Assembly: GCA_963820825.1 (NCBI GenBank)
Contig: CAWGBN010000005.1
Coordinates: forward strand, 96,001 to 160,000
Direction: 5' to 3'
Length of the DNA stretch: 64,000 nt
DNA from: Vulcanimicrobiota bacterium
Lineage (GTDB): Bacteria > Vulcanimicrobiota > Vulcanimicrobiia > Vulcanimicrobiales > Vulcanimicrobiaceae
Positions 1 through 64,000 of this stretch are shown here, in pieces; positions within the stretch are counted from its first letter, which is position 1, and the number at the start of each line of letters is the position of its first letter. Under the pieces are notes generated by a model that worked only from the letters and a program-made list of their open reading frames with translations, made no database searches and was not told the DNA's origin. Made by a program: the position numbers and the translations under genes.

Positions 1-1214
1 TACGAGCAGCGCAACGTGACCTATCTCGCCGACGATTTTCCGATCTTTTGGGAGTCGGCTCGCGGTGCGACGATCGTCGATGCCGACGGAAACGAGTACC
101 TCGATTGCACGGCGGCCTTCGGTGTCGCCAACGCCGGGCATTGCAATCCGCGCGTAATGCAGGCGCTCGTCGATCAGACGAAGCGCCTCGTTCACGGCAT
201 GGGCGACGTTCACCCAACCGAGATTCGCGTTCGTCTCTTCGAGCGTCTCGCATCGATCGTCCCGAAGGGCCTCGACCGCTTCTTTCTCGCGACGACCGGA
301 TCGGAGGCGGTTGAGGCCGCGCTCAAAACGGCAATCCTCGCGACGGGCAAGTCGCACTTCGCAGCCTATCGCGGCGGTTACCATGGACTCTCCTTCGGCA
401 CGCTAGCAATCGGCGGGATCGAGCACTTTCGCGAGCCGTTCGCCGCAGCCGTCGGCCGCGAGGCGTTGCTCCTAGAGTATCCCGGCACGCGCAGCATCAC
501 CGCGCACGCGCTCTCCGCGGCGCGAACCGCACTGCGCGAGCACGACGATATTGGCGCGCTCGTGATCGAGCCGATTCAAGGGCGCGCCGGCTGCGTCGTC
601 CCGCCGCCCGGCTACCTGCGCGCGATGCGCGAGCTCTGCGACGAGCTCGGCATTCTGATGATCGTTGACGAGATCTTCACCGGCTTCGGCCGCACTGGCA
701 CGTGGTTCGCCGTCGACGGCGAAGGCGTGCTTCCCGATCTGCTCTGCATCGGAAAGGCAATGGGTTTGGGCGTTCCGATCAGTGCGGTTGCCGGACGTGC
801 GGCGGTCATGGATGCCTGGCCGCCATCGAGCGGCGAGGCGCTCCACACCTCGACCTATCTCGGCAATCCGTTAGCGTGCGCCGCAGCGGTCGCCACCATA
901 GACGAACTCGAAGAGCGAGCGCTTCCCATCCGCGCGGCCCGGCTCGGCACGCACCTCGCTTCCCGTCTGCGAGCCTAACCGCGACGCCCGGCGTCGTGGA
1001 GGTGCGCGGCACCGGTCTCTGTTGGGGCGTGCAGCTTGAACCCGCCGCACGCGCAGGTGCCGCGGTGCGCCAGGCCTTACAGAGCGGCGTGATATTCTTG
1101 CAATCCGGCCGCAACGGCGACGTGATCGCCATCACGCCCCCGCTGGTCATCGGCGAAACCGAACTGAACCACGCGATCGACGTGCTCGCCACCGTACTAT
1201 CGGACGTTCGGTGA
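1..1214 (+). CDS. Class III PLP aminotransferase (GabT/ArgD-like), 5'-truncated by the window, frameshift near 970
   Basis: Motifs DADGNEYLD, TGSEAVE, YHG, EPIQG, DEIFTGFGRTG and PLP lysine in IGKAMG. The C-terminus (VVEVRGTGL...ITPPLVI) continues in another frame (702..1214). Confidence 0.9.
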
Positions 1215-2239
1215 GTCGGTATCGAATCGGAATCGTCGGCGCGGGATTCGGCGCGACTAGCCATCTGCCGGCACTGCAGAACCATCCGCATTTCGACGTC
1301 GTCGCAATTGCCTCGCCGAGGAGTGCCGCCGAGGTCGCTCGCCGTTCGAACGTTCCCCATGCGTTCCGATCGTGCGCCGAGATGCTCGCAAACTGCGAGC
1401 TCGATGCGGTTACCGTCACCTCGCCCCCGTTTGCGCACTGCGACGACGTTCTAGCAGCGCTGGAGGCACGTAAACACGTCCTGGCCGAGAAGCCGTTCGC
1501 GACCTCCGTCGCCGGCGCGACGCGCATGGTCGAGGCCTCCCGCGCTGCCGGAACCGCATGCGGCGTCGCACATGAATTCCGGTTCGTACCGCAGGCGCAG
1601 GCGCTCAAAGAGCTGATCGTAAACGGCCACCTCGGCCATCTCCGCAACGTCGAGATCACGCTGCTGCGGCACACGTTACGCCGCCACGAGCCCCGCTCGC
1701 GCAGTTGATGGTTCGAACGCGAACGCGGCGGCGGTCTCGCCGGCGCCATTCTCTCCCACATCATCGATCAGGCGAATTGGCTCGTGGGAAGCCTCCCCGC
1801 GCGCGCGATGGGCTTTCACCGCACCGCCAATCCCGAGCGCATCGACGAGCTGGGGCCTTTCGCTTCGAGCGTCGACGACGGCGCATTCGCTCTGCTGGAG
1901 TACCGCGACGGAGTCGCCGCCCGGCTTACGGCCGATGCAACGGCCGCAGTCGAATCGTACACGTGCGCCGCGCATGGCGAACGCCGCACGGGCGTCGCGA
2001 GCGGAGCGAACATCATCGATCTCACGCTCTACACCGTCGACCGTGAGGAGACCGACGAGCTTACCTGCCGCGCCTCTCCATACCAGCGCTTTGCGCGCAT
2101 CAACGAGAACGTACCGCTGTTGATGGAGCTCTACGACGAGTTCGCGAAGGCGATCGAAGGCCGTCCCGACGCTCTGCCGTCCTTCGACGAAGCGCTGGCA
2201 ACGCAAGAGGTGCTGGCGACGATCGGCTACGAGCTCTGA
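1211..2239 (+). CDS. Gfo/Idh/MocA family oxidoreductase with in-frame TGA at 1706-1708
   Basis: GIVGAGFG Rossmann motif and HVLAEKP. The same frame continues after the TGA as WFERERGGGLAGAILSHIID into ORF 1784..2239. Confidence 0.88.
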
Positions 2240-3482
2240 GCGGCGAGATGCCGCCAAAGCATGCCGAGCGCGGAGGTTGTGGCGCGCTGCATGACCGCCT
2301 CGCGCTCGCCCGCAAACTCCACGCTCACCGCGCTCGTCCCAATCCGTGCGTCGTCGAGCGCAAACCAGACAAGTCCGACCGGCTTCTCCGGCGTCCCACC
2401 GCCCGGCCCGGCGATCCCGGTCGTTGCCAGCCCGATATCGGCGTTCAAGCGTAACCGTACGCCGCGGGCCATCTCGCGCGCCGTCTCTTCGCTGACCGCT
2501 CCAAAACGCGCGAGGGTCTCCGCGCGCACACCCAGCTGCGCGATCTTTACCGCATTCGCGTACGCGACCACGCCCCCGTAAAAACTCTGCGACGAGCCTG
2601 GTACGCTCGTCAGCGCGGCCGCAATGCGCCCGCCCGTGCACGATTCGCCAACGGCGAGGTTGTGCCCATAGCGTTGTGCGAGCGTGTGGATCGCACTTGC
2701 GGGCGAGTCCGCATCGCGTCCGAAGACGTACCCGTCCAGTCGCGATTCGATCTCGGCTTGCAGCGGCGCGATCAGCGCCTGCGCCGCTTCCGCCGAATGC
2801 GATTTTGCCGTCAGCTTGACGTCGGCGCGGTAGTCGTGGGCGAGCACGGCGATCTTCGGATTCTCCGAGCTTCGAAAGAGTTCGGCAATCCGGTGGTCGA
2901 TCTCCGATTCGCCGATACCGATGGTGTGCAGGACGCGCGTGTAGATGGCCTCGCCGCTCCCCAACCGCTCGCGAAGAAACGGCAGCACCTGCTCGACGAA
3001 CATCGGTTTCATCTCTCGCGGCACGCCGGGCATCGATGCGACGAACTTTCCCCCGGATTGAATGCGATGAAACCGGGTGCGGTGCCGTTGGGATTCTCGA
3101 GCGGCCGGCTTCCCCGCGGCAACTCCGCCTGTTTACGATTGTTCTCGCGCATCGGACGTCCAAAGGCCGCGAACGTCGCCTCCATCTGCCGTAAGGCGGG
3201 TTCGTAGAGCTCCGTATCGAGCGCGAGCGCCGTGCAGACCGCCTCTTTCGTCAGATCGTCGACCGTCGGTCCCAGGCCGCCGGTGGTGATTACGCCGTCG
3301 GCTCGGTCGAGCGATCCGCGAATCGCCGCAGCGATGCGCTCGCGGTTGTCGCCGATCGCGTGCGTCGCGTGAACGTCGATACCGGCCCGCGCCAAGCCGG
3401 CGGCAATGAAGGCGGTATTCGTATCGACGAGCTGGCCGAGCAGCAGCTCCGTGCCGACCGCGATGACTTCAACGCTCGGCAT
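2227..3482 (-). CDS. cinA: Competence/damage-inducible protein CinA (MoCF-like + PncC NMN deamidase), frameshift near 3045
   Basis: N-terminal VGTELLLGQLVDTN...TGGLGPTVDDLT; C-terminal ESCTGG...TTGIAGPGGG. Confidence 0.93.
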
Positions 3483-4053
3483 CGCGCTCGTCGAACCACG
3501 TCGGATACTCGAAGCGCACGTCGGCGGAGAAGCCGCGCGCCGCTTCGATCATGGCGTTTCGCCGGAGCGGCGACTCTTCTTGCTGCGGATGAAGCTCGCG
3601 CACGCGCTCGCGTTTCTCCGCCAATCGCTCGACGAAACGCGCGAAGCGGTCGTCCATCGCCCGTTGGAGCGCGTTCTTGAGCGCCTTCGCGACGCGCGGT
3701 GCGAGCCCGGCCGTCGAGATCGCCACGCGCACCGGACCGGCCTTGGCGATCGCCGCCATCGCAACGAAGCCGAACTTCGGCTGATCGATGCAGCAGAGCA
3801 GAAAGCGATGGCGGTCGGCAAGCGTACGGAGCCGCGCCGAGAGTTCCGCATCCTGCGGCGTCGAAATGACGAAGAACGCGCCGGCGAGCTCGCCCTCGTC
3901 GAGCGCACTCGCGTCGTAGACCCGGCGCACGTCGGCCCCGGCCTCTTCCAAGGCGGCGCTCTTTTCGATCGCCTCGCGATCGTCGGCCGCACCGATGACG
4001 ATGCAGCGGCGCCCCTCGAGATTCAAGCTCACTGGAAAGAAAGCGCGGCGCAC
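3469..4053 (-). CDS. Precorrin-2 dehydrogenase / sirohydrochlorin ferrochelatase (SirC/CysG-B-like)
   Basis: FFPVSLNLEGRRCIVIG start and VAISTAGLAPRVAK motif. Confidence 0.8.
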   Translation of the reverse strand: MRRAFFPVSLNLEGRRCIVIGAADDREAIEKSAALEEAGADVRRVYDASALDEGELAGAFFVISTPQDAELSARLRTLADRHRFLLCCIDQPKFGFVAMAAIAKAGPVRVAISTAGLAPRVAKALKNALQRAMDDRFARFVERLAEKRERVRELHPQQEESPLRRNAMIEAARGFSADVRFEYPTWFDERDAER

Positions 4054-4057
4054 GACG

Positions 4058-4909
4058 TCAGTAATCGACGGGCCGCAGATAGAACTCGTTAATCGCGGTA
4101 CTGGTCAGCATCGCGGTCGTCGGCAGGTGACGCTTCCAATGAGTCGAGTCGACCCGGCCGCGAACGAGCGCTACTTCGGCCGACGTGAAGCCGTGCTCGA
4201 CGAGTTGCGCGTCGGAGTAGCCTTGCAGAAGCTGCGCGAGAATCGCGTCGGCTCGCGCGTAGCTGATTCCGAGATCGGCTTCGTCGGTCTGATCCGCCTG
4301 GAGATCGGCCGTCGGGGCCTTCTCGATCAATCGCTCGGGAACGCCGAGATAGCGCGCCAGATCCCAGACCTGGCTCTTGAAGAGATCGCCGATCGGGTTG
4401 AGCGGCGGCGTATCGTCGGCATGCCAGGTAAAATACCCGAGCATGCGTTCGGTCTTGTTGCCGGTTCCGATCGGGAGCGCGTCGAGCTTTGCCGATTGGT
4501 CGAAAAGCACGACCATGCGCACTCGCGCCATCACGTTGCCCCGACGGCGCGCATCCGCCTCGGGTTCGAACTCCAAGTACCCATCGACCGCGGCACTGAT
4601 GTCGATTGTGCGGCACGCGATCCCCAATGCGTCGACGACGAGCTGCGCGTCGCTTAGACTCGACGGATGCGACGTTCGGTACGGCAGGCGAAATGCGTAG
4701 ACGTTCTGCGCTCCCAGCGCGCGCGTGCAGAGGAACGCGGTCACCGCCGAATCGACGCCGCCGGAGAGACCGATCACGGCGCGCGCAATTCCGCGCCGCT
4801 CGACCAACTCGTCGCGCAGAAAGGCCACGAGCCACTGCGCGGTGACCGCGGCATCGATTTCGGGCACTCTCGGCGGCGCCGGCGCGCTCTCAACGATCGG
4901 CAGCGTCAT
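4058..4909 (-). CDS. nadE: NAD+ synthetase (synthetase domain only)
   Basis: IGLSGGVDSAV, GNVMARVRM, GTGNKTE, KAPTADL and WKR motifs. Confidence 0.95.
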   Translation of the reverse strand: MTLPIVESAPAPPRVPEIDAAVTAQWLVAFLRDELVERRGIARAVIGLSGGVDSAVTAFLCTRALGAQNVYAFRLPYRTSHPSSLSDAQLVVDALGIACRTIDISAAVDGYLEFEPEADARRRGNVMARVRMVVLFDQSAKLDALPIGTGNKTERMLGYFTWHADDTPPLNPIGDLFKSQVWDLARYLGVPERLIEKAPTADLQADQTDEADLGISYARADAILAQLLQGYSDAQLVEHGFTSAEVALVRGRVDSTHWKRHLPTTAMLTSTAINEFYLRPVDY

Positions 4910-5798
4910 TGCGCGTTCGCGGCAAGGGAAGCTCGTCGTCGAGCAGCAGGTCGGGTAAGACGCTGCGCAGATCGCCCAGCAACGGCAGGCCGGCGCGCGC
5001 GAGATCCACCTCGCGCAGATCGAGGTCGGCGCGAACGATGCAGGCCTCTGCCGGGGGCGCCTGCACGACGACGCGCCCGTGGGGATCGATCACGCAAGAG
5101 GATCCGCTCAAGCCTTTACCGCCTTCGAAGCCCGTCAGGCCCGCGTAGATGACGTAGACCCCATGTTCGATTGCGGTCAGACGCAACATATCGCGCCATT
5201 GCGCGATGCTCTCGAGCTCGCCCTCGCGTTCGATTCCGCGTCCCGGCGAAGCGCTCGGGATGAGGAGCATGCGCGCTCCCTTGATCGCCGCTAGGGTTGG
5301 GACGATTGCGTGACAAGCATCCTCGCAGATCAGCAGCGCCGCGGTGCCGAAGCGCGTTTCGAAGACTCCCAGTTTATGCCCGCGCGAGAGAAAACGCTCC
5401 TCGTCGAAGACGCCGTACGTCGCTAAGAACATCTTGCGGTGGACGTGAACGATACGCTCCCGGCCCCGCTCGACCTCGAGATAGATCGCGCTGTTGTAAT
5501 ACGTGCCGCCGTCGTTTTCGAAGAAGCCGGCGGCAATGTCGACGCGCTCGCCACCGGCCTCCGTCCACGTCCGCGCGAGGTCGCGCGCGAAGGCGTCGGC
5601 GGAGAGCGCGAGATCGAAGACGCCCCCTTCGAGAAAGTATCCCGTCAGGGCGCCCTCGGGAAAAAGGATCAGATCGGGCGGATCGTCGGCGAGCTGCCCG
5701 AAGGCTTCGCCCGCATCGCGAAGATTGTGCGCGTACCGTCCCTTCGCCGGCTTCGTCTGCATCAGCGCGACGCGCAGCCGCGCGGCTGCGTCACTCAC
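4890..5798 (-). CDS. Nitrilase/carbon-nitrogen hydrolase, probable glutaminase partner of NadE
   Basis: Glu-Lys-Cys triad (FPEG, HRK, ICED), TYGVFDEERF, SASP. Likely GTG start at 5798; overlaps the nadE start. Confidence 0.85.
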   Translation of the reverse strand: MSDAAARLRVALMQTKPAKGRYAHNLRDAGEAFGQLADDPPDLILFPEGALTGYFLEGGVFDLALSADAFARDLARTWTEAGGERVDIAAGFFENDGGTYYNSAIYLEVERGRERIVHVHRKMFLATYGVFDEERFLSRGHKLGVFETRFGTAALLICEDACHAIVPTLAAIKGARMLLIPSASPGRGIEREGELESIAQWRDMLRLTAIEHGVYVIYAGLTGFEGGKGLSGSSCVIDPHGRVVVQAPPAEACIVRADLDLREVDLARAGLPLLGDLRSVLPDLLLDDELPLPRTRNDAADR

Positions 5799-7230
5799 CG
5801 ACAATGCTCGTCGCCATCTCGATCTGCTCGTCGCCGGGAATCTTTCTCCCGAGTTTCGCCGCACACTCCTCGGCGGGGTAGGTCCAAATCTCGGCAAGCG
5901 TCGGATGAAGGTGCGGAATGCGCATGAACTGGTCCACGGTCGAGTCGAACCGCATTGCGACGATCACTTCGTGGATGAGCTCCGATGCCTGGGGACCGAG
6001 CACCGCGGCGCCGAGAATCCGTCCCTCCTCGCGGTCTGCCATCATCTTGACGAAGCCCTTCGTCTTTGCCAAGCATTGCGCTTTGCCGTGCTCGGCGAAA
6101 TCGTAGCGTCCCGAAACGTAGGCGATGCCTTTGCGGCGCAGCTCCTTCTCGCTCGAACCGACCGCGGCGAACTGCGGATCGGTAAAGACGGAGTGCGCGC
6201 CGATCAAACGGTACTCGGGGCGCTCTTCGACGTTGAGGCAGGCGTTGCGCGCGGCGATCTCGCCTTGATAGATCGCGACGTGCACCAGCATGTACTCCCC
6301 GGTCACGTCTCCGACGGCGTAGATGTTCGGATTGCTTGTCCGCAAGCGGCCGTCGACGGCAACGGCGCCGCCCGGCTCGCATCGGACGCCGGCCTTCTCC
6401 AAATCGAGCCCGGCGGTCTTGGGCGTGCGGCCGAGCGCATAGAAGATCTCGTCGGCGGCAACTTCCCGCTCGATCCCTCCGTGCAGATACCGGACGATCT
6501 TCTTCCGATCGCGCCGCTCGACGCGCAGGAGCGTCGCCTGCGTCACGACGTCGATCGCTTCGTCACGAAAATACTCGGTCAGTACGTTGCCGACGTCGTC
6601 GTCGCTGTGCGTGAGCAGGTGACCGCTGCGTATAACGATCGTCGTTCTCGCTCCCATCCGGGCCAGAAACTGTCCGAGTTCGCACGCGGTGTACCCGCCG
6701 CCGAGCACGACTACCGATTCCGGTATTGCCTCCAACTCGAGCACCCCATCGCTATCGACGAAGCCGGCCTCGGCAAGACCCGGCACGGCGTTCGGCGTCA
6801 CGACGCTGCCGGTTGCGATCACAAACTTCGAGGCCTCCAAGACGAGGCTCTCGTCCACCAGAACCTGCGTCGGAGAGAGAAAACGCGCCGGGCCGAGGTA
6901 GAGCGGAAACGCTTCGATCCCCTCGATCCGGTACTCTGCGAAGCCGCGGACGAGTTCGCGTTTGCGAGCCGCGATGAAGGGCATGTCGAACGACGGCGCT
7001 CCCGCATCGATCCCCAGCGCGCGCGCGTCCCGCGTGTCCTGCAACGCATCGCTAGAGGCCAGAAGCGCCTTGCTCGGCATGCATCCGCGGAGAATACAGA
7101 GACCGCCGAGCGGACCTTGGTCGACGAGCGCCACGTCGCAGCCGACGTCGCGCGCCGTCCGCGCGGCCGCATAACCGGCAGAACCGGCGCCGACGACGAT
7201 CAGCTCGTGACGGCGCGGCGGTTCGCGCAT
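5791..7230 (-). CDS. Class I pyridine nucleotide-disulfide oxidoreductase (LpdA/MerA-like)
   Basis: GAGSAG, GGLCILRGCMPSK, AVGDV and HPTLAE motifs; no MerA C-terminal CC. Confidence 0.88.
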   Translation of the reverse strand: MREPPRRHELIVVGAGSAGYAAARTARDVGCDVALVDQGPLGGLCILRGCMPSKALLASSDALQDTRDARALGIDAGAPSFDMPFIAARKRELVRGFAEYRIEGIEAFPLYLGPARFLSPTQVLVDESLVLEASKFVIATGSVVTPNAVPGLAEAGFVDSDGVLELEAIPESVVVLGGGYTACELGQFLARMGARTTIVIRSGHLLTHSDDDVGNVLTEYFRDEAIDVVTQATLLRVERRDRKKIVRYLHGGIEREVAADEIFYALGRTPKTAGLDLEKAGVRCEPGGAVAVDGRLRTSNPNIYAVGDVTGEYMLVHVAIYQGEIAARNACLNVEERPEYRLIGAHSVFTDPQFAAVGSSEKELRRKGIAYVSGRYDFAEHGKAQCLAKTKGFVKMMADREEGRILGAAVLGPQASELIHEVIVAMRFDSTVDQFMRIPHLHPTLAEIWTYPAEECAAKLGRKIPGDEQIEMATSIVGE

Positions 7231-8213
7231 TACCGCCCGGGCGGGCGGGCGCCGAGCCGGTGCGTCGATTCGATGAAGCGCACCGTTCCGCTGGAGTGAA
7301 CGAGAATCGAATGCGTCCGTGCTTGATTACCGAAGAAACGCACGCCTCGAACGAGGTCGCCGTCGGTGATTCCGGTCGCGCAGAAGATGACGTCGTTGCT
7401 CCGTACGAGATCGTCGAGCTCGAGGACGCGATTGATGTCGCCGATTCCCATCTCCACAGCGCGCCGTGCCTCCGTTTCGTTGCGCGGCTGAAGACGGCCC
7501 ATGAAATTCCCGCCGAGACACTTGATCGCCGCCGCCGCGAGCACACCTTCAGGCGCGCCGCCCGTTCCCATCGCGACGTGAATTCCCGTGGATTCGATCG
7601 CCGTGGCGATGCACGCATCGACGTCTCCGTCTGAGATCAACCGGATCCTGGCTCCGGCCGCACGCACCTCCTCGATCAGCGTCGCGTGCCGGGGGCGGTC
7701 GAGGATGATGACGCAGACGTCGTTGATCGGCTTTTCGAGCGCGTTCGCCACGGCTTCGAGATTCTCTCGCACCGGCGCGTCGATGTGCACGTAGGGCGCG
7801 GCCTTCGCGCCGACCGCCAGTTTCTTCATGTACGTGTCGGGAGCGTGCAGCAGTCCGCTGCGCTCGGCGATCGCCATTACCGCGATCGCGTTGGGAAGAC
7901 CGTTCGCGACGAGATTCGTCCCCTCGACCGGATCGACCGCAATGTCGACTTCCTGGCCGCCGGTTCCGACTTCCTCGCCGATGTACAGCATCGGTGCTTC
8001 GTCGCGCTCCCCTTCGCCGATGACGATCCGGCCCGAGATCTCCATGTCGCCGAGCGATTCTCGCATCTTCTCGACCGCGGCGCCGTCGGCGGCGTCGCGT
8101 TCGCCGCGGCCCATCCAGCGCGATGCGGCGAGCGCCGCACTCTCGGTGACTTTGACGAAATCGAGCGAGTGAACCGGATGGTCCAGCCGCGCGCGCATGA
8201 TAGAACGAGCCAT
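7230..8213 (-). CDS. glpX: Class II fructose-1,6-bisphosphatase
   Basis: VTESAALAA, IVIGEGERDEAPML, DPVEGT, GGAPEGV and ATGITDG. Start at ATG 8213 or 8198. Confidence 0.96.
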   Translation of the reverse strand: MARSIMRARLDHPVHSLDFVKVTESAALAASRWMGRGERDAADGAAVEKMRESLGDMEISGRIVIGEGERDEAPMLYIGEEVGTGGQEVDIAVDPVEGTNLVANGLPNAIAVMAIAERSGLLHAPDTYMKKLAVGAKAAPYVHIDAPVRENLEAVANALEKPINDVCVIILDRPRHATLIEEVRAAGARIRLISDGDVDACIATAIESTGIHVAMGTGGAPEGVLAAAAIKCLGGNFMGRLQPRNETEARRAVEMGIGDINRVLELDDLVRSNDVIFCATGITDGDLVRGVRFFGNQARTHSILVHSSGTVRFIESTHRLGARPPGR

Positions 8214-8298
8214 CGTTAGCTCGCCACTACAAAGGGAAGCGGCGCATTTCCTGTTAAGAACGCATGTCGTGTTCGCAGGCAGCCGCCTTTCTCGTCCC

Positions 8299-9789
8299 AT
8301 GCAGTCGCGACTAGCCCCGCTCGGGGAGTTTATCGCCGTCGGCTGGGCGGCACCGTCGATCGTCGGATTGGCGGGCCTCACCCTGGGCTTCTTCGGCTGG
8401 TACGCGCTCATCGTTCCGCGTCACCACGGCGCGCTCAGCGAACTCGGACTGATCGGCGGAGCGACGTTGGGCGTGCTCGCCGCGCTCGCGCTCTGGGCGG
8501 CCTATTCGCAGTATTTTGCGCGCCGGGCCGGGATTACGCTCGTGCGCGCGCTGCAATACGACGCGCTCACCTGGCTGCCGTTCTTGCTGCTCTGGTTCAC
8601 CTTCGTCTTGCCGCCGCAGCTTACGCACGGCGCGCGCCTCTTTCTCGTCGCGATAACGCTCGCGTGCGTCGGCAAGGTGCTCATCGCCGCGCGATTCAAC
8701 CAGACGGTCCGCGAGGTCCTGATCGACTTCGCCGCAACCCGTCTCGCCATCATCGTCATCGCCGAGCTCGCCGCGGTCATCATCGGCCAGCGCGCCGGCA
8801 TTCACGTTCAGGAATCGTCTCACGTGCTGCTCGCCGTTTGGGGGCGCTGGGACGCGGTGCACTACCTCGACATCGCGACCCAAGGATACTACGGCACGAA
8901 CATGGCCTTCTTTCCGCTCTTTCCGCTGCTGATCCGAATCGTCGGCTCGCTCGCCGGGAATCATCTCGTCGCGGGTCTGCTCATCTCCAACGCATCCTTC
9001 TTCTTCGGCTTGCTCTATCTCTATAAGCTGCTCGAACACGAGTACGATCGCGCGGTGGCCCGTCGCGCGATCTTCTACGTCTCCATCTTTCCGACGTCGG
9101 TCTATTTCACCGCCGTCTATACCGAGTCGCTCTTCTTCATGCTCACGGTCGCCTCGTTCTATTACATGCGCGGTCGCTCGTGGTGGCTGGCGGGCCTCTT
9201 CGGCTTCTTGGCCGCGCTCACGCGCGTCGAGGGCGTTCTCCTGATCGTCCCGTTCGTCATCGAGTGGTGGGCGCAAGAGCGTCCGCTGCGTGCGCGCGCC
9301 TTCTCCGATCTCTGCGCGAGTCTGCTCATTCCGCTCGGACTCGCCTGTTACATGGCCTATCTTTGGGTGCTCCGCGCCGATCCGCTCTACTTCTCGCACG
9401 TTCAAATTCACTGGAATCGGCATCTCGCGCCGCCCTGGGTCAGCGTGATCAACGCATTCGGCAAGGTCATCCACGGCCCGGGGGCGCTGGTGGTTGCGAA
9501 CCAATCGCTCGAGGTCGCGTTCACGCTGCTGATGATCGCCGTGCTCGTCGCCGGCTGGCGCTCGCTGCGCCCATCGTACATCGCCTATATGGCGCTCTCG
9601 ATCCTCGTGCCGATGTCGACATCGAACCTCATGTCGATGCCCCGCTTCGCGCTCGTGCTCTTTCCGATGTTCGCGATTCTCGCGCGCTGGGGCGAGCGGC
9701 CTTGGGCGAACAACGTCATTCTTGCCTTCTCGCTGCCGCTGCTCGGGCTCTTCACGGTACTCTTCGCCGATTGGTATTGGGTTGCGTGA
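8299..9789 (+). CDS. GT-C membrane glycosyltransferase, PIG-V/mannosyltransferase-like, with extra N-terminal TM helices
   Basis: RWDAVHYLDIATQGY, AFFPLFP, VYTESLF and SMPRF motifs; many TM segments. Confidence 0.85.
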   Translation: MQSRLAPLGEFIAVGWAAPSIVGLAGLTLGFFGWYALIVPRHHGALSELGLIGGATLGVLAALALWAAYSQYFARRAGITLVRALQYDALTWLPFLLLWFTFVLPPQLTHGARLFLVAITLACVGKVLIAARFNQTVREVLIDFAATRLAIIVIAELAAVIIGQRAGIHVQESSHVLLAVWGRWDAVHYLDIATQGYYGTNMAFFPLFPLLIRIVGSLAGNHLVAGLLISNASFFFGLLYLYKLLEHEYDRAVARRAIFYVSIFPTSVYFTAVYTESLFFMLTVASFYYMRGRSWWLAGLFGFLAALTRVEGVLLIVPFVIEWWAQERPLRARAFSDLCASLLIPLGLACYMAYLWVLRADPLYFSHVQIHWNRHLAPPWVSVINAFGKVIHGPGALVVANQSLEVAFTLLMIAVLVAGWRSLRPSYIAYMALSILVPMSTSNLMSMPRFALVLFPMFAILARWGERPWANNVILAFSLPLLGLFTVLFADWYWVA

Positions 9790-10210
9790 CCATGCTGCGC
9801 CGGGACTCGTGCGCGGCCTAAGCCAACGACGCGGCGTTCGACAGTTCCTGAAGTTCGGGATCGTCGGGGCGTCGGGAATGATCGTCAACTTCGTCGTCGC
9901 CCACATCCTCGAGCGCACCACCGAACTCTCCTGGTTCGCCGATTTCGCGATCGGCTTCATGGTCGGCGGCGTCTCCAACTATGCGCTCAACCGCGTCTGG
10001 ACGTTTGGATCGCGGCGCAATCCCTTCGTGGAGGGATTGCAGTTTCTTGCCGTATCGGCTATCGCGCTGCTCCTTGGAAGAATCGTCTTTGCGATCGCGC
10101 AGCGCTCGGGCTTCCATCACTTCACGACGGTCTGGTTCGTGGCGACGCTTGCCGGTATTTTCGTGAATTTCTTTCTCAACAAGTATTGGACGTTCCGCCA
10201 TCTTAACTGA
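9782..10210 (+). CDS. GtrA family protein
   Basis: QFLKFGIVG...NYALNRVWTF...NFFLNKYWTF; about 4 TM. Start uncertain. Confidence 0.9.
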   Translation: MRDHAAPGLVRGLSQRRGVRQFLKFGIVGASGMIVNFVVAHILERTTELSWFADFAIGFMVGGVSNYALNRVWTFGSRRNPFVEGLQFLAVSAIALLLGRIVFAIAQRSGFHHFTTVWFVATLAGIFVNFFLNKYWTFRHLN

Positions 10211-10301
10211 CGCGGCGCGACCGAAGCTGTACTGGCGGCTGGGATTCGGCGCCATCGTACTCGTCGCGCTGGCTCTGCGGCTCCATGGGATTCACGACCC
10301 G

Positions 10302-11822
10302 ATGCTCGATCATCCGGGTTGGCGTCAGGGTGACACCGCGGCGATTGCTCGCAACTTTGCCCGACTGCAGTACAATATTCTCTACCCCCAAACGATGTAT
10401 AACGGGCCGCCGCCGAACTACGTCGAGCTCGAGCTGCAGATCGTGCCCTTCCTGGCGGCCTCGCTCTATAAGATCGCCGGCATTCACGAGATCTTCGGGC
10501 GGCTCATCACCGTGGCATTCAGTCTCGCGACCGTCGCGACGCTTGCTTTTTTTGGACGCTGGCTCTTCGGCAGCGCGATCGCCGGGCTGACGGCGGCGTT
10601 CTTCTACGCCGCCTTTCCGGGCAGCGTCTACTACGGGCGCACGTTTATGCCCGATACCGCGATGGTCTTTTTCCTGACCGTCGCCCTCTTTGCGGCGGCT
10701 CGACATCTGACCGGCGACGAGCGCGCGCCGGTAAAGTCCGCGGCCGTGGTAACGGGACTGCTGACGCTCGCCTATCTCGCCAAGCCGGTTGCGACGCTCG
10801 CCCTGGTTCCGGTGCTGGCAATGACGGTCGAGCGTGCGCGCGCCGGGCGCCGCCTAGACCTCGTCGCCGGCGCCGCGTTGCTCTTCGTTCCGCTGCTCGC
10901 ACTCGCGCTCTACGACCGCGCCGTCGACGCGCATGCCGAATGGCATTGGGCGAGCGGAATCACTCGGCTCCACGTTCTCCCCGCGATGCGCGATGCGTTG
11001 ACGAACGCGAGCGCGCTGGCGAGCAAGTTCGTCAACTTTCGGATCGCCCTGGGCCTGCTGCGCGACCGTCTCTTGGGCCTGCTCTCATTCGTGCTGGCGA
11101 TCGCCGGTCTCGTCGCGTTACCGTGGCTGCGCCCGCGCAGCCGATCGCTGCTCTGGGCATGGTTCGCCGGCTGTCTCATCTACGTCTTCGTCGTCGTCAC
11201 CGTCGAGCGCGTCGACTACTACATGCTGCCGCTGCTGCCGCTCGCCGCGCTGCTGATCGGCGGAGTGATCGCGGCTTTCGCAGCGATGGTCGAGTCGGCC
11301 GAGATTGCGCCCGGCGCGCGCTATGCGCTGCTCGCGATCCTGCCGGTCGCCGGCCTCGCAGCGTTGCTTTACACGCGTGCTCCCGTCGCCGACTACTATC
11401 GTTACAACAAGGCGGCCTATCGCAATGCGGTCGCGCTCGACGGTGCCCTGCCGCGCGACGCTGTGCTCGTCATCGGGCATTACGGCCCCGACGTGCAGTA
11501 CTACATCGATCGCTTCGGCTGGGAAGAGGACCCACTATTATGGACGCCCTTTGACGAAGAGAGTGCGATTGCCAAAGGGGCGCGCTACTTCGTCTCGATC
11601 GAAGACGGACGCCTTCGGCGCAATCTCGAGCTCTGCGGCTGGCTGCAGCGGTTTCCGGTCGTCGCTGTGCCCGGCCAATGGCCCGTCTACGAGACCGACC
11701 CTGCGAAGGTGACTCCCCAAGCCGATCGCTTCTGGCGCGCCTTTCGCCGGGCCGAACGCGCCGGCGCGGGCCGAGAGTTCTTAGACGCGCGGCGGCTCTG
11801 CGTTATCCGCCGATCCCATTGA
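10302..11822 (+). CDS. GT-C glycosyltransferase, ArnT/GT39-like
   Basis: WRQGDTAAIARNF, YYGRTFMPD and multiple TM segments. The frame is open upstream to about 10200 (ALALRLHG), so the true start is probably earlier. Confidence 0.82.
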   Translation: MLDHPGWRQGDTAAIARNFARLQYNILYPQTMYNGPPPNYVELELQIVPFLAASLYKIAGIHEIFGRLITVAFSLATVATLAFFGRWLFGSAIAGLTAAFFYAAFPGSVYYGRTFMPDTAMVFFLTVALFAAARHLTGDERAPVKSAAVVTGLLTLAYLAKPVATLALVPVLAMTVERARAGRRLDLVAGAALLFVPLLALALYDRAVDAHAEWHWASGITRLHVLPAMRDALTNASALASKFVNFRIALGLLRDRLLGLLSFVLAIAGLVALPWLRPRSRSLLWAWFAGCLIYVFVVVTVERVDYYMLPLLPLAALLIGGVIAAFAAMVESAEIAPGARYALLAILPVAGLAALLYTRAPVADYYRYNKAAYRNAVALDGALPRDAVLVIGHYGPDVQYYIDRFGWEEDPLLWTPFDEESAIAKGARYFVSIEDGRLRRNLELCGWLQRFPVVAVPGQWPVYETDPAKVTPQADRFWRAFRRAERAGAGREFLDARRLCVIRRSH

Positions 11823-12585
11823 AGCTCTCCAGCAGAGCGCGAAAGGCCTCGGGCTCGACCGAGATGCTTCCGCGAAACGGAAAATCGAGCGCGACGATCA
11901 GAAAGAGCACCAACCCGATCAAAAAGCTCAAGCCGCCGATCATGAGCTGCTGCATCAGCGTCTGGTCGAAGCCGAAGAGATAGGTAAACGCCACCGTCAC
12001 GACCGCGCCCGCGATCAGCGTGAGCCACATGATCCGGCTGATTCCGCTCGAATCCATCGTGAGGCGCGCTCGCCGATCCATCAGCGCCGTATCCATTGCG
12101 GTCAGCATCTGCGCGGCGATGTTCTGCAGCCGAGGTGAATCGGCGGGGAGCGCTCGGACGTCGCGATCTGCCGCCTCCAGCAGCTCGTTGGAGATCGCCG
12201 ATTGCTCTCCGCGATGCATTCTCGGCCATTCGACGTTGATAATCGAGAGCACGTACGCGCGAAGGACTCTCCGCAGGCGCGCGCCCTGCGGAAAGGATCC
12301 GGAGTCGCGGTAGACCGTTGCGATCGCGCTGGCCTCGTCATAGCTGCGCGCTTCGGCTTGCTGGAAGCGCTCCCAGACGCCGATCGCGACGAAGGCGAGC
12401 AAGACTGCGTAGATGACCCCGATTACGGCTAAGATAAAGCCCGCACGGTCGTTGTGCGCGGCGCGGACCTGTTCGTTGGTAAAGCGCGAGACGAGGTAGC
12501 CCAGGCCCAGCGCGAGGATGACGAAGCCCCCCACCACCACGATTCCGGCGTCGCCCGTCGGAAGCGATTCGAGCCAAGAGATCAT
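11803..12585 (-). CDS. DUF4239 (bestrophin-like) membrane protein
   Basis: VIGVIYAVLLAFVAIGVWE...EA and LDFPFRGSISVEP patterns. Confidence 0.75.
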   Translation of the reverse strand: MISWLESLPTGDAGIVVVGGFVILALGLGYLVSRFTNEQVRAAHNDRAGFILAVIGVIYAVLLAFVAIGVWERFQQAEARSYDEASAIATVYRDSGSFPQGARLRRVLRAYVLSIINVEWPRMHRGEQSAISNELLEAADRDVRALPADSPRLQNIAAQMLTAMDTALMDRRARLTMDSSGISRIMWLTLIAGAVVTVAFTYLFGFDQTLMQQLMIGGLSFLIGLVLFLIVALDFPFRGSISVEPEAFRALLESFNGIGG

Positions 12586-12589
12586 CGCG

Positions 12590-13261
12590 TCACGGCAGCG
12601 GCAGCAGCGAGCCCGTACCGAACGTCGTCGATTGCGTCGGCGCCTCCGGAACGCCCGACGTCACGAGTTGCCGGTAGAGGATCAGTCGATTGGTGTTCTT
12701 GGAGAGCTCCAGCTGCATCTCGTAGCTGCGCTTGACCGCGCTGGTGAGGTCGCTCCCGTCGAACGTATACCCGAAACGCCTCAAATCGCGCAGCAAGAGC
12801 GCGTTGGTGACGTTGAGCCGCTGGTAGGCGTGCTGAATCTCGACCCCCGCGGCACGATACGTCGGATAGTTCGAGAGAACGATCTCGCGCTGCAGCTTTG
12901 CCTGATCGATCGTCTCTTTGAGCGCAGCGAGGCGCACGCTCTGAGGATCGACCGCCAGTCCTTCGTCGACCGTAGCCAGCGCGTCGTCGAACGCGCCCTT
13001 CGCGTACTCTACCCGCGCGAGCGCCGCAGCGGCCTCGACGAATCCCCTTCGGGCCCGCGCGTTCTTCGGAGCGACCCGCAAGGCGAGCCGGTAGGCGAGC
13101 TCCGCGTCGCGCGCGTCGCCGCGCGCCAGCGCGACGTCGCCCTGATGGACGCGCGTGTCGACGATCCAACGCTCGATCGAGCCGGCGCATCCGCTCAAGA
13201 GCGCGGCAGCGAATGCGACGGCGAGAAATCTACAAACGTACGTGCGCGGCAAATCTTGCAA
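12590..13261 (-). CDS. Putative TPR-like lipoprotein
   Basis: Lipobox LLSGC followed by helical repeats (AYRLALRVAPKN, EGLAVDPQS). Confidence 0.6.
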   Translation of the reverse strand: MQDLPRTYVCRFLAVAFAAALLSGCAGSIERWIVDTRVHQGDVALARGDARDAELAYRLALRVAPKNARARRGFVEAAAALARVEYAKGAFDDALATVDEGLAVDPQSVRLAALKETIDQAKLQREIVLSNYPTYRAAGVEIQHAYQRLNVTNALLLRDLRRFGYTFDGSDLTSAVKRSYEMQLELSKNTNRLILYRQLVTSGVPEAPTQSTTFGTGSLLPLP

Positions 13262-14117
13262 CCACCTCGATGACGACGGCAGCCGGGTAGAGGATCGCCT
13301 GCGAGAGTAACGACCCGACGATCGCCGTCAGCGTTAAGTAGAACACCATCGAGCGAACCTCCTCGACGGTGCGCTTGCCGTGAATCGCTTGATCGGTGAT
13401 GATCGCCGAGGTCGGATCGACGAAGAGCGTGAAGGCGATCGTGCCGACGCCGTTGACGACGCCGGAGAGGCTAATCGCCGTTCTCGCCACCCGGACGTCC
13501 AAAACCGAGGCCAAGAACGATGCTTGGACGCCGATCGCGTAGACGCACATCACGACCGTGTTGAAGACGAGCAGCCGCTTCGGGAGCACGCGCCAGTCGA
13601 AGGAGCGAAGCTCGGCCAGACTCGGCAAGCGTTGCGCCCGCACCACGTCGGCGATGACCTGCGGGGAGAGCAGGCGCATGAGAGAATGCGGGACCGACCC
13701 GCGCGCCTCAAAAGAGTGCACCCCGCGTCGAAACAGATAGGTGAACATCGGAAGGAAGAGCGCGAAGACGATCATGCCGAGCGTCCCGGCGAGGACGATC
13801 AACCGCAGTTGAATCTCGAAGAGGTGCTGCCATGCCGCCGTCGCGGCGGGATCGCCTTGCAGCCGGGCGACCGCATTGCCCGCTTCATCCGAGAGCGGCC
13901 CGACAAAGAACGCCATGAAGAGGTTTGCCAGCCGTCCGGTCGTCACGAACAGGTTGAAGAGCGAGATCGAGGTCGCGATGCGCTTGGTCTGGACGCCCGC
14001 CAGCCGCGCGGCGTAGGCCCCGATCGTCACGCCCTGCACGACGAACGTAATCGCCATCGCCCCGATCAGCTTCCCCGACCACAAGTGCGGAGCGGCAACG
14101 GCGAGCATTAGTTGCAT
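13230..14117 (-). CDS. amj: Lipid II flippase Amj (DUF2837) family
   Basis: RLAGVQTKRIATSISLFN, LSGVVNGVGTI and FVDP motifs. Start at ATG 14117. Confidence 0.8.
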   Translation of the reverse strand: MQLMLAVAAPHLWSGKLIGAMAITFVVQGVTIGAYAARLAGVQTKRIATSISLFNLFVTTGRLANLFMAFFVGPLSDEAGNAVARLQGDPAATAAWQHLFEIQLRLIVLAGTLGMIVFALFLPMFTYLFRRGVHSFEARGSVPHSLMRLLSPQVIADVVRAQRLPSLAELRSFDWRVLPKRLLVFNTVVMCVYAIGVQASFLASVLDVRVARTAISLSGVVNGVGTIAFTLFVDPTSAIITDQAIHGKRTVEEVRSMVFYLTLTAIVGSLLSQAILYPAAVVIEVVARFAAHVRL

Positions 14118-14124
14118 CGGCGAG

Positions 14125-15381
14125 TTATGCTGCGTGCGAGCTCCACACGATCGCCCCTTCGTCGACCGGCCCGATGATGCACAAGCCGAGGTTCTCTTCG
14201 ACGAGCAGTTCGCGCGCCAGGTCTTGGACCTCGCCGGGGGTGACCGCGTCGATTCGCGCTTCGATCTCTTCGGGCGTAACCTGGCGCCCGAGTGCGAACT
14301 CGTTGCGGCCCAGACGAAGCATCCGCCCTGAGGTCGACTCGAGCGATAGCGTGAGATTCCCCTTGATGTGCTCCTTGGCGAGCTCGAACTCGCTCTGCGC
14401 GATCGGCACGTCGCGCACCCGCCCGAACTGCTCGGCGACGACGTCGATGCAGGCCTGCACGTTCTGCGGCGACGTTCCGGCATAGACGCCGAAGAGCCCT
14501 GCCGCGCGATACGCGGCCTGGAACGAATAGACGCTGTAGACCAGACCCCGCTGCTCGCGTATCTCCTGAAAGAGCCGGCTCGACATGCCGCCCCCCAAGA
14601 CGGTATCGAGGATCGAGAGTGCGTAGCGGCGGTCGTCGCGGACGTCGATGCCCCGGGTTCCGATAATAACGTAGGCCTGTTCGCTCTCCTTATGCCGTAC
14701 GTTCGTTGCCGGCGTCGCCTTGGGCCGCTCGGGCTGCGCCAACGTGCAGGCTCCGGTAAATCCCGCAAACTCTTCGCAGACCAATTCGACGAACCGCTCG
14801 TGCTCGACGTTGCCCGCGGCGGCGACGATCACCGAGTTCGGGGCGTAGTGCGCGGACATATGCGAGCGCAGATCGTCGGGCGTCACCTCCACGACCGTGT
14901 CGGAGAAGCCGATCGTCGGCTCGCCGAGGTTCGATCCTTCCCACATCGTCTGCAGGAAGACGTCGTGAATCAAGTCGTCGGGCGAGTCGTCGTACATCTT
15001 GATCTCTTCGAGGACCACCCTCTGCTCTTTCGCGAGCTCCTGCGCGTCGAAGAGCGAGTGCTGGAACATGTCGGCGAGCACGTCGAGTGCCAACGGCACG
15101 TGCCGGTCGATGACCTTTGCGTAATAGCAGGTCGTCTCTTTGTCGGTGAAGGCGTTGAGGTTGCCGCCGACTCCGTCCATCGTCTCGGCGATTTGGCGTG
15201 CGGTGCGGCGCTGCGTTCCCTTAAAGAGCATGTGCTCGACGAGATGCGAGATGCCGCGCTGCTCGCGGCTTTCTAGGGCCGAACCGACGTCGGCCCAGAT
15301 TCCGACCGTCGCCGAGCGCACCGCCGGCATCGCCTCGGTCAACACGCGCAATCCGCTCGGCAGCGTCGTCTTCTTGTACAT
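14125..15381 (-). CDS. M16 family zinc peptidase
   Basis: HLVEHMLFKGT (HXXEH) and GGGMSSRLFQEIRE...GLVYS. Confidence 0.93.
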   Translation of the reverse strand: MYKKTTLPSGLRVLTEAMPAVRSATVGIWADVGSALESREQRGISHLVEHMLFKGTQRRTARQIAETMDGVGGNLNAFTDKETTCYYAKVIDRHVPLALDVLADMFQHSLFDAQELAKEQRVVLEEIKMYDDSPDDLIHDVFLQTMWEGSNLGEPTIGFSDTVVEVTPDDLRSHMSAHYAPNSVIVAAAGNVEHERFVELVCEEFAGFTGACTLAQPERPKATPATNVRHKESEQAYVIIGTRGIDVRDDRRYALSILDTVLGGGMSSRLFQEIREQRGLVYSVYSFQAAYRAAGLFGVYAGTSPQNVQACIDVVAEQFGRVRDVPIAQSEFELAKEHIKGNLTLSLESTSGRMLRLGRNEFALGRQVTPEEIEARIDAVTPGEVQDLARELLVEENLGLCIIGPVDEGAIVWSSHAA

Positions 15382-15962
15382 TACTCCGGTGATTTGAAGG
15401 CGGTACGAGCCCACTGCTCGTCCCAGTAGACGCCGTCGCCGGGCGCCGCGAGTCGCGCCTGCAGTTCGGCCGTGCTTTCGCCTCGCCGCGCGCTGACGCT
15501 AAAGACGGTGCGCGAGGTCGGCTTCGCGAGATCGCCGCTCACGATGACGCCCTTCGCTACGTCGATCGGGATGCTCGCCCAGATATCGATCTCCTCGGCC
15601 GACGGAGCCGCCGTGAAGGCCGTTTCGGCGAGCGTTGCGACCTCAAAGGTAAACGCCTCGCGCGTCATCGGCTGGTGAAACTTTACCCCCAGAACCCGGA
15701 TGCCGACGATCACGTGTCCGTCGAGCGCGTTTGCCGAGATTTGGCTCACCTCGGCCGGCCACGGGGTGCCGAAGACGGCGTCTCCGATCTGCTGCGCGAG
15801 ATCGCGCCGGTTTCCCGCGGCACGCGCTTGCGCGTCGAGCTCGGCAATCGTCGGCGTATACGCCGCCGCGATGCCGGCGGTGAGCTGCAGCGCGAGCACG
15901 GCGGCGAGGGAGCCCTTAATACGATTGCGCAAAATAGGCTCTGGCCTTTGCCGGCTCGCCAC
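15381..15962 (-). CDS. Hypothetical exported protein
   Basis: Signal-peptide-like N-terminus and coupling to both neighbours; no family recognised. Confidence 0.6.
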   Translation of the reverse strand: MASRQRPEPILRNRIKGSLAAVLALQLTAGIAAAYTPTIAELDAQARAAGNRRDLAQQIGDAVFGTPWPAEVSQISANALDGHVIVGIRVLGVKFHQPMTREAFTFEVATLAETAFTAAPSAEEIDIWASIPIDVAKGVIVSGDLAKPTSRTVFSVSARRGESTAELQARLAAPGDGVYWDEQWARTAFKSPE

Positions 15963-17376
15963 AGGCCGTACAGGTAAGGTTCGAGGCTTCGAGCGGCCGC
16001 ACGATTCGCGTCGTCGCCGTCGTCAGCGCTTTGACGCTCGCTTCGCACTGCGGGCGTTCGCACCAGGCAATGTCGATCATCCCCGCGCGCGTCTTGCAGA
16101 GCGTTAGAAACTCATCGCGCTCCTGCGTTGCGATGGTGTGCTCCTCCAGGAATGCTTTCGCTTGCGCGTAGAGAGACCGCTGAATCTCATCGAGCAGTTC
16201 CCGCAGCCGCGAGGGAACCTGGTCTAGGGAGACGCTCTCGCGCTGACCCTCTTCGCCTTTGTTCCGATCTCGACGCGCGAGGACGCACGTTCCGGCATCC
16301 ACGTCCCGCGGGCCGATCTCGATGCGAACCGGCACGCCGCGAACGTCCCATTCGCTATACTTCCACCCGGGCTGCTCGTCGCGCGCGTCGACCCGAACGC
16401 GAAAACCCGACTCGAGCAAGCGGCTCGCCAATGCGTTGCAGCTCTCGATCGCCCGTGCATCGTTCGAGCGGACGATTGGGATCAGGACCGCTTCGATCGG
16501 CGCCATCTTCGGCGGTATGCGAAGACCGCGGTCGTCGCCATGCGTCATGATCAGGCCACCGAGCATCCGCCACGAAACGCCCCACGACGTGGTAAAGGCA
16601 TATTTGATCGCGCCGTCGGCGTCGGTGAACCGGATCTCGTACGCTTTGGCGAAGTTCTGGCCCAAATCGTGCGAGGTGCCCGATTGCAGCGCCTTGCCGT
16701 CGGGCATCAGCGCTTCGATCGCGAAGGTTTCAACGGCGCCCGGAAAACGCTCGCTGGCACTTTTGCGCCCCGAATAGACCGGAATCGCAGCGACGTTCTC
16801 GGCGAAGTCGCGGTAGAGATCGAGAATCTTGAGCGTCTCTTCGCGGGCCTCCGAGGCCGTCGCATGCGCGGTGTGGCCCTCTTGCCAGAGAAACTCCATC
16901 GTGCGCAGAAACGGCCGCGTCGCCTTCTCCCAACGCACGACGTTCGCCCACTGATTGATCAAGATCGGCAGATCGCGGTACGACTCGATCCACTGCGCGT
17001 ACATCGTTCCGATCATCGCTTCGGAGGTTGGCCGGATCGCGAGGCGCTCGGTGAGCACTTCGCTCCCGCCTTGCGTGACCCAAGCAACTTCCGGTGCAAA
17101 TCCTTCGACGTGTTCCGCCTCCCGAACCAAGAGACTCTCCGGAATTAAGAGCGGAAAATAGGCGTTTTCGTGACCGGTCGCCTTGAAGCGAGCGTCGAGC
17201 TGCCGTTGCAGATTCTCCCAGAGGCCGAAGCCGTAGGGACGCAGCACGACGCAACCTCGCACCGGCGAATAGGAGACGAGTTCGGCCTTGAGGCAGGCCG
17301 CGGTGTACCATGCGGAAAGGTCGGCCGCCTTCGGAGGGATCTCCTTGACGGTGCCCGCGGGGAGCGCGTCGGACAT
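15916..17376 (-). CDS. proS: Proline--tRNA ligase, archaeal/eukaryote-like type
   Basis: RPTSE, QWANVVRWE, EFLWQEGHT, QSGTSHDLGQNF; C-terminal Cys cluster ending FAQSY. Confidence 0.97.
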   Translation of the reverse strand: MSDALPAGTVKEIPPKAADLSAWYTAACLKAELVSYSPVRGCVVLRPYGFGLWENLQRQLDARFKATGHENAYFPLLIPESLLVREAEHVEGFAPEVAWVTQGGSEVLTERLAIRPTSEAMIGTMYAQWIESYRDLPILINQWANVVRWEKATRPFLRTMEFLWQEGHTAHATASEAREETLKILDLYRDFAENVAAIPVYSGRKSASERFPGAVETFAIEALMPDGKALQSGTSHDLGQNFAKAYEIRFTDADGAIKYAFTTSWGVSWRMLGGLIMTHGDDRGLRIPPKMAPIEAVLIPIVRSNDARAIESCNALASRLLESGFRVRVDARDEQPGWKYSEWDVRGVPVRIEIGPRDVDAGTCVLARRDRNKGEEGQRESVSLDQVPSRLRELLDEIQRSLYAQAKAFLEEHTIATQERDEFLTLCKTRAGMIDIAWCERPQCEASVKALTTATTRIVRPLEASNLTCTACGEPAKARAYFAQSY

Positions 17377-17455
17377 GACCGGCCCCGCTTCGCGCGCGAT
17401 GACGAAACGGCCTTCGCCGGGGAAGTTCTAGCCCGAGCGAGCATAGGGAGAAGCA

Positions 17456-18055
17456 ATGCCCAAGGCGACACGAATTTATACGCGGACCGGCGACAAGGGG
17501 ATGACCGGACTCGTCGGCGGCGGCCGTATCAAAAAGAGTGCGCGTCGTATCGACGCGTACGGGACGCTTGACGAGCTATCGAGCGCGATCGGCGTCGCAC
17601 GGACCGCCCTGCGGCCGCTTCTCGCGCAGTCGCGCCCAGCGCGGATCGACGCCTGGCTGGCTTGGACGCAGGATGCGCTCTTCAATCTCGGCAGCGAGCT
17701 TGCGACGCTTCCCAAAGATCGTCGCGACGGGCAGGCCTCGATTCGCGATGCGGACGTCCACGCGCTGGAGCGCGCAATCGACGAAGCGACCCGCGATCTG
17801 CCCCCGCTCACGAACTTCATTCATCCGGGCGGATCGTCGCCCGGCGCAGAGCTTCACCTCGCGCGTACCATCTGCCGCCGCGCGGAACGCCTTCTCGTCG
17901 CGCTCATCGACGAAGAGGAGTCTGCTGCCGATGAGGCGCTGCGCTATCTCAATCGCCTCTCCGACGCGCTCTTCGTTTGGGCTCGCTGGATCAACGACGC
18001 GCTCGGCATTCCCGAGCATCTTTGGAATCACTCCGGCAGGCCGCCGGAAAACTAG
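17456..18055 (+). CDS. PduO-type cob(I)alamin adenosyltransferase
   Basis: IYTRTGDKG, AYGTLDEL, RTICRRAER and YLNRLSD. Confidence 0.93.
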   Translation: MPKATRIYTRTGDKGMTGLVGGGRIKKSARRIDAYGTLDELSSAIGVARTALRPLLAQSRPARIDAWLAWTQDALFNLGSELATLPKDRRDGQASIRDADVHALERAIDEATRDLPPLTNFIHPGGSSPGAELHLARTICRRAERLLVALIDEEESAADEALRYLNRLSDALFVWARWINDALGIPEHLWNHSGRPPEN

Positions 18056-18073
18056 GTCCGAACGCCCGCCGGA

Positions 18074-19600
18074 ATGTCTTTCTTCTCCGAGCTTTTCGCG
18101 ACGACCGACGCCGACAAGCTTCGCGAAATCGGCTCGCGCAAGATTCTGCGTCGGGCGCTCACGGCAAAGGATCTCATCGCGATCGGCCTCGGAACGATGA
18201 TCGGCGGCGGTATCTTTACGACGATCGGAACCGGCGTCAAAGGGGCCGGACCGGCGGTGATCGTCTCGTATCTGCTCGCCGGTCTCACCTCGTTCTTTGC
18301 AGCGCTCTGCTATGCCGAGCTTGGGGCAATGGTCCCGATCGCCGGAAGCGCCTACACGTACGCCTACGCGACGATGGGAAAGCTCTTCGCGTGGATCATC
18401 GGCTTCGCACTGATCTTCGAGTACGGAATCAGCGCCGCTCCGGTCGCACAGCAGTTTTCGGCCGCGATTCAGGACGTGGTCAAAGGAAGCGGGATTGCCC
18501 TGCCCGCCTGGGCGCAGCAGTCGAATCTCATCATCAACGGCGCGTGGTGGCAGCCGGCGAGCTGGGATCTGGCGCACTCGCAGTGCGATATCATCGCCGC
18601 GCTCTTCGTGATCGGTTTGAGCGTCTTGCTCTCGATGGGAATCCGCGAGTCGGCGACCGTCAATAACGTCTTCGTCGTACTGAAGATCTCGGCGCTCATC
18701 ATCTTCGTCATCGCCGGGGCCTTCCTCATCCGCGGCGCCAACTTGCACAATTTCAATCCGGTCGGCTGGGGAACGCTCCGTCCCTTCGGAGGGATGGCCG
18801 ATTACTCGTCCTCAGCCCAACCGTACGGGATCATCGCAATCAGCGCGTACGTCTTCTTCAGCTACATCGGTTTCGATACCGCGACGACGACCGCCGAAGA
18901 GTGCAAGCGCCCGCAATTCGACGTACCGGTCGGAGTGATCGGCGCGCTCGCGATCGGCACGCTGGTCTATTGCGCGACCGCAATCGTGCTCGTCGGAGCG
19001 GTCCCGTGGAATCACGTTCCGATCAAGAACCCGCTGGTCTACGCGCTGGCGCCGCTCCATATGCCCGCGTTGAGCTGGGTGATCACCATCGGCGTCTTGG
19101 CGGGAACGACGAGCGTCGCGCTCGCGTCACTGCTCGGCCAGTCGCGAATCTTCTACGTGATGGCGCGCGACGGGATGCTTCCGCCGGCGGTCGCCGCGAT
19201 CCATCCGCGCTTCAAGACGCCCTTTATCACGACGATGATTACGGGCGCCGCCGTCTCGGTTCTCGCGCTCATCGTTCCGCTCAATAATCTGCTCAATCTG
19301 GTGAACATCGGAACGCTGATCGCCTTCTCGGTCGTCTGCGCGGGCGTACTCTACCTGCGCAAACGGCGTCCCGACCTTCCCCGCAGTTTCCGCGTGCCGT
19401 TCGTGCCGCTCTTTCCGATTTGCGGAATCGTCTTTTCGCTCTTCCTGGCGGTCTTCGGCCTCTCGCGCGCGACCTGGACCTGGTTCGTGATCGCGCTGGT
19501 CTGCGGCCTGGTCTTCTTCTTCGCCTACGGGTTCCGCAAATCGAATCCGGCCGAGATCGTTCCGGTCGAGGAGCCCGCCGGTCTCACCGAGTACGCCTAA
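18074..19600 (+). CDS. APC family amino acid permease
   Basis: IGGGIF, AGPAV, YAELGAMVPIAGSAYTY, YIGFD and MARDG. Confidence 0.93.
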   Translation: MSFFSELFATTDADKLREIGSRKILRRALTAKDLIAIGLGTMIGGGIFTTIGTGVKGAGPAVIVSYLLAGLTSFFAALCYAELGAMVPIAGSAYTYAYATMGKLFAWIIGFALIFEYGISAAPVAQQFSAAIQDVVKGSGIALPAWAQQSNLIINGAWWQPASWDLAHSQCDIIAALFVIGLSVLLSMGIRESATVNNVFVVLKISALIIFVIAGAFLIRGANLHNFNPVGWGTLRPFGGMADYSSSAQPYGIIAISAYVFFSYIGFDTATTTAEECKRPQFDVPVGVIGALAIGTLVYCATAIVLVGAVPWNHVPIKNPLVYALAPLHMPALSWVITIGVLAGTTSVALASLLGQSRIFYVMARDGMLPPAVAAIHPRFKTPFITTMITGAAVSVLALIVPLNNLLNLVNIGTLIAFSVVCAGVLYLRKRRPDLPRSFRVPFVPLFPICGIVFSLFLAVFGLSRATWTWFVIALVCGLVFFFAYGFRKSNPAEIVPVEEPAGLTEYA

Positions 19601-19646
19601 TTCGTCGTAACCATTTGACCCATGGCGTGGAAGCCGTTCCGAAGGC

Positions 19647-20147
19647 CTACTGAACGCCGCCGTTTTGCACGTTGGCCGGAACTTGACCGACGCCGGGGGT
19701 GACGACTTCGATCCGTGCGTTTCGCGGGTCGTACTTTGCGTGCACGCGTAAGGCATGGGCGACCGCGTCGAGCGAGATCATTATCCGTCCGCGAACGCGA
19801 AATGGCGCGTGCTTCAGCGTGAACGGCATTCCGTTGAGCATCGCGCGCGTATCGCCGACGCGCACGCGCAGCGATTGACCGCCCAGGATGACGTCGATCG
19901 TGCCGTTCTTGGCATCGGCTTGCGTCTCGGCACCGAGCGCGTCGGCGATCGAGCGCAGCGGAATGAAGGCGCGATCGCTCGCGGTAGTGACCGGCGGCAC
20001 GTCGCTATCGACGCGCTCGCCGTCGACGAGCATCACGATCGGCTGCGAAAACGCCAACGGCACCGAAACCAAGAGCGCGACCGCCGCGATCGTCGCCAGC
20101 CGGCGCAGCGTGAACGTCTCGTAGAGCTCCGCGGCGCGACGTATCAT
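19647..20147 (-). CDS. Copper amine oxidase N-terminal domain exported protein
   Basis: Signal/TM segment, then AFIPLRSIADALGA and APFRVRGRIMISL. Confidence 0.78.
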   Translation of the reverse strand: MIRRAAELYETFTLRRLATIAAVALLVSVPLAFSQPIVMLVDGERVDSDVPPVTTASDRAFIPLRSIADALGAETQADAKNGTIDVILGGQSLRVRVGDTRAMLNGMPFTLKHAPFRVRGRIMISLDAVAHALRVHAKYDPRNARIEVVTPGVGQVPANVQNGGVQ

Positions 20148-21289
20148 GCGGTCGAGCCGCCGATCTCCGCGAGATAGTCGGGATATTTTTCGGCGATGAC
20201 TTTCTCGATCTCCAAGCGCAGCATCCCGAGCAGCTCGTCTTCGGGATAGGTGCCCACGAGCTCGCCGGCGCGATAGATCGCGCCCTTACCCTTGCCGCCG
20301 GCGACGCCGACGTCGGCCATCTTCGATTCGCCCGGCCCGTTGACGACGCAGCCCATCACCGCGACCTTCACCGGAGCGCTGTACGATTTCGCAATCGCTT
20401 CGACGGCGCGCCCGAGCTCGAGCACGGAGATCTCCGCGCGTCCGCACGAGGGGCAGGCGGTAATTTCAAAACCCTTTTCGCGCAAGCCCAGCGACTTGAG
20501 GATGCCCCAGCAGACCGGAACCTCTTCGATCGGATCGGCCGCGAGCGAGACGCGAATCGTGTCGCCGATGCCCTCCCAGAGCAGAATTCCCAATCCGATC
20601 GACGACTTGATCGTGCCGTCGCGCAGCAATCCCGCCTCGGTGATGCCGAGGTGGAGCGCGTAGGGCGTCGCGCGTTCGCGTAAACGCTCGTCCATCAGCC
20701 GATAGGCTTGCACCGTCGTCGCGACGTCGTGCGCCTTGAGGGAGATCGCGATCTCGGTATGACCGTGCCCTTCGAGCAACTCGACGTGACGCAGCGCCGA
20801 GAGCACCATGGCCTCCGCAGTGTGGCCGAACGACTTCTCCAGATCGGGCGCGAGCGAGCCCATGTTCACGCCGACCCGAATCGGAATGGCGCGCGCTTTC
20901 GCGGCCTCGACGACCTCGGCGACCTTCTTTGGATCGCGAATATTGCCCGGATTCAATCGGAGCTTCGCCACCCCCGCCTCGATCGCGGCGAGTGCCATCT
21001 TGTGATCGAAGTGAATGTCGGCGACGATCGGGACCGGCGAACGATAGACGATCGCCGGGAGCCCGGCCGCATCGGGCGGGTCCTTGACGGTGACGCGAAC
21101 GACCTCGCAGCCTTCCATCGCGAGGCCGTAGATCTGTTCGAGCGTCGCGTCGGCGTCCGCCGTATCGGTCGTGGTCATCGACTGCACGACCACCGGATGA
21201 TTCCCGCCGATCCAGACGCTCTTCGCGTCGGACTTCCCGGTTTTGTTTTGCAGGAAGATCGGCTTGCTCTTACGCCGGACGCGCAGCAT
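20144..21289 (-). CDS. ispG: HMBPP synthase
   Basis: VQSMTTT, ADIHF, RLNPGN, CPSCGR and MGCVVNGPGE. Confidence 0.97.
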   Translation of the reverse strand: MLRVRRKSKPIFLQNKTGKSDAKSVWIGGNHPVVVQSMTTTDTADADATLEQIYGLAMEGCEVVRVTVKDPPDAAGLPAIVYRSPVPIVADIHFDHKMALAAIEAGVAKLRLNPGNIRDPKKVAEVVEAAKARAIPIRVGVNMGSLAPDLEKSFGHTAEAMVLSALRHVELLEGHGHTEIAISLKAHDVATTVQAYRLMDERLRERATPYALHLGITEAGLLRDGTIKSSIGLGILLWEGIGDTIRVSLAADPIEEVPVCWGILKSLGLREKGFEITACPSCGRAEISVLELGRAVEAIAKSYSAPVKVAVMGCVVNGPGESKMADVGVAGGKGKGAIYRAGELVGTYPEDELLGMLRLEIEKVIAEKYPDYLAEIGGSTA

Positions 21290-22422
21290 TACATGATCCC
21301 CTGTCCGCTGACGATACGGGCGATATCGTGAAACGCGACGAGCATGATCAGTGCCATCAGCGCGGCAAAGCCGGCGATGTGCACCATCGCCTCTTTCTCC
21401 GGGTCGACCGGCCGCCCGCGAATGAGCTCGGCGATGATGAAGGCCGCGCGTCCGCCGTCGAGCGCGGGAATCGGCAAGAGATTGAAGAGCCCGAGCGCAA
21501 ACGAGATCGTCGCTGCCAGCGAGAAATACGGCCCCCAGCCCCAGTCCTGAACGGTTGCGGCGACCTGCCCCATCCCGATCGGCCCGGAGACTTGGGGCGC
21601 GTACTTCGAGAACTGCGTCACGAGCAGCGCGAGCCCGCTAAACGTCTGGCTCGCGACCGCCTTGAACTCATCTGCACTCTGCCGAACCGCGGCGACGAAC
21701 CCGACCCGCTCGTACGCGGGTACCGGCTGAAACCCGATGCACCCGTTCTGCTTTCCAACGCCCGCGGGACAGGGGCGCGGTCGCACGTAGACCTCCGTCC
21801 GAATGCCGTTGCGCTCGTAAACCAGGTCGAGTTGCTTGCCGAGTGCCCGATGGATCGTATCGACCAGCGTCTTGCCGGAGACGATGCTCGCGTTATCGAT
21901 AGCGACGATGCGATCGCCGGGACGAATACCGGCGATTGCTGCCGGAGATCCGGGGATCACCTCGCCGACCACCGGCATCGCTTTGTCGCTCGCGACGCCG
22001 AATGCGAGCGCGCTGACGAGTAGGATGAGATAGCAGAGCAAGAAGTTTGCAAGCGGGCCGGCCAGGATGATCACGAGCCGGCGCCATGGCGACTTCGCTT
22101 GGAAGTTACTCGCTTCGGCGACGCCTTCGGCTCGGAACTCGCGCTGTTGCTGCGCTTCGGAGACGCGCGCATCCTCGCCCTCCATCGAGCAGAAGCCGCC
22201 GATCGGCAGCGCGCGCAGCGTGTAGAGCGTTCCGCTGCGCGGGCTCGCCCAGGCGAAGAGCTTTGGACCGAAGCCGACCGCAAACTCGTTGACGCGCACC
22301 CCATTACGCCGAGCCATGATGAAGTGCCCGAGCTCGTGAAGCACGATCAGGATCGAAAGCATCACCAAAAAGGTGACGACCTTCTCAAACCCGACGAACG
22401 TGACGACTGCTAACAAATTCAA
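21289..22422 (-). CDS. rseP: RIP metalloprotease (M50 + PDZ)
   Basis: HELGH, PDZ domain and NLLPIPALDG. Confidence 0.95.
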   Translation of the reverse strand: MNLLAVVTFVGFEKVVTFLVMLSILIVLHELGHFIMARRNGVRVNEFAVGFGPKLFAWASPRSGTLYTLRALPIGGFCSMEGEDARVSEAQQQREFRAEGVAEASNFQAKSPWRRLVIILAGPLANFLLCYLILLVSALAFGVASDKAMPVVGEVIPGSPAAIAGIRPGDRIVAIDNASIVSGKTLVDTIHRALGKQLDLVYERNGIRTEVYVRPRPCPAGVGKQNGCIGFQPVPAYERVGFVAAVRQSADEFKAVASQTFSGLALLVTQFSKYAPQVSGPIGMGQVAATVQDWGWGPYFSLAATISFALGLFNLLPIPALDGGRAAFIIAELIRGRPVDPEKEAMVHIAGFAALMALIMLVAFHDIARIVSGQGIM

Positions 22423-23591
22423 CGACTAGGTCTTTCGATGGCCTCGACGATCTCTCCGGCGGACTTGCGCGCGTCCCGGTCGGCCTTTCTTACCCCGTCG
22501 AGGGTCAGTTCTTCCGGGCGGGCGGCGTGCATCGCCCCTTCGATCACCTGGGAGATGCGTCCGAAGGATATCCTCCCTTCTACAAACGCAGCGACCGCTA
22601 TTTCGTTTGCAGCCGAGAGGACGGCGGGCTGGGTGCCTCCGGCGGCCAGCGCTTCGTACGCGAGCGCGATGCAAGGGAACCGAGCCGGATCGGGCGCCTC
22701 GAACTCGTATCGGAGGGTAACGTCACCCTCCTTGGCCCCGAGCATTTTGAGTACTCCATCGTTGCCGGCACCAACTGGGGAGCCCACAAGGTCCCCAAAC
22801 GACCTCAGTCGTTTGGGATAGCTCAGCGCGTAGCCGATCGGAACGCGCATGTCGGGCGCGGCGAGTTGCGACTTGATACTGCCGTCGCTGAAGATGACGA
22901 AACCGTGCGCGACCGATTGCGGGTGCACGACGATGCGGATCCGTTCGCCTTCGATCCCGAAGAGCCGGCTCGCCTCGATCACCTCGAGTCCCTTGTTCAT
23001 CATCGTCGCCGAGTCGATCGTGTTCTTCGTCCCCATTCTCCACGTCGGATGCGCGAGCGCGGCCGCCAAGTCGGCACGCTCCATCTCCTCGCGCGAGGCG
23101 GTGCGAAACGGACCGCCGGAGGCGGTCAAGACGATCGCCGCAACGCTCGACGGCACTTCGCCGACGAGACATTGAAAGATCGCGCTATGCTCGCTATCGA
23201 CGGGTAGGAGGCGCGAGCCGCTGCGTTGCGCGCGCTCGACGAGCAGCGCGCCGGCCGCGACGACGAGTTCTTTATTTGCAACGGCCACGTCGATGCCGCG
23301 CTCGACCGCGGCGAAGACGGCTTCGAAGGCGATGGAACCGTCGGTTGCGGCGAGCAGAATCTCCGGGCCGCTCTCTACCGCGACGCGTCGTAGCCCTTCG
23401 GGGCCGTCGGCCGCCAAGGTCGCGACCTTCGCTCCGAATCGTTCGGCCTGTTCGCGCAACAGCTCTACGTTGCGTCCCGCCGCCAAGCCGACGACCTCGA
23501 ACTCATCGGGATGGCGGGCGATGACGTCGAGGGCCTGCGTTCCGATCGAACCGGTCGATCCCAGGATCGCAACGCGCCGCCGCGCCGTCAC
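22419..23591 (-). CDS. dxr: 1-deoxy-D-xylulose 5-phosphate reductoisomerase
   Basis: LGSTGSIG, ANKE, PVDSEH, TASGGPF and NKGLEVIEA. Confidence 0.97.
   Translation of the reverse strand: MTARRRVAILGSTGSIGTQALDVIARHPDEFEVVGLAAGRNVELLREQAERFGAKVATLAADGPEGLRRVAVESGPEILLAATDGSIAFEAVFAAVERGIDVAVANKELVVAAGALLVERAQRSGSRLLPVDSEHSAIFQCLVGEVPSSVAAIVLTASGGPFRTASREEMERADLAAALAHPTWRMGTKNTIDSATMMNKGLEVIEASRLFGIEGERIRIVVHPQSVAHGFVIFSDGSIKSQLAAPDMRVPIGYALSYPKRLRSFGDLVGSPVGAGNDGVLKMLGAKEGDVTLRYEFEAPDPARFPCIALAYEALAAGGTQPAVLSAANEIAVAAFVEGRISFGRISQVIEGAMHAARPEELTLDGVRKADRDARKSAGEIVEAIERPSR
22794..22817. repeat. Perfect 10-bp inverted repeat inside dxr
   Basis: CCCAAACGAC-ctca-GTCGTTTGGG read directly from the sequence. 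Confidence 0.85.
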
Positions 23592-24391
23592 TGGACTTGC
23601 AGAATTCCGACGAGATGGAGCGTTGCGTAAAACGTAACGCCGCCGAGCAAGTACGAGTCGAATCGATCGAGCACGCCGCCGTGTCCTTGAATCATCGCGC
23701 CGGCATCTTTGACGCCGGCGTCGCGCTTAAAGGCCGACTCGACGAGATCGCCCACCTGCGCGGCGATGCTCGTTGCGAAGGCCAGCGCGGCTCCCTGCCA
23801 CCACTCGATGTGAAGCTGCGGCAGCCAACTCGCGGCCGCACCGGCGACCGTAACGATCGCGAGCGCTCCGAGCGAACCTTCGACGGTTTTCTTCGGTGAG
23901 ATCCGGGTGAGGCTATGGCGTCCGATACTCGATCCGACCAGCATGGCGAAGGTGTCGGTGAGCGCGATCAGCACGATCACGAAGAAGGTCATCCACATGC
24001 CGTTTCCGGCGATCTGGCGGATGAAGACGAAGTATGTCAGCAGCTTGCCGATGTAGAGAACGGCGACGAGCGTGTAGGCCGTGCGGGCAAAGTAGCCTTT
24101 CTCTTCGCCGTACATGCCGATCGCGAACGCGACGATAACGGTGCCGGCGAGCAGAACCCCTTCCCACTTGTGGAGCAGGCCGAATACCGCCATCGCGACG
24201 TACGCGCAGACGCCGAGGACCGCGACGGGATACTCGAGCGGCTGCCCCTTGATCGCACAGAGATAGTTGAACTCGTAGATGCTTGCCAGAGCGATGGCGA
24301 GGATCAGCACGTAGAACGCCCAGGGGTAGAGCACGCAGAGCAGGCCGATCGCCGCGACGATCAAGCCCACCACGATTCGCCGTTCGCTCAA
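23588..24391 (-). CDS. cdsA: Phosphatidate cytidylyltransferase
   Basis: ISPKKTVEG and GDLVESAFKRDAGVKD...GHGGVLDRFDS. Confidence 0.96.
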   Translation of the reverse strand: MSERRIVVGLIVAAIGLLCVLYPWAFYVLILAIALASIYEFNYLCAIKGQPLEYPVAVLGVCAYVAMAVFGLLHKWEGVLLAGTVIVAFAIGMYGEEKGYFARTAYTLVAVLYIGKLLTYFVFIRQIAGNGMWMTFFVIVLIALTDTFAMLVGSSIGRHSLTRISPKKTVEGSLGALAIVTVAGAAASWLPQLHIEWWQGAALAFATSIAAQVGDLVESAFKRDAGVKDAGAMIQGHGGVLDRFDSYLLGGVTFYATLHLVGILQVQ

Positions 24392-25131
24392 GTCCCGCCG
24401 AAGCGCCGTTCCCGCTGCTGAAAAACGATCAACGCTCGCACGAAGTCATCCCTCGAGAAGTCCGGCCAATAAACGTCGGTCATCACGAGCTCGGCGTAAG
24501 CGGCCTGGTAGAGCAGAAAGTTCGAGAGCCGCTGTTCGCCGCCTGGCCGAATCAGCAAGTCGAGCTCGGGGAGATCGGTCGTGTACAAGTAGCGCCCGAT
24601 CAGCGCCTCGTCCACGCTCTCCGGTGCGAGCTCGCCGCGCGCGACGTCGCGAGCGATCGCGCGGACGGCGCGCTCGAGCTCGGCTCGCGAACTATAATTG
24701 ACCGCGAGATTGAGGACCACACCGGTATTCCCCGCAGTCTGGGCCTGCAGATCGGCAAGCGCACTGCGCGGCGCGGGAGGCAGCGACTCCCATTCGCCGA
24801 TCACCTTGACCCGCACGTTGTTGCGGCGAAGCTCGATGAGCTCGTTGCGCGCGAAGTAGACGCAAAGCTCGAAGAGGAGCGATACCTCGCGAGCGTCCCG
24901 GTTCCAGTTTTCGGTCGAGAAACCGTAGACCGTCAGCGCGTCGATGCCGAGATCGCTCGCCGCGCGCGTCACGTGGCGCAGCGCGATCATCCCGCGGCGA
25001 TGGCCTTCGATCGCCGGCAATCCGCGCTCGCGCGCCCAGCGCCGGTTTCCATCCATGATTATCGCGACGTGTCTCGGTAGGCCGCGCACGTCGAGCGCCG
25101 GGCGAGCGCCCGCAACCAGCGATAGGCTCAC
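24388..25131 (-). CDS. uppS: Undecaprenyl diphosphate synthase
   Basis: HVAIIMDGNRRW, FSTENW, RLSNFLL and RRFGG. Likely GTG start at 25131. Confidence 0.96.
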   Translation of the reverse strand: MSLSLVAGARPALDVRGLPRHVAIIMDGNRRWARERGLPAIEGHRRGMIALRHVTRAASDLGIDALTVYGFSTENWNRDAREVSLLFELCVYFARNELIELRRNNVRVKVIGEWESLPPAPRSALADLQAQTAGNTGVVLNLAVNYSSRAELERAVRAIARDVARGELAPESVDEALIGRYLYTTDLPELDLLIRPGGEQRLSNFLLYQAAYAELVMTDVYWPDFSRDDFVRALIVFQQRERRFGGT

Positions 25132-25319
25132 GGGCGGTACGACTCGTATCCGACCGTCAGATCCGCCGACTGGTCGTCGCCGATCTTCAAGCGAAGCACC
25201 CGCAAAACGCCGTAGCCGAGCCACGTCCCGAACGGAGCGAGCACTCGCAGACGAATCTGCCGCTCTCCCAACGCGCGGCGTGCCTGAACTTCCGGGAGAA
25301 GGATGAGATCCTCACTCAC
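25128..25319 (-). CDS. Small hypothetical protein (63 aa) between frr and uppS
   Basis: 4-nt start/stop overlaps with both frr and uppS. Confidence 0.6.
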   Translation of the reverse strand: MSEDLILLPEVQARRALGERQIRLRVLAPFGTWLGYGVLRVLRLKIGDDQSADLTVGYESYRP

Positions 25320-25873
25320 ACTTCCATGATCTCTTTTTCCTTCGCGGCAACGAGTCCGTCGATCTCCTTGACGTACTTGTCGGTCAACCGTTGCAGCGAT
25401 TCTTGCATCCGTTTATTGTCGTCTTCGGTAATCTCGTGTGACTTGAGCTGCGCCTTGAGCTCGTCGTGCGCGCGGTGGCGGACGTTGCGGACGGCGATGC
25501 GCCCGTCCTCAGCTTTCTTTTTGACGATCTTGGCGAGGTCTTTGCGGCGTTCTTCGTTCAGCGGCGGAATCAGCAGACGAATCGCCGAGCCGTCGACGTT
25601 CGGCGTCAAGCCGAGTTCGCTCTTCTCCACCGCTTTGCGAATCGCCGGAACGACGCCCTTATCCCAGGCGGTGATCAGCAGCGTTCGCGAATCGGGAGTC
25701 GAGACGCCGGCGACTTGTTTGAGCGGGACCATCTGACCGTACGCTTCCACCGTAAGACGGTCAAGAAGCGCGGGCGCCGCGCGCCCGGTCCGAATCGACG
25801 CGAACTCGCCGCGCGTCGCCTCGACGCATTTTTGCATTCTCGATTCGATCTCGTTGAAATACGCATCGGCCAT
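25316..25873 (-). CDS. frr: Ribosome recycling factor
   Basis: IRTGRA, PPLNEERRK and KEKEIM. Confidence 0.97.
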   Translation of the reverse strand: MADAYFNEIESRMQKCVEATRGEFASIRTGRAAPALLDRLTVEAYGQMVPLKQVAGVSTPDSRTLLITAWDKGVVPAIRKAVEKSELGLTPNVDGSAIRLLIPPLNEERRKDLAKIVKKKAEDGRIAVRNVRHRAHDELKAQLKSHEITEDDNKRMQESLQRLTDKYVKEIDGLVAAKEKEIMEV

Positions 25874-25875
25874 GC

Positions 25876-26634
25876 TTACGAACTCCCCGCGCCCGCCGGC
25901 GCCGCTTCGCGCCGCCCAACGTACGTGCCGATCGGCTCGCCCCAGATCACCCGGCGAATGTTGCCGGGGACGGACATGTCGAAGACGATTACCGGCAGCG
26001 CGTTATCCATGCAGAGTGCCATCGACGTCGAATCCATCACCTCGAGACCGCGCTGAAGCACCTCCATGTAATCGAGCCGCTCGAAGCGGGTCGCCGTCGG
26101 ATCCTTCTTCGGATCTGCCGTGTAGATGCCGTCGACCTTCGTCGCCTTGAGAATCGCCTCGGCGTTGACCTCGACCGCGCGAAGCGCTGCGGTCGTATCG
26201 GTGGTGAAGTACGGGTTCCCCGTTCCGGCGGCAAAGATCACGACGCGCCCCTTCTCGAGATGACGAATCGCGCGACGCCGGATATACGGTTCCGCAATCT
26301 GATGCATCGCGATCGCCGTCTGAACTCGCGAGGCCACGCCCATTCGTTCGAGCGCATCTTGCAGGGCGAGCGCGTTGATTACCGTCGCGAGCATGCCCAT
26401 GTAGTCGGCGGTCGCGCGTTCCATTCCGGCCTCTTCGTGCACCTTACCGCGCCAGATGTTTCCGCCGCCGACCACGATCGCGACGGAGACTCCGCCCCGG
26501 CGGACCTCGGCGATCTGCTCCGCCATCGTGCGCGTGGTATTGACGTCGACGCCGGTGCTGTCGCCGCTAAAGGCTTCGCCGGAGATCTTCAGGAGGACGC
26601 GAGCGTATCTCGCGGCGCCGAGTTCACTCGCCAA
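25876..26634 (-). CDS. pyrH: UMP kinase
   Basis: [16 protein letters not shown] and GNPYFTTD. Likely TTG start at 26634. Confidence 0.97.
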
Positions 26635-27223
26635 GAGCGTATCGCGCAAAGCGACGGACGCGAATCTTCTCACCCAAGGCCCCGATCGCACGAAAGATGA
26701 GGTCGCCGACGCTCATCGTGTCGTCCTTAACGAAGGCCTGATCGAGCAGGCAGTGCTCTTCGAACCATTTCGCCAGCTTGCCCTCGACGATCCGCTCCCC
26801 GACCTCCGCCGATTTGCCGGCGGGAATGGAGGAGCGAAACTCGCTGCGAAGACGGTCGACCTCGGCCGCCGGTACGCTCTCCCGATCGAGATACTGCGGC
26901 GACATCGCTGCGATATGCATCGCGATGTCGCGCGAAAGGTCGCCGAACTTTGGGTTGCGCGCAACGAAATCGGTCTCGCTGTTGACCTCCACCAGCACGC
27001 CGATCTTGCCGCCGGCGTGAATGTAGCTGGTCACCAGGCCCTCTTCGGCGGCGCGCTCCGCCTTCTTGGCTGCCTGCGCTGCGCCGCGCTCGAGCAGCAA
27101 CGTCTTGGCGCGCTCCACGTCGCCCGCCGCGTCGAGCAGCGCCTTGCGGCAATCCATCATCGGAGCGCTCGTCTCTTCCCGCAGCGCCTTGATCTCCTCG
27201 GGCTTGGGTTGATAGGAAATCAA
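26624..27223 (-). CDS. tsf: Elongation factor Ts, short form (199 aa)
   Basis: [26 protein letters not shown] and RRFARY. Confidence 0.96.
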
Positions 27224-27993
27224 CGTGCGACCTCCGCCATGGTCGCGGGAGCCTCGCCGGCGAACTCCCCGGGCCTCGACTCGTACGCGTCTTGATCGTA
27301 GGCGCTCTCGCTCTCCGTCTTACCTTCGATGATCGCGTCGGCGATTTTCGAAACCATGAGCTTCACCGCCCGAATCGCATCGTCGTTGCCGGGAATCGGA
27401 TAATCGATCTCGTCGGGATCGCAGTTCGTGTCGATGACCGCGATGATCGGGATCTTCAGCTTGCGCGCCTCCAGCACCGCAATGCGCTCCTTCTTGGGAT
27501 CGACGATGAAGAGCGCGTCGGGGAGGCGGTGCATATCTTTGATTCCGCCGAGAAAGCGCTCGAGGCGATTCATCTCGTCCTGAAGCTTCGCCACTTCTTT
27601 CTTGGGGAGGCGGTCGAAGTCGCCTTGCATCTTCATGTTCTCGAGCTCGCGCAGGCGGGCGATCCGCTTCTGAATCGTCGCGAAGTTCGTCAACGTGCCG
27701 CCGAGCCAGCGCTGATTGATGAAGTACGTCCCGGCGCGCTCGGCCTCTTCCCGAACCACGTCCTGAGCCTGCTTCTTGGTGCCGACGAAGAGAATGATCC
27801 GGCCGTCGCGCGAGAGCTGTCTGACGACCTCGTACGTCTCCCGCAGCTTGGCGACCGTGAGCGCAAGATCGATGATATAGATCCCGTTGCGCTCTTGAAA
27901 GATGAAGGGCTTCATCTTGGGGTTCCATCGGCGCGTCTGATGGCCGAAATGGACGCCCGCTTCCAGGAGCTCCCTCATGGTGATGACGCTCAT
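27220..27993 (-). CDS. rpsB: 30S ribosomal protein S2
   Basis: [15 protein letters not shown] and DTNCDPD...[11 protein letters not shown] at 27993. Confidence 0.98.
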
Positions 27994-28110
27994 AGAGTAA
28001 CCTTTCTGGCTCCCGGCCGCGGCCCATCCTGGCATTGCGGTCGCATCGCGGAGCCATCGCCACCCCGCCTCCGTGCCGGGTGAAGTAAAGACAGCCGCGC
28101 GATTATAGCA
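27994..28110 (-). promoter_or_regulatory. rpsB promoter (extended -10) and structured 5' leader
   Basis: TGCTATAAT on the minus strand at 28110-28102. GC-rich leader with GGCTCC/GGAGCC pairing and GAAAGG upstream of the ATG. Confidence 0.6.
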
Positions 28111-28154
28111 CGCGCGAGGAAGAGCTCCAAGCGGCGGCGTGAGCAAGCAGACGG

Positions 28155-28179
28155 CTGCCGCGGGAACGGACCGTGGCAG
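28155..28179 (-). terminator. Possible stem-loop after the methyltransferase gene
   Basis: CTGCCGCGG...CCGTGGCAG near-perfect stem; no clear U tract. Confidence 0.3.
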
Positions 28180-28204
28180 ACGTCCTACCCTGACGTCAGT
28201 CGGC

Positions 28205-29278
28205 CTACGGGTGAGCCTCGTAGACGATGTTGAACGGCGTCTCGGCGGCCCGGCGAAAGTCTGAGAACCCGGCGTTGAGCACCACCTGACGCATCTGCGC
28301 CTCACCTGCCTGCGCTCCCAGCGCGAGACCGACGTCCTGCGCCAGCGCCGAGGGCGTACAGACCATCGTCGAAGCGGCATAGAAGATCCGCCCGACCGGC
28401 GTGAGGTTCTCTTCTAAGCGATCGCACGCGTAGGGTTCGACGATCATCAACGTGCCGTTGCTCTTGAGCGCCGTTCGAACGCGCGAGAGCACGCCGACCG
28501 GATCGCCCATGTCGTGCACGCAGTCGAAGCAGCAAATCAAGTCGAAGCCGCCCTGCGGCATCGCGCTTCCTGCAGCGATCTCGAATCGCACGCGATCCTC
28601 TACCCCCGCCCGGCGGGCGGCCTCACGCGCGGCTGCAATCGAGGCTTCGTGATAGTCGTAACCGACAAACGTCGACATCGGGAACGCCTTGGCCATCAAG
28701 ATCGTCGAGCTGCCGTAGCCGCAGCCGACGTCGGCCACCGACGCGCCGGTTCGCAGTTTGGCCTCGACCCCGGCCAAAGCGGGGAGCCAGTCGCGTACCA
28801 GATGCGCCGCATATCCGTTGCGAAAGATCCGGTCGGTCGTCCCATAGAGACGCGGATCGTGCTCGTGCCAGCCGACGCCCCGTCCCGTCTTGAACGCCTC
28901 GGTGATCTTCGGCTCGTCGGCGAAGAGCGGCGTCGCCATCCCGAACAACCCGCACATATTGACCTCGCTTTGATCGTCGGCCAGCAACGGAGCGTGCTCG
29001 GCAGGCAGTTCGAAGCGCGACGTCGCCGGGTCGTAGGATAGATAGCCGGCAGCGGCCTGATTCGAAAGCCACTCACGAACGTAGCGTTCGTTCGTGCCGG
29101 TGCGCTCCGCAAGTTCCTGCGACCTCTGCGGACCGCCCGCGGCAAGCGCCTTATAGAACCCGCGTTTGTCTCCGGTAAGAACCGAGGCGGCCGTCAGTAC
29201 GGCTCCGACGTCACCCAAGAAACGGCCGATGGCCGCCTCCAGCTTCGCCGCGTCGATGGGCAGGGCAGTGCTCGTCAA
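28205..29278 (-). CDS. Class I SAM methyltransferase with N-terminal winged helix (Rv2258c-like)
   Basis: [25 protein letters not shown] and LGAQAGE. Confidence 0.9.
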
Positions 29279-29349
29279 GGTATCGTCCTCCAGTGAAGAA
29301 AAGTCATTTCTCGCACCATAGCAACGCGCGGCGGGTCGTGCATCGGGAG

Positions 29350-32106
29350 GTGTACGGAGGAACGACGGACCGATTTCGGAGCCCGCTCGTCGGCCGAGAG
29401 TCCGAACTCAACGACCTCCAGCGCAGTTACCAGCGAGCCCGCGACGACGGTGCCGGGGCGCTGGTCTTGCTCTGGGGGGAGGCGGGCGTGGGAAAGACCC
29501 GGCTCCTCGAAGAGTCTACCGTATTCGCGCGTTCCGCCGGGGCGCGCGTGGGCGGGGCGAGTTGTTTTGAATCGCTCTGCCCCCCGTTCGCTCCGATACG
29601 CGAGGTCTTCGCAGAACTCGCTCTGCCCGATCCGTTTGGCCTCGAGTCCTTTGCATCCGTTGCTCAGCCGACGCAGAGCGCGCGTTACCGCGCCTTCTCC
29701 GATGCCGCCGACGCTCTCACGACCGTTGCGACGCCGCTGGTCATCGCGCTCGACGATCTGCAATGGGCCGACTTTGCCAGCCTCGAGTTCCTCGGCTTTC
29801 TGATCCCGCGGCTCGCGCGCGCGCGAATGCTCGTGCTCGGTGCCATCCGCTCCGATCATCTGGAACGCGACCACGGGCGTCTGGAGGTCTTTGCGGATTT
29901 GAAGCGCCGCGGCGCGCTAACGCTTCGCGTCGATCCCCTCGGTTCCAGCGCGATTCGTACGATCGTTACGGAAGGTTGGCCTCGGGGCCGCGCGTTTGAC
30001 GAAGGCACCCTCGAGCGCGTCTGCGCCTTGGCCGAAGGCAAGCCGTACTTTGCCGAGGAGCTCGTCGATGCGCTCACGGCGCAGAACGAGACGGCCTCGG
30101 GATTCGCGCCGCTGAGCATTCGCGCGGGAATCCTCGCCCGGTTCGAACGCCTCACGGCAGAAGCGCGGCGAATCTTGCTCTACTCCTCCGTAATCGGACG
30201 CAACTTCGACACGTCGCTCCTCGAAGCGGTGAGCGGCTCGACGAACGCCGCGGTCCGCGAGGCACTCGCTACCGCTCGCGAGCTTCAACTCGTGCGCGAG
30301 GCGCGCGATCACGTCGGCCGTTTCGCATTCCGCCATGCGATCACGCGCGAAATCCTCTACCACGAGTTGCTCGCGGTGCAGGCGTGCGCGATTCATCGCG
30401 ACGTTGCCGAACGGCTCGCGACGACGTCCGGCGCCGATCCCTCCGATCTCGCCTATCACTGGAACGCCGCCGGCGATAGCAAGCGCGCGAGCGACGCCTA
30501 CGAGCGGGCGGGCGACGCGGGGCTCTACCGAAATGCGCACCGGGACGCCGAAGTCGCGTATCGCGGCGCCGTAGAGACGCGCAACGCGGCGGATTCTACC
30601 TACGCGCCGTTGTGCGAAAAGTTCTCCCGGGCGCTTTCGGCCAACGCACAGATCGAGGAGGCCTGCGATTTTGCCGAGCGAGCCGTTAACGCCTACGACG
30701 CAAACGGCGAGACCGAGCGGGCCGCAGCGCTGGCGATTCGACTCGCGCGCCGCACCTACGAGACGGGCAGGCCGCAATCCGCCACGACGATCGCCCAACG
30801 CGCCCTGCGGCTGAGCGGCGGAAGCGGACCGATCGCGTACGACGCATACGTCACGCTGGCGCATTTCGAAGCTCTGCAATCGCGCAACGACGCGGCCGTA
30901 ACGTACCTCGCATCGGCGGAATCGGTCCCGGGCGAGCACTCGGCCGTCGACCGCCGGAACTCGTTCATGGTACGCGCGCTCGTCGCGGCGACCTCCGGAC
31001 GTTTGATGGAAGCCTTCGAACACTACGAAGCCGCGGCGTCGATCGCGCGGAGTCTGCACGATCGCGAGCAACTTGCATGGACGCTGAACAACTATGCGAG
31101 CCGGGCGATGGCTACCGGCTGGATGGAGCGCGCGCGCCGCGCGCACGACGAAGCGGCGCTCTGCGTCAGCGGTGAGGAGTTTGCCAAGGTACGGGCTTCG
31201 ACGATTCAAGGAATTGCATTCTCCGAGCTGCTCGCAGGCGATCTCGCTGGGGTCCAGGCCCGGCAACGCGAGGAAGCGCAGCTGCCGCCGGGCATCGCAA
31301 TGACCCGGAGCGCCAGAGTCGCGCTCGGCATACGGCTCGCGTATTACGCCGGCGACGACGCAGGTGCCGGCGCGCTTGCAACCACCGAGGTGCTCGCGGA
31401 TGCGTTCGATTCGGGTGAGACGCAGCGAATCGGATTGCTCGCGGGCCGCGCGGCGGCGTCTTACGATGCGGCCGGACGGCGCGACGAGGCCAAGGCGCTG
31501 CGCTCCCGGGCGCTGGCGACGCTTCGCACGGTGGACTTCTCGTTCTGGTTGCTCGATCAACTCGTCGCGAGTGACGTACCGGGAGAGCGCGAGCGGGCCC
31601 GAGAGCTGCTCGCCGAAGCGGCGGCCGATTCGGGAAACGTTGCCGCTCGCGCGTATCTAACGCTCTTCGATGCGCGGATCGCGAGAGCACGGCGAAGCCC
31701 GGAGGCAAAATCGCTCGCGAACGATGCGGCCGAGAAGTTCGAGCGAATAGGATGGCCCTGGGAGCACGCGCAGGCGCTCGAAGTGGCGGATCGCAACGCC
31801 GAGGCGCTGGAGATCTATCGCCGCACCGGTTTTCTTCGCCAGGCTCGGGCATTGGAGCAGCGGCGGCGGCGTGCGCGCCATCGGGCGGGAAAGCACCAGC
31901 TCACGCCGCGGGAGCTCGAAGTAGCGCATCTTGCGGCGGAGGGTAAGAGCAACCGCGCCATCGCCGAAGCGCTATTCATCGGCGAGCGAACGGTCGAGAC
32001 GCATATTGCGGCGATATTCGATCGTTTCGAACTTACCTCGCGGCGCGAGCTCTCCACGCTTCTCGAGCGCACTGCGCGGCAGGTCGTTAGCGAACCGTCT
32101 CCGTAG
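29350..32106 (+). CDS. LAL-type regulator: AAA ATPase + TPR-like region + LuxR HTH
   Basis: LVGRESEL, GEAGVGKT, DDLQWAD, FRHA and LTPRELEVA...SNRAIAEALFI.ERTVETH. Start uncertain. Confidence 0.92.
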   Translation: MYGGTTDRFRSPLVGRESELNDLQRSYQRARDDGAGALVLLWGEAGVGKTRLLEESTVFARSAGARVGGASCFESLCPPFAPIREVFAELALPDPFGLESFASVAQPTQSARYRAFSDAADALTTVATPLVIALDDLQWADFASLEFLGFLIPRLARARMLVLGAIRSDHLERDHGRLEVFADLKRRGALTLRVDPLGSSAIRTIVTEGWPRGRAFDEGTLERVCALAEGKPYFAEELVDALTAQNETASGFAPLSIRAGILARFERLTAEARRILLYSSVIGRNFDTSLLEAVSGSTNAAVREALATARELQLVREARDHVGRFAFRHAITREILYHELLAVQACAIHRDVAERLATTSGADPSDLAYHWNAAGDSKRASDAYERAGDAGLYRNAHRDAEVAYRGAVETRNAADSTYAPLCEKFSRALSANAQIEEACDFAERAVNAYDANGETERAAALAIRLARRTYETGRPQSATTIAQRALRLSGGSGPIAYDAYVTLAHFEALQSRNDAAVTYLASAESVPGEHSAVDRRNSFMVRALVAATSGRLMEAFEHYEAAASIARSLHDREQLAWTLNNYASRAMATGWMERARRAHDEAALCVSGEEFAKVRASTIQGIAFSELLAGDLAGVQARQREEAQLPPGIAMTRSARVALGIRLAYYAGDDAGAGALATTEVLADAFDSGETQRIGLLAGRAAASYDAAGRRDEAKALRSRALATLRTVDFSFWLLDQLVASDVPGERERARELLAEAAADSGNVAARAYLTLFDARIARARRSPEAKSLANDAAEKFERIGWPWEHAQALEVADRNAEALEIYRRTGFLRQARALEQRRRRARHRAGKHQLTPRELEVAHLAAEGKSNRAIAEALFIGERTVETHIAAIFDRFELTSRRELSTLLERTARQVVSEPSP

Positions 32107-32114
32107 AGCGCGCC

Positions 32115-33089
32115 ATGCGCTGGCTCGTCACCGGGGGTCTCGGGTTCATCGGCTCCCACTTTATTCGGATCGCATTACGCGAACGGCCGGAGCTCGAGAT
32201 CGTTAATCTGGACGCGATGACCTACGCCGGAAATCCGGCGAATCTGCGCGACGTCGAGGACGACCCGCGGTATCGCTTCGTGAAAGGCGATATCTGCGAC
32301 GGGGACGCGGTGCGGGCGGCGCTCGGCGGCGGGGCCGACGCTATCGTCAACTTCGCCGCCGAGACGCACGTCGACCGCTCGATCGTCGACCCCGAGGCCT
32401 TTCTCCGAACCGACGCGCTCGGAACGCACGTGCTCTTGCAGGCCCTGCGGGAGAGACGGGTGCCGCGCTACCTTCAGGTATCGACCGACGAAGTCTACGG
32501 CAACGTTCCGACGGGCGAATCCGTTGAGGAAGATCCGCTGCGCCCCCGCAGTCCGTACGCTGCCAGCAAGGCCGCCGGCGATCTTCTCGCGCTTGCCTAT
32601 CGCGAGACGTACGGCGCTCCCGTCTTGATCACGCGCGGCAGCAACACGTACGGACCGTATCAGTTTCCCGAGAAGATCGTGCCTCTCTTCATCACCAACC
32701 TGATCGACGACCGGCGCGTGCCGGTATACGGCGACGGCCTGCAGATCCGCGACTGGCTCTACGTCGAAGACCACGCCCACGCGATTCTTCACGTGCTGGA
32801 GCACGGCGAGCTCGGGAACGTCTACAACATCTCGGCCCAGACGCCGCAGACGAACATCGAGCTGACGCGCAAGCTCGTAACCGGCTGCGGCCGCTCCATG
32901 GAGACGCACGCCGAGCACGTGACCGATCGACCGGGTCACGACCGGCGCTACGCGGTCAACTGCGCAAAGCTGCGCGCGCTGGGGTGGGAGGCGCTCACGC
33001 CATTGGAGACCGGCCTCGCCCGAACGATCGACTGGTATCGCCGCAACGATGCCTGGTGGCGCCCGCTCAAGCAGGTCGCGGCGCCGTGA
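32115..33089 (+). CDS. rfbB: dTDP-glucose 4,6-dehydratase
   Basis: TGGLGFIGS, AAETHVDRS, STDEVYG, YAASK and DRPGHDRRY. Confidence 0.96.
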   Translation: MRWLVTGGLGFIGSHFIRIALRERPELEIVNLDAMTYAGNPANLRDVEDDPRYRFVKGDICDGDAVRAALGGGADAIVNFAAETHVDRSIVDPEAFLRTDALGTHVLLQALRERRVPRYLQVSTDEVYGNVPTGESVEEDPLRPRSPYAASKAAGDLLALAYRETYGAPVLITRGSNTYGPYQFPEKIVPLFITNLIDDRRVPVYGDGLQIRDWLYVEDHAHAILHVLEHGELGNVYNISAQTPQTNIELTRKLVTGCGRSMETHAEHVTDRPGHDRRYAVNCAKLRALGWEALTPLETGLARTIDWYRRNDAWWRPLKQVAAP

Positions 33090-33808
33090 AGGGTGTCGTA
33101 TTGGCCGGCGGGCTTGGCACGCGGCTGCGTCCCTTGACGAAGGTTACGAATAAGCATCTGCTTCCCGTCTACGACCGGCCGATGATTTACTATCCGCTCG
33201 AAACGCTCCGCCGCGCCGGCATCTCCGAAGTCATGCTCGTCACCGGCGGTAACTCCGCGGGCGATTTTTTACGATTGCTCGGCAACGGCGCCGAACTCGG
33301 TTTCGACAGCATCTCGTATGCATATCAGGAAGGAGAGCGCGGAATCGCCGACGCGCTGCGTCTCTGCGAGCATTTTGCGGCGGGCCACCGCATCGTCGTC
33401 ATTCTCGGCGACAACATCGTGCAGGAGGATATCGCCCCGTACGTTCGCCGTTTTGAGGCGCAGCCGTCGGGAGCGCGCATCTTGTTGAAAGAGGTCGACG
33501 ACGCGCAGCGCTTCGGCGTGCCGGTATTCGACGGCGATCGGATCGTCGAGATTCAGGAGAAACCGGCGCAGCCGCATAGCCGCTTCGCAGTTACCGGCGT
33601 CTATATGTTCGACGAACGCGTCTTCGGCTTCATTCGCACGTTGAAACCGTCTCGGCGCGGAGAGCTCGAGATCGCGGACGTCCACAACCGCTACATTCTC
33701 GACGGCGATCTCTGCTACGACGTGCTGCAAGGCGCGTGGAGCGACGCAGGAACGTTCGAGAGCCTCTTTCGCGCCGGCGAGCTCGTCCGATCCCGCTCGA
33801 GGGTCTAA
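33086..33808 (+). CDS. rfbA: Glucose-1-phosphate thymidylyltransferase-like
   Basis: LAGGLGTRLRPLT...NKHLLPVYD, EKP and RGELEI. GTG start at 33086. Confidence 0.9.
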   Translation: MKGVVLAGGLGTRLRPLTKVTNKHLLPVYDRPMIYYPLETLRRAGISEVMLVTGGNSAGDFLRLLGNGAELGFDSISYAYQEGERGIADALRLCEHFAAGHRIVVILGDNIVQEDIAPYVRRFEAQPSGARILLKEVDDAQRFGVPVFDGDRIVEIQEKPAQPHSRFAVTGVYMFDERVFGFIRTLKPSRRGELEIADVHNRYILDGDLCYDVLQGAWSDAGTFESLFRAGELVRSRSRV

Positions 33809-33811
33809 CCT

Positions 33812-34600
33812 TTAACCCTTAGCGTGGGGGATGATCGGTAACAGCGCCAACGCCACGACGACGAGGACGCCTGCGAGCGCGCCGCGGAACCAACGCTCGG
33901 GCAGCTTCGCAACGAAGTACGAGCCGAGAAAGACGCCGGGAATCGAGCCCATCAGCAGCGAGATGGCGATGCCGGGATCGACGTCGCCGAGCCGCCAGTG
34001 ACCGAGCAGCGACGGTATGAGCACGACGACCGCGAAGGCAAGATCGGTGCCGACCAAGCGCCGCAGCGCGACCACGGGCGCCACGAGCAAGAGTGCCGGG
34101 AGCGTGAGCGAGCCCGCGCCGATCGACGTGATGCTGACCGTCAAACCGACGAAGAGCCCGATCATAGCGAGTCTCAGGGTCGGAAGCTTGTTCGGGTCGC
34201 GGCTGGTATCGCCGGCAAGCTTGCGATTGAAGATGATACCCGCGGCGGAGACGAGCAGCGCCGCAGCGACCGCGATCCGAAGAACGTTTTCGAGCTGATG
34301 CACGTCGAGTGCGTGATGCAAGTAACCGCTGATGATGACGCCTATAACCGCTCCGGGTAAACCGCCGAGCGAGAGGCGCCAGAGCACCGAGAACTGCACG
34401 GTGCGCTTCTGGATATGCGCGAGCATAGCGACGACGCGAGTGCCGAGGGCGAAGAGCAGATCGGACCCGATTGCCCGGTCGGTACCAACACCAAGGAATA
34501 TCAAGAGCGGCGTCGTGATGGCGCCCGCGCCAACGCCGCTATATGCGGTGCACGTGCCGACGATAAATCCAACGAGCACGTAGCTCCAGGTGATGGTCAC
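33812..34600 (-). CDS. TauE/SafE family membrane transporter
   Basis: GVGAGAITTP, TSIGAGSL, VGTDL and GSIPG; multiple TM segments. Confidence 0.88.
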   Translation of the reverse strand: MTITWSYVLVGFIVGTCTAYSGVGAGAITTPLLIFLGVGTDRAIGSDLLFALGTRVVAMLAHIQKRTVQFSVLWRLSLGGLPGAVIGVIISGYLHHALDVHQLENVLRIAVAAALLVSAAGIIFNRKLAGDTSRDPNKLPTLRLAMIGLFVGLTVSITSIGAGSLTLPALLLVAPVVALRRLVGTDLAFAVVVLIPSLLGHWRLGDVDPGIAISLLMGSIPGVFLGSYFVAKLPERWFRGALAGVLVVVALALLPIIPHAKG

Positions 34601-34758
34601 GCTATAACTCCCGTCGGCGCACGCCGATACGACGCCTCTCCGGCAAACGTTCTCGGCGCAGTCATGAACAAACCCGTCATAATGTTCAACAAAGGACCTA
34701 GGTTAACATTCTAGCGACCGGCAGCCGCGAGCCCCCGTATAGGGCGGCTTGAGAAGGC

Positions 34759-35034
34759 TTAGATAGATGGACCGCCCGAGCGGGCGACATCGCCGGGTAT
34801 ATCGGCCTCGACGGGCTCTTTTCCTACCGTTCCTGCCGGGCCTCGCTTGCTTGAAGGGGTCGCGGAGCCGTCTCCGCGGTGAATCTCGGCGAAGATTTCG
34901 AAGCGATGAACCGGCACGTGGCGAGGCGCCTCAATGCCGAGCTTAACCTGGTCGCGGTCTACTCCCACAACCAGAATGCGAATATCGCTACCAATCATAA
35001 TTGACTGATTCGCCTTGCGGCTAAGCACGAGCAT
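34759..35034 (-). CDS. csrA: Carbon storage regulator
   Basis: MLVLSRK...VKLGIEAP...VHRFEI, plus a low-complexity C-terminal tail. Confidence 0.93.
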   Translation of the reverse strand: MLVLSRKANQSIMIGSDIRILVVGVDRDQVKLGIEAPRHVPVHRFEIFAEIHRGDGSATPSSKRGPAGTVGKEPVEADIPGDVARSGGPSI

Positions 35035-35137
35035 CGAAGCCCTCCTTGGCCGGCCGTAATGCGGTGAAGCGTGATTCTTTCGGCGCTAGGGTTCAACCGC
35101 CTCCGTATGCAAACGCATCGGCCGGGAGGACCCGCCG

Positions 35138-35509
35138 ATGGTTAGAGATGTTGCCTTCTTCGCTTACTCGGTTCGCGACGTCCCGCGGGCGCGCACCTTC
35201 TACGCGGAGACGCTCGGGCTTAAGGAAGGCCAGTCGTTCGGCGATCACTGGATCGAGTTCGACGTCGGCAACGTCACCTTCGGAATCGGTAACGGAGAGG
35301 GGTTGGGCTTCATCCCCGGCGCGTCGACCGGAGCGGCTTTCGAGGTTGACGATCTTCCGGCAATGCGCGAGCGTCTCAAAGCCGGCGGCGCCGAGGTTGG
35401 CGAGGTACTCGAGTTTCCGGCGTGCATTACCTGTTTTGCGCGCGACCCCGAAGGCAATCGTTTCGCGCTTCATCAGCGCCGGACGCCTGCCCCCGGGGAC
35501 GCCGCTTAG
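35138..35509 (+). CDS. VOC/glyoxalase family protein
   Basis: [14 protein letters not shown] and RDPEGN; GGGAGG RBS upstream. Confidence 0.88.
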
Positions 35510-35514
35510 CCGTT

Positions 35515-36660
35515 TTACGCCGAAGCGGTCTCCCGCGCGGCTTCGATGAGAATCGCGGCGACTTCCGGCCGCGAGAACTCCGGCGGCGGGAGTTGCCCGT
35601 TACGCAACATCTCGCGCACCTGGCCGTGCCGCTGAGCGTCACGTGGCTCTCCGGATCGTGATTGCAGGTCTTCTGTGAAGCCATCGACTGACAACGCCGG
35701 CAGTAGAAGCTGTTCTCGAACTTCAGCGGGGTGATACCGAGCTCTTCGGGCGTGAACTCGTCGAAGAGCTTCTGCGCGTCGTAGGTGCCGTAGTAGCTTC
35801 CCACGCCCGCGTGGTCGCGCCCGACGATGAAATGCGTGCAGCCGTGGTTCTTACGCATCATCGCATGGAAGATCGCTTCGCGCGGACCCGCGTAGCGCAT
35901 CGCCGCCGGCAGCGTGCTCAGCAGCACGCGATTCGCCGGATAGTAGTTCTCCAGCAGTGCCCGATAACAACGCATCCGGACGTCGGCCGGAATGTCGTCG
36001 CTCTTGGTCTCGCCGACGAGCGGATGGAGCAGTAAACCGTCGACCATCTCGAGCGCGCATTTCTGAATGTATTCGTGCGCGCGATGGACCGGATTGCGCG
36101 TCTGGAATCCGACGATCGTGTTCCAGCCGCGGCGTTCGAACTCGGCGCGCGTCTGCGCCGGTGAGAGGCTCTCCGGATCGTGCTCGCGTGCGAACACCCA
36201 AACCGGACCGCCGATGAGCACGTCCTTACGCCCGTAGACCGCAGCGACGCCGGGATGTTTCTCCTCTTCCGTGCGATAGACGTTTCGCGCTTCGTGCCGC
36301 TTGTCGGATTCGAAGACGTCCTCAACGTCGATGACTCCGCGTAGCTCGCCTTCGCCGTCGTAGAGTGCCGCCCGGCTTCCGACCGTCGGTGCCTCGTCGC
36401 GATCGACGGCCAAGACGACCGGAATGCTCCACGGCAATCCGTTCGCGAGGCGCATCGAGACGACGACGGTGATCGTAATCTTCGCGGCCCATGAAGCCAC
36501 CCAGGGGACTCAACGCGCCGTTAGCGATCAGCGCGAGGTCGTTGAGTTCGCGTGCGGTCAGCGTGAGGCTGCGAAGGCTCTTGCTCTCTTCGCGCAGCTC
36601 GGCTTCGTCCGCCGAAGCGACGGTCCGGTCGATGAGTTTGCCGCCGTGGGGAGCGATCAT
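35515..36660 (-). CDS. sat: Sulfate adenylyltransferase (Sat type), frameshifts near 36470 and 35623
   Basis: [43 protein letters not shown]. The tail QVREML...[10 protein letters not shown] ends at TAA 35515. Confidence 0.92.
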
Positions 36661-37209
36661 GATACCGCCTTCAATTCGATGCACGTGGCCGAGTCGCTCG
36701 AGCTCGGCGAGAATCTTGGAGACGCTCTCGTCGATGGTCTCGCTCTCGCTATCCACGACGATGTCGGGATTCTCCGGCGCTTCGTACGGATCGGAGACGC
36801 CGGTGAAGTGCTGCACTTCGCCGGCGATGGCCTTTTTGTAAAGGCCTTTGACGTCGCGGCGCACGAGCTCGTCCAAGGAACAGCGCACGTAGACTTCGAC
36901 GAAACGATCGTGTCCGATCCGCTGACGCGCCTCGGAGCGCGCCTGCGCGTACGGCGAGATTGCGGCCGTGATGACCGCGGCGTCGTGCCTCACCAAGAGC
37001 GAGGCGACGAACGAGATACGTCCGATATTGATGTCGCGATCCTCGCGGCTGAATCCGAGTCCTTTTGACAGATGGGTGCGGACTTCGTCGCCGTCGAGCA
37101 CTTCGACGTTCCGTCCGCGGGCCGAAAGCTCGGGTGCGAGTCGCTCGGCAATCGTGCTCTTACCGGCCCCGGACAGACCGGTAAGCCACACAGTGAATCC
37201 CTGGTTCAA
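36661..37209 (-). CDS. cysC: Adenylyl-sulfate kinase, in frame with the sat N-terminus (no stop between them)
   Basis: WLTGLSGAGKST, LDGDEVR, RDVKGLYKKA and FTGVSDPYEAP. TTG start at 37209 after AAGGA. Confidence 0.93.
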
Positions 37210-37347
37210 CTGGAGTTCCTTTCTGGAGGTGGATTTAAAAGGGCACCCATCACTCAAAAGGTGGACTTCTAAGGCGGACGTCCCCAGATGGCCGAATTCT
37301 TCGACCCCAGATTGTTGATTTCCGTCTACTTCCTAGCGCATCGCTGC

Positions 37348-39105
37348 TTAAGGCGCCTTAAACGAGAACTGCGCTGCATGGAGCCTCGCGTACGCCCCGC
37401 CGCGAGCCAGGAGCTCCTCGTGCGTCCCCACCTCGACGACCCGCCCGGCCTCGATGAACAGAACCTTGTGCGCGCGGCGCACGGTCGAGAGCCGATGGGC
37501 GATGATCAGCGTGGTGCGCCCGGGCAACAAACGATCGAGCGCCTGCTCGATCATCGCCTCCGAATGGCTGTCGAGCGCGCTGGTCGCCTCGTCGAGTATT
37601 AGGATCCGGGGGTCCCTCAGAACCGCGCGCGCGATGGCGATGCGCTGGCGCTCGCCGCCGGAGAGCCGCATCCCACGTTCGCCGACTTGAGTCGCGTAGC
37701 CATCCGGGAAGTTGCGCACGTACTCGTCGACGTTTGCATCCTGCGCGGCCGCCCGCACCTCCGCGTCGGATGCCTCGATCCTACCGTAGCGAATATTCTC
37801 CAGGATCGAACCGCGAAAGAGTTGCACGTCCTGCGGAACGATGGCGATCGCCTTACGCAGATCGTCCAGCCGCACTTTGGCGATGTCGAAACCGTCGAGC
37901 AGCACCCGTCCTTCCTGCGGCTCGTAGAAGCGCGGCACGAGATTGACGATCGTCGTCTTGCCCGCACCCGACGGACCGACGAGCGCCACGATCTCGCCGG
38001 CTTCGATCGTCGCGTTGACCTCGCGCAACGCGGGCGGATCGTCCGGGCGGTACCGAAAGGTTACGCCGGCGTATTCGATCCGGCCGCGCACCGAGGGAAG
38101 CGCAATCGCGCCCTCGGGTTCGCGCACCTCGACGGGCAGATCGAGCAACTCGAAGACCCGTCCCGCGCCGACGATCGCCTTGCTGATGTCGCCGAAGAAC
38201 GCGGCGACGCGGTTCATCGGGTTCATTAGATTCACCAGCAGCCCCCAGTACATGAAGACCCGCCCGGTATCGAGCCGTCCGACGAGCACCTCGCGCACCG
38301 AGAGCCACATGATGCCGACGACCGCGGCGACCATGATCGTCGAAACGACCAGCGGCTGCGTTTGAATGAACTGCGTCAGCTTCATGTAGGCACCGAAGAA
38401 GTCGTCGTTACGGCTGCGAAAGCGCGCAACTTCGAACTCCTCGCGCCCGAACGACTTGACCACGCGTTGGCCGCCGAGGATCTCGGAGAGATTCGCGGTG
38501 AGGTCGGCGATGCGCTGTTGAGCGCGGTGGGTGCTCGCCGAGATCAGATGCTGAAAGTTCGAGACGGCGAACGAAACGATCGGCGCAACGAGAACGAGCG
38601 AGATCGTCAGGAGCCAATCGAGGTAGATCATCGTCGCAAAAGACGAAATGAAGGTCGCGAGCGCGACGACGAGCTGCGGCACCGAAACGCTGACCGCATC
38701 GATCATTATCTGCAGATCCGTCGAGAACCGCGCAATCAACTCGCCGGGGCGCCACTTGTCGAACTCGCCCAGCGGCAGACTCAGGAGTCGGCTGAAGAGC
38801 CGCACGCGCAGCCGCGCGACCAAATGCTGCCCGCTCCACGCCGTGAGATAGGTCTGCCCGTAGATCGCGCAGTTGGCGAGCACGAGGGCGATCGACGTAA
38901 GGCCGAGTGAGAGATAGAGCGCCTTGAGGTCCGGCGCGCTGCCGTGCGGGGGAACGAGTACCTGGTTGATGATGATGCGAAAGGCCAGCGGGGGAACGAT
39001 CGAGAGAACGCCGGCGAGCACGCCCATCGCCATCGCAAGCCCGAGGCGCGGATAGTACGGACGCGCCTCGCGCGCCAACCGTACGAGAATGGAGCGGCGG
39101 CTCAT
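37348..39105 (-). CDS. ABC exporter, fused TMD-NBD (MsbA-like)
   Basis: TM domain, GPSGAGKT, LSGGERQR, ILDEATS and IAHRLST. Confidence 0.92.
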   Translation of the reverse strand: MSRRSILVRLAREARPYYPRLGLAMAMGVLAGVLSIVPPLAFRIIINQVLVPPHGSAPDLKALYLSLGLTSIALVLANCAIYGQTYLTAWSGQHLVARLRVRLFSRLLSLPLGEFDKWRPGELIARFSTDLQIMIDAVSVSVPQLVVALATFISSFATMIYLDWLLTISLVLVAPIVSFAVSNFQHLISASTHRAQQRIADLTANLSEILGGQRVVKSFGREEFEVARFRSRNDDFFGAYMKLTQFIQTQPLVVSTIMVAAVVGIMWLSVREVLVGRLDTGRVFMYWGLLVNLMNPMNRVAAFFGDISKAIVGAGRVFELLDLPVEVREPEGAIALPSVRGRIEYAGVTFRYRPDDPPALREVNATIEAGEIVALVGPSGAGKTTIVNLVPRFYEPQEGRVLLDGFDIAKVRLDDLRKAIAIVPQDVQLFRGSILENIRYGRIEASDAEVRAAAQDANVDEYVRNFPDGYATQVGERGMRLSGGERQRIAIARAVLRDPRILILDEATSALDSHSEAMIEQALDRLLPGRTTLIIAHRLSTVRRAHKVLFIEAGRVVEVGTHEELLARGGAYARLHAAQFSFKAP

Positions 39106-39220
39106 CGCGGCAGGAGGCTGCAAAACCTCTGGGCTCTTGCCGCCGCCGCGCGGTGAAACCTCCCCCCGTGCGCTCCGGTACGTGATGGTGGCAAAAGATT
39201 CGGAGGATCGCGAAACGCAC

Positions 39221-39787
39221 ATGGACTGCTATTTTCACTCGAACGTACCGTCGGTCGCACCGTGTACCGACTGCGGAAAGCCGATCTGCGCGACCTGTCG
39301 CGACGAACGCGGCGGCTGCCCGAGTTGCCGCCTTGCGGCAAAGGTCGAAGCGGCAACGGCGACCCGCCGGCAAATCGCCGGTTCGGTCCCTCCGCGCCCC
39401 GCGCCGGCAAGCGTTCGGGGCACGGCAACGATCGCGACGGCGCCCGATCCGGTGGAATCGCGCGCGCTCGTCGCGCTCGGTTACCCGCTCTGGCCGTTGG
39501 CCCTACTCTCGCTGCTCGACCGGAAGCAATCGCGCAATCTGCGCCGCCAGGCGTTTCAGGCGCTCGGCTTCAACGTCGGCTTCTTCGGTTTCTGGGGACT
39601 CCTCTCGCTGCTCGCGCAAGTGCCGTTCCTCGGATTCTCGGCTTGGGTGCTGGTGCCGCTGCTCGCGCCGCTCTTTCTGGTCGCGAGCGTTTACTACGGA
39701 ATCAAGACGTGGAACGGCGACGAGGTTCGCATCCCCGTCGTCACGAGCTGGATCGACGAGCGCATGCCTAACGGAGCTGCCGATTAA
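39221..39787 (+). CDS. B-box-type zinc finger + C-terminal membrane domain (DUF4870-like)
   Basis: CYFH-x7-CTDCGKPICATC...CPSC, then TM helices. GGAGG upstream of the ATG. Confidence 0.7.
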   Translation: MDCYFHSNVPSVAPCTDCGKPICATCRDERGGCPSCRLAAKVEAATATRRQIAGSVPPRPAPASVRGTATIATAPDPVESRALVALGYPLWPLALLSLLDRKQSRNLRRQAFQALGFNVGFFGFWGLLSLLAQVPFLGFSAWVLVPLLAPLFLVASVYYGIKTWNGDEVRIPVVTSWIDERMPNGAAD

Positions 39788-41198
39788 ACTCGCGATAGCG
39801 GCCTAGAAAGGCGCGCGCCGCCGCGCCATGGTCGATCGCCGCCGGCGGATAGGCGTCGGCGGCGTAGAGGCCCAGCGCGAGCTGCGGAGAGTTCGGCGGA
39901 CGCCCGTACCACGCATCGAGCGGAACGTCGCGCAGCTCCGGTATCCAGCGCCGGACGTAGATGCCGACCGGGTCGTACCGCCGGCGTTGCCGCTCGGGAT
40001 TGTAGATGCGCGGATACTGCGCCATGTCCGCGCCGACGCCCGCGATCCACTGCCAGTTACCGTCGGCCAGCGCCGGCTCGTCCTCGATGAGCCGGCGATC
40101 CCACTCGTCGCGACCGGCACGCCAATCGACGCCTAAGTCGAAACAGAGAAACGAGGCCGCGACCGCGCGTACGTGCGGATGCATCCATCCTGTCGCGTGC
40201 AACTGGCGAATGCCCGCATCGACGAACGGATACCCGGTCTTGCCCGCGCGCCACGCGTCCAAGAGCGGGTGCGACGATTCCCAGCGAAAGCCGCGCATCT
40301 TCTCCTGGAGCGGCTCGTCTTGCGTCTCCGGATAGAACCAGGCGAGTTGGAGGAAGAAATCGCGATGCGCGAGCGATCGCAGAAAGAGACGCAGCGAGAG
40401 ACGCTCCTCGCTGAGCGCGAACGGGTCGTCGAGGCGCTCGCGGACGGCACGCGCGATCGTGCGCGCAGCGATCGTCCCGAAGGAGAGTTCGGCCGCGAGG
40501 TGCGAGGTGCGGTCGTCGCCCGGCGCCGTTGCCGCGACTGCATAGAGTGCCGCATCTTCACGGAGAAAGCGTTCGAAACGCCGCCGGGCGATCGCGGCTC
40601 CGGCCTCGATAGCGCCCTTGCTTCCACCGAACTCCTCCGGCATCGGGAGCGGCTCGCTCGCTGCCTCGGTGCGGACGAATCGCAGCAGCAGCGGAGACTC
40701 GTGTGACGCAATCGGCAGCCTTCCCCAGGCTTCGAAATACGGGGCAAAGGCGCGGTAGGATCCGCCCGCACTATGCTCCGCGGCGCTCTCCTCGGGCGCG
40801 ACCACCGGCGCATCGTGCACGACGAGTGCTTCATACCCGGCCTCTTCCAACTGCGATGCGACGCGCCGGTCGCGCGTAATTCCATCGCGATCGTAGGCCG
40901 CGCTCCACGCCACACCGCTCGCCGCGAGCTCCCGTGCGACGCGGGCGAGCACCTCTTCCGGCTCGCCGCGAAGCACGAGCAAACGGCTTCCGCGCTCCTC
41001 GAGCTCGCCCGACAACGCGGCGAGCGCGCTGCAAAAGAACTCGGCTCGACGCGGCGAGGCCGCAAGGCGCTCGCGCATCGCCGAATCGATCACGAGCAAC
41101 GGCAGCACCGGACCGCGTGAAGCGGCCGCAGCTAGTCCGGCGTGATCGTCGAGGCGCAGATCTTTGGTAAAACGGTAGACAAACGGCCTCTCCGCCAT
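39768..41198 (-). CDS. Photolyase/cryptochrome family flavoprotein with an atypical substrate pocket
   Basis: DLRLDDH, GKTGYPFVDAGIRQL, DWR, WQW, RIYNP and RRWIPEL. Confidence 0.9.
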   Translation of the reverse strand: MAERPFVYRFTKDLRLDDHAGLAAAASRGPVLPLLVIDSAMRERLAASPRRAEFFCSALAALSGELEERGSRLLVLRGEPEEVLARVARELAASGVAWSAAYDRDGITRDRRVASQLEEAGYEALVVHDAPVVAPEESAAEHSAGGSYRAFAPYFEAWGRLPIASHESPLLLRFVRTEAASEPLPMPEEFGGSKGAIEAGAAIARRRFERFLREDAALYAVAATAPGDDRTSHLAAELSFGTIAARTIARAVRERLDDPFALSEERLSLRLFLRSLAHRDFFLQLAWFYPETQDEPLQEKMRGFRWESSHPLLDAWRAGKTGYPFVDAGIRQLHATGWMHPHVRAVAASFLCFDLGVDWRAGRDEWDRRLIEDEPALADGNWQWIAGVGADMAQYPRIYNPERQRRRYDPVGIYVRRWIPELRDVPLDAWYGRPPNSPQLALGLYAADAYPPAAIDHGAAARAFLGRYREFNRQLR

Positions 41199-41239
41199 TG
41201 CGGGCGGTTTCGGTCGCTCGGAGCGCTTCCCTCGCCCAG

Positions 41240-41836
41240 CTAGTGCGCCGGCGCGTTCAGCTTATAGTGCGCGCGCATCGCCGCGCGGCAGATCGACTCG
41301 TCCAGGGTCGCATTTCCAGAGCTCTTTGCGACGCTGCATCCCACCGGGATTCCGCGTGCGTTCACGTTGACTCGAAGCGTCGCCGCAAGCGTCGCCGGCG
41401 CTCCGAGCGCGAGCGATTCGGCCCGGCCTTCGCGGTGCGGCACGGTCTGCGTGCTCAACGCGGCAATCGCGCGCGCTTCTTGCGCCGGGACGCTGCGCTG
41501 CGCGACCGGCGCCGGCTGCGGTTGCTCGATCGCGCGGACACCGACGACCACCGCGATCGCCGCAGCCAGTGCGGCGACGGCCGTCCAGCCGAATCGCCGC
41601 GAGGTTTTTCGGGCGAATGCCGCGCGCAGATCCGGCTCCCACCGTTCGTCGTCGCGCGCGCGCGCAATCCCCAGCATCACGCGTTCGATCTCGCGCTCGC
41701 CGCCGAGCTCGTTGAGACACCGCGCGCATCCGGCGAGGTGGCTCCGGTAGGTTTCGCGTTCGAGGTCGCCGGCTTCGCCGATGGCGATCGCTCCGGCGAG
41801 CCGTTCGATCGTGCCGCAATCCGTTCGAGCACTCAT
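41240..41836 (-). CDS. Zinc-finger anti-sigma factor with a TM helix and a C-terminal TonB-like domain
   Basis: HLAGCARC (HxxxCxxC), hydrophobic WTAVAALAAAIAVVVGV, C-terminal VNARG...VAKSSGNATLDESICRAA. 4-nt overlap with the sigma gene. Confidence 0.8.
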   Translation of the reverse strand: MSARTDCGTIERLAGAIAIGEAGDLERETYRSHLAGCARCLNELGGEREIERVMLGIARARDDERWEPDLRAAFARKTSRRFGWTAVAALAAAIAVVVGVRAIEQPQPAPVAQRSVPAQEARAIAALSTQTVPHREGRAESLALGAPATLAATLRVNVNARGIPVGCSVAKSSGNATLDESICRAAMRAHYKLNAPAH

Positions 41837-42360
41837 CGATCGATACTCTCCTTCATAGTTGTCCGCAGGACGCGCATCGCACGACAGACCCGCTGACGAA
41901 CGGCGTCCGAGGTCGTGCCGAGAATTGCCGCGGCCTCCGACGACGAATAACCGGCATAGCTCGTCAAGAGCAGTGCCGCCGATTGTTCGGGGGGCAGGCG
42001 CATGAGCGCCGCTTGCAGGTCGAGCGACGCGGCGCTGCGCTCGTCGACGCGCCACTCGCTTCGATCGATCTCACGATCGAGCGGGAGCACGCGAAGAATC
42101 TTCTTCCGCCGTAAAAACGAGATCGCGGCGTTCGTCGCGGCGCGGTAGAGCCAGCCCGCGCTCAGCTCGCGCTGCGGATCGGCTTGCAGCATGCGATAGG
42201 CCGACAGAAAGACGTCCTGCGTCAGATCGAGCGCGACCTCAGCGTCGCCGACCATCCGCCGGACGTATCGTGCCAGCTTCGTCTGGTACTCGAGAACGAG
42301 CGACTCGACGCGCGCTGACGCGACTGCCGTTGGTTCGCCCGTCACCCGGACCGCGTCCAT
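41833..42360 (-). CDS. ECF sigma factor
   Basis: DLTQDVFL and WLYRAATN (region 2); LP...YSSSEAAAILG...VRQRVCRA (region 4). Confidence 0.92.
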   Translation of the reverse strand: MDAVRVTGEPTAVASARVESLVLEYQTKLARYVRRMVGDAEVALDLTQDVFLSAYRMLQADPQRELSAGWLYRAATNAAISFLRRKKILRVLPLDREIDRSEWRVDERSAASLDLQAALMRLPPEQSAALLLTSYAGYSSSEAAAILGTTSDAVRQRVCRAMRVLRTTMKESIDR

Positions 42361-42419
42361 TCGTTTTCCCCCTTATCCTCCCAACGCCGCCGGCCTCGCC
42401 GCCGTGACCGCCGGCCCGC

Positions 42420-43415
42420 TCAACCGCCGATCTCCGAGAAGGCCCGCATCCGCGAGGCGCTCTCGCCCAAGCGCAGATGGTGGCGTTCGGGCTTGATCAG
42501 CATAGCCGACTGCAGGAGTTCCGCAAGCTGCGCCTGCGGCGCTCCCGCGCGCAGCGGCGAGCGCAGGTCGAGCGAGTGGTCGCCGAAGAGGCAGAGACGC
42601 AATCGCCCGTCGGCCGTCAACCGTACCCGGTTGCAGCGCTCGCAGTAGTCGTGTGAGAGCGGGCTGATCACCCCGACGGCGCCCGGGGCGCCGGCAAACG
42701 CGAAGTATCGTGCCGGCCCGTTGCCGCCGGGACCGTCGACCGGAAGCAGCTCGCCGCCGGCCGCGATACGCTTTAGGATCTCGTCGGAAGAGACGTAGGC
42801 GTCGCGCTGCATCCCGGCATTCTCGAGGACCGGCATTACTTCGATGAAGCGAACGAAGATCGGCCGTTCGCGGGTCAGCCGTGCAAAATCGAGGAGCTCG
42901 TCGTCGTTTTTCCCGCGCATCACGACGCAGTTGAGTTTGATCGGCGCCAGCCCCGCGGCGATCGCCGCATCGATTGCGCGCAGCACCGCGCCGAGCCCCG
43001 GCCGCCGCGCAATCGCTTCGAACCGGTCCTCCCGCAGCGTATCGAGCGAGAGATTGATGCGGCGCAGACCCGCGGCGACGAGTTCGGGAAGCTGCGACTC
43101 GAGCAGCAACCCGTTGGTCGAGAGCGCGACGTCGTCGATGCCGGGGGTCGCTGCAATTGCGGCGACGAGCCGGCTGAGGTCTCGCCGGACGAGCGGCTCG
43201 CCGCCGGTCAAGCGAATTGCGCGCACGCCGACCGACGCCGCCGCGCCTACGATCTGAGCGATCTCTTCGTAGCTGAGAATCTCCTCGCGACGCAGCCACG
43301 GCAACCCGCCCTCCGGCATGCAGTAGATGCAGCGCAGGTTGCACTTGTCGGTCACCGAGATGCGCAGATAGGTAATCGGGCGGCTGAACCCGTCGACCAG
43401 CGAAATGGTCGTCAT
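42420..43415 (-). CDS. moaA: GTP 3',8-cyclase
   Basis: CNLRCIYC, TGGEP, CERCNRVR...LC and C-terminal IGG. Confidence 0.97.
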   Translation of the reverse strand: MTTISLVDGFSRPITYLRISVTDKCNLRCIYCMPEGGLPWLRREEILSYEEIAQIVGAAASVGVRAIRLTGGEPLVRRDLSRLVAAIAATPGIDDVALSTNGLLLESQLPELVAAGLRRINLSLDTLREDRFEAIARRPGLGAVLRAIDAAIAAGLAPIKLNCVVMRGKNDDELLDFARLTRERPIFVRFIEVMPVLENAGMQRDAYVSSDEILKRIAAGGELLPVDGPGGNGPARYFAFAGAPGAVGVISPLSHDYCERCNRVRLTADGRLRLCLFGDHSLDLRSPLRAGAPQAQLAELLQSAMLIKPERHHLRLGESASRMRAFSEIGG

Positions 43416-43993
43416 TGGTTCTCGAAGAGCGATTCCGGCAGCGACGGATTGATCTTATACTGATCGATCGTCGAGGTGATGTCGGCGACGTATCCCGGTT
43501 CCTGCACGTGTCCCGTCTGCGACTCAACGAGAAGATACCCTGCGACGCGCCCGTAGCGGTTGGCGAGCTCGGCATAGCCGCCGTTGGCATAGTCCCAGCG
43601 CATCGAAGTCACCGTCGCGCTCTTGTCGTTTACGCTGGCCTCGATGCTCTCGACGTTGCCCTGCTTGCGCGGCACGAGCCGCAGCCGGGTGGTCGTGCCG
43701 TCGTCGGAGAGCGGAGTGACCGCGTAGATCGCCTGCCATTGCGAGGGGCTCTCGATATGCGCGTAAAGCCGGTCGAACTGCTGCGCGACCAGCGGAACGC
43801 CGCCGGTAAAGACGACCCTCTGCTGGTCGGGGGCCTTGTAGTAATACGTGCCCGTGAGATCCGCCGCCAAGAACGGAAACGATCGCATCGTCACGTGGGC
43901 GCGCATGCTCGCGCTGAACGCCTGCAGGTCCGAGTTGACGGCGGCCATTCGAGCGAGCAGCGCCGCCGCGCCGGCGACTGCGAGCAGCGTCAT
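43412..43993 (-). CDS. Exported beta-rich hypothetical protein (possibly LolA-like fold)
   Basis: Signal-like N-terminus, YYKAPD, LRLVPRK and YKINPSLPESLF; 4-nt overlaps on both sides. Confidence 0.55.
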   Translation of the reverse strand: MTLLAVAGAAALLARMAAVNSDLQAFSASMRAHVTMRSFPFLAADLTGTYYYKAPDQQRVVFTGGVPLVAQQFDRLYAHIESPSQWQAIYAVTPLSDDGTTTRLRLVPRKQGNVESIEASVNDKSATVTSMRWDYANGGYAELANRYGRVAGYLLVESQTGHVQEPGYVADITSTIDQYKINPSLPESLFENQ

Positions 43994-45129
43994 ACCGCGC
44001 CCCCCAAAGCCGAGAAGATCTCGTCGCGCACGTCGTCTTCGGCTTCTTCGAGATAGCCGCGGCGCAATGCCTCGAGCGCTGCCGGCGAGCCGATCCTTCC
44101 AAGTGCCCATGCCGCGTGACCGCGCACCATCGGATGCGGATCGCGCTGCAGGCTCTCGATCAGCGCCCCGACCGCCGATCGATCGAGCGCGTTGCCGAGC
44201 GCGACGGCGGCGTTTCGCCGCAGAACCGCCGCTCCGCGCCAACCCATCGCAGTCGAGCGGTACCGGCGCTTAAAGCGGGAGCTGCCGAGGCGAAGCAGTG
44301 CAACGAGCGGCGGGCGTGCCGCATCGCTCTCGCGCGGCGACCAGCGCGCGGCAGCCGGGCGTGCAACGCGCGCGTTCGGCGGGCAGACGCTCTGGCAGAT
44401 GTCGCAGCCCCAGACCCAATCGCCGACGAGCGGCCGCAGCGCGCGCGGAATCGCATCGGTGCGCTGCGTGAGGTCGGAGATGCAGCGCGTCGCGTCGATC
44501 GTATAATCGCCGCGCAGCGCGCTGGTCGGGCAGGCGTCGACGCAGCGCTCGCACGAGCCGCAGCTCTTGCGCAGCGGCGCATCGGCGGGCAGCTCGAGCG
44601 TCGTAACGATCTCGCCGAGAAAAACGAAGGAGCCGTGCTCGGGCGAGATCAGATTCGTATGCTTCCCGATCCAACCCAGACCGGCGCGTGCGGCAAACGC
44701 TCGTTCCGCAAGCGGCCGCGTGTCGCAGGCGATCGCGGTGACGGATGCGCCTGCCGACGCGTCGATTTCACTCGCTACGGAGCGCAGCAACGCGCGCAGC
44801 TCTCGATGATAATCCGGCGACCAGGCGTAGTTCGAGACCCGTCCGCGCAGCGGAGCCTCCGTTCGCGGCGCCGGCGCGCCGTACGGCATCGCGATGCAGA
44901 TGACGCTGCGCGCGCCCTCGAGCAGCGCCGAAGCATCGCTTGCGCCACGCGCGTACTCCGCGCCATATCCCCAGGTTGCGAAATCACCGCGCTCAAAGGC
45001 CCGTTCCATCCGGCCGCGCGTGAGCGCGTCGGGCACCGCCGGCACCACGCGCGCGGTGGCCGCGCCGCGGTCGAGCGCGGTGCGGATCGCGCGCTCCTTG
45101 ATTCGTACCATTTCATCTTGCATCGTCAT
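43990..45129 (-). CDS. queG: tRNA epoxyqueuosine reductase
   Basis: AGLGWIGKH, CGSCERCVDACPT, RCIS, WGCDICQSVCP and HEAT-like tail. Confidence 0.94.
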   Translation of the reverse strand: MTMQDEMVRIKERAIRTALDRGAATARVVPAVPDALTRGRMERAFERGDFATWGYGAEYARGASDASALLEGARSVICIAMPYGAPAPRTEAPLRGRVSNYAWSPDYHRELRALLRSVASEIDASAGASVTAIACDTRPLAERAFAARAGLGWIGKHTNLISPEHGSFVFLGEIVTTLELPADAPLRKSCGSCERCVDACPTSALRGDYTIDATRCISDLTQRTDAIPRALRPLVGDWVWGCDICQSVCPPNARVARPAAARWSPRESDAARPPLVALLRLGSSRFKRRYRSTAMGWRGAAVLRRNAAVALGNALDRSAVGALIESLQRDPHPMVRGHAAWALGRIGSPAALEALRRGYLEEAEDDVRDEIFSALGGAV

Positions 45130-45977
45130 AGGGTTGCCAGCGGTCCGGGCTCTCCGCGCGGAAAGGCTTCGTCGATCCTTGCAACATCGCTCGGATCGAG
45201 CTCGAGCTCTCCCGCCGCAGCGTTCTCTTCGACGTGTTCCACACGGGCGGCTTTTGGAATCGCGAAAAGCCCAGGATCGCGCGTCAAGAATGCAAGCGCT
45301 ACCTGCTGGAGGGTCGAATCGTGCTTCCGCGCGACCGCCTCCAGCGCTCGCCGGCCGGAGTCGGAGCGAAGGAAGCGCCCCCGGCCGAATGGCGTGTATG
45401 CGACGATAGCGATGCCCCGCTCGCGCGCTCGTTCGACGAGCGCGTGCTCGATGCCGCGCTCGCAGAGATGATAGAGCACCTGATTGCAGGCCAGCGGCAC
45501 CGAACGCAGATACGACGCCGCCTCGAGCATCTCGCCGGCATCGAAATTGCTGACGCCGATAAAGCGCGTCTTACCCTGCTCCACGAGCCGCTCGAGTGCC
45601 CGCATCGTCTCCTCGAGCGGGTGCGAACCAGGCCAATGCAGCAGGTAGAGATCGACGTAATCGCATCCAAGCCGCGCGAGGCTTCGATCTGCCGCCGCGA
45701 GCGTTCCGCTATAACTGGCGTTGCCGGGCAGAACCTTGGTTACGATGAAGAGCCGCTCGCGATCGAGACCGCGAATCGTCTCGCCGAGCAACTCCTCGAC
45801 GCGCCCCGCGCCGTACATCTCGGCCGTATCGAGATGCACCATCCCCAGTTCGATCCCGCGCGCAATCGCGCGTTGCGCCTCTTTGAGTCCCGCACCGCTC
45901 TCGGGCATATTCCAAGTTCCTTGGCCGATGACCGGGAGCGCCACTCCGGTCGCGCCGAACGCTTTGCGCTTCACCAC
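45126..45977 (-). CDS. Aldo/keto reductase
   Basis: IGQGTW, DTAEMYG, DLYLLHWP, GVSNF and AIPKA. Confidence 0.93.
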   Translation of the reverse strand: MVKRKAFGATGVALPVIGQGTWNMPESGAGLKEAQRAIARGIELGMVHLDTAEMYGAGRVEELLGETIRGLDRERLFIVTKVLPGNASYSGTLAAADRSLARLGCDYVDLYLLHWPGSHPLEETMRALERLVEQGKTRFIGVSNFDAGEMLEAASYLRSVPLACNQVLYHLCERGIEHALVERARERGIAIVAYTPFGRGRFLRSDSGRRALEAVARKHDSTLQQVALAFLTRDPGLFAIPKAARVEHVEENAAAGELELDPSDVARIDEAFPRGEPGPLATL

Positions 45978-45980
45978 GCG

Positions 45981-47087
45981 CTAAAAGAACTCGAACTCGC
46001 GGTGGCGCACCGCGTAGGCGAGCAAACCGCCGCGCAGATGGGTCAGCCGCGTAAATCCCGCGTCGTGCAAGCGGCGCACCGCCCAAATCGACTTGGAACC
46101 GACCCGGCACGCGACGACGTACCGTTGCGCGCTGTCGAGCTCGTGCATGCGCGATTCGAGCTCCGACGCCGGAATCTGTAAAGCGCCGTCGATCGTGCCG
46201 AGCACGGCTTCGTGGGGCTCGCGCACGTCCAGAAGTATCGCATCGCGCAGCGCCTCGTCGAGGCGCTCGGCCTCGATCTCCGCTACCGGCGGCTGCGGTG
46301 AAGCATCGGCGTAGCGCTCCTGCTCGATGCCCTCAATCGCCGGCGCTTCGCCGCAGAGCGCGCAATCCGGATCGCGTTCGAATCGGACCTCGCGCGCCCG
46401 CGCGTGCAAGGCGTCGACGAGCATCAGACGCCCGATCAGCGGATCGCCGATGCGCAAGAGTATCTTGAGCGCTTCGTTCGCCTGCCACGCACCGACGATG
46501 CCCGCGAGTGCGCCGAGAACGCCGCCCTCCGCGCAGGTCGGGCGGCTCTCGACCGGCGGCGCTTCGGGATAGAGACAACGGTAACAGGGTCCGGCGCCGG
46601 AGCGAAAGACGCTCACCTGACCGTCGAATCGAAAGATCGACCCGTAGACGTCGCTCCGCCCTTCGAAGAAGCACGCATCGTTGATGAGGAAGCGCGTCGG
46701 AAAGCGATCGGTACAGTCGAGCACCACGTCGTAGAGCGCGACGAGCGCGCGTGCGTTGCCGGGGTCGAATCGTACGGCGATCGGGTCGACGTTGACGAGC
46801 GGGTTGAGCCCTTGCAGGCGCTCCGCGGCCACGGCCGCCTTCTTCTTCCCGACGTCGGCCGTGGCGAAGATCGTCTGACGCTGCAGGTTCGTCTCGTCGA
46901 CCACGTCGTCGTCGACGATCCCGATCCGGCCGACACCGGCCGCGGCGAGATACTGCAGCGCCGGCGATCCGAGTCCACCCGCGCCGACCACCAGCGCGCG
47001 CGACGCGGCGAGCCGCTCTTGCCCCGCCAATCCGACCTCGGGAATCAAGAGATGACGGCTATACCGCCGGCGCTCGATCGGATTCAC
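45981..47087 (-). CDS. moeB: Molybdopterin synthase adenylyltransferase with C-terminal rhodanese (MoeB/MoeZ)
   Basis: RYSRH, GAGGLG, NLQRQ, CYRC and DVREP. GTG start at 47087. Confidence 0.93.
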   Translation of the reverse strand: MNPIERRRYSRHLLIPEVGLAGQERLAASRALVVGAGGLGSPALQYLAAAGVGRIGIVDDDVVDETNLQRQTIFATADVGKKKAAVAAERLQGLNPLVNVDPIAVRFDPGNARALVALYDVVLDCTDRFPTRFLINDACFFEGRSDVYGSIFRFDGQVSVFRSGAGPCYRCLYPEAPPVESRPTCAEGGVLGALAGIVGAWQANEALKILLRIGDPLIGRLMLVDALHARAREVRFERDPDCALCGEAPAIEGIEQERYADASPQPPVAEIEAERLDEALRDAILLDVREPHEAVLGTIDGALQIPASELESRMHELDSAQRYVVACRVGSKSIWAVRRLHDAGFTRLTHLRGGLLAYAVRHREFEFF

Positions 47088-47821
47088 GCTTCTCGCGCTC
47101 GCACGTGCGGGTGAAGTTCGTCGAGCCACTCGAGCACGGTTGCCCGGGCGTGTTCGGCGGCGTAAGTGTGATCGCTCGCAATGGTTGCGAAGGTCTTCGG
47201 CTCGGGCGCGCGATCGTACAGCTCTCGAACGCTCTTCGGGCTGACCATTGCGTCGCGGTCGGCGGCGACGTAGAGTGCCGGCCGTCCCGCGAGGCGTGGG
47301 AGTAACTCGGCGTACCGCTGGTCGACGCCGGCGACGAGCTCGGGGAGCGTGACGCCGACCACGTAGGACGAACGGAAATCGGCGACGCCGACGCGCTGCA
47401 GCGACTCGAGCGACGTCGGTCGTCCGTATCCGGTTGCGATCGCGATCGTGCCCAGAACGTTTGCATCGAGGGCGGCGGTGAAGATCGCGGTCATTCCGCC
47501 CATGCTGTGGCCGAGTGTATAGGCGGCGCCGTCACCGCGCTCGCGCGCGAATGCCAGCGTCGCGGACATTGCGTCGACGCAATCGTCGACGCCCTGCAGC
47601 ACGCCGGCGCTCGATCCGAGCTTATGTCCGGGAAAGTCGAGGCTATAGACGCCGAAGCCGTGGCTTGCCAAGAACGAGCAGAGAAAATCGAGATTCTGTT
47701 TGCTCGATGAGTATCCGTGGCCGGCAACGATACAGACGTCGCGCGGCCGGCGCGGCTCGTACCAGAGAACGGCCACCGGGTTGCGCGCGGCTTCGATGCG
47801 GAAGAGCTCGACCTTAGGCAC
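47084..47821 (-). CDS. Alpha/beta hydrolase
   Basis: HGY, DFPGH, GHSMG nucleophile elbow and C-terminal DH. GTG start at 47821. Confidence 0.85.
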   Translation of the reverse strand: MPKVELFRIEAARNPVAVLWYEPRRPRDVCIVAGHGYSSSKQNLDFLCSFLASHGFGVYSLDFPGHKLGSSAGVLQGVDDCVDAMSATLAFARERGDGAAYTLGHSMGGMTAIFTAALDANVLGTIAIATGYGRPTSLESLQRVGVADFRSSYVVGVTLPELVAGVDQRYAELLPRLAGRPALYVAADRDAMVSPKSVRELYDRAPEPKTFATIASDHTYAAEHARATVLEWLDELHPHVRAREA

Positions 47822-48230
47822 CGTTGCGCCACTCTGCGCTGCCGTCGGCATAGCACTCTTTCTTCCAAATCGGCGCGCGGCGCTTGAGCTCGTCGATTGC
47901 GTAGCGGCAGGCCTCGAACGCCTCGGCACGGTGCGCGGCTCCGGCGAGCACCGCAACCGAGATCTCGCCGGCGCGTACCTCCCCGACGCGATGCACGATT
48001 CCGATCTCGACGTCGCCGAAGCGCTCGCGCGCCTCGCCCGCGATCACCTCGAACTCGCGCACCGCCATCGCTTCGAAGGCCTCGTACCAGAGCGCGGTCA
48101 CGCGCCGCCCGTCGCTCGAGTCGCCGCGTACGATGCCCATGAAGGCAACGACCCCGCCGTGGCCGCGGCCGACGAGCTCGGCGAGCCGCTCCGATTCGAT
48201 CGGCTCGCCGACGATGCGAAAGAGCGCCAT
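47814..48230 (-). CDS. moaE: Molybdopterin synthase catalytic subunit
   Basis: FMGIVR, HRVG, HRAEAF and PIWKKE. Confidence 0.95.
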   Translation of the reverse strand: MALFRIVGEPIESERLAELVGRGHGGVVAFMGIVRGDSSDGRRVTALWYEAFEAMAVREFEVIAGEARERFGDVEIGIVHRVGEVRAGEISVAVLAGAAHRAEAFEACRYAIDELKRRAPIWKKECYADGSAEWRNGA

Positions 48231-48236
48231 CGCGCG

Positions 48237-48482
48237 CTAACCGCCGCCAACCGGCGGCAAAAGAGCGAGCTCGTCACCCTCGGCAAGCTCGTCGTCGAAC
48301 GACGCGATCCGGCCGTTCCGCGCGACGCGCGTCGAGCGCCGCTCTGCATCGATAGCAGGATATTCGCGTGCAAGCGCGCGCCACGCATCGGCGATGAGGG
48401 CCCCGTCGGGCAGATCGAGGCCGCGCTCGGGCGCTTGGAGCAGCTCGCGTAGACCGGCGAAGACCAGCAGGTGAATCCGCAT
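48237..48482 (-). CDS. moaD: Molybdopterin synthase sulfur carrier
   Basis: FAGLRE...GDELALLPPVGGG. ATG at 48482. Confidence 0.93.
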   Translation of the reverse strand: MRIHLLVFAGLRELLQAPERGLDLPDGALIADAWRALAREYPAIDAERRSTRVARNGRIASFDDELAEGDELALLPPVGGG

Positions 48483-48544
48483 CTCCGGCTGCCTTCGACG
48501 GGTATCGCCGCGAATCGTACCGAATTCAATTCTCAACCTTCACT

Positions 48545-48928
48545 ATGCGCCGAGCATTCGCACTCATCGTCGTCTTCGCGGCATGCGCCCTTCGAGCAGC
48601 CGCGGCATCGCAATGCACCCAGGAGACGCTCACGGTCGAAGGGCGGCCGGTCACCATCGGCTACTGCATCACCGGCGCGCTGCGCTCGACCGGCGCCGAG
48701 GAGATCGTCGTTCCGGTGACTGCGACCTATTCGGCGCCTGGGGCAACGGTAAGCCGCCCGATCGACCTCCATTTCATTGCCGGCGAGGGCGTCTCGCGGG
48801 TGCTCCAGAGCCTCGACCTCACCAAGGTGGGCCTGACCGGCACGCTCCATCTCACGCTCGCCTATTCGCGAGGTCTCGTCCGCGTCGAAGGCGCGCTGCT
48901 CACACCGGGAGCGATCACGATCAAGTGA
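48545..48928 (+). CDS. Hypothetical exported protein
   Basis: Signal peptide followed by a beta-rich mature region. Confidence 0.6.
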   Translation: MRRAFALIVVFAACALRAAAASQCTQETLTVEGRPVTIGYCITGALRSTGAEEIVVPVTATYSAPGATVSRPIDLHFIAGEGVSRVLQSLDLTKVGLTGTLHLTLAYSRGLVRVEGALLTPGAITIK

Positions 48929-49044
48929 GTGCAACCCTCGCGCCGCGGCGGGGACTCTAGAGGGTCGTATGCGCCGGCGCTACATCGCCTTTAACAATTC
49001 CAAGATACCCGACGGCTGTCGATAGAGGAGCCTGCCCGTCCATC

Positions 49045-50469
49045 ATGCCTTGTACGGCGACGATTCCCAACCTCACGGCTCGCGAGCAAGCGCAGCACCT
49101 TTATGAAGCGATACCGCCCGGCCTCTTCCGGGTTGAGAACGAAAACGACCGTATCGCCTGGCGCGTCAGCCCCGAGCCGTTCGCACTCTCGGCGAAAGAG
49201 GCGGAATCGATCGAAGCGCTCGGCACCGATCTTCTCGCCTTCTATCGAGCGCTCAACAATCTCTACAATCGCAGCGCGCGGGGAACCGCGCCCGGGTTCA
49301 TCGCCGAGTATCTCGATCGCGGCAAGCCCGAGCAGATCGTCAAGCTCGCGCGGCAGAATCGTTTCAAACAGGAACTTCCCGGAGTCATTCGTCCCGACCT
49401 GATCCTTACCGCGGACGGTTTCGTCGCGACCGAGCTCGACAGCATTCCGGGCGGAATGGGTTTCGTCGGCGCGATGAGCGAGGCGTACTGCCGGCTCGGC
49501 TTCGAGAGCCTTGGCGGCGAAAACGGCATTCCAGCCGGTTTTGCTGCGATGGTGCGTCACGTCTCCCGTTCCGAGTATCCAACCGTCGCGATCGTCGTCT
49601 CCGACGAATCGGCCGACTATCGCAACGAAATGGAGTGGCTCGCCGCGACGATGCGCCGCGAGCATCTCGCCGACGCCTGGTTGCGACGACCCGAGGAGAT
49701 CGTCTTCACCGAGGACGGCCTCTTCATCCGTCACGAGGACGGGCGCGAATCGCGGCTGGACGCGCTCTACCGCAACTTCGAGCTCTTCGATCTCTTCAAC
49801 GTTCCAAAGCAAGAGCTGATGCTCTATGCCGCCCGCCACAATCGCGTGAAGATGACGCCGCCGCCAAAGGCAACGCTCGAAGAGAAGCTCGCCTTCGCGC
49901 TCTTTCACCATTACGCGCTCGCGCCACTGTGGCGCGCCGAGCTCGGGAACGAACGCTTCGAACGCCTTGCGCAGCTCTTTCCCAAGACGTGGGTCATCGA
50001 TCCGCGTCCGCTCCCGCCGCAAGCGACGATCGCCGGACTCGAAGCCGGCGGAGTACCGGTCTCCGATTTCCGTGCGCTCATCACGCTTCCGAAGAGCGAG
50101 CGCAACTACGTGGTGAAGCCCTCCGGCTTCTCCGAACTCGCCTGGGGTTCGCGCGGAGTCAAGGTCGCCGACGATCTCACGCGCGACGAGTGGACCTCCG
50201 CAATCGAAACGGCGCTTGCGTCCTTCGATCGAACGCCGTGGATCCTCCAGCGATTTCATAAGGCGAAGCTGGTGCGTCAGCGCTATCTCGATCGCGAGCG
50301 CGACGAGATTCGCGAGTACGAAGGCCGCGTCAGGCTCTGTCCCTATTACTTCGTCACCGGGGAGGAGAGCGTTCGCCTCGGCGGCGTGCTCGCGACAATC
50401 GCGCCGGCCGATAAGCGGCTGATCCACGGAATGAACGACGCGGTGATGACGTCGTCGATCCGTGTCTAG
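49045..50469 (+). CDS. Putative ATP-grasp ligase (glutathionylspermidine synthase / circularly permuted type)
   Basis: IRPDLIL...ELDSIPGG, FPKTW, YVVKPSG...WGSRGV and WILQRF; GAGGAG RBS. Confidence 0.6.
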   Translation: MPCTATIPNLTAREQAQHLYEAIPPGLFRVENENDRIAWRVSPEPFALSAKEAESIEALGTDLLAFYRALNNLYNRSARGTAPGFIAEYLDRGKPEQIVKLARQNRFKQELPGVIRPDLILTADGFVATELDSIPGGMGFVGAMSEAYCRLGFESLGGENGIPAGFAAMVRHVSRSEYPTVAIVVSDESADYRNEMEWLAATMRREHLADAWLRRPEEIVFTEDGLFIRHEDGRESRLDALYRNFELFDLFNVPKQELMLYAARHNRVKMTPPPKATLEEKLAFALFHHYALAPLWRAELGNERFERLAQLFPKTWVIDPRPLPPQATIAGLEAGGVPVSDFRALITLPKSERNYVVKPSGFSELAWGSRGVKVADDLTRDEWTSAIETALASFDRTPWILQRFHKAKLVRQRYLDRERDEIREYEGRVRLCPYYFVTGEESVRLGGVLATIAPADKRLIHGMNDAVMTSSIRV

Positions 50470-51001
50470 CCTCGTCTTCTGTCGCCACGGCGCGACCGAG
50501 CACAATTTAACGAAGCGATTCCTCTCCGTGACCGATCTGCCGCTGGGTGCGCACGGACGCGCGCAGTGCGAATCGTTGCGCGAAGCGCTGCAGCCGTACG
50601 CGTTCGCGCGGTGCCTGGTCAGTCCGATGCGGCGCTGTTTGGAGACGCGCGAGATCGTCGCGCCCGCGCTTCCGTTCGCGATCGAGCCGGTGCTGCGCGA
50701 GGTCCATTTCGGGGCGTGGGAAGGCCGGACGCTCGATTGGGTCGAGCGAAATGATCCGGAGCTGCTCGCGCAGCGGCGGCGCGATCCCGTTCGCTTTCGT
50801 CCGCCCGGCGGGGAGAGTTTCGAGGACGCCGCGCAGCGGCTCGGCGAGCTTGCCGGTGAGTTACGGGATGGTGATGCGACGCTGGTGATCGGTCATCGCG
50901 TCGCGCTCGGTATCCTCGAGCGCCTCGTGCGTGGTCTGCCGCTCGATTCGCCCGATGTCGCCCCGCTCGAGCCGGCCGAGCTTAGGATCGTACGCGGGTA
51001 A
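50462..51001 (+). CDS. Histidine phosphatase family protein
   Basis: RHG, SPMRRC, LREVHFGAWEG, PGGES and IGH. Confidence 0.9.
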   Translation: MSSLVFCRHGATEHNLTKRFLSVTDLPLGAHGRAQCESLREALQPYAFARCLVSPMRRCLETREIVAPALPFAIEPVLREVHFGAWEGRTLDWVERNDPELLAQRRRDPVRFRPPGGESFEDAAQRLGELAGELRDGDATLVIGHRVALGILERLVRGLPLDSPDVAPLEPAELRIVRG

Positions 51002-51645
51002 GCACCGCGCTCTGCGACGGGACGATGATCTGGTCGGGAACGAACGTCGACGGGTCGTACCACACCGTCAAGGCGATCGGCTGATCGACCGAGAGCACCA
51101 CATCGGCGGAGGGGAGCCCCGACGGGCGCGCAGCGGCTGAGGCCGATCCGACGACGAGCTCTTGCCCTTGCGCGGTCGCCGGCGTAATCCAGGTCAGCGA
51201 GGATTCTTTCCACGCGGCGAGCTGCGCCGGGAGAACGAAAAGCCCGGCGAGCAACCCCGGCTCGATGATGACGAAGTGTCGCGTCTTCGCGGCGAGCGGC
51301 AGCTGCCGCGGCACGTTGCTCATCGCTCCGATAACGGTCGCCGACGATGGCGTCAAGGTAACGCTCACGGTGGGACTCTGCCCGCCCATCCGGTAGCTGC
51401 CGCTGTAGCTGACCGGCGCCAGATCGGGACCGAGGGCCAAAGACGCCGTCGCCGACATCTGCATCCCGGCAACGGAAGCCGACGACGCCTCATCGACTTG
51501 CGGGCCGCCGCCCTGATCTTTGACGCTGACGGACCAGCTCCCGATGTTCTGTCCGGCGAGCGAAGCCGTGTAGCGGTACTCCCCCGCGGCGGGAAAGCTC
51601 GCGCCCGCAGTAGCGGCGGCGAGCAGAATCGTGCAGAGCAGCGGA
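50982..51645 (-). CDS. Hypothetical exported protein
   Basis: Signal-like LLCTILLAAATAGA, then beta-rich sequence. Start uncertain. Confidence 0.55.
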
Positions 51646-51648
51646 ATA

Positions 51649-52797
51649 TTACACCAACACTTTCGAATTTGCGATCTTCGCGACCGTTTCGAGGAGAAGG
51701 TCGATTTCGCCGGTCGTGTTATATCCGTGCGGCGAGACACGCACGCCCCCGGCGCGATAGGTCGTCACGATATGCTCCTTCTCCAGCGCGCGTCCGAGCT
51801 CGATGCTGTCGCGGCCCGGTAATGCGAAGGTCACGATTCCCGACGAAATTCCCTCTCCGCGCGCCGTCGAGAGCTGGGCGCCGAGCTGCTGCAAACCTTC
51901 ACAAAGCCGGTCGGTAAGGGAGAGGACGTGCGCGGCGACCGCCTCCTTGCCGCTGCGCTCGAAGAGATCGATCGCGCAGACTAAGGAGAGCGCGCCAAGT
52001 AAGTTGGGCGTGCCGCATTCAAAGCGCGCCGCCTCGCGCGCGTACGGCTGCTCGTAGTTGTGGAAGTCCCAGATGTCTTCCATCGACCGCCATCCCGGCA
52101 TCGCCAGCTCCAGACGATCGCATAGGTGCGGGCTGAGGTAGAGCAGCGCAATACCATGCAGCGCTAGCAGCCACTTCGGTCCGCCAGCGAAGAGGGCGTC
52201 GACGCCGCTCCGTCCGACGTCGACCGGGAAGGCGCCCAGCCCTTGCATGGCATCGACGCAGAGCAACGCCCCGGCCTCGTGCGCGACGCCGGCAAGACTC
52301 TCGAGGTCGTGACGGTAGCCGTCGGCGTAGGAGACCCACGAGAGCGCGACCAGCCGGGTCTGCGGCGAGAGCTCGTGTTCGAGGACGTCGGGCGTGAGCC
52401 GGCGCTCGGCCGTCGGGATCAACCGCACCGCGACGCCGCGCCGGCGCAGGGCCGTCCACGCGACGGCGTTTGCCGGAAACTCGTTGTCGCAGAGCAGAAC
52501 CTCGTCGCCCGCCTTCCAATCGAGACCGGCGGCAATCGCCGCCGCCGCCGCACTCGTGTTGGTCAGGAGCGCGATTTGCGAGCCGGGCGCGCCGACGAAC
52601 CGGCCGATTCGCTCGCGATACTCCGGCAATCGAAGGTCGTACGGATAGGTTCCCCGGACGCCGCCCGATGCGTGCTCGCGTGCAAAGGTCTCAATCGCTG
52701 CAACGCTCGCACGCGGCAAGACGCCCGCCGAGGCGTGGTTGAGGTAGACGTAATGCTGAACTACTTCGAACTCGGAACGCGCGAGCGGCGTGCTCAC
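51649..52797 (-). CDS. Class V PLP aminotransferase family protein
   Basis: YLNHAS, VDAMQ, GPKWLL, RFECGT and RVSPHGYN; no obvious desulfurase Cys. Confidence 0.88.
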   Translation of the reverse strand: MSTPLARSEFEVVQHYVYLNHASAGVLPRASVAAIETFAREHASGGVRGTYPYDLRLPEYRERIGRFVGAPGSQIALLTNTSAAAAAIAAGLDWKAGDEVLLCDNEFPANAVAWTALRRRGVAVRLIPTAERRLTPDVLEHELSPQTRLVALSWVSYADGYRHDLESLAGVAHEAGALLCVDAMQGLGAFPVDVGRSGVDALFAGGPKWLLALHGIALLYLSPHLCDRLELAMPGWRSMEDIWDFHNYEQPYAREAARFECGTPNLLGALSLVCAIDLFERSGKEAVAAHVLSLTDRLCEGLQQLGAQLSTARGEGISSGIVTFALPGRDSIELGRALEKEHIVTTYRAGGVRVSPHGYNTTGEIDLLLETVAKIANSKVLV

Positions 52798-53450
52798 TCG
52801 GCGCCGATCATGTCCTTCGTGTGCCAGGCGATGTTGCCGGCTCGGTCGCCCACGCGTTCCAGCGAGGCGAGGACGAAGAGATACCGCGTTCCCGGCCGCA
52901 CGATCTCCGGATCGCTACGCATCTCCTCTTGAAGCAATTTGATGCTGCGCTTGTAGAGCTTGTCGACCTCGTCGTCGCGATCGATCACTTCGCTGGCCAG
53001 ACGAACGTCGCGCTCGGTGTAGGCGCGCATGGCGTCGAGCAGCATCGCGTGTGCGACGGCAGCGATCCGGTCGATTTCCACCCGCTGCGGGCGCATCGGT
53101 TGATCCGAGAGCTTGATCGCGTTCTTCGAGATATCGACGGCGTAGTCGCCCACGCGTTCGAGATCGGTTGCGATCTCGAGCATCGCCGCGATCTCCCGCA
53201 GCTCGCCGGCGACCGGCTGCTGACGCCAAATGAGCTCGATGCAGTGCGCGTCGATCCGGCGGCGTAGATCGTCGATGACGTCGTCGCCCGCGAGCACGCG
53301 CGCACCGGCCGCCGCATCGCGACTGTTGAGCGCATCCACGGCAACGCGAATCGCATCGCCGACGAGCGCTCCAAGGCGCACGACGTCGAGCCGCGTCGCT
53401 TCCAATGCCTCGTGATACGCCGTCCGAACTGCCACCGCCACCTCCAGCAA
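52794..53450 (-). CDS. phoU: Phosphate signalling protein PhoU
   Basis: QQPVAGELR, DLERVGD, DDEVD and LERVGD. Confidence 0.95.
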   Translation of the reverse strand: MLEVAVAVRTAYHEALEATRLDVVRLGALVGDAIRVAVDALNSRDAAAGARVLAGDDVIDDLRRRIDAHCIELIWRQQPVAGELREIAAMLEIATDLERVGDYAVDISKNAIKLSDQPMRPQRVEIDRIAAVAHAMLLDAMRAYTERDVRLASEVIDRDDEVDKLYKRSIKLLQEEMRSDPEIVRPGTRYLFVLASLERVGDRAGNIAWHTKDMIGAE

Positions 53451-53541
53451 GAAATTTCGTCACCAGTATAGGTCAAAGGGCACTTCCCTGCAACGCAACG
53501 CAGGAACCTGCGGCCTTTATCAAATCATAAGGTTCCCTATT

Positions 53542-54327
53542 ATGCCATTTGAAGATATTCTGGTCGCGATCGAAGCGCCGATCGCCGTCGTCACCTTTAA
53601 CCGGCCCAACGTGCTCAACGCCTTGCGAACTCGGCTTCTCAAGGAGGTCTCCGCCGCCCTTGCCGAGATCGAAGCCGACGAACGCGTTCGCTGCGTGATC
53701 GTCACCGGCGCCGGAGAGAAAGCCTTCGCCGCGGGCGCCGACATCGGCGAGCTCAACGCGCTTGCCTCGGCACATCACGGAGCGATGCAATCGCGGAGCG
53801 GACAGGCCCTCACCCGGCAGATCGAGCGAATGAGCAAGCCGGTAATCATGGCGGTCAACGGTTTTGCGCTCGGCGGCGGTTGCGAAATCGCGATGGCCGG
53901 CGACATCATCGTCGCCAGCGAAACGGCGAAGTTCGGCCAGCCCGAGGTGAATCTCGGATTGATCCCCGGTTACGGCGGCACCGTGCGTACGACGCGCCGC
54001 GTCGGTATCGGCATGGCGAGTTATCTCTGCCTGACCGGCGAGATCATCGACGCGCGCGAGGCGCTGCGGATCGGCCTCGTCGAGCGCGTCGTTCCGCCCT
54101 CTGAGTTGATGAACGAAGCGATGCGCATCGCGACGGTCATCGCGTCGAAGGCGCCGCTTGCGATCAGTGCGTGCAAGCGGGTCATCAACAACGGCGCGCA
54201 TCTCTCGATCGATAGCGCGCTCGAGCTCGAAGCGCTGGAGTTCGGCACGCTCGTCGACACCGACGACATCAAAGAAGGCACGAGCGCCTTTCTCGAAAAG
54301 CGCAAGCCCGTTTGGAAAGGCCGCTAG
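53542..54327 (+). CDS. Enoyl-CoA hydratase (crotonase)
   Basis: AFAAGADI, NGFALGGGCE, FGQPE...PGYGGT and AFLEKRKP. Confidence 0.94.
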   Translation: MPFEDILVAIEAPIAVVTFNRPNVLNALRTRLLKEVSAALAEIEADERVRCVIVTGAGEKAFAAGADIGELNALASAHHGAMQSRSGQALTRQIERMSKPVIMAVNGFALGGGCEIAMAGDIIVASETAKFGQPEVNLGLIPGYGGTVRTTRRVGIGMASYLCLTGEIIDAREALRIGLVERVVPPSELMNEAMRIATVIASKAPLAISACKRVINNGAHLSIDSALELEALEFGTLVDTDDIKEGTSAFLEKRKPVWKGR

Positions 54328-54389
54328 ACCGACGCTACAATTTCGATCGCGGAACGATTCCGAAGCTTCGCATTTTTGGAAACTCCGAA

Positions 54390-54918
54390 CTATAGACTGC
54401 GCGTACGCGTTGCTCATCGCCAGGCCGATTGCGGGATTAAGGCCCTGCCACTTCGCGCGGACCTTTCCGCTGGGATCGATGACTACGAGCGTTGGAAAGC
54501 CTTGGACGCCGAAGAGCGCGGGCGCGCTGCTCTGGGGATCGAGCGCCACGTTTGCCAGCGAGTAGCGCCGCGCAAATGCCGCCACGACGCCTCGCGGTTC
54601 GCCGACGTCGACCGGCACGACGACCGCTCCACGATGACCGCGCCACCACGATTCCACGAGCGGAAGCTCGATCTTACACGGCTCGCACCAGCTCGCGTAA
54701 AAATCCAGGAAGACGACGTGGCCGCGCTGGTCCGCGAGGCGAAAGGCTCCGCCGTCGAGAAGCGGATAGACCGCATGCGGCGCCGGATGGACCGGCGCGG
54801 CAAACGAGCGCGGCGCAATGAAGATCTTCCAGAGCGCAAAGCCGATCGCCAGCGCGGCGAGGAGATCCCAGAGGCGGCCAAAGTTGAGCGGACGCTTCTG
54901 CGATTCGCTACTCTGCAC
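54390..54918 (-). CDS. TlpA-family thiol-disulfide oxidoreductase; 3' end uncertain
   Basis: TM anchor, FYASWCEPCKIELP and GFPTLVVIDPSG. No in-frame stop where expected. Confidence 0.85.
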
Positions 54919-56112
54919 GGAAGAGCGCCGCAATCCCCTGACCGCCGCCGATGCACGCCGAGGCGATTCCATATCCGCCGCCGCGCGCACGTAACTCGTG
55001 CAGCGTGGTGATCGCGAGGCGCGCGCCAGAGGCGCCAAGCGGATGCCCGAGCGCGATCGCACCGCCGTGCGGGTTGAGTGGAGCGCCATTTGCATTCATC
55101 TCACGCAGACAGGCCAAGACTTGCGGCGCGAAGGCTTCGTTGATCTCCATTACCGCGAGGTCGTCCATGGCGACGCCGCCGCGCTCCAACGCTTGCGGAA
55201 TCGAAAAGGCCGGACCGATACCCATGATCGACGGATCGACGCCGACGACGCTGCCCGAGACCAGCCTGCCGATCCACGAGATACCGTCGGCTTTCGCGCG
55301 CTTGACCGTCGTCAAAACGACCGCGGCCGCGCCGTCGGTGATGCCGCTCGCGTTTCCCGGCGTCACGACTCCATCCTTAGCAAAGCGCGCCGGTAACTTG
55401 CCGAGCTTCTCCATCGTCAAGCCGTGACGCGGGCCCTCGTCTTTTTCGACGCGGGTCACGCTGCCTTTCGGTCCGGGAACTTCGACCGGAACGATCTCTT
55501 CGCCGAAATACCCGCTCTCTTGCGCGTCGAGCGCGCGCTCTTGACTGGCTAACGCAAACTCATCGCACGCTTCACGCGAGACGCCGTATTGTTTCGCGAG
55601 GTTCTCGGCCGTAATCGCCATCGACGTGTTGCCGTACGAATCGGTCAACGCAGTCCAGAGCGAATCTTCGAACGCAACGTTTTGACCGAGATGAAAGCCG
55701 TTGCGCGCGCCGCGCACGACGTGCGGCGATTGGCTCATATTCTCAGTTCCACCGGCGAGTGCGTATGTCGCGCTGCCGAGCGCGAGCGACTGTGCCGCCG
55801 AGAGGATCGCCTGCAGGCCCGAGCCGCAGAGCCGGTTGAGCGTGAGCGCGGGGACGCCGATCGGCAAGCCGGCGCGCAAACCGACGTGGCGCGCCAGAGT
55901 AGATTGCGTCGGCGCTGAGTCTGGATGACGTTGCCGAAGACGACTTCGTCGATGCGCTCGTTCGGCACGCCGCTGCGCGCGATGGCGGCTTCGGCTGCGG
56001 CAACGGCCAGATCGGTCGCGGTGAGATCGGCCAGCGCCCCGCCGAGGTTTCCGAAGGGCGTGCGGGCGCCGGCGACGATGACGATCTCGCTATCTTCGAG
56101 GGAAATGTTCAT
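54908..56112 (-). CDS. Thiolase (acetyl-CoA acyltransferase), frameshifts near 55880-55920
   Basis: ARTPFG, NRLCGSG, NEAFA, GHPLGASG and CIGGGQG. Confidence 0.93.
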
Positions 56113-56184
56113 ACAGCACCGGGTATTCCCCGCGCGACCCCGGTCCGGCAGGCACGGCCGCGCGCTTCCCTAAGACGCCCGCCT

Positions 56185-57138
56185 ATGCCGATCAATCGTC
56201 CCGCCGCGGTCGCGCTCGACGCCCGCTCGCTTCGCCCGCAACCAAGACCGATCAGATCCTCGAAGCGTTCGACAAGCTGCAAATCGGAACGGCGCTGGAA
56301 ATCAACGAGGAGACCGATCCGCGCGCGCTGCGCAACGAAATGACGCAGATACGCCCCGGACACTTCTCGTGGGATGCCCGCAATCTCGGCAGCAATCGTT
56401 GGACGATTCGGCTCGAGCGCATCGACGAGAATGCCGACGGCGAGACGCTTCTCTGCGCACGTGCACGGCGTTCACGGCGGCCAAGGGCAGAACCATCAAG
56501 GAGCTCGCCGCGCAGATGAGCGAGCGCAGCTACAAGTGCGGGCGACACGATCTTCGACGAAGGCGAGATGTGGCCGTATCTCGGCATCGTCAAGACCGGA
56601 AAAGTCATCTACACGCTGCTCTCGCCCGACGGTAAGACGCATACGATCGGCGAGCGGCTCACCCACGATACGCTCAACGAGAGCGGAACGTTCGACGGCG
56701 GTGGCGCGACCACGCGCGCGGAGGCGCTGACCGACGCAACGATCGTGACGCTTGCCGAGCGAAGCGGTGATTCACGCCGCGCGCAACGACGCCGAACTCG
56801 CGCTCGGATTCTTGATCGCGTCGTCGCAGGCTCGCCGGCGCTCGATCGACACCATCGCCGATCTTGCATTCGCGCACGTGCTGCAGCGCGTCGCGAAGTT
56901 CTTACTCGGCTACGCGCGCACGTCGGTCGGCATGACGCGCGGTCTTCCCGGCGTCGAGAATCTTTCGCAGGCGCAGATCGCCGCCGCCGCCGGCACCGTC
57001 CGCGACATGGCGGCGCGCGCGCTTACTGCGGTTAAAAAACGCCGGCGCCGTCGAGCTCGATCGCGGGCGCGTGCACGCGATCGATCGCGCACGGCTCGAG
57101 GCCTTCGCGCACAACGTCCAGGCGCCGCCCGTCTGTAG
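56185..57138 (+). CDS. Crp/Fnr family regulator with N-terminal DUF2249-like domain (several frameshifts)
   Basis: Stitched frames give LDARSL..ILEAFDKL..INEETDPRALR..FSW, a cNMP-like domain (IFDEGE, LGIVKTG, AEALTD) and an HTH (LSQAQIAAAAGTVRD). Confidence 0.75.
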
Positions 57139-57145
57139 CTCGCCC

Positions 57146-57218
57146 CTGTCATCCTGAGCGGCAGGCGCATGAGCGCTTCGGCTCGCTACGCTCGCCTCAG
57201 GAGCCTTCGCTCAGCATC
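57146..57218. repeat. REP-like palindromic element between convergent genes
   Basis: TGTCATCCTGAGCG...TTCGGCTCGCTACGCTCGCCTCAGGA...CGCTCAGCAT; CCTGAG pairs with CTCAGG. Confidence 0.55.
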
Positions 57219-57241
57219 GCACCACAGTTGCAGTCTGGCGG

Positions 57242-57657
57242 TTAGATTCGATAGACGTCGGCGGTGGCATTCGGATCGATCAGCGCGGGATGCACGCGCG
57301 GACCGCAGCACATGATCGCATCGCGTCCGATTTCGATCCTCATTCGCGAGACTTCACCGCCCTGCACGTCGTCGACGGCGCAGCCCACGACCTTGCCCGG
57401 GAGCTGCGCCATGACGATGTAGCGGCCCGGTTCGAGCGTGATGTCGCGGAAGAAACCGCGATCGTTCGTTTCGAGCGTCAGAATCGGTCGTCCCGTTCTC
57501 GATGATACGGCGCGCGATAGTACGTAGAGCGCGCATGCGTCGATCGGCTGCCCCGTCTTCGAGTCGACTACGTAGCCGGAAATTCCGCCGCCGATCTGTC
57601 GGCAAGCGCCGGAATAGCAAGCCTCGCGAGCGCGAGCATGATTGCTAGATTTTTCAT
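57242..57657 (-). CDS. Exported carboxypeptidase-regulatory-like domain protein (frameshifted)
   Basis: Signal MKNLAIMLALA, GGISGYVVDSKTGQPI and TNDRGFF...LEPGRY. Confidence 0.7.
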
Positions 57658-57675
57658 CGTCACCGGTATACCCAA

Positions 57676-58247
57676 TTAGGCGCCGGCTTCGACCGATTCG
57701 AGCGCGGCCGTCTCCTCGCCGGCCGTCTGCGAGTCGAAGGCCGCTCGCTTGCTTTTCGCGGCGGCGTCGGCAAGCGGTCGATCGCGGATGGCTTGGCGCG
57801 GGAGCTACGGGTCGAGCCAGCGATTCGCGACCTTTTCGGACCGCCCCGAGTGCGCCGGCGAGCCGGCCTTCCATCTCCGCGCAGGACCTGAGCGGCGTAC
57901 CGGTCGGCGCCTTCGCGGATCTTGCGCGCGCGCTCTTCGGCTTCGCGCAGCACGACGTCGGCGGTCGTGCGCGCGCGCTGGACGATCTCGTTCTGGTCGA
58001 CCAGCTCTTCGTGTTTGCTGGCCGCTTCGTCCACGATCGCCTGCGCCTTTTCCTGAGCCGCCCGCAGCACGCGGTCGTGATCCTCGCGATGATCTTCGCG
58101 CGCCCGACCTCCACCGGCAAGCGAGGCGCGAATCTTCTCGAGCAGCTCGATCAGGCGCTCTTCCGACAGGACCCGGTAACCCGCAGGCAGCCACGTTCCT
58201 TCGTGCACGTAGGCTTCGAGTTTATCCAGCACGCGATAGACCGACAT
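57676..58247 (-). CDS. Coiled-coil protein typical downstream of rsmD-coaD (DivIVA / ATPase-b-like), frameshifted
   Basis: MSVYRVLDKLE..LLEKIRASLP..AQEKAQAIV..IREGADRYA; GGAGG RBS. Confidence 0.7.
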
Positions 58248-58261
58248 TGCTACCTCCGTTG

Positions 58262-58781
58262 CAGAGTGGGATTCGTGTAATCCGGCGCGTTTGCGTGCCA
58301 TCAGCGGAGAACCGGTTCGGGAACGAGCGACGCGACGTCGCCGCCGAGAAAGAAGACCTCTTTGACGAGGCTCGAGCTGACGAACGAGTACTTCTGATCG
58401 GACATGAGGAAGAACGTATCGACCTCGGAGAGCGAGCGGTTCATCAGCGCCGCCGACATTTCGCTTTCGAAATCGGAAACGACTCGCAGGCCTTTGACGA
58501 TGACGTCGGCTTGCGCCGCCTTGACGTAATCGGCGAGCAGACCGCGAAAATGTTCGACGCGAGCGTTCGGAATGGCGGCGATGCATTCCTTGAGCATCGC
58601 GACGCGCTCGTCGAGCGAGAACATCGGCGTGCGCTTCTGCGGATTGACGACGATCGCGACGACGAGTTCGCCGAAGCACCTGCGCCGCTCGCTCGACGAC
58701 GTCGAGATGTCCGCAGGTCGGCGGATCGAAGGAACCGGGATAGATCGCGCGCGTGTTGCGCGACGGCTTACCGTTGGTCAA
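58262..58781 (-). CDS. coaD: Phosphopantetheine adenylyltransferase (frameshifted; 3' end approximate)
   Basis: AIYPGSFDPPTCGHLD, KGLRVVSDFE and VSSSLVKE. Confidence 0.92.
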
Positions 58782-59338
58782 GCCGGTGATTGCGGCGCCA
58801 AGAAGGCGAGCGCGACATCGCCGTAGACTTCTTCGCGCACCGAGCGATACCCCGGTATCTCCGGGAGGATCGTTCGTGCCGCATGCTCGTAGACGACGAG
58901 CGCGTCCGGCGCGAGCAGCCCGCGCTCGCGCAGCAGCGCGAAGAGCTGGATCGGAAGCGGGATCGGCGTACGGCGGATCGAGATAGACGATGTCGAACGG
59001 GCCCTCGCAGTCGATAGAGCGCGCGCTCTGCCGGCGCTGGAAAAACGGTGACGACGTCGTCGACGCCGAGATTCTGCGCGCGGCCTCCTCGATCGCCGCC
59101 GCCGTCTCGCGGTGCGATTCGACCGAGACGACTCGCGCGGCTCCGCGCGACGCCGCCTCGAAGCCGATCGCTCCGGTGCCGGCAAAGAGATCGAGGACGC
59201 GCGCGCCTTCGAGTCGGTCAGCGAGAATCGAGAAGAGCGACTCTTTGACGCGGCCCGGGCGTCGGCCGCACGTTCGTACCCTTGGGCGACGCAGCTTCCG
59301 GCTCCCCAGCGATCCGCCGGTGATGCTGCGGCGCACAT
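58778..59338 (-). CDS. rsmD: 16S rRNA m2G966 methyltransferase (frameshifted)
   Basis: ITGG..GSRKL, VKESLF, LDLFAGTGAIGFEAASRGA and DPPY. Confidence 0.92.
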   Translation of the reverse strand: MCAAASPADRWGAGSCVAQGYERAADARAASKSRSSRFSLTDSKARASSISLPAPERSASRRRRAEPRESSRSNRTARRRRRSRRPRAESRRRRRRHRFSSAGRARALSTARARSTSSISIRRTPIPLPIQLFALLRERGLLAPDALVVYEHAARTILPEIPGYRSVREEVYGDVALAFLAPQSPA

Positions 59339-59343
59339 CGTGG

Positions 59344-61132
59344 CTAGAACTGCCTGCGGCGCGATCGGACTCGCACCGGCCCGCGAGCCAGGCGTCGTCG
59401 CCCAGCCACTCGTAGCGAATCGGTCGAAAGCGGCACGGTTCCGTAGGAGAGCAGCCGGTCGTGGAACGGCGCGCAGCGAGAACGCCGGCCTTGCGCGGTC
59501 GCGCAGCGAGACCGATCAGCGTTTCGATCTGCGTCTTGCCGACGAGATAGTCGATCGCTTGTCCCGGGTTCATCGCGAATCGGGTCGCCTCGCCACGCGC
59601 GGTGTCGTAGTCGATTCCGGCATTCTTTTGGAAATACGCAATCGCCTCGGGCAGCGATCATCGCTCCGGTCGCCAGCGCGACGTCGACCCCGATGCGCGT
59701 CGCGCGATGGCGCATGAGGTGGATGACTTGCCGCCGGGCGCCCGGATCGCGCTCGTAGAGGCCCTGCCGCATGAGCATCTCTTCGCCGTAGAAGGCCCAG
59801 CCCTCGGCAAAGACGCCGTCGTCGTGCACGTGCCGGATGAAGTCGGGATTGTGATACGCGTAGCTGAACTGCAGGAAGTGCCCGGGAATCCCCTCGTGCC
59901 CGAGGATCGGCAAGACCGACTGGCGCGCCTGCGCGACGAAGAAGCTCGTGTTGCTCGAGCTAAAGTCGGGAACGAAGTAGAAGCCCTTGCGGATCGGTCG
60001 AGAGCATCGCCGGCGGATTCATGAAGCCGCCCGGGTACGTCGCGGCGAGCGCCTTGGGAACTTCGACGATGTGAAACGGGCCCGACGTACGACGGAATGT
60101 CGACGATCGGCGCGACTCCGATGAACGCCTTCAGGCTTGCGCGAGCGACGCTTCGTAGTACGTTCAGGAACGCGGTCTTCGTCGCAAACGCCGGCTGCGC
60201 GGCGACGGCCGGTGCGTGCGCGTCGCGATTGGCTTCCCACGCTTCGAGCGCGCGATCGCGGGCGAGTTCGAGCCGTCCGATGGACGCGACCTCGGTCGCT
60301 ATCGAACGGCAGCAGCAACGACGCGCCGCAGATACCAATCGTATTGCTCCTTCCCGACCGCAAAGCCGCCGGCGTGGAACTCGACATGTGCGCTTCGAGC
60401 CACGCGCGATAGCGCGTGCAGCGACGTCCAGCGCCGCCCGCATCCGCCGCGCGAAGCTCGGCTGCGGCGTTGCGGGCGACGCGTCGCGCGCGACCCCGTC
60501 GAGCGTCGTCGTGTAGAGCGAGTCGCCGTCGCGAACGTCTTCCGACGCGATCTGCGCGAACTCGCGCACGGTATCGGTGAGGTTCGCTTCGCCCTCGCGT
60601 CAAGACGCGCGGACAGGCGCGCAGGCGGCCGATCGCGTCGCGCACGCGAACGTCGTCGGAGGCGTATTGCCGCTTGACGATCGAGAAGATTCCGTTGCGC
60701 GCACTCGCCTTCGTAGACGCTGGGGTTGCGCTGCAGGCCGCGCAGCACCGTCCGGTTCCACCAGTCGCCTTCGAGGTCGGCGCGAACCAGGAGATAGTCG
60801 ACGCGCTCGTGCGGCGTCGCACCCGGCGACGGCTGCAACGCGGCCAGCTCGTCGCGGAAGCGCGCGCAAGCGCGTCATCGACGCCGCCTGCGTCGGCGGA
60901 GAATAATTCGGCCAGCTGGCGTCGTACGCGTGCACTCCGGAATCGGTCGCATAGGTCGGATTTTGTTCGAAGCGACCAATACGTATAGCGACGGTCCAGG
61001 TCGATCGAGCTTCGCTTGATAGTCGCCGGCGGCGGCGGCCGAAGCCGGTGCACGCGCCGCCAAGCGATCGCGACGACAGCAGCGCGGCGAGAACGGCGAG
61101 TCCGCGGCGTCACCGCCGCGGCCGGGATGCAA
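59344..61132 (-). CDS. DUF885 family protein (many frameshifts)
   Basis: HEGIPGHFLQ, AEGWAFYGE, PGQAIDYLVGK and FHDRLLSYG. Confidence 0.8.
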
Positions 61133-61850
61133 GATGCTCCAGCATCTCCGTAAGCGAATGGATCGTATACTCCGGCGGCGGGCAGCTGCGGGGGATACGC
61201 CTTGCGCTCCGCAGTCCAGCCAGACGCTCGTGCAGTGCCGGTCGCGCGCGCCGTTCGACGTCGCCGCGCGGATCGTCGCCGACGTACCACGTGCTGCTCC
61301 GGCGTCGGTCCCCAGCGCGTCCAGCAGCGCGTCGAAGGCTCGCGGCGGCCGGCTTCTGCACGCCCAGGTCGGCGCTCACCAGAACCGGCCCGTCGAAACC
61401 CCGCGCGCTGCGCCTTTCGCACCTGAAGCGGATTCCAGCCGTTGCTCAAGATCGCCAACCGCACGTTCCGCGTTCGCGCAACGCTTCGAACGTGCGCTTC
61501 GCGCCCGGCAGCGGAATCACGAACTCATCGACCATCTCGACGGCCAGCGTTCGGAAACGTCTCGACGTAGCCGTCGCGTCGGCGCGACCGCCCGCTCGCG
61601 CGACGAACGCGCGCACCGCGTCGTCGATCGAGAACTCCCGCTGCGCTGCGCGTGCGAGCAAGCTCGTCGATCCGGTCGATCTCGTCGCTGAGAGTTCCCG
61701 ACCGTGCGCCCGCCGTCGGCCAAGGATCGTCTTCGAGCACGCGCAGCAACGCGACTCGCTCGAGCTTGTTGTCGATCGCGATCGTATGGTCGAGATCGAA
61801 GCCGACCCGCGACGGTGCTCCGTCGCCGCGCGTTCGACGTCAGCGCGCGG
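61110..61850 (-). CDS. HAD family hydrolase (frameshifted)
   Basis: GFDLDHT motif I, AILSNGW, KP and WYVGDD..GDV. Confidence 0.75.
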
Positions 61851-64000
61851 CCCTGGGATGCCCGGACGGATTACGACGGCGCGGCCGGTCACGATCCGGA
61901 CGAAGGCACTCGGTCGAACGTACTTGGCGAGCGCGGCGCGAATGCTCTCCGCCGATGCGGCCAGCTCGGCGCGCGCATCGATCACGTTCTGATCGAGCGG
62001 CAGATCGCGACCGGCGTAGCGGAGCAGTTGCTCGGCGACGCCGTCGTAGCTCGACTTGCCGGATCGGCACTTCGCCCATCAGCAGTGCCTTCGACCGCAA
62101 CAGGCGGTCGGCTTCGATCGGCGTCTGCTGCAACTGCGCGCAGCACCGCCAACACTTGGCCCTCGGCCGGAACGATGTTCTTGCGGATCGCAGCCGTAAC
62201 GCGATTTCGAACGAGCTGCGAACCTTGCCCGGCTCGAACGCGGCTGCTCGACGGCGTAGGCGTACCCGTGCACTTCGCGCAGATCGTGGTAGAGCAGCGA
62301 CGAGTAGAATCCGCCGGTGAGCACGGCGTTGGCGACTCGCAGCAGCGCCCACGCGGATCGGTGCGCGACGATCGGCACGGTTTCGACGAGCTGCACCGAC
62401 GACTGAACGCGTCCGGTCGCCGGCACCGTGACGTCTGATTCGGCACATTCGGCGGTACCGGCGGCGGTTCGACGTTCGGGCTTCGGCCCGGCCGCGTCCA
62501 GTCACCGAAGTATTTTTCGACGATCGGCCTTCGCCGCTTCCGGCGTCGTGTCGCCGATGACGACGATCGTCGTGAGGTCGGGACGATACGCGCTCGCGTA
62601 CCACGCCTTCATCGGTCGAGCGTCAGAGCGCGCCGACGCTCTTGCGGCGTTGCAAACCGCTGCTCCGGATCGCCCGGCGGATAGAGCGCTTTGCGAGCGC
62701 GACGTCGGCAAGGTGGTCGGGCGACGTCACTTCGCCGGTCGAGCTCGCCGACGGCCTGCTTTTGCACGATCGCAAACGCCTTCGGATCGAAGGCGGGATG
62801 CAGTTCCTCGTCGGCGAGCAGCTGCAAGGCCGCGATCGAAACTGCGCCGAGAGCACGTCCAGACCGAACTCCGTGCCGGCCGTCGTCGTAGCGGCGATCT
62901 CGTCGAGTGTCGCGCTGGAACGCCGACCCGGTCGTACGTCGTCGTTCCGTACGGGAAGAGCCGGTAGGCGACGTCGTCGACGCCCTCTTCGCCCGGCCGG
63001 TTCTTGCACGTCGGGGTTGTTGAGGATTTCGCCGCGAGACCACGACGGTATGGCGTGATCGTGCTCCGGCTGCACGATCAATCGAATGCCGTTGGAGAGC
63101 GTGCATGTCGATGGGCGACGAGCGTTTGCTCGCGGAACGCGCAGGTTGTCGAGCACGTGCTGCGCCCACGCGCGGCAGCGGCTCGTGCGTTGCTCGGCGG
63201 AATCGCGTTGTTCTCCTTGGCCATCGCCGCCGCCGGCGCCGACCGCGCCGCTGTTCTTCGGCACGGCGTAGGCGGCGACCGTCGTTGAGTCGTCGAGACT
63301 ACGCGCGCAGCACGCGGTTGACGTCGGCGACGCGTGACCGCGCTCGAAGTGAGCGATCATGTCGTCCGGGCGAACGCAAGTTCTTGCACCGCGACCGCCT
63401 GGCTCCACTCTGCGGCCATGCCTTCGATCGAGTTGGCGTTGAACTCGAGTTGCGAGATCTCGCGCAGCTTCGCCGCCGCGACCAAATCGGGCGGAACGCC
63501 GTCTTCGGCGGTATCCGGCGATGATCGCTCGCACACTCGGTCGTCGACCGTCTCGGGCTGCGTCGTCACCGGTACGGCGGCCGAACGCGATGCCGATGCC
63601 GGTTTTCGGATACGTCTGTACGAAGAACTGCGTCGCGAGCGCTTGCCCGTGTACGGCATGGCGCCGAAGGCGCTGCGCTGGCTCGAGAGCACGTCGCCGA
63701 GGATTTGCGCGGCCGCGTAATCGGGACTGTCGTACCCCGGCAGACGGTAGCCGAGCAGCACGGCGGTGATACGCCTGATCCGAGACGTTCGTGATAGATG
63801 CGCGGGCCGCAAGCGGCTGCAAGGGTGACGGGCGCGCGAGCCGGAAGCGTCGCCGCCGGAACGTCGCCGAAGAGCCGCTTGACCTTCGGCAACGGTTGCC
63901 GGTCCGTCGACGTCGCCGACGATCACGTAGACCGCGTTGTTGGGATGGTACCAGGCGCGTAGAACTTCAGTCAGCTGGGCGCCGTTGACGCCGTGCTGCG
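61840..64000 (-). CDS. Large M16 family peptidase, 5'-truncated, many frameshifts
   Basis: WYHPNNAV..IVGDVD, TLSNGIRLIV, YRPDLTTIVVIGD and GGFYSSLLYHDLRE. Confidence 0.8.

Follow-up and report, generated by a model that had tools for sequence, protein, structure and literature searches.

The photolyase-family gene on the minus strand of the window (the whole 64,000-nucleotide stretch of DNA analysed; gene at 39768..41198) encodes a protein, P0001, which retains none of seven residues scored for CPD repair and which carries a hexapeptide resembling those of beta-clamp-binding proteins. On the basis of sequence comparisons, we consider the chances about even that P0001 is a repair-dead photolyase that docks on DnaN and serves as scaffold or sensor where DNA is being replicated or is damaged; light would be an optional input. 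The protein is probably not simply a light sensor, and probably works at replicating DNA.

The gene and its predicted product

The minus-strand frame running from 41198 to 39768 encodes 476 amino acids with no internal stops, and the plus-strand frame carries stops; the uninterrupted open reading frame reported by an earlier, sequence-only reading is thus real. All features of the gene described below lie on the minus strand. P0001 scores 117 and 200 bits for PF00875 and PF03441, respectively, both above the cut-offs, and its gene is the only one with these domains detected in the host genome, which is 85 % complete. The AlphaFold2 model (pLDDT 94.8) matches the A. nidulans photolyase 1qnf in Foldseek with a TM of 0.90, and the chain stops at the foot helix without a C-terminal extension. 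The N-terminal alpha/beta domain (PF00875; aa 7–159; 40722..41180) incorporates the clade-conserved R50, P135 and G-Y-R loop (147–149). Sequence comparison distinguished two conserved, clade-specific elements, a DPFALSEER insert (258–266; 40401..40427) and an LQEKM motif (297–301; 40296..40310), the former probably corresponding in position to the protrusion motif described for cryptochromes (PMC11362059). An ESM Atlas lookup returned nothing beyond generic photolyase clusters. The best 80 of 103 viral matches are 23–37 % identical and, by identity alone, none of them resembles a member of the clade.

Distribution and selection

Orthologues of P0001 occur in 175/181 genomes of the class and in none of 69 other genomes of the phylum, with a single copy being typical in nearly all sampled genomes of this class of soil bacteria. 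The seventy-six orthologue loci analysed fall into three families, f1 (47 loci), f2 (3 loci) and f3 (26 loci). In a quick tree, which did not resolve the exact sister group, the orthologues form one clade (SH-aLRT 100) with splits that follow the families, nested among canonical class I/III rows. Median dN/dS values were 0.31 for f1 (756/1081 pairs), 0.20 for f2 (3/3), 0.28 for f3 (183/276) and 0.36 for the canonical genes (190/325), and saturation of dS in GC-rich DNA makes all of these upper bounds. In the four f3 pairs that are closest, the ratio was 0.07–0.09. The near-universal presence, single clade and low dN/dS rule out a decaying gene, so that the alternative of genome-unique substitutions under relaxed selection, raised in the earlier reading, fails.

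Loss of the repair residues

Alignment to E. coli Phr (NC_000913.3; PDB 1dnp) bore out all seven CPD-pocket substitutions that had been proposed by eye (R226A, E274S, W277H, N341P, R342H, M345A and N378A), as well as the retention of R344 and the GKTGYP.VDA motif (GKTGYPFVDA in the sequence-only reading). Further changes, absent from that reading, are W271F, Y281F, D372E, A377L, G381N, F366W and F396P, with D372, the salt-bridge partner of R344, being Glu in P0001. When the lesion and flavin sites R226, E/Q274, W277, N341, R342, M345 and N378 were scored, 0/7 were kept in P0001 and between none and two in 76/76 orthologue loci, while all seven were kept in 26/26 canonical loci. Conservation of the substitutions in orthologues, which had been suggested as a check, was evident among 120 close homologues, where P341 occurs in 119, A345 in 115, A378 in 116 and Ala or Ser at the E274 site in all 120. 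The pocket substitutions did not arise by chance, and the residue losses agree with the earlier suggestion that the protein would not repair DNA.

The lesion-pocket helix is remodelled to FLRSLAHRDF (272–281; 40356..40385), with loss of E274 and W277 and a new, near-invariant Arg at the E. coli N273 site. The HPHVRA segment (340–345; 40164..40181) carries N341P, R342H and M345A and keeps R344, which is lost in f3. The remodelled pocket has gained conserved motifs at its rim. The lid residues R397, N400 and Q404 are retained, R226 and K154 are mostly lost across the orthologue loci, and some pocket sites vary within the clade (Q, M, R, L or H at 277; W or R at 384). The catalytic domain is no more basic than that of canonical photolyases, which, like the loss of R226 and K154, counts against the clamp-client reading set out below.

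A putative clamp-docking hexapeptide

The low-confidence clasp loop of P0001 contains the peptide QLALGL(Y) (439–445; 39864..39884), which matches the published beta-clamp hexamer consensus Q-phi-x-[L/M]-x-[F/L] (bioRxiv 10.64898/2026.05.27.728225 and 10.1101/2025.08.20.671105). QLALGL (439–444) had been overlooked in the sequence-only reading. The published hexamer is present in 118/119 close homologues, 58/76 loci (37/47, 1/3 and 20/26 in f1, f2 and f3) and 81/108 f3 homologues, and a relaxed form in 119/119, 70/76 (41/47, 3/3 and 26/26) and 105/108, respectively. The published form is found in none of 138 canonical photolyases (0/26 plus 0/112), and the chance expectation is 0.005 per 50-aa window. 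Of 123 rows, 119 keep the Q, 120 the L and 122 the L/F, with a preceding linker that ranges from 11 to 18 aa. Six of the 47 loci in f1 deviate from the hexamer (in five, the Q is lost), and Thr occupies its second position in many members of f3; both observations count against clamp docking. In two models the pLDDT minimum falls in this loop (66–76; 66–75 in that of P0001), which may stem in part from canonical rows in the alignments.

The clade peptides QLALGL, QLALPL and QVELGF resemble the known hexamers of the beta-clamp clients Pol IV (QLVLGL), Hda (QLSLPL) and Pol III alpha (QVELEF), with which they share the pattern Q-phi-x-L-x-L/F in a loop predicted to be flexible. These clients differ in that the carrier here is a photolyase fold rather than a polymerase or AAA+ protein, and in that clamp binding by the clade is a prediction. 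A functional analogue is ImuB, an inactive polymerase which serves as a clamp scaffold. Ordinary clamp-motif-like peptides are also borne by DinB, DnaE1 and MutS of the genome. The clamp-like hexapeptide suggests an involvement in DNA replication and repair, and by consensus match and conservation it is a putative DnaN-docking peptide, within an overall reading that we judge evenly balanced. The repair-dead photolyase would thereby have been reused as a sliding-clamp client: the hexapeptide would dock in the DnaN pocket and so bring the protein to clamps located at the fork or behind it; the ligand of the former lesion pocket may be a lesion, some DNA structure or a peptide of a partner; and the protein would recruit, block or signal to repair or replication factors, with dimers not being split. 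In f1 and f2, where the R344–E372 pair is kept, the flavin may tune this clamp-bound role by light or redox state.

Flavin site and light sensing

The FAD pyrophosphate/adenine-binding segment (Y219 to A235; 40494..40544), equivalent to E. coli Y222, T234, S235 and L237, is kept apart from the replacement of R226 by Ala, with retention of these four residues in 76/76, 75/76, 72/76 and 73/76 loci, respectively. P0001 may bind FAD; the phosphate loop is kept, D372 is Glu in P0001 and R344 is lost in f3. The alignment places W306, W359, W382 and W384 in P0001 as well as R344, so that the intact Trp triad claimed previously stands for this protein. It does not stand for the family: the distal W306 (40281..40283) occurs in only 20/76 loci (4/47, 0/3 and 16/26 by family; 94/120 close homologues), while the medial W359 (40122..40124) and W382 are found in all 76. 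In the flavin-tuning segment (372–384; 40047..40085; E372, L377, A378, N381, W382 and W384), site 377 is Leu or Ile in 71/76 loci, site 381 is Asn in 76/76, and site 378 is Ala except in f3, where it is Cys (26/26 loci), the residue of type I animal cryptochromes (PMC9356274, available part). These sites look cryptochrome-like.

They favour a bacterial cryptochrome-type blue-light receptor, in which oxidised FAD would be photoreduced via W382/W359, the R344–E372 pair would shift and a partner would be bound or released; L/I377, A or C378 and N381 lie on the cryptochrome side of flavin tuning (PMC9356274, available part), and P0001 combines the full triad with the kept FAD phosphate loop. Furthermore, V. 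alpinus WC8-2, a cultured member of the class, shows phototaxis in response to blue, green and red light, but the available part of the paper describing it names PYP and rhodopsin and no photolyase or cryptochrome (PMC9758169). Efficient photoreduction generally needs a triad (PMC11362059), against which stands the scarcity of W306. R344 is kept in 49/76 loci overall and is absent throughout f3 (0/26 loci; 0/108 homologues), where Ala372 occurs in 13/26 loci and 42/108 homologues, and R344 and E372 are lost together in the f1 locus L120; AtCRY2 D387A, altered at the site corresponding to 372, is without FAD. A C-terminal extension is also absent. Such a receptor as the main function is thus rather unlikely, and the clamp motif could be its output. 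Of the case made in the sequence-only reading, the CPD-pocket loss holds, and the flavin-tuning sites also look cryptochrome-like, while light reception as the main function is not supported. The conserved core function is probably independent of photoreduction, since across the class neither W306 nor the salt bridge is indispensable.

Relation to known photolyases and cryptochromes

P0001 shares its two-domain fold (TM 0.90), about 33 % identity and a phylogenetic origin with the class I/III CPD photolyases (E. coli Phr, 1dnp; A. nidulans, 1qnf/1tez; Agrobacterium PhrA, 4u63). The FAD phosphate loop, W359, W382, R397 and Q404 are common to both, while the clade has lost E274, W277, N341, M345 and N378, carries D372E, has an optional W306, and adds the insert, the LQEKM motif and the clamp-like hexapeptide. 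Against NF007955 (NCBIfam) P0001 scores 222 bits with a cut-off of 506, and a canonical paralogue is likewise below it at 425.

Eukaryotic-type (6-4) photolyases carry a catalytic His at each of the positions equivalent to N341 and M345; P0001 has P341 and A345, and no His was tallied at either site among the 76 loci. Nor does it match CRY-DASH (TIGR02765, 162 of 317 bits), with A378 and L377 instead of Asn378 and Ser377, so that the earlier exclusion of both groups is sustained. The plant cryptochrome model TIGR02766 gave 187 of 604 bits, with neither Asp378 nor a C-terminal extension present (A378 aligns, by ungapped offset, to position 396 of AtCRY1 and 393 of AtCRY2), and PF04244, the FeS-BCP/CryPro family, was unmatched in the protein and genome. 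With type I animal and plant cryptochromes the clade shares the loss of repair residues, a bulky 377, Asn381 and likely a partner-binding pocket. The type I animal set of bulky 377, Cys378 and Asn381 is found in f3 (C378 in 26/26 loci), and P0001 has L377, A378 and N381; the triad and Arg-Asp bridge are present in P0001 with Glu for Asp, and clade-wide to the extent given above for W306 and R344. The clade is unlike these cryptochromes in its independent bacterial origin, in having Ala in f1/f2 at site 378, where those carry Asp or Cys, and in lacking the C-terminal tail, a conserved distal Trp and, in f3, the Arg-Asp bridge.

The NewCRY group is likewise bacterial, without E274 and N341 and of unproven function (PMC7736829, available part), but the clade is of separate origin. 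Table S1 of that study (Emmerich et al. 2020, available part) places DLM53_08590, which is the f3 orthologue P0358, in class I and not in NewCRY, and the quick tree parts the clade from L056/L057, which are inferred to be NewCRY by motifs rather than by comparison with VcCry2. NewCRY accompanies a repair photolyase in 95 % of species (PMC7736829, available part), unlike the P0001-type gene, which mostly stands alone. In a tentative and rather doubtful extension, cryptochromes would have arisen from CPD photolyases for a third, independent time, here in bacteria and wired to the replisome: a flavin light/redox switch, attached to the beta clamp by its clasp loop, would gate replication or the tolerance of lesions throughout a class of soil bacteria that grow slowly. 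One family would have converged on the insect-type L377/C378/N381, and clamp hooks may have arisen in parallel in the repair-dead NewCRY proteins.

Other alternatives

The protein may be a scaffold that does not act on DNA, a protein- or RNA-binding module like mt-SAF35 or a type II CRY, with a hexapeptide that self-oligomerises or binds another partner. The latter may apply because the clasp-equivalent region forms an oligomer interface in plant CRY (PMC11362059), and such a role would fit a core gene kept in single copy, with flavin signatures that can be lost and with new motifs conserved on the surface. A precedent for reuse of the photolyase fold in a role concerned with neither repair nor light is trypanosome mt-SAF35 (PMC8784144, available part), which differs in being a eukaryotic mitoribosome assembly factor and is a distant match (7pua, E 1e-19). 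This is nevertheless unlikely, as the clamp-defining Q1, L4 and L/F6 are kept amid free variation and never occur in canonical photolyases.

An enzyme coupled to the clamp and performing flavin-dependent repair of a lesion other than CPD or (6-4) is improbable. In its favour, around two thirds of the class genomes lack a canonical photolyase (56/181 have one; an FeS-type occurs in 8/121), no UvdE was found in genome G000, and the clade retains the FAD phosphate loop as well as the lid residues. However, residues 277 and 384 of the pocket vary freely, as those of an active site would not, the title of a reference cited in PMC9356274 calls N378 crucial for repair, and a bulky 377 disfavours fully reduced flavin (PMC9356274, available part). 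An ordinary CPD photolyase with unusual residues, as suggested by the source name deoxyribodipyrimidine photo-lyase, by the class I cluster position of one member in the Emmerich network (PMC7736829, available part) and by its frequent status as sole family member in a genome, is very improbable, given that nearly all orthologues have other residues at W277, N341, M345 and N378, which canonical relatives keep, and that the canonical paralogue, patchy where the clade gene is core, coexists with it in 54/56 genomes carrying one.

Gene neighbourhood and regulation

The 3′ end of the gene overlaps by 20 nt a convergent gene for a DUF4870 membrane protein with a Cys-rich N-terminus (39221..39787, plus strand), a conserved neighbour. 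An MsbA-like ABC exporter (37348..39222, minus strand) is the downstream neighbour in 28/31 loci, which probably reflects conserved gene order only. Upstream, a gene ending 41 nt away (41240..41836, minus strand) encodes a probable anti-sigma factor, on the strength of orthologues with zf-HC2 plus TonB_C; its own product matched no domain family. It occupies the slot which in most relatives holds a lipoprotein cytochrome c gene. A controlling role of the adjacent ECF sigma factor (41833..42360, minus strand) was rejected, this neighbour being confined to part of f1.

The upstream cytochrome c gene is adjacent and co-oriented in 60/76 loci versus 0/26 canonical loci, and abuts the photolyase-family start in most f1 cases. 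Judged by eye, its product bears a lipoprotein-type signal peptide, and would therefore reside in a different compartment. G000 and four of five tested genomes yielded no close match, and terminator-like hairpins were seen by eye in several of the f3 spacers. A redox partnership with this cytochrome as the core function was rejected on these grounds. SOS control was likewise rejected, with an exact box in 0/71 regions upstream of the photolyase-family gene and 0/60 upstream of the cytochrome gene, despite boxes at lexA and imuA; expression is therefore probably constitutive. No shared upstream motif emerged, a sigma-70 scan was likewise empty, and no repair or replication gene occurs among the conserved immediate neighbours, which, like the missing SOS box, counts against the clamp-client reading.

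Implications

In databases the gene is taken for a UV-repair photolyase in essentially all genomes of a widespread class of soil bacteria, and photoreactivation is therefore probably over-called in about two thirds of them. With W306 present or absent, Ala or Cys at 378 and the salt bridge kept or lost, the clade provides a natural series for the transition from photolyase to cryptochrome. If the favoured reading is true, a core, repair-dead photolyase with a peptide for docking on the clamp would tie the photolyase/cryptochrome fold directly to the replisome of bacteria.

Photolyase fold and loss of the repair residues

The gene of P0001, a photolyase-family protein, is encoded on the minus strand (41198 to 39768) as an open 476-aa frame. 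Both the PF00875 and PF03441 domains were found, with a pLDDT of 94.8 for the AlphaFold2 model and a TM of 0.90 against the A. nidulans photolyase (Foldseek). Comparison with E. coli Phr (sequence of the K-12 record), whose numbering is followed for the repair and flavin sites, bore out the substitutions R226A, E274S, W277H, N341P, R342H, M345A and N378A, from which a sequence-only reading had proposed a dismantled CPD pocket, as well as the retention of W306, W359, W382, W384 and R344, and added W271F, Y281F, F366W, D372E, A377L, G381N and F396P. P0001 scores below the cut-off of every NCBIfam photolyase/cryptochrome model, as does a canonical paralogue, and this test is thus non-discriminating.

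Seven repair sites (R226, E/Q274, W277, N341, R342, M345 and N378) were scored in 76 orthologue loci, drawn from separate published genomes of three families of the class (f1, 47; f2, 3; f3, 26). The canonical comparison set has 26 loci, of which 23 belong to the class and three to f19, after removal of one fragment and of three loci that are unpublished. The dismantling extends to all orthologue loci scored, with zero to two of the seven sites kept in 76/76 loci, against seven of seven in 26/26 canonical loci. The histidines of (6-4) photolyases are absent from the orthologues. E274 and N341 are reported as essential for repair (PMC7736829) and Asn378 as conserved across CPD, DASH and (6-4) enzymes (PMC9356274). 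Judged by these residues, CPD and (6-4) repair have very probably been lost in the clade.

Distribution, descent and novelty of the clade

A clade profile of 47 close homologues, searched in 250 other genomes of the phylum (E < 1e-90), matched 155/160 f1, 3/3 f2 and 17/18 f3 genomes (class total 175/181) and 0/69 genomes outside the class, where the top matches are canonical by sequence (L014, L015, L034). A canonical-scoring paralogue occurs in 56/181 class genomes (3/50 in the window's genus) and a FeS-type photolyase above the cut-off in 8/121 genomes. P0001 is the sole photolyase-family member found in its own genome, G000 (85 % complete). These tallies include seven genomes flagged as unpublished (G128, G213, G231, G233, G238, G246 and G248), without which the orthologue is found in 170/174 and the canonical paralogue in 52/174. 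The nearest relatives of P0001 are labelled Ca. Cybelea, Baltobacteraceae or Eremiobacteraeota/Vulcanimicrobiota, and NCBI files a few of them elsewhere, under Dormibacteraeota, Binatia, Babeliales, Verrucomicrobiia or Acidoferrales. Matches among 1.84 billion representatives fell into two sorts: members of the clade, some of them fragmentary, and canonical proteins, which keep the N341, R344, D372 and N378 pattern with rare single exceptions; no clade-to-canonical intermediates occurred among the best 150 matches. In a quick ML tree (75 rows) the orthologues form one clade of 18 (SH-aLRT 100), split into f3 and f2 + f1; the clade lies inside the class I/III photolyases, without a settled sister group. 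The four closest f3 pairs have dN/dS values of 0.07-0.09. The orthologue is an old core gene, inherited vertically and under selection, and the substitutions are shared within this clade rather than marks of decay. One orthologue, L132 (G036:C1:2452500-2459000), is broken, with one TGA in the match and its N-terminal part absent from the frame; its genome also carries a canonical photolyase.

The known bacterial group that is likewise without E274 and N341 is NewCRY, but in Table S1 of the paper that described it DLM53_08590 (P0358), the clade member of Ca. Eremiobacter antarcticus, stands in class I (PMC7736829); the clade was thus sampled there, yet unrecognised. In another class of the phylum, a protein resembling NewCRY (L057:5304-7004, plus strand, G070) ends in a clamp-like tail, QGQLF, which is not present in its relative L056. 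A full-text literature search for photolyase with Eremiobacterota found nothing, literature listings on NewCRY, on new subfamilies, on Vulcanimicrobium and on uncultured clades showed nothing about the clade, and photolyase or cryptochrome is unmentioned in the text and six supplements of the paper on the cultured class member V. alpinus WC8-2 (PMC9758169). The clade is a real and apparently undescribed subfamily.

Gene neighbourhood and regulation

The P0001 gene overlaps tail-to-tail by 20 nt with a DUF4870 membrane-protein gene (39221-39787, plus strand), whose product has a Cys/His-rich, zinc-finger-like N-terminus; past this convergent gene an ABC exporter lies downstream in 28/31 loci. 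A lipoprotein-type cytochrome c gene is located immediately upstream of the orthologue in 60/76 loci. This cytochrome is monohaem (L058-L135, L053-L055, L066-L093), and in most f1 loci its gene touches the start of the orthologue. It was not found in several lineages: G000 and four of five other genomes tested gave no close match, and the cytochrome c is thus not required. An ECF sigma factor and a probable anti-sigma are encoded at 41240-42360 (minus strand); orthologues of the latter combine zf-HC2 with a TonB C-terminal domain. At 35427-37257 (minus strand) the gene of an APS kinase/ATP sulfurylase fusion is apparently split into two overlapping ORFs, with the PUA_2 halves in different frames, by a frameshift or sequencing error.

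No exact SOS box was found upstream of the orthologue in 71 loci, while lexA and imuA have one. The palindrome TGCCA-N6-TGGCA (six copies in G000) lies upstream of lexA and recA outside the window (G000:C8:228123, C7:81096) and may be a second DNA-damage operator, separate from the SOS-like box GAAC-N4-GTTC at lexA and imuA of G000. An ImuA/ImuB/DnaE2-like mutagenesis cassette, recognised from a DnaE match and ORF starts (G000:C2:153009-158045, minus strand), has an SOS-like box upstream.

Flavin site and light sensing

The FAD phosphate/adenine loop is retained in the orthologue loci (Y222, 76/76; T234, 75/76; S235, 72/76). Site 377 is Leu or Ile in 71/76 loci and site 381 Asn in 76/76, while site 378 is Ala in 48/50 f1/f2 loci and Cys in 26/26 f3 loci and 104/108 further f3 homologues. 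A bulky 377, Asn381 and Cys378 are linked to animal cryptochromes in PMC9356274. These flavin-tuning sites favour the photoreceptor that the sequence-only reading had proposed, but the Trp triad on which it drew does not hold clade-wide, with W306 present in 94/120 close homologues and, by locus, in 4/47 f1, 0/3 f2 and 16/26 f3; the triad is generally required for efficient photoreduction (PMC11362059). Furthermore, Arg344 is missing from f3 (26/26 loci, 108/108 homologues), and Ala372 occurs in 13/26 f3 loci and 42/108 homologues. By an ungapped offset of 15, site 372 corresponds to D387 of AtCRY2, of which the D387A variant is without FAD (PMC12661439). Both R344 and E372 are lost at the f1 locus L120. 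Photochemistry thus seems plausible in P0001, but the losses at W306, Arg344 and site 372 make it unlikely as the trait conserved by the whole class, and a light receptor is an unlikely, if still credible, reading of the protein.

In the f3 orthologues (L066-L093) Glu occupies the E. coli E109 site in 24/26 loci, and site 292 is His or aromatic, which hints that f3 may keep a folate antenna site missing in f1 and f2. W384 is Arg in 13/26 f3 loci.

A clamp-binding-like hexapeptide

Residues 439-445 of P0001 (own numbering) are QLALGLY, a feature unmentioned in the sequence-only reading. Published reports give the clamp consensus motifs Q-phi-x-[L/M]-[F/L] and Q-phi-x-[L/M]-x-[F/L] (bioRxiv 10.1101/2025.08.20.671105) and the measured hexamers QLVLGL, QLSLPL and QVELEF (bioRxiv 10.64898/2026.05.27.728225; PMC5397184). 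Scored in a 50-residue window C-terminal to the lid, where 0.005 would be expected by chance, the published hexamer occurs in 118/119 close homologues (one of 120 is without the region), 37/47 f1, 1/3 f2 and 20/26 f3 loci, and 81/108 f3 homologues. If position 2 may also be Met or Thr and position 4 also Phe, these counts become 119/119, 41/47, 3/3, 26/26 and 105/108. The hexamer was found in 0/26 canonical loci and 0/112 canonical representatives (13 of 125 are without the region), and E. coli Phr has none. As the homologues share kinship, the counts reflect conservation of one ancestral gain and not many independent events. Across 123 rows Q439 is kept in 119, L442 in 120 and L/F444 in 122, the linker in front of them is anywhere between 11 and 18 residues long, and the loop is the least confident part of both models (pLDDT 66-75 in P0001, 66-76 in P0358). 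By this combination in alignment and models, residues 439-445 look like a typical short linear motif.

DnaN of G000 is single-copy and ordinary, and DinB, DnaE1 and MutS bear clamp-motif-like peptides. The hexapeptide probably binds the clamp, although six f1 loci deviate from the motif, hexamers are 10-20 times weaker on some clamps (bioRxiv 10.64898/2026.05.27.728225) and the equivalent region is an oligomer interface in plant CRY (PMC11362059). A non-DNA scaffold or oligomer is improbable. No link between photolyases and clamp motifs was found in the papers checked by term, PMC11253446 among them.

Proposed role of the clade

New conserved motifs rim the emptied pocket (R274, numbered as in P0001 and lying at E. 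coli site 273, DPFxLxEER, LQEKM and P396). An enzyme acting on another lesion is quite improbable, and an ordinary photolyase is scarcely credible. Beyond the fold, residue losses, motif and conservation documented for the clade, the most likely reading of P0001, at about even chances, is a constitutive clamp-docked pseudo-enzyme with putative docking, ligand and outcome. The hexapeptide would keep the protein on DnaN, the emptied lesion pocket would take a DNA structure or partner, and bound flavin, if any, would modulate it.
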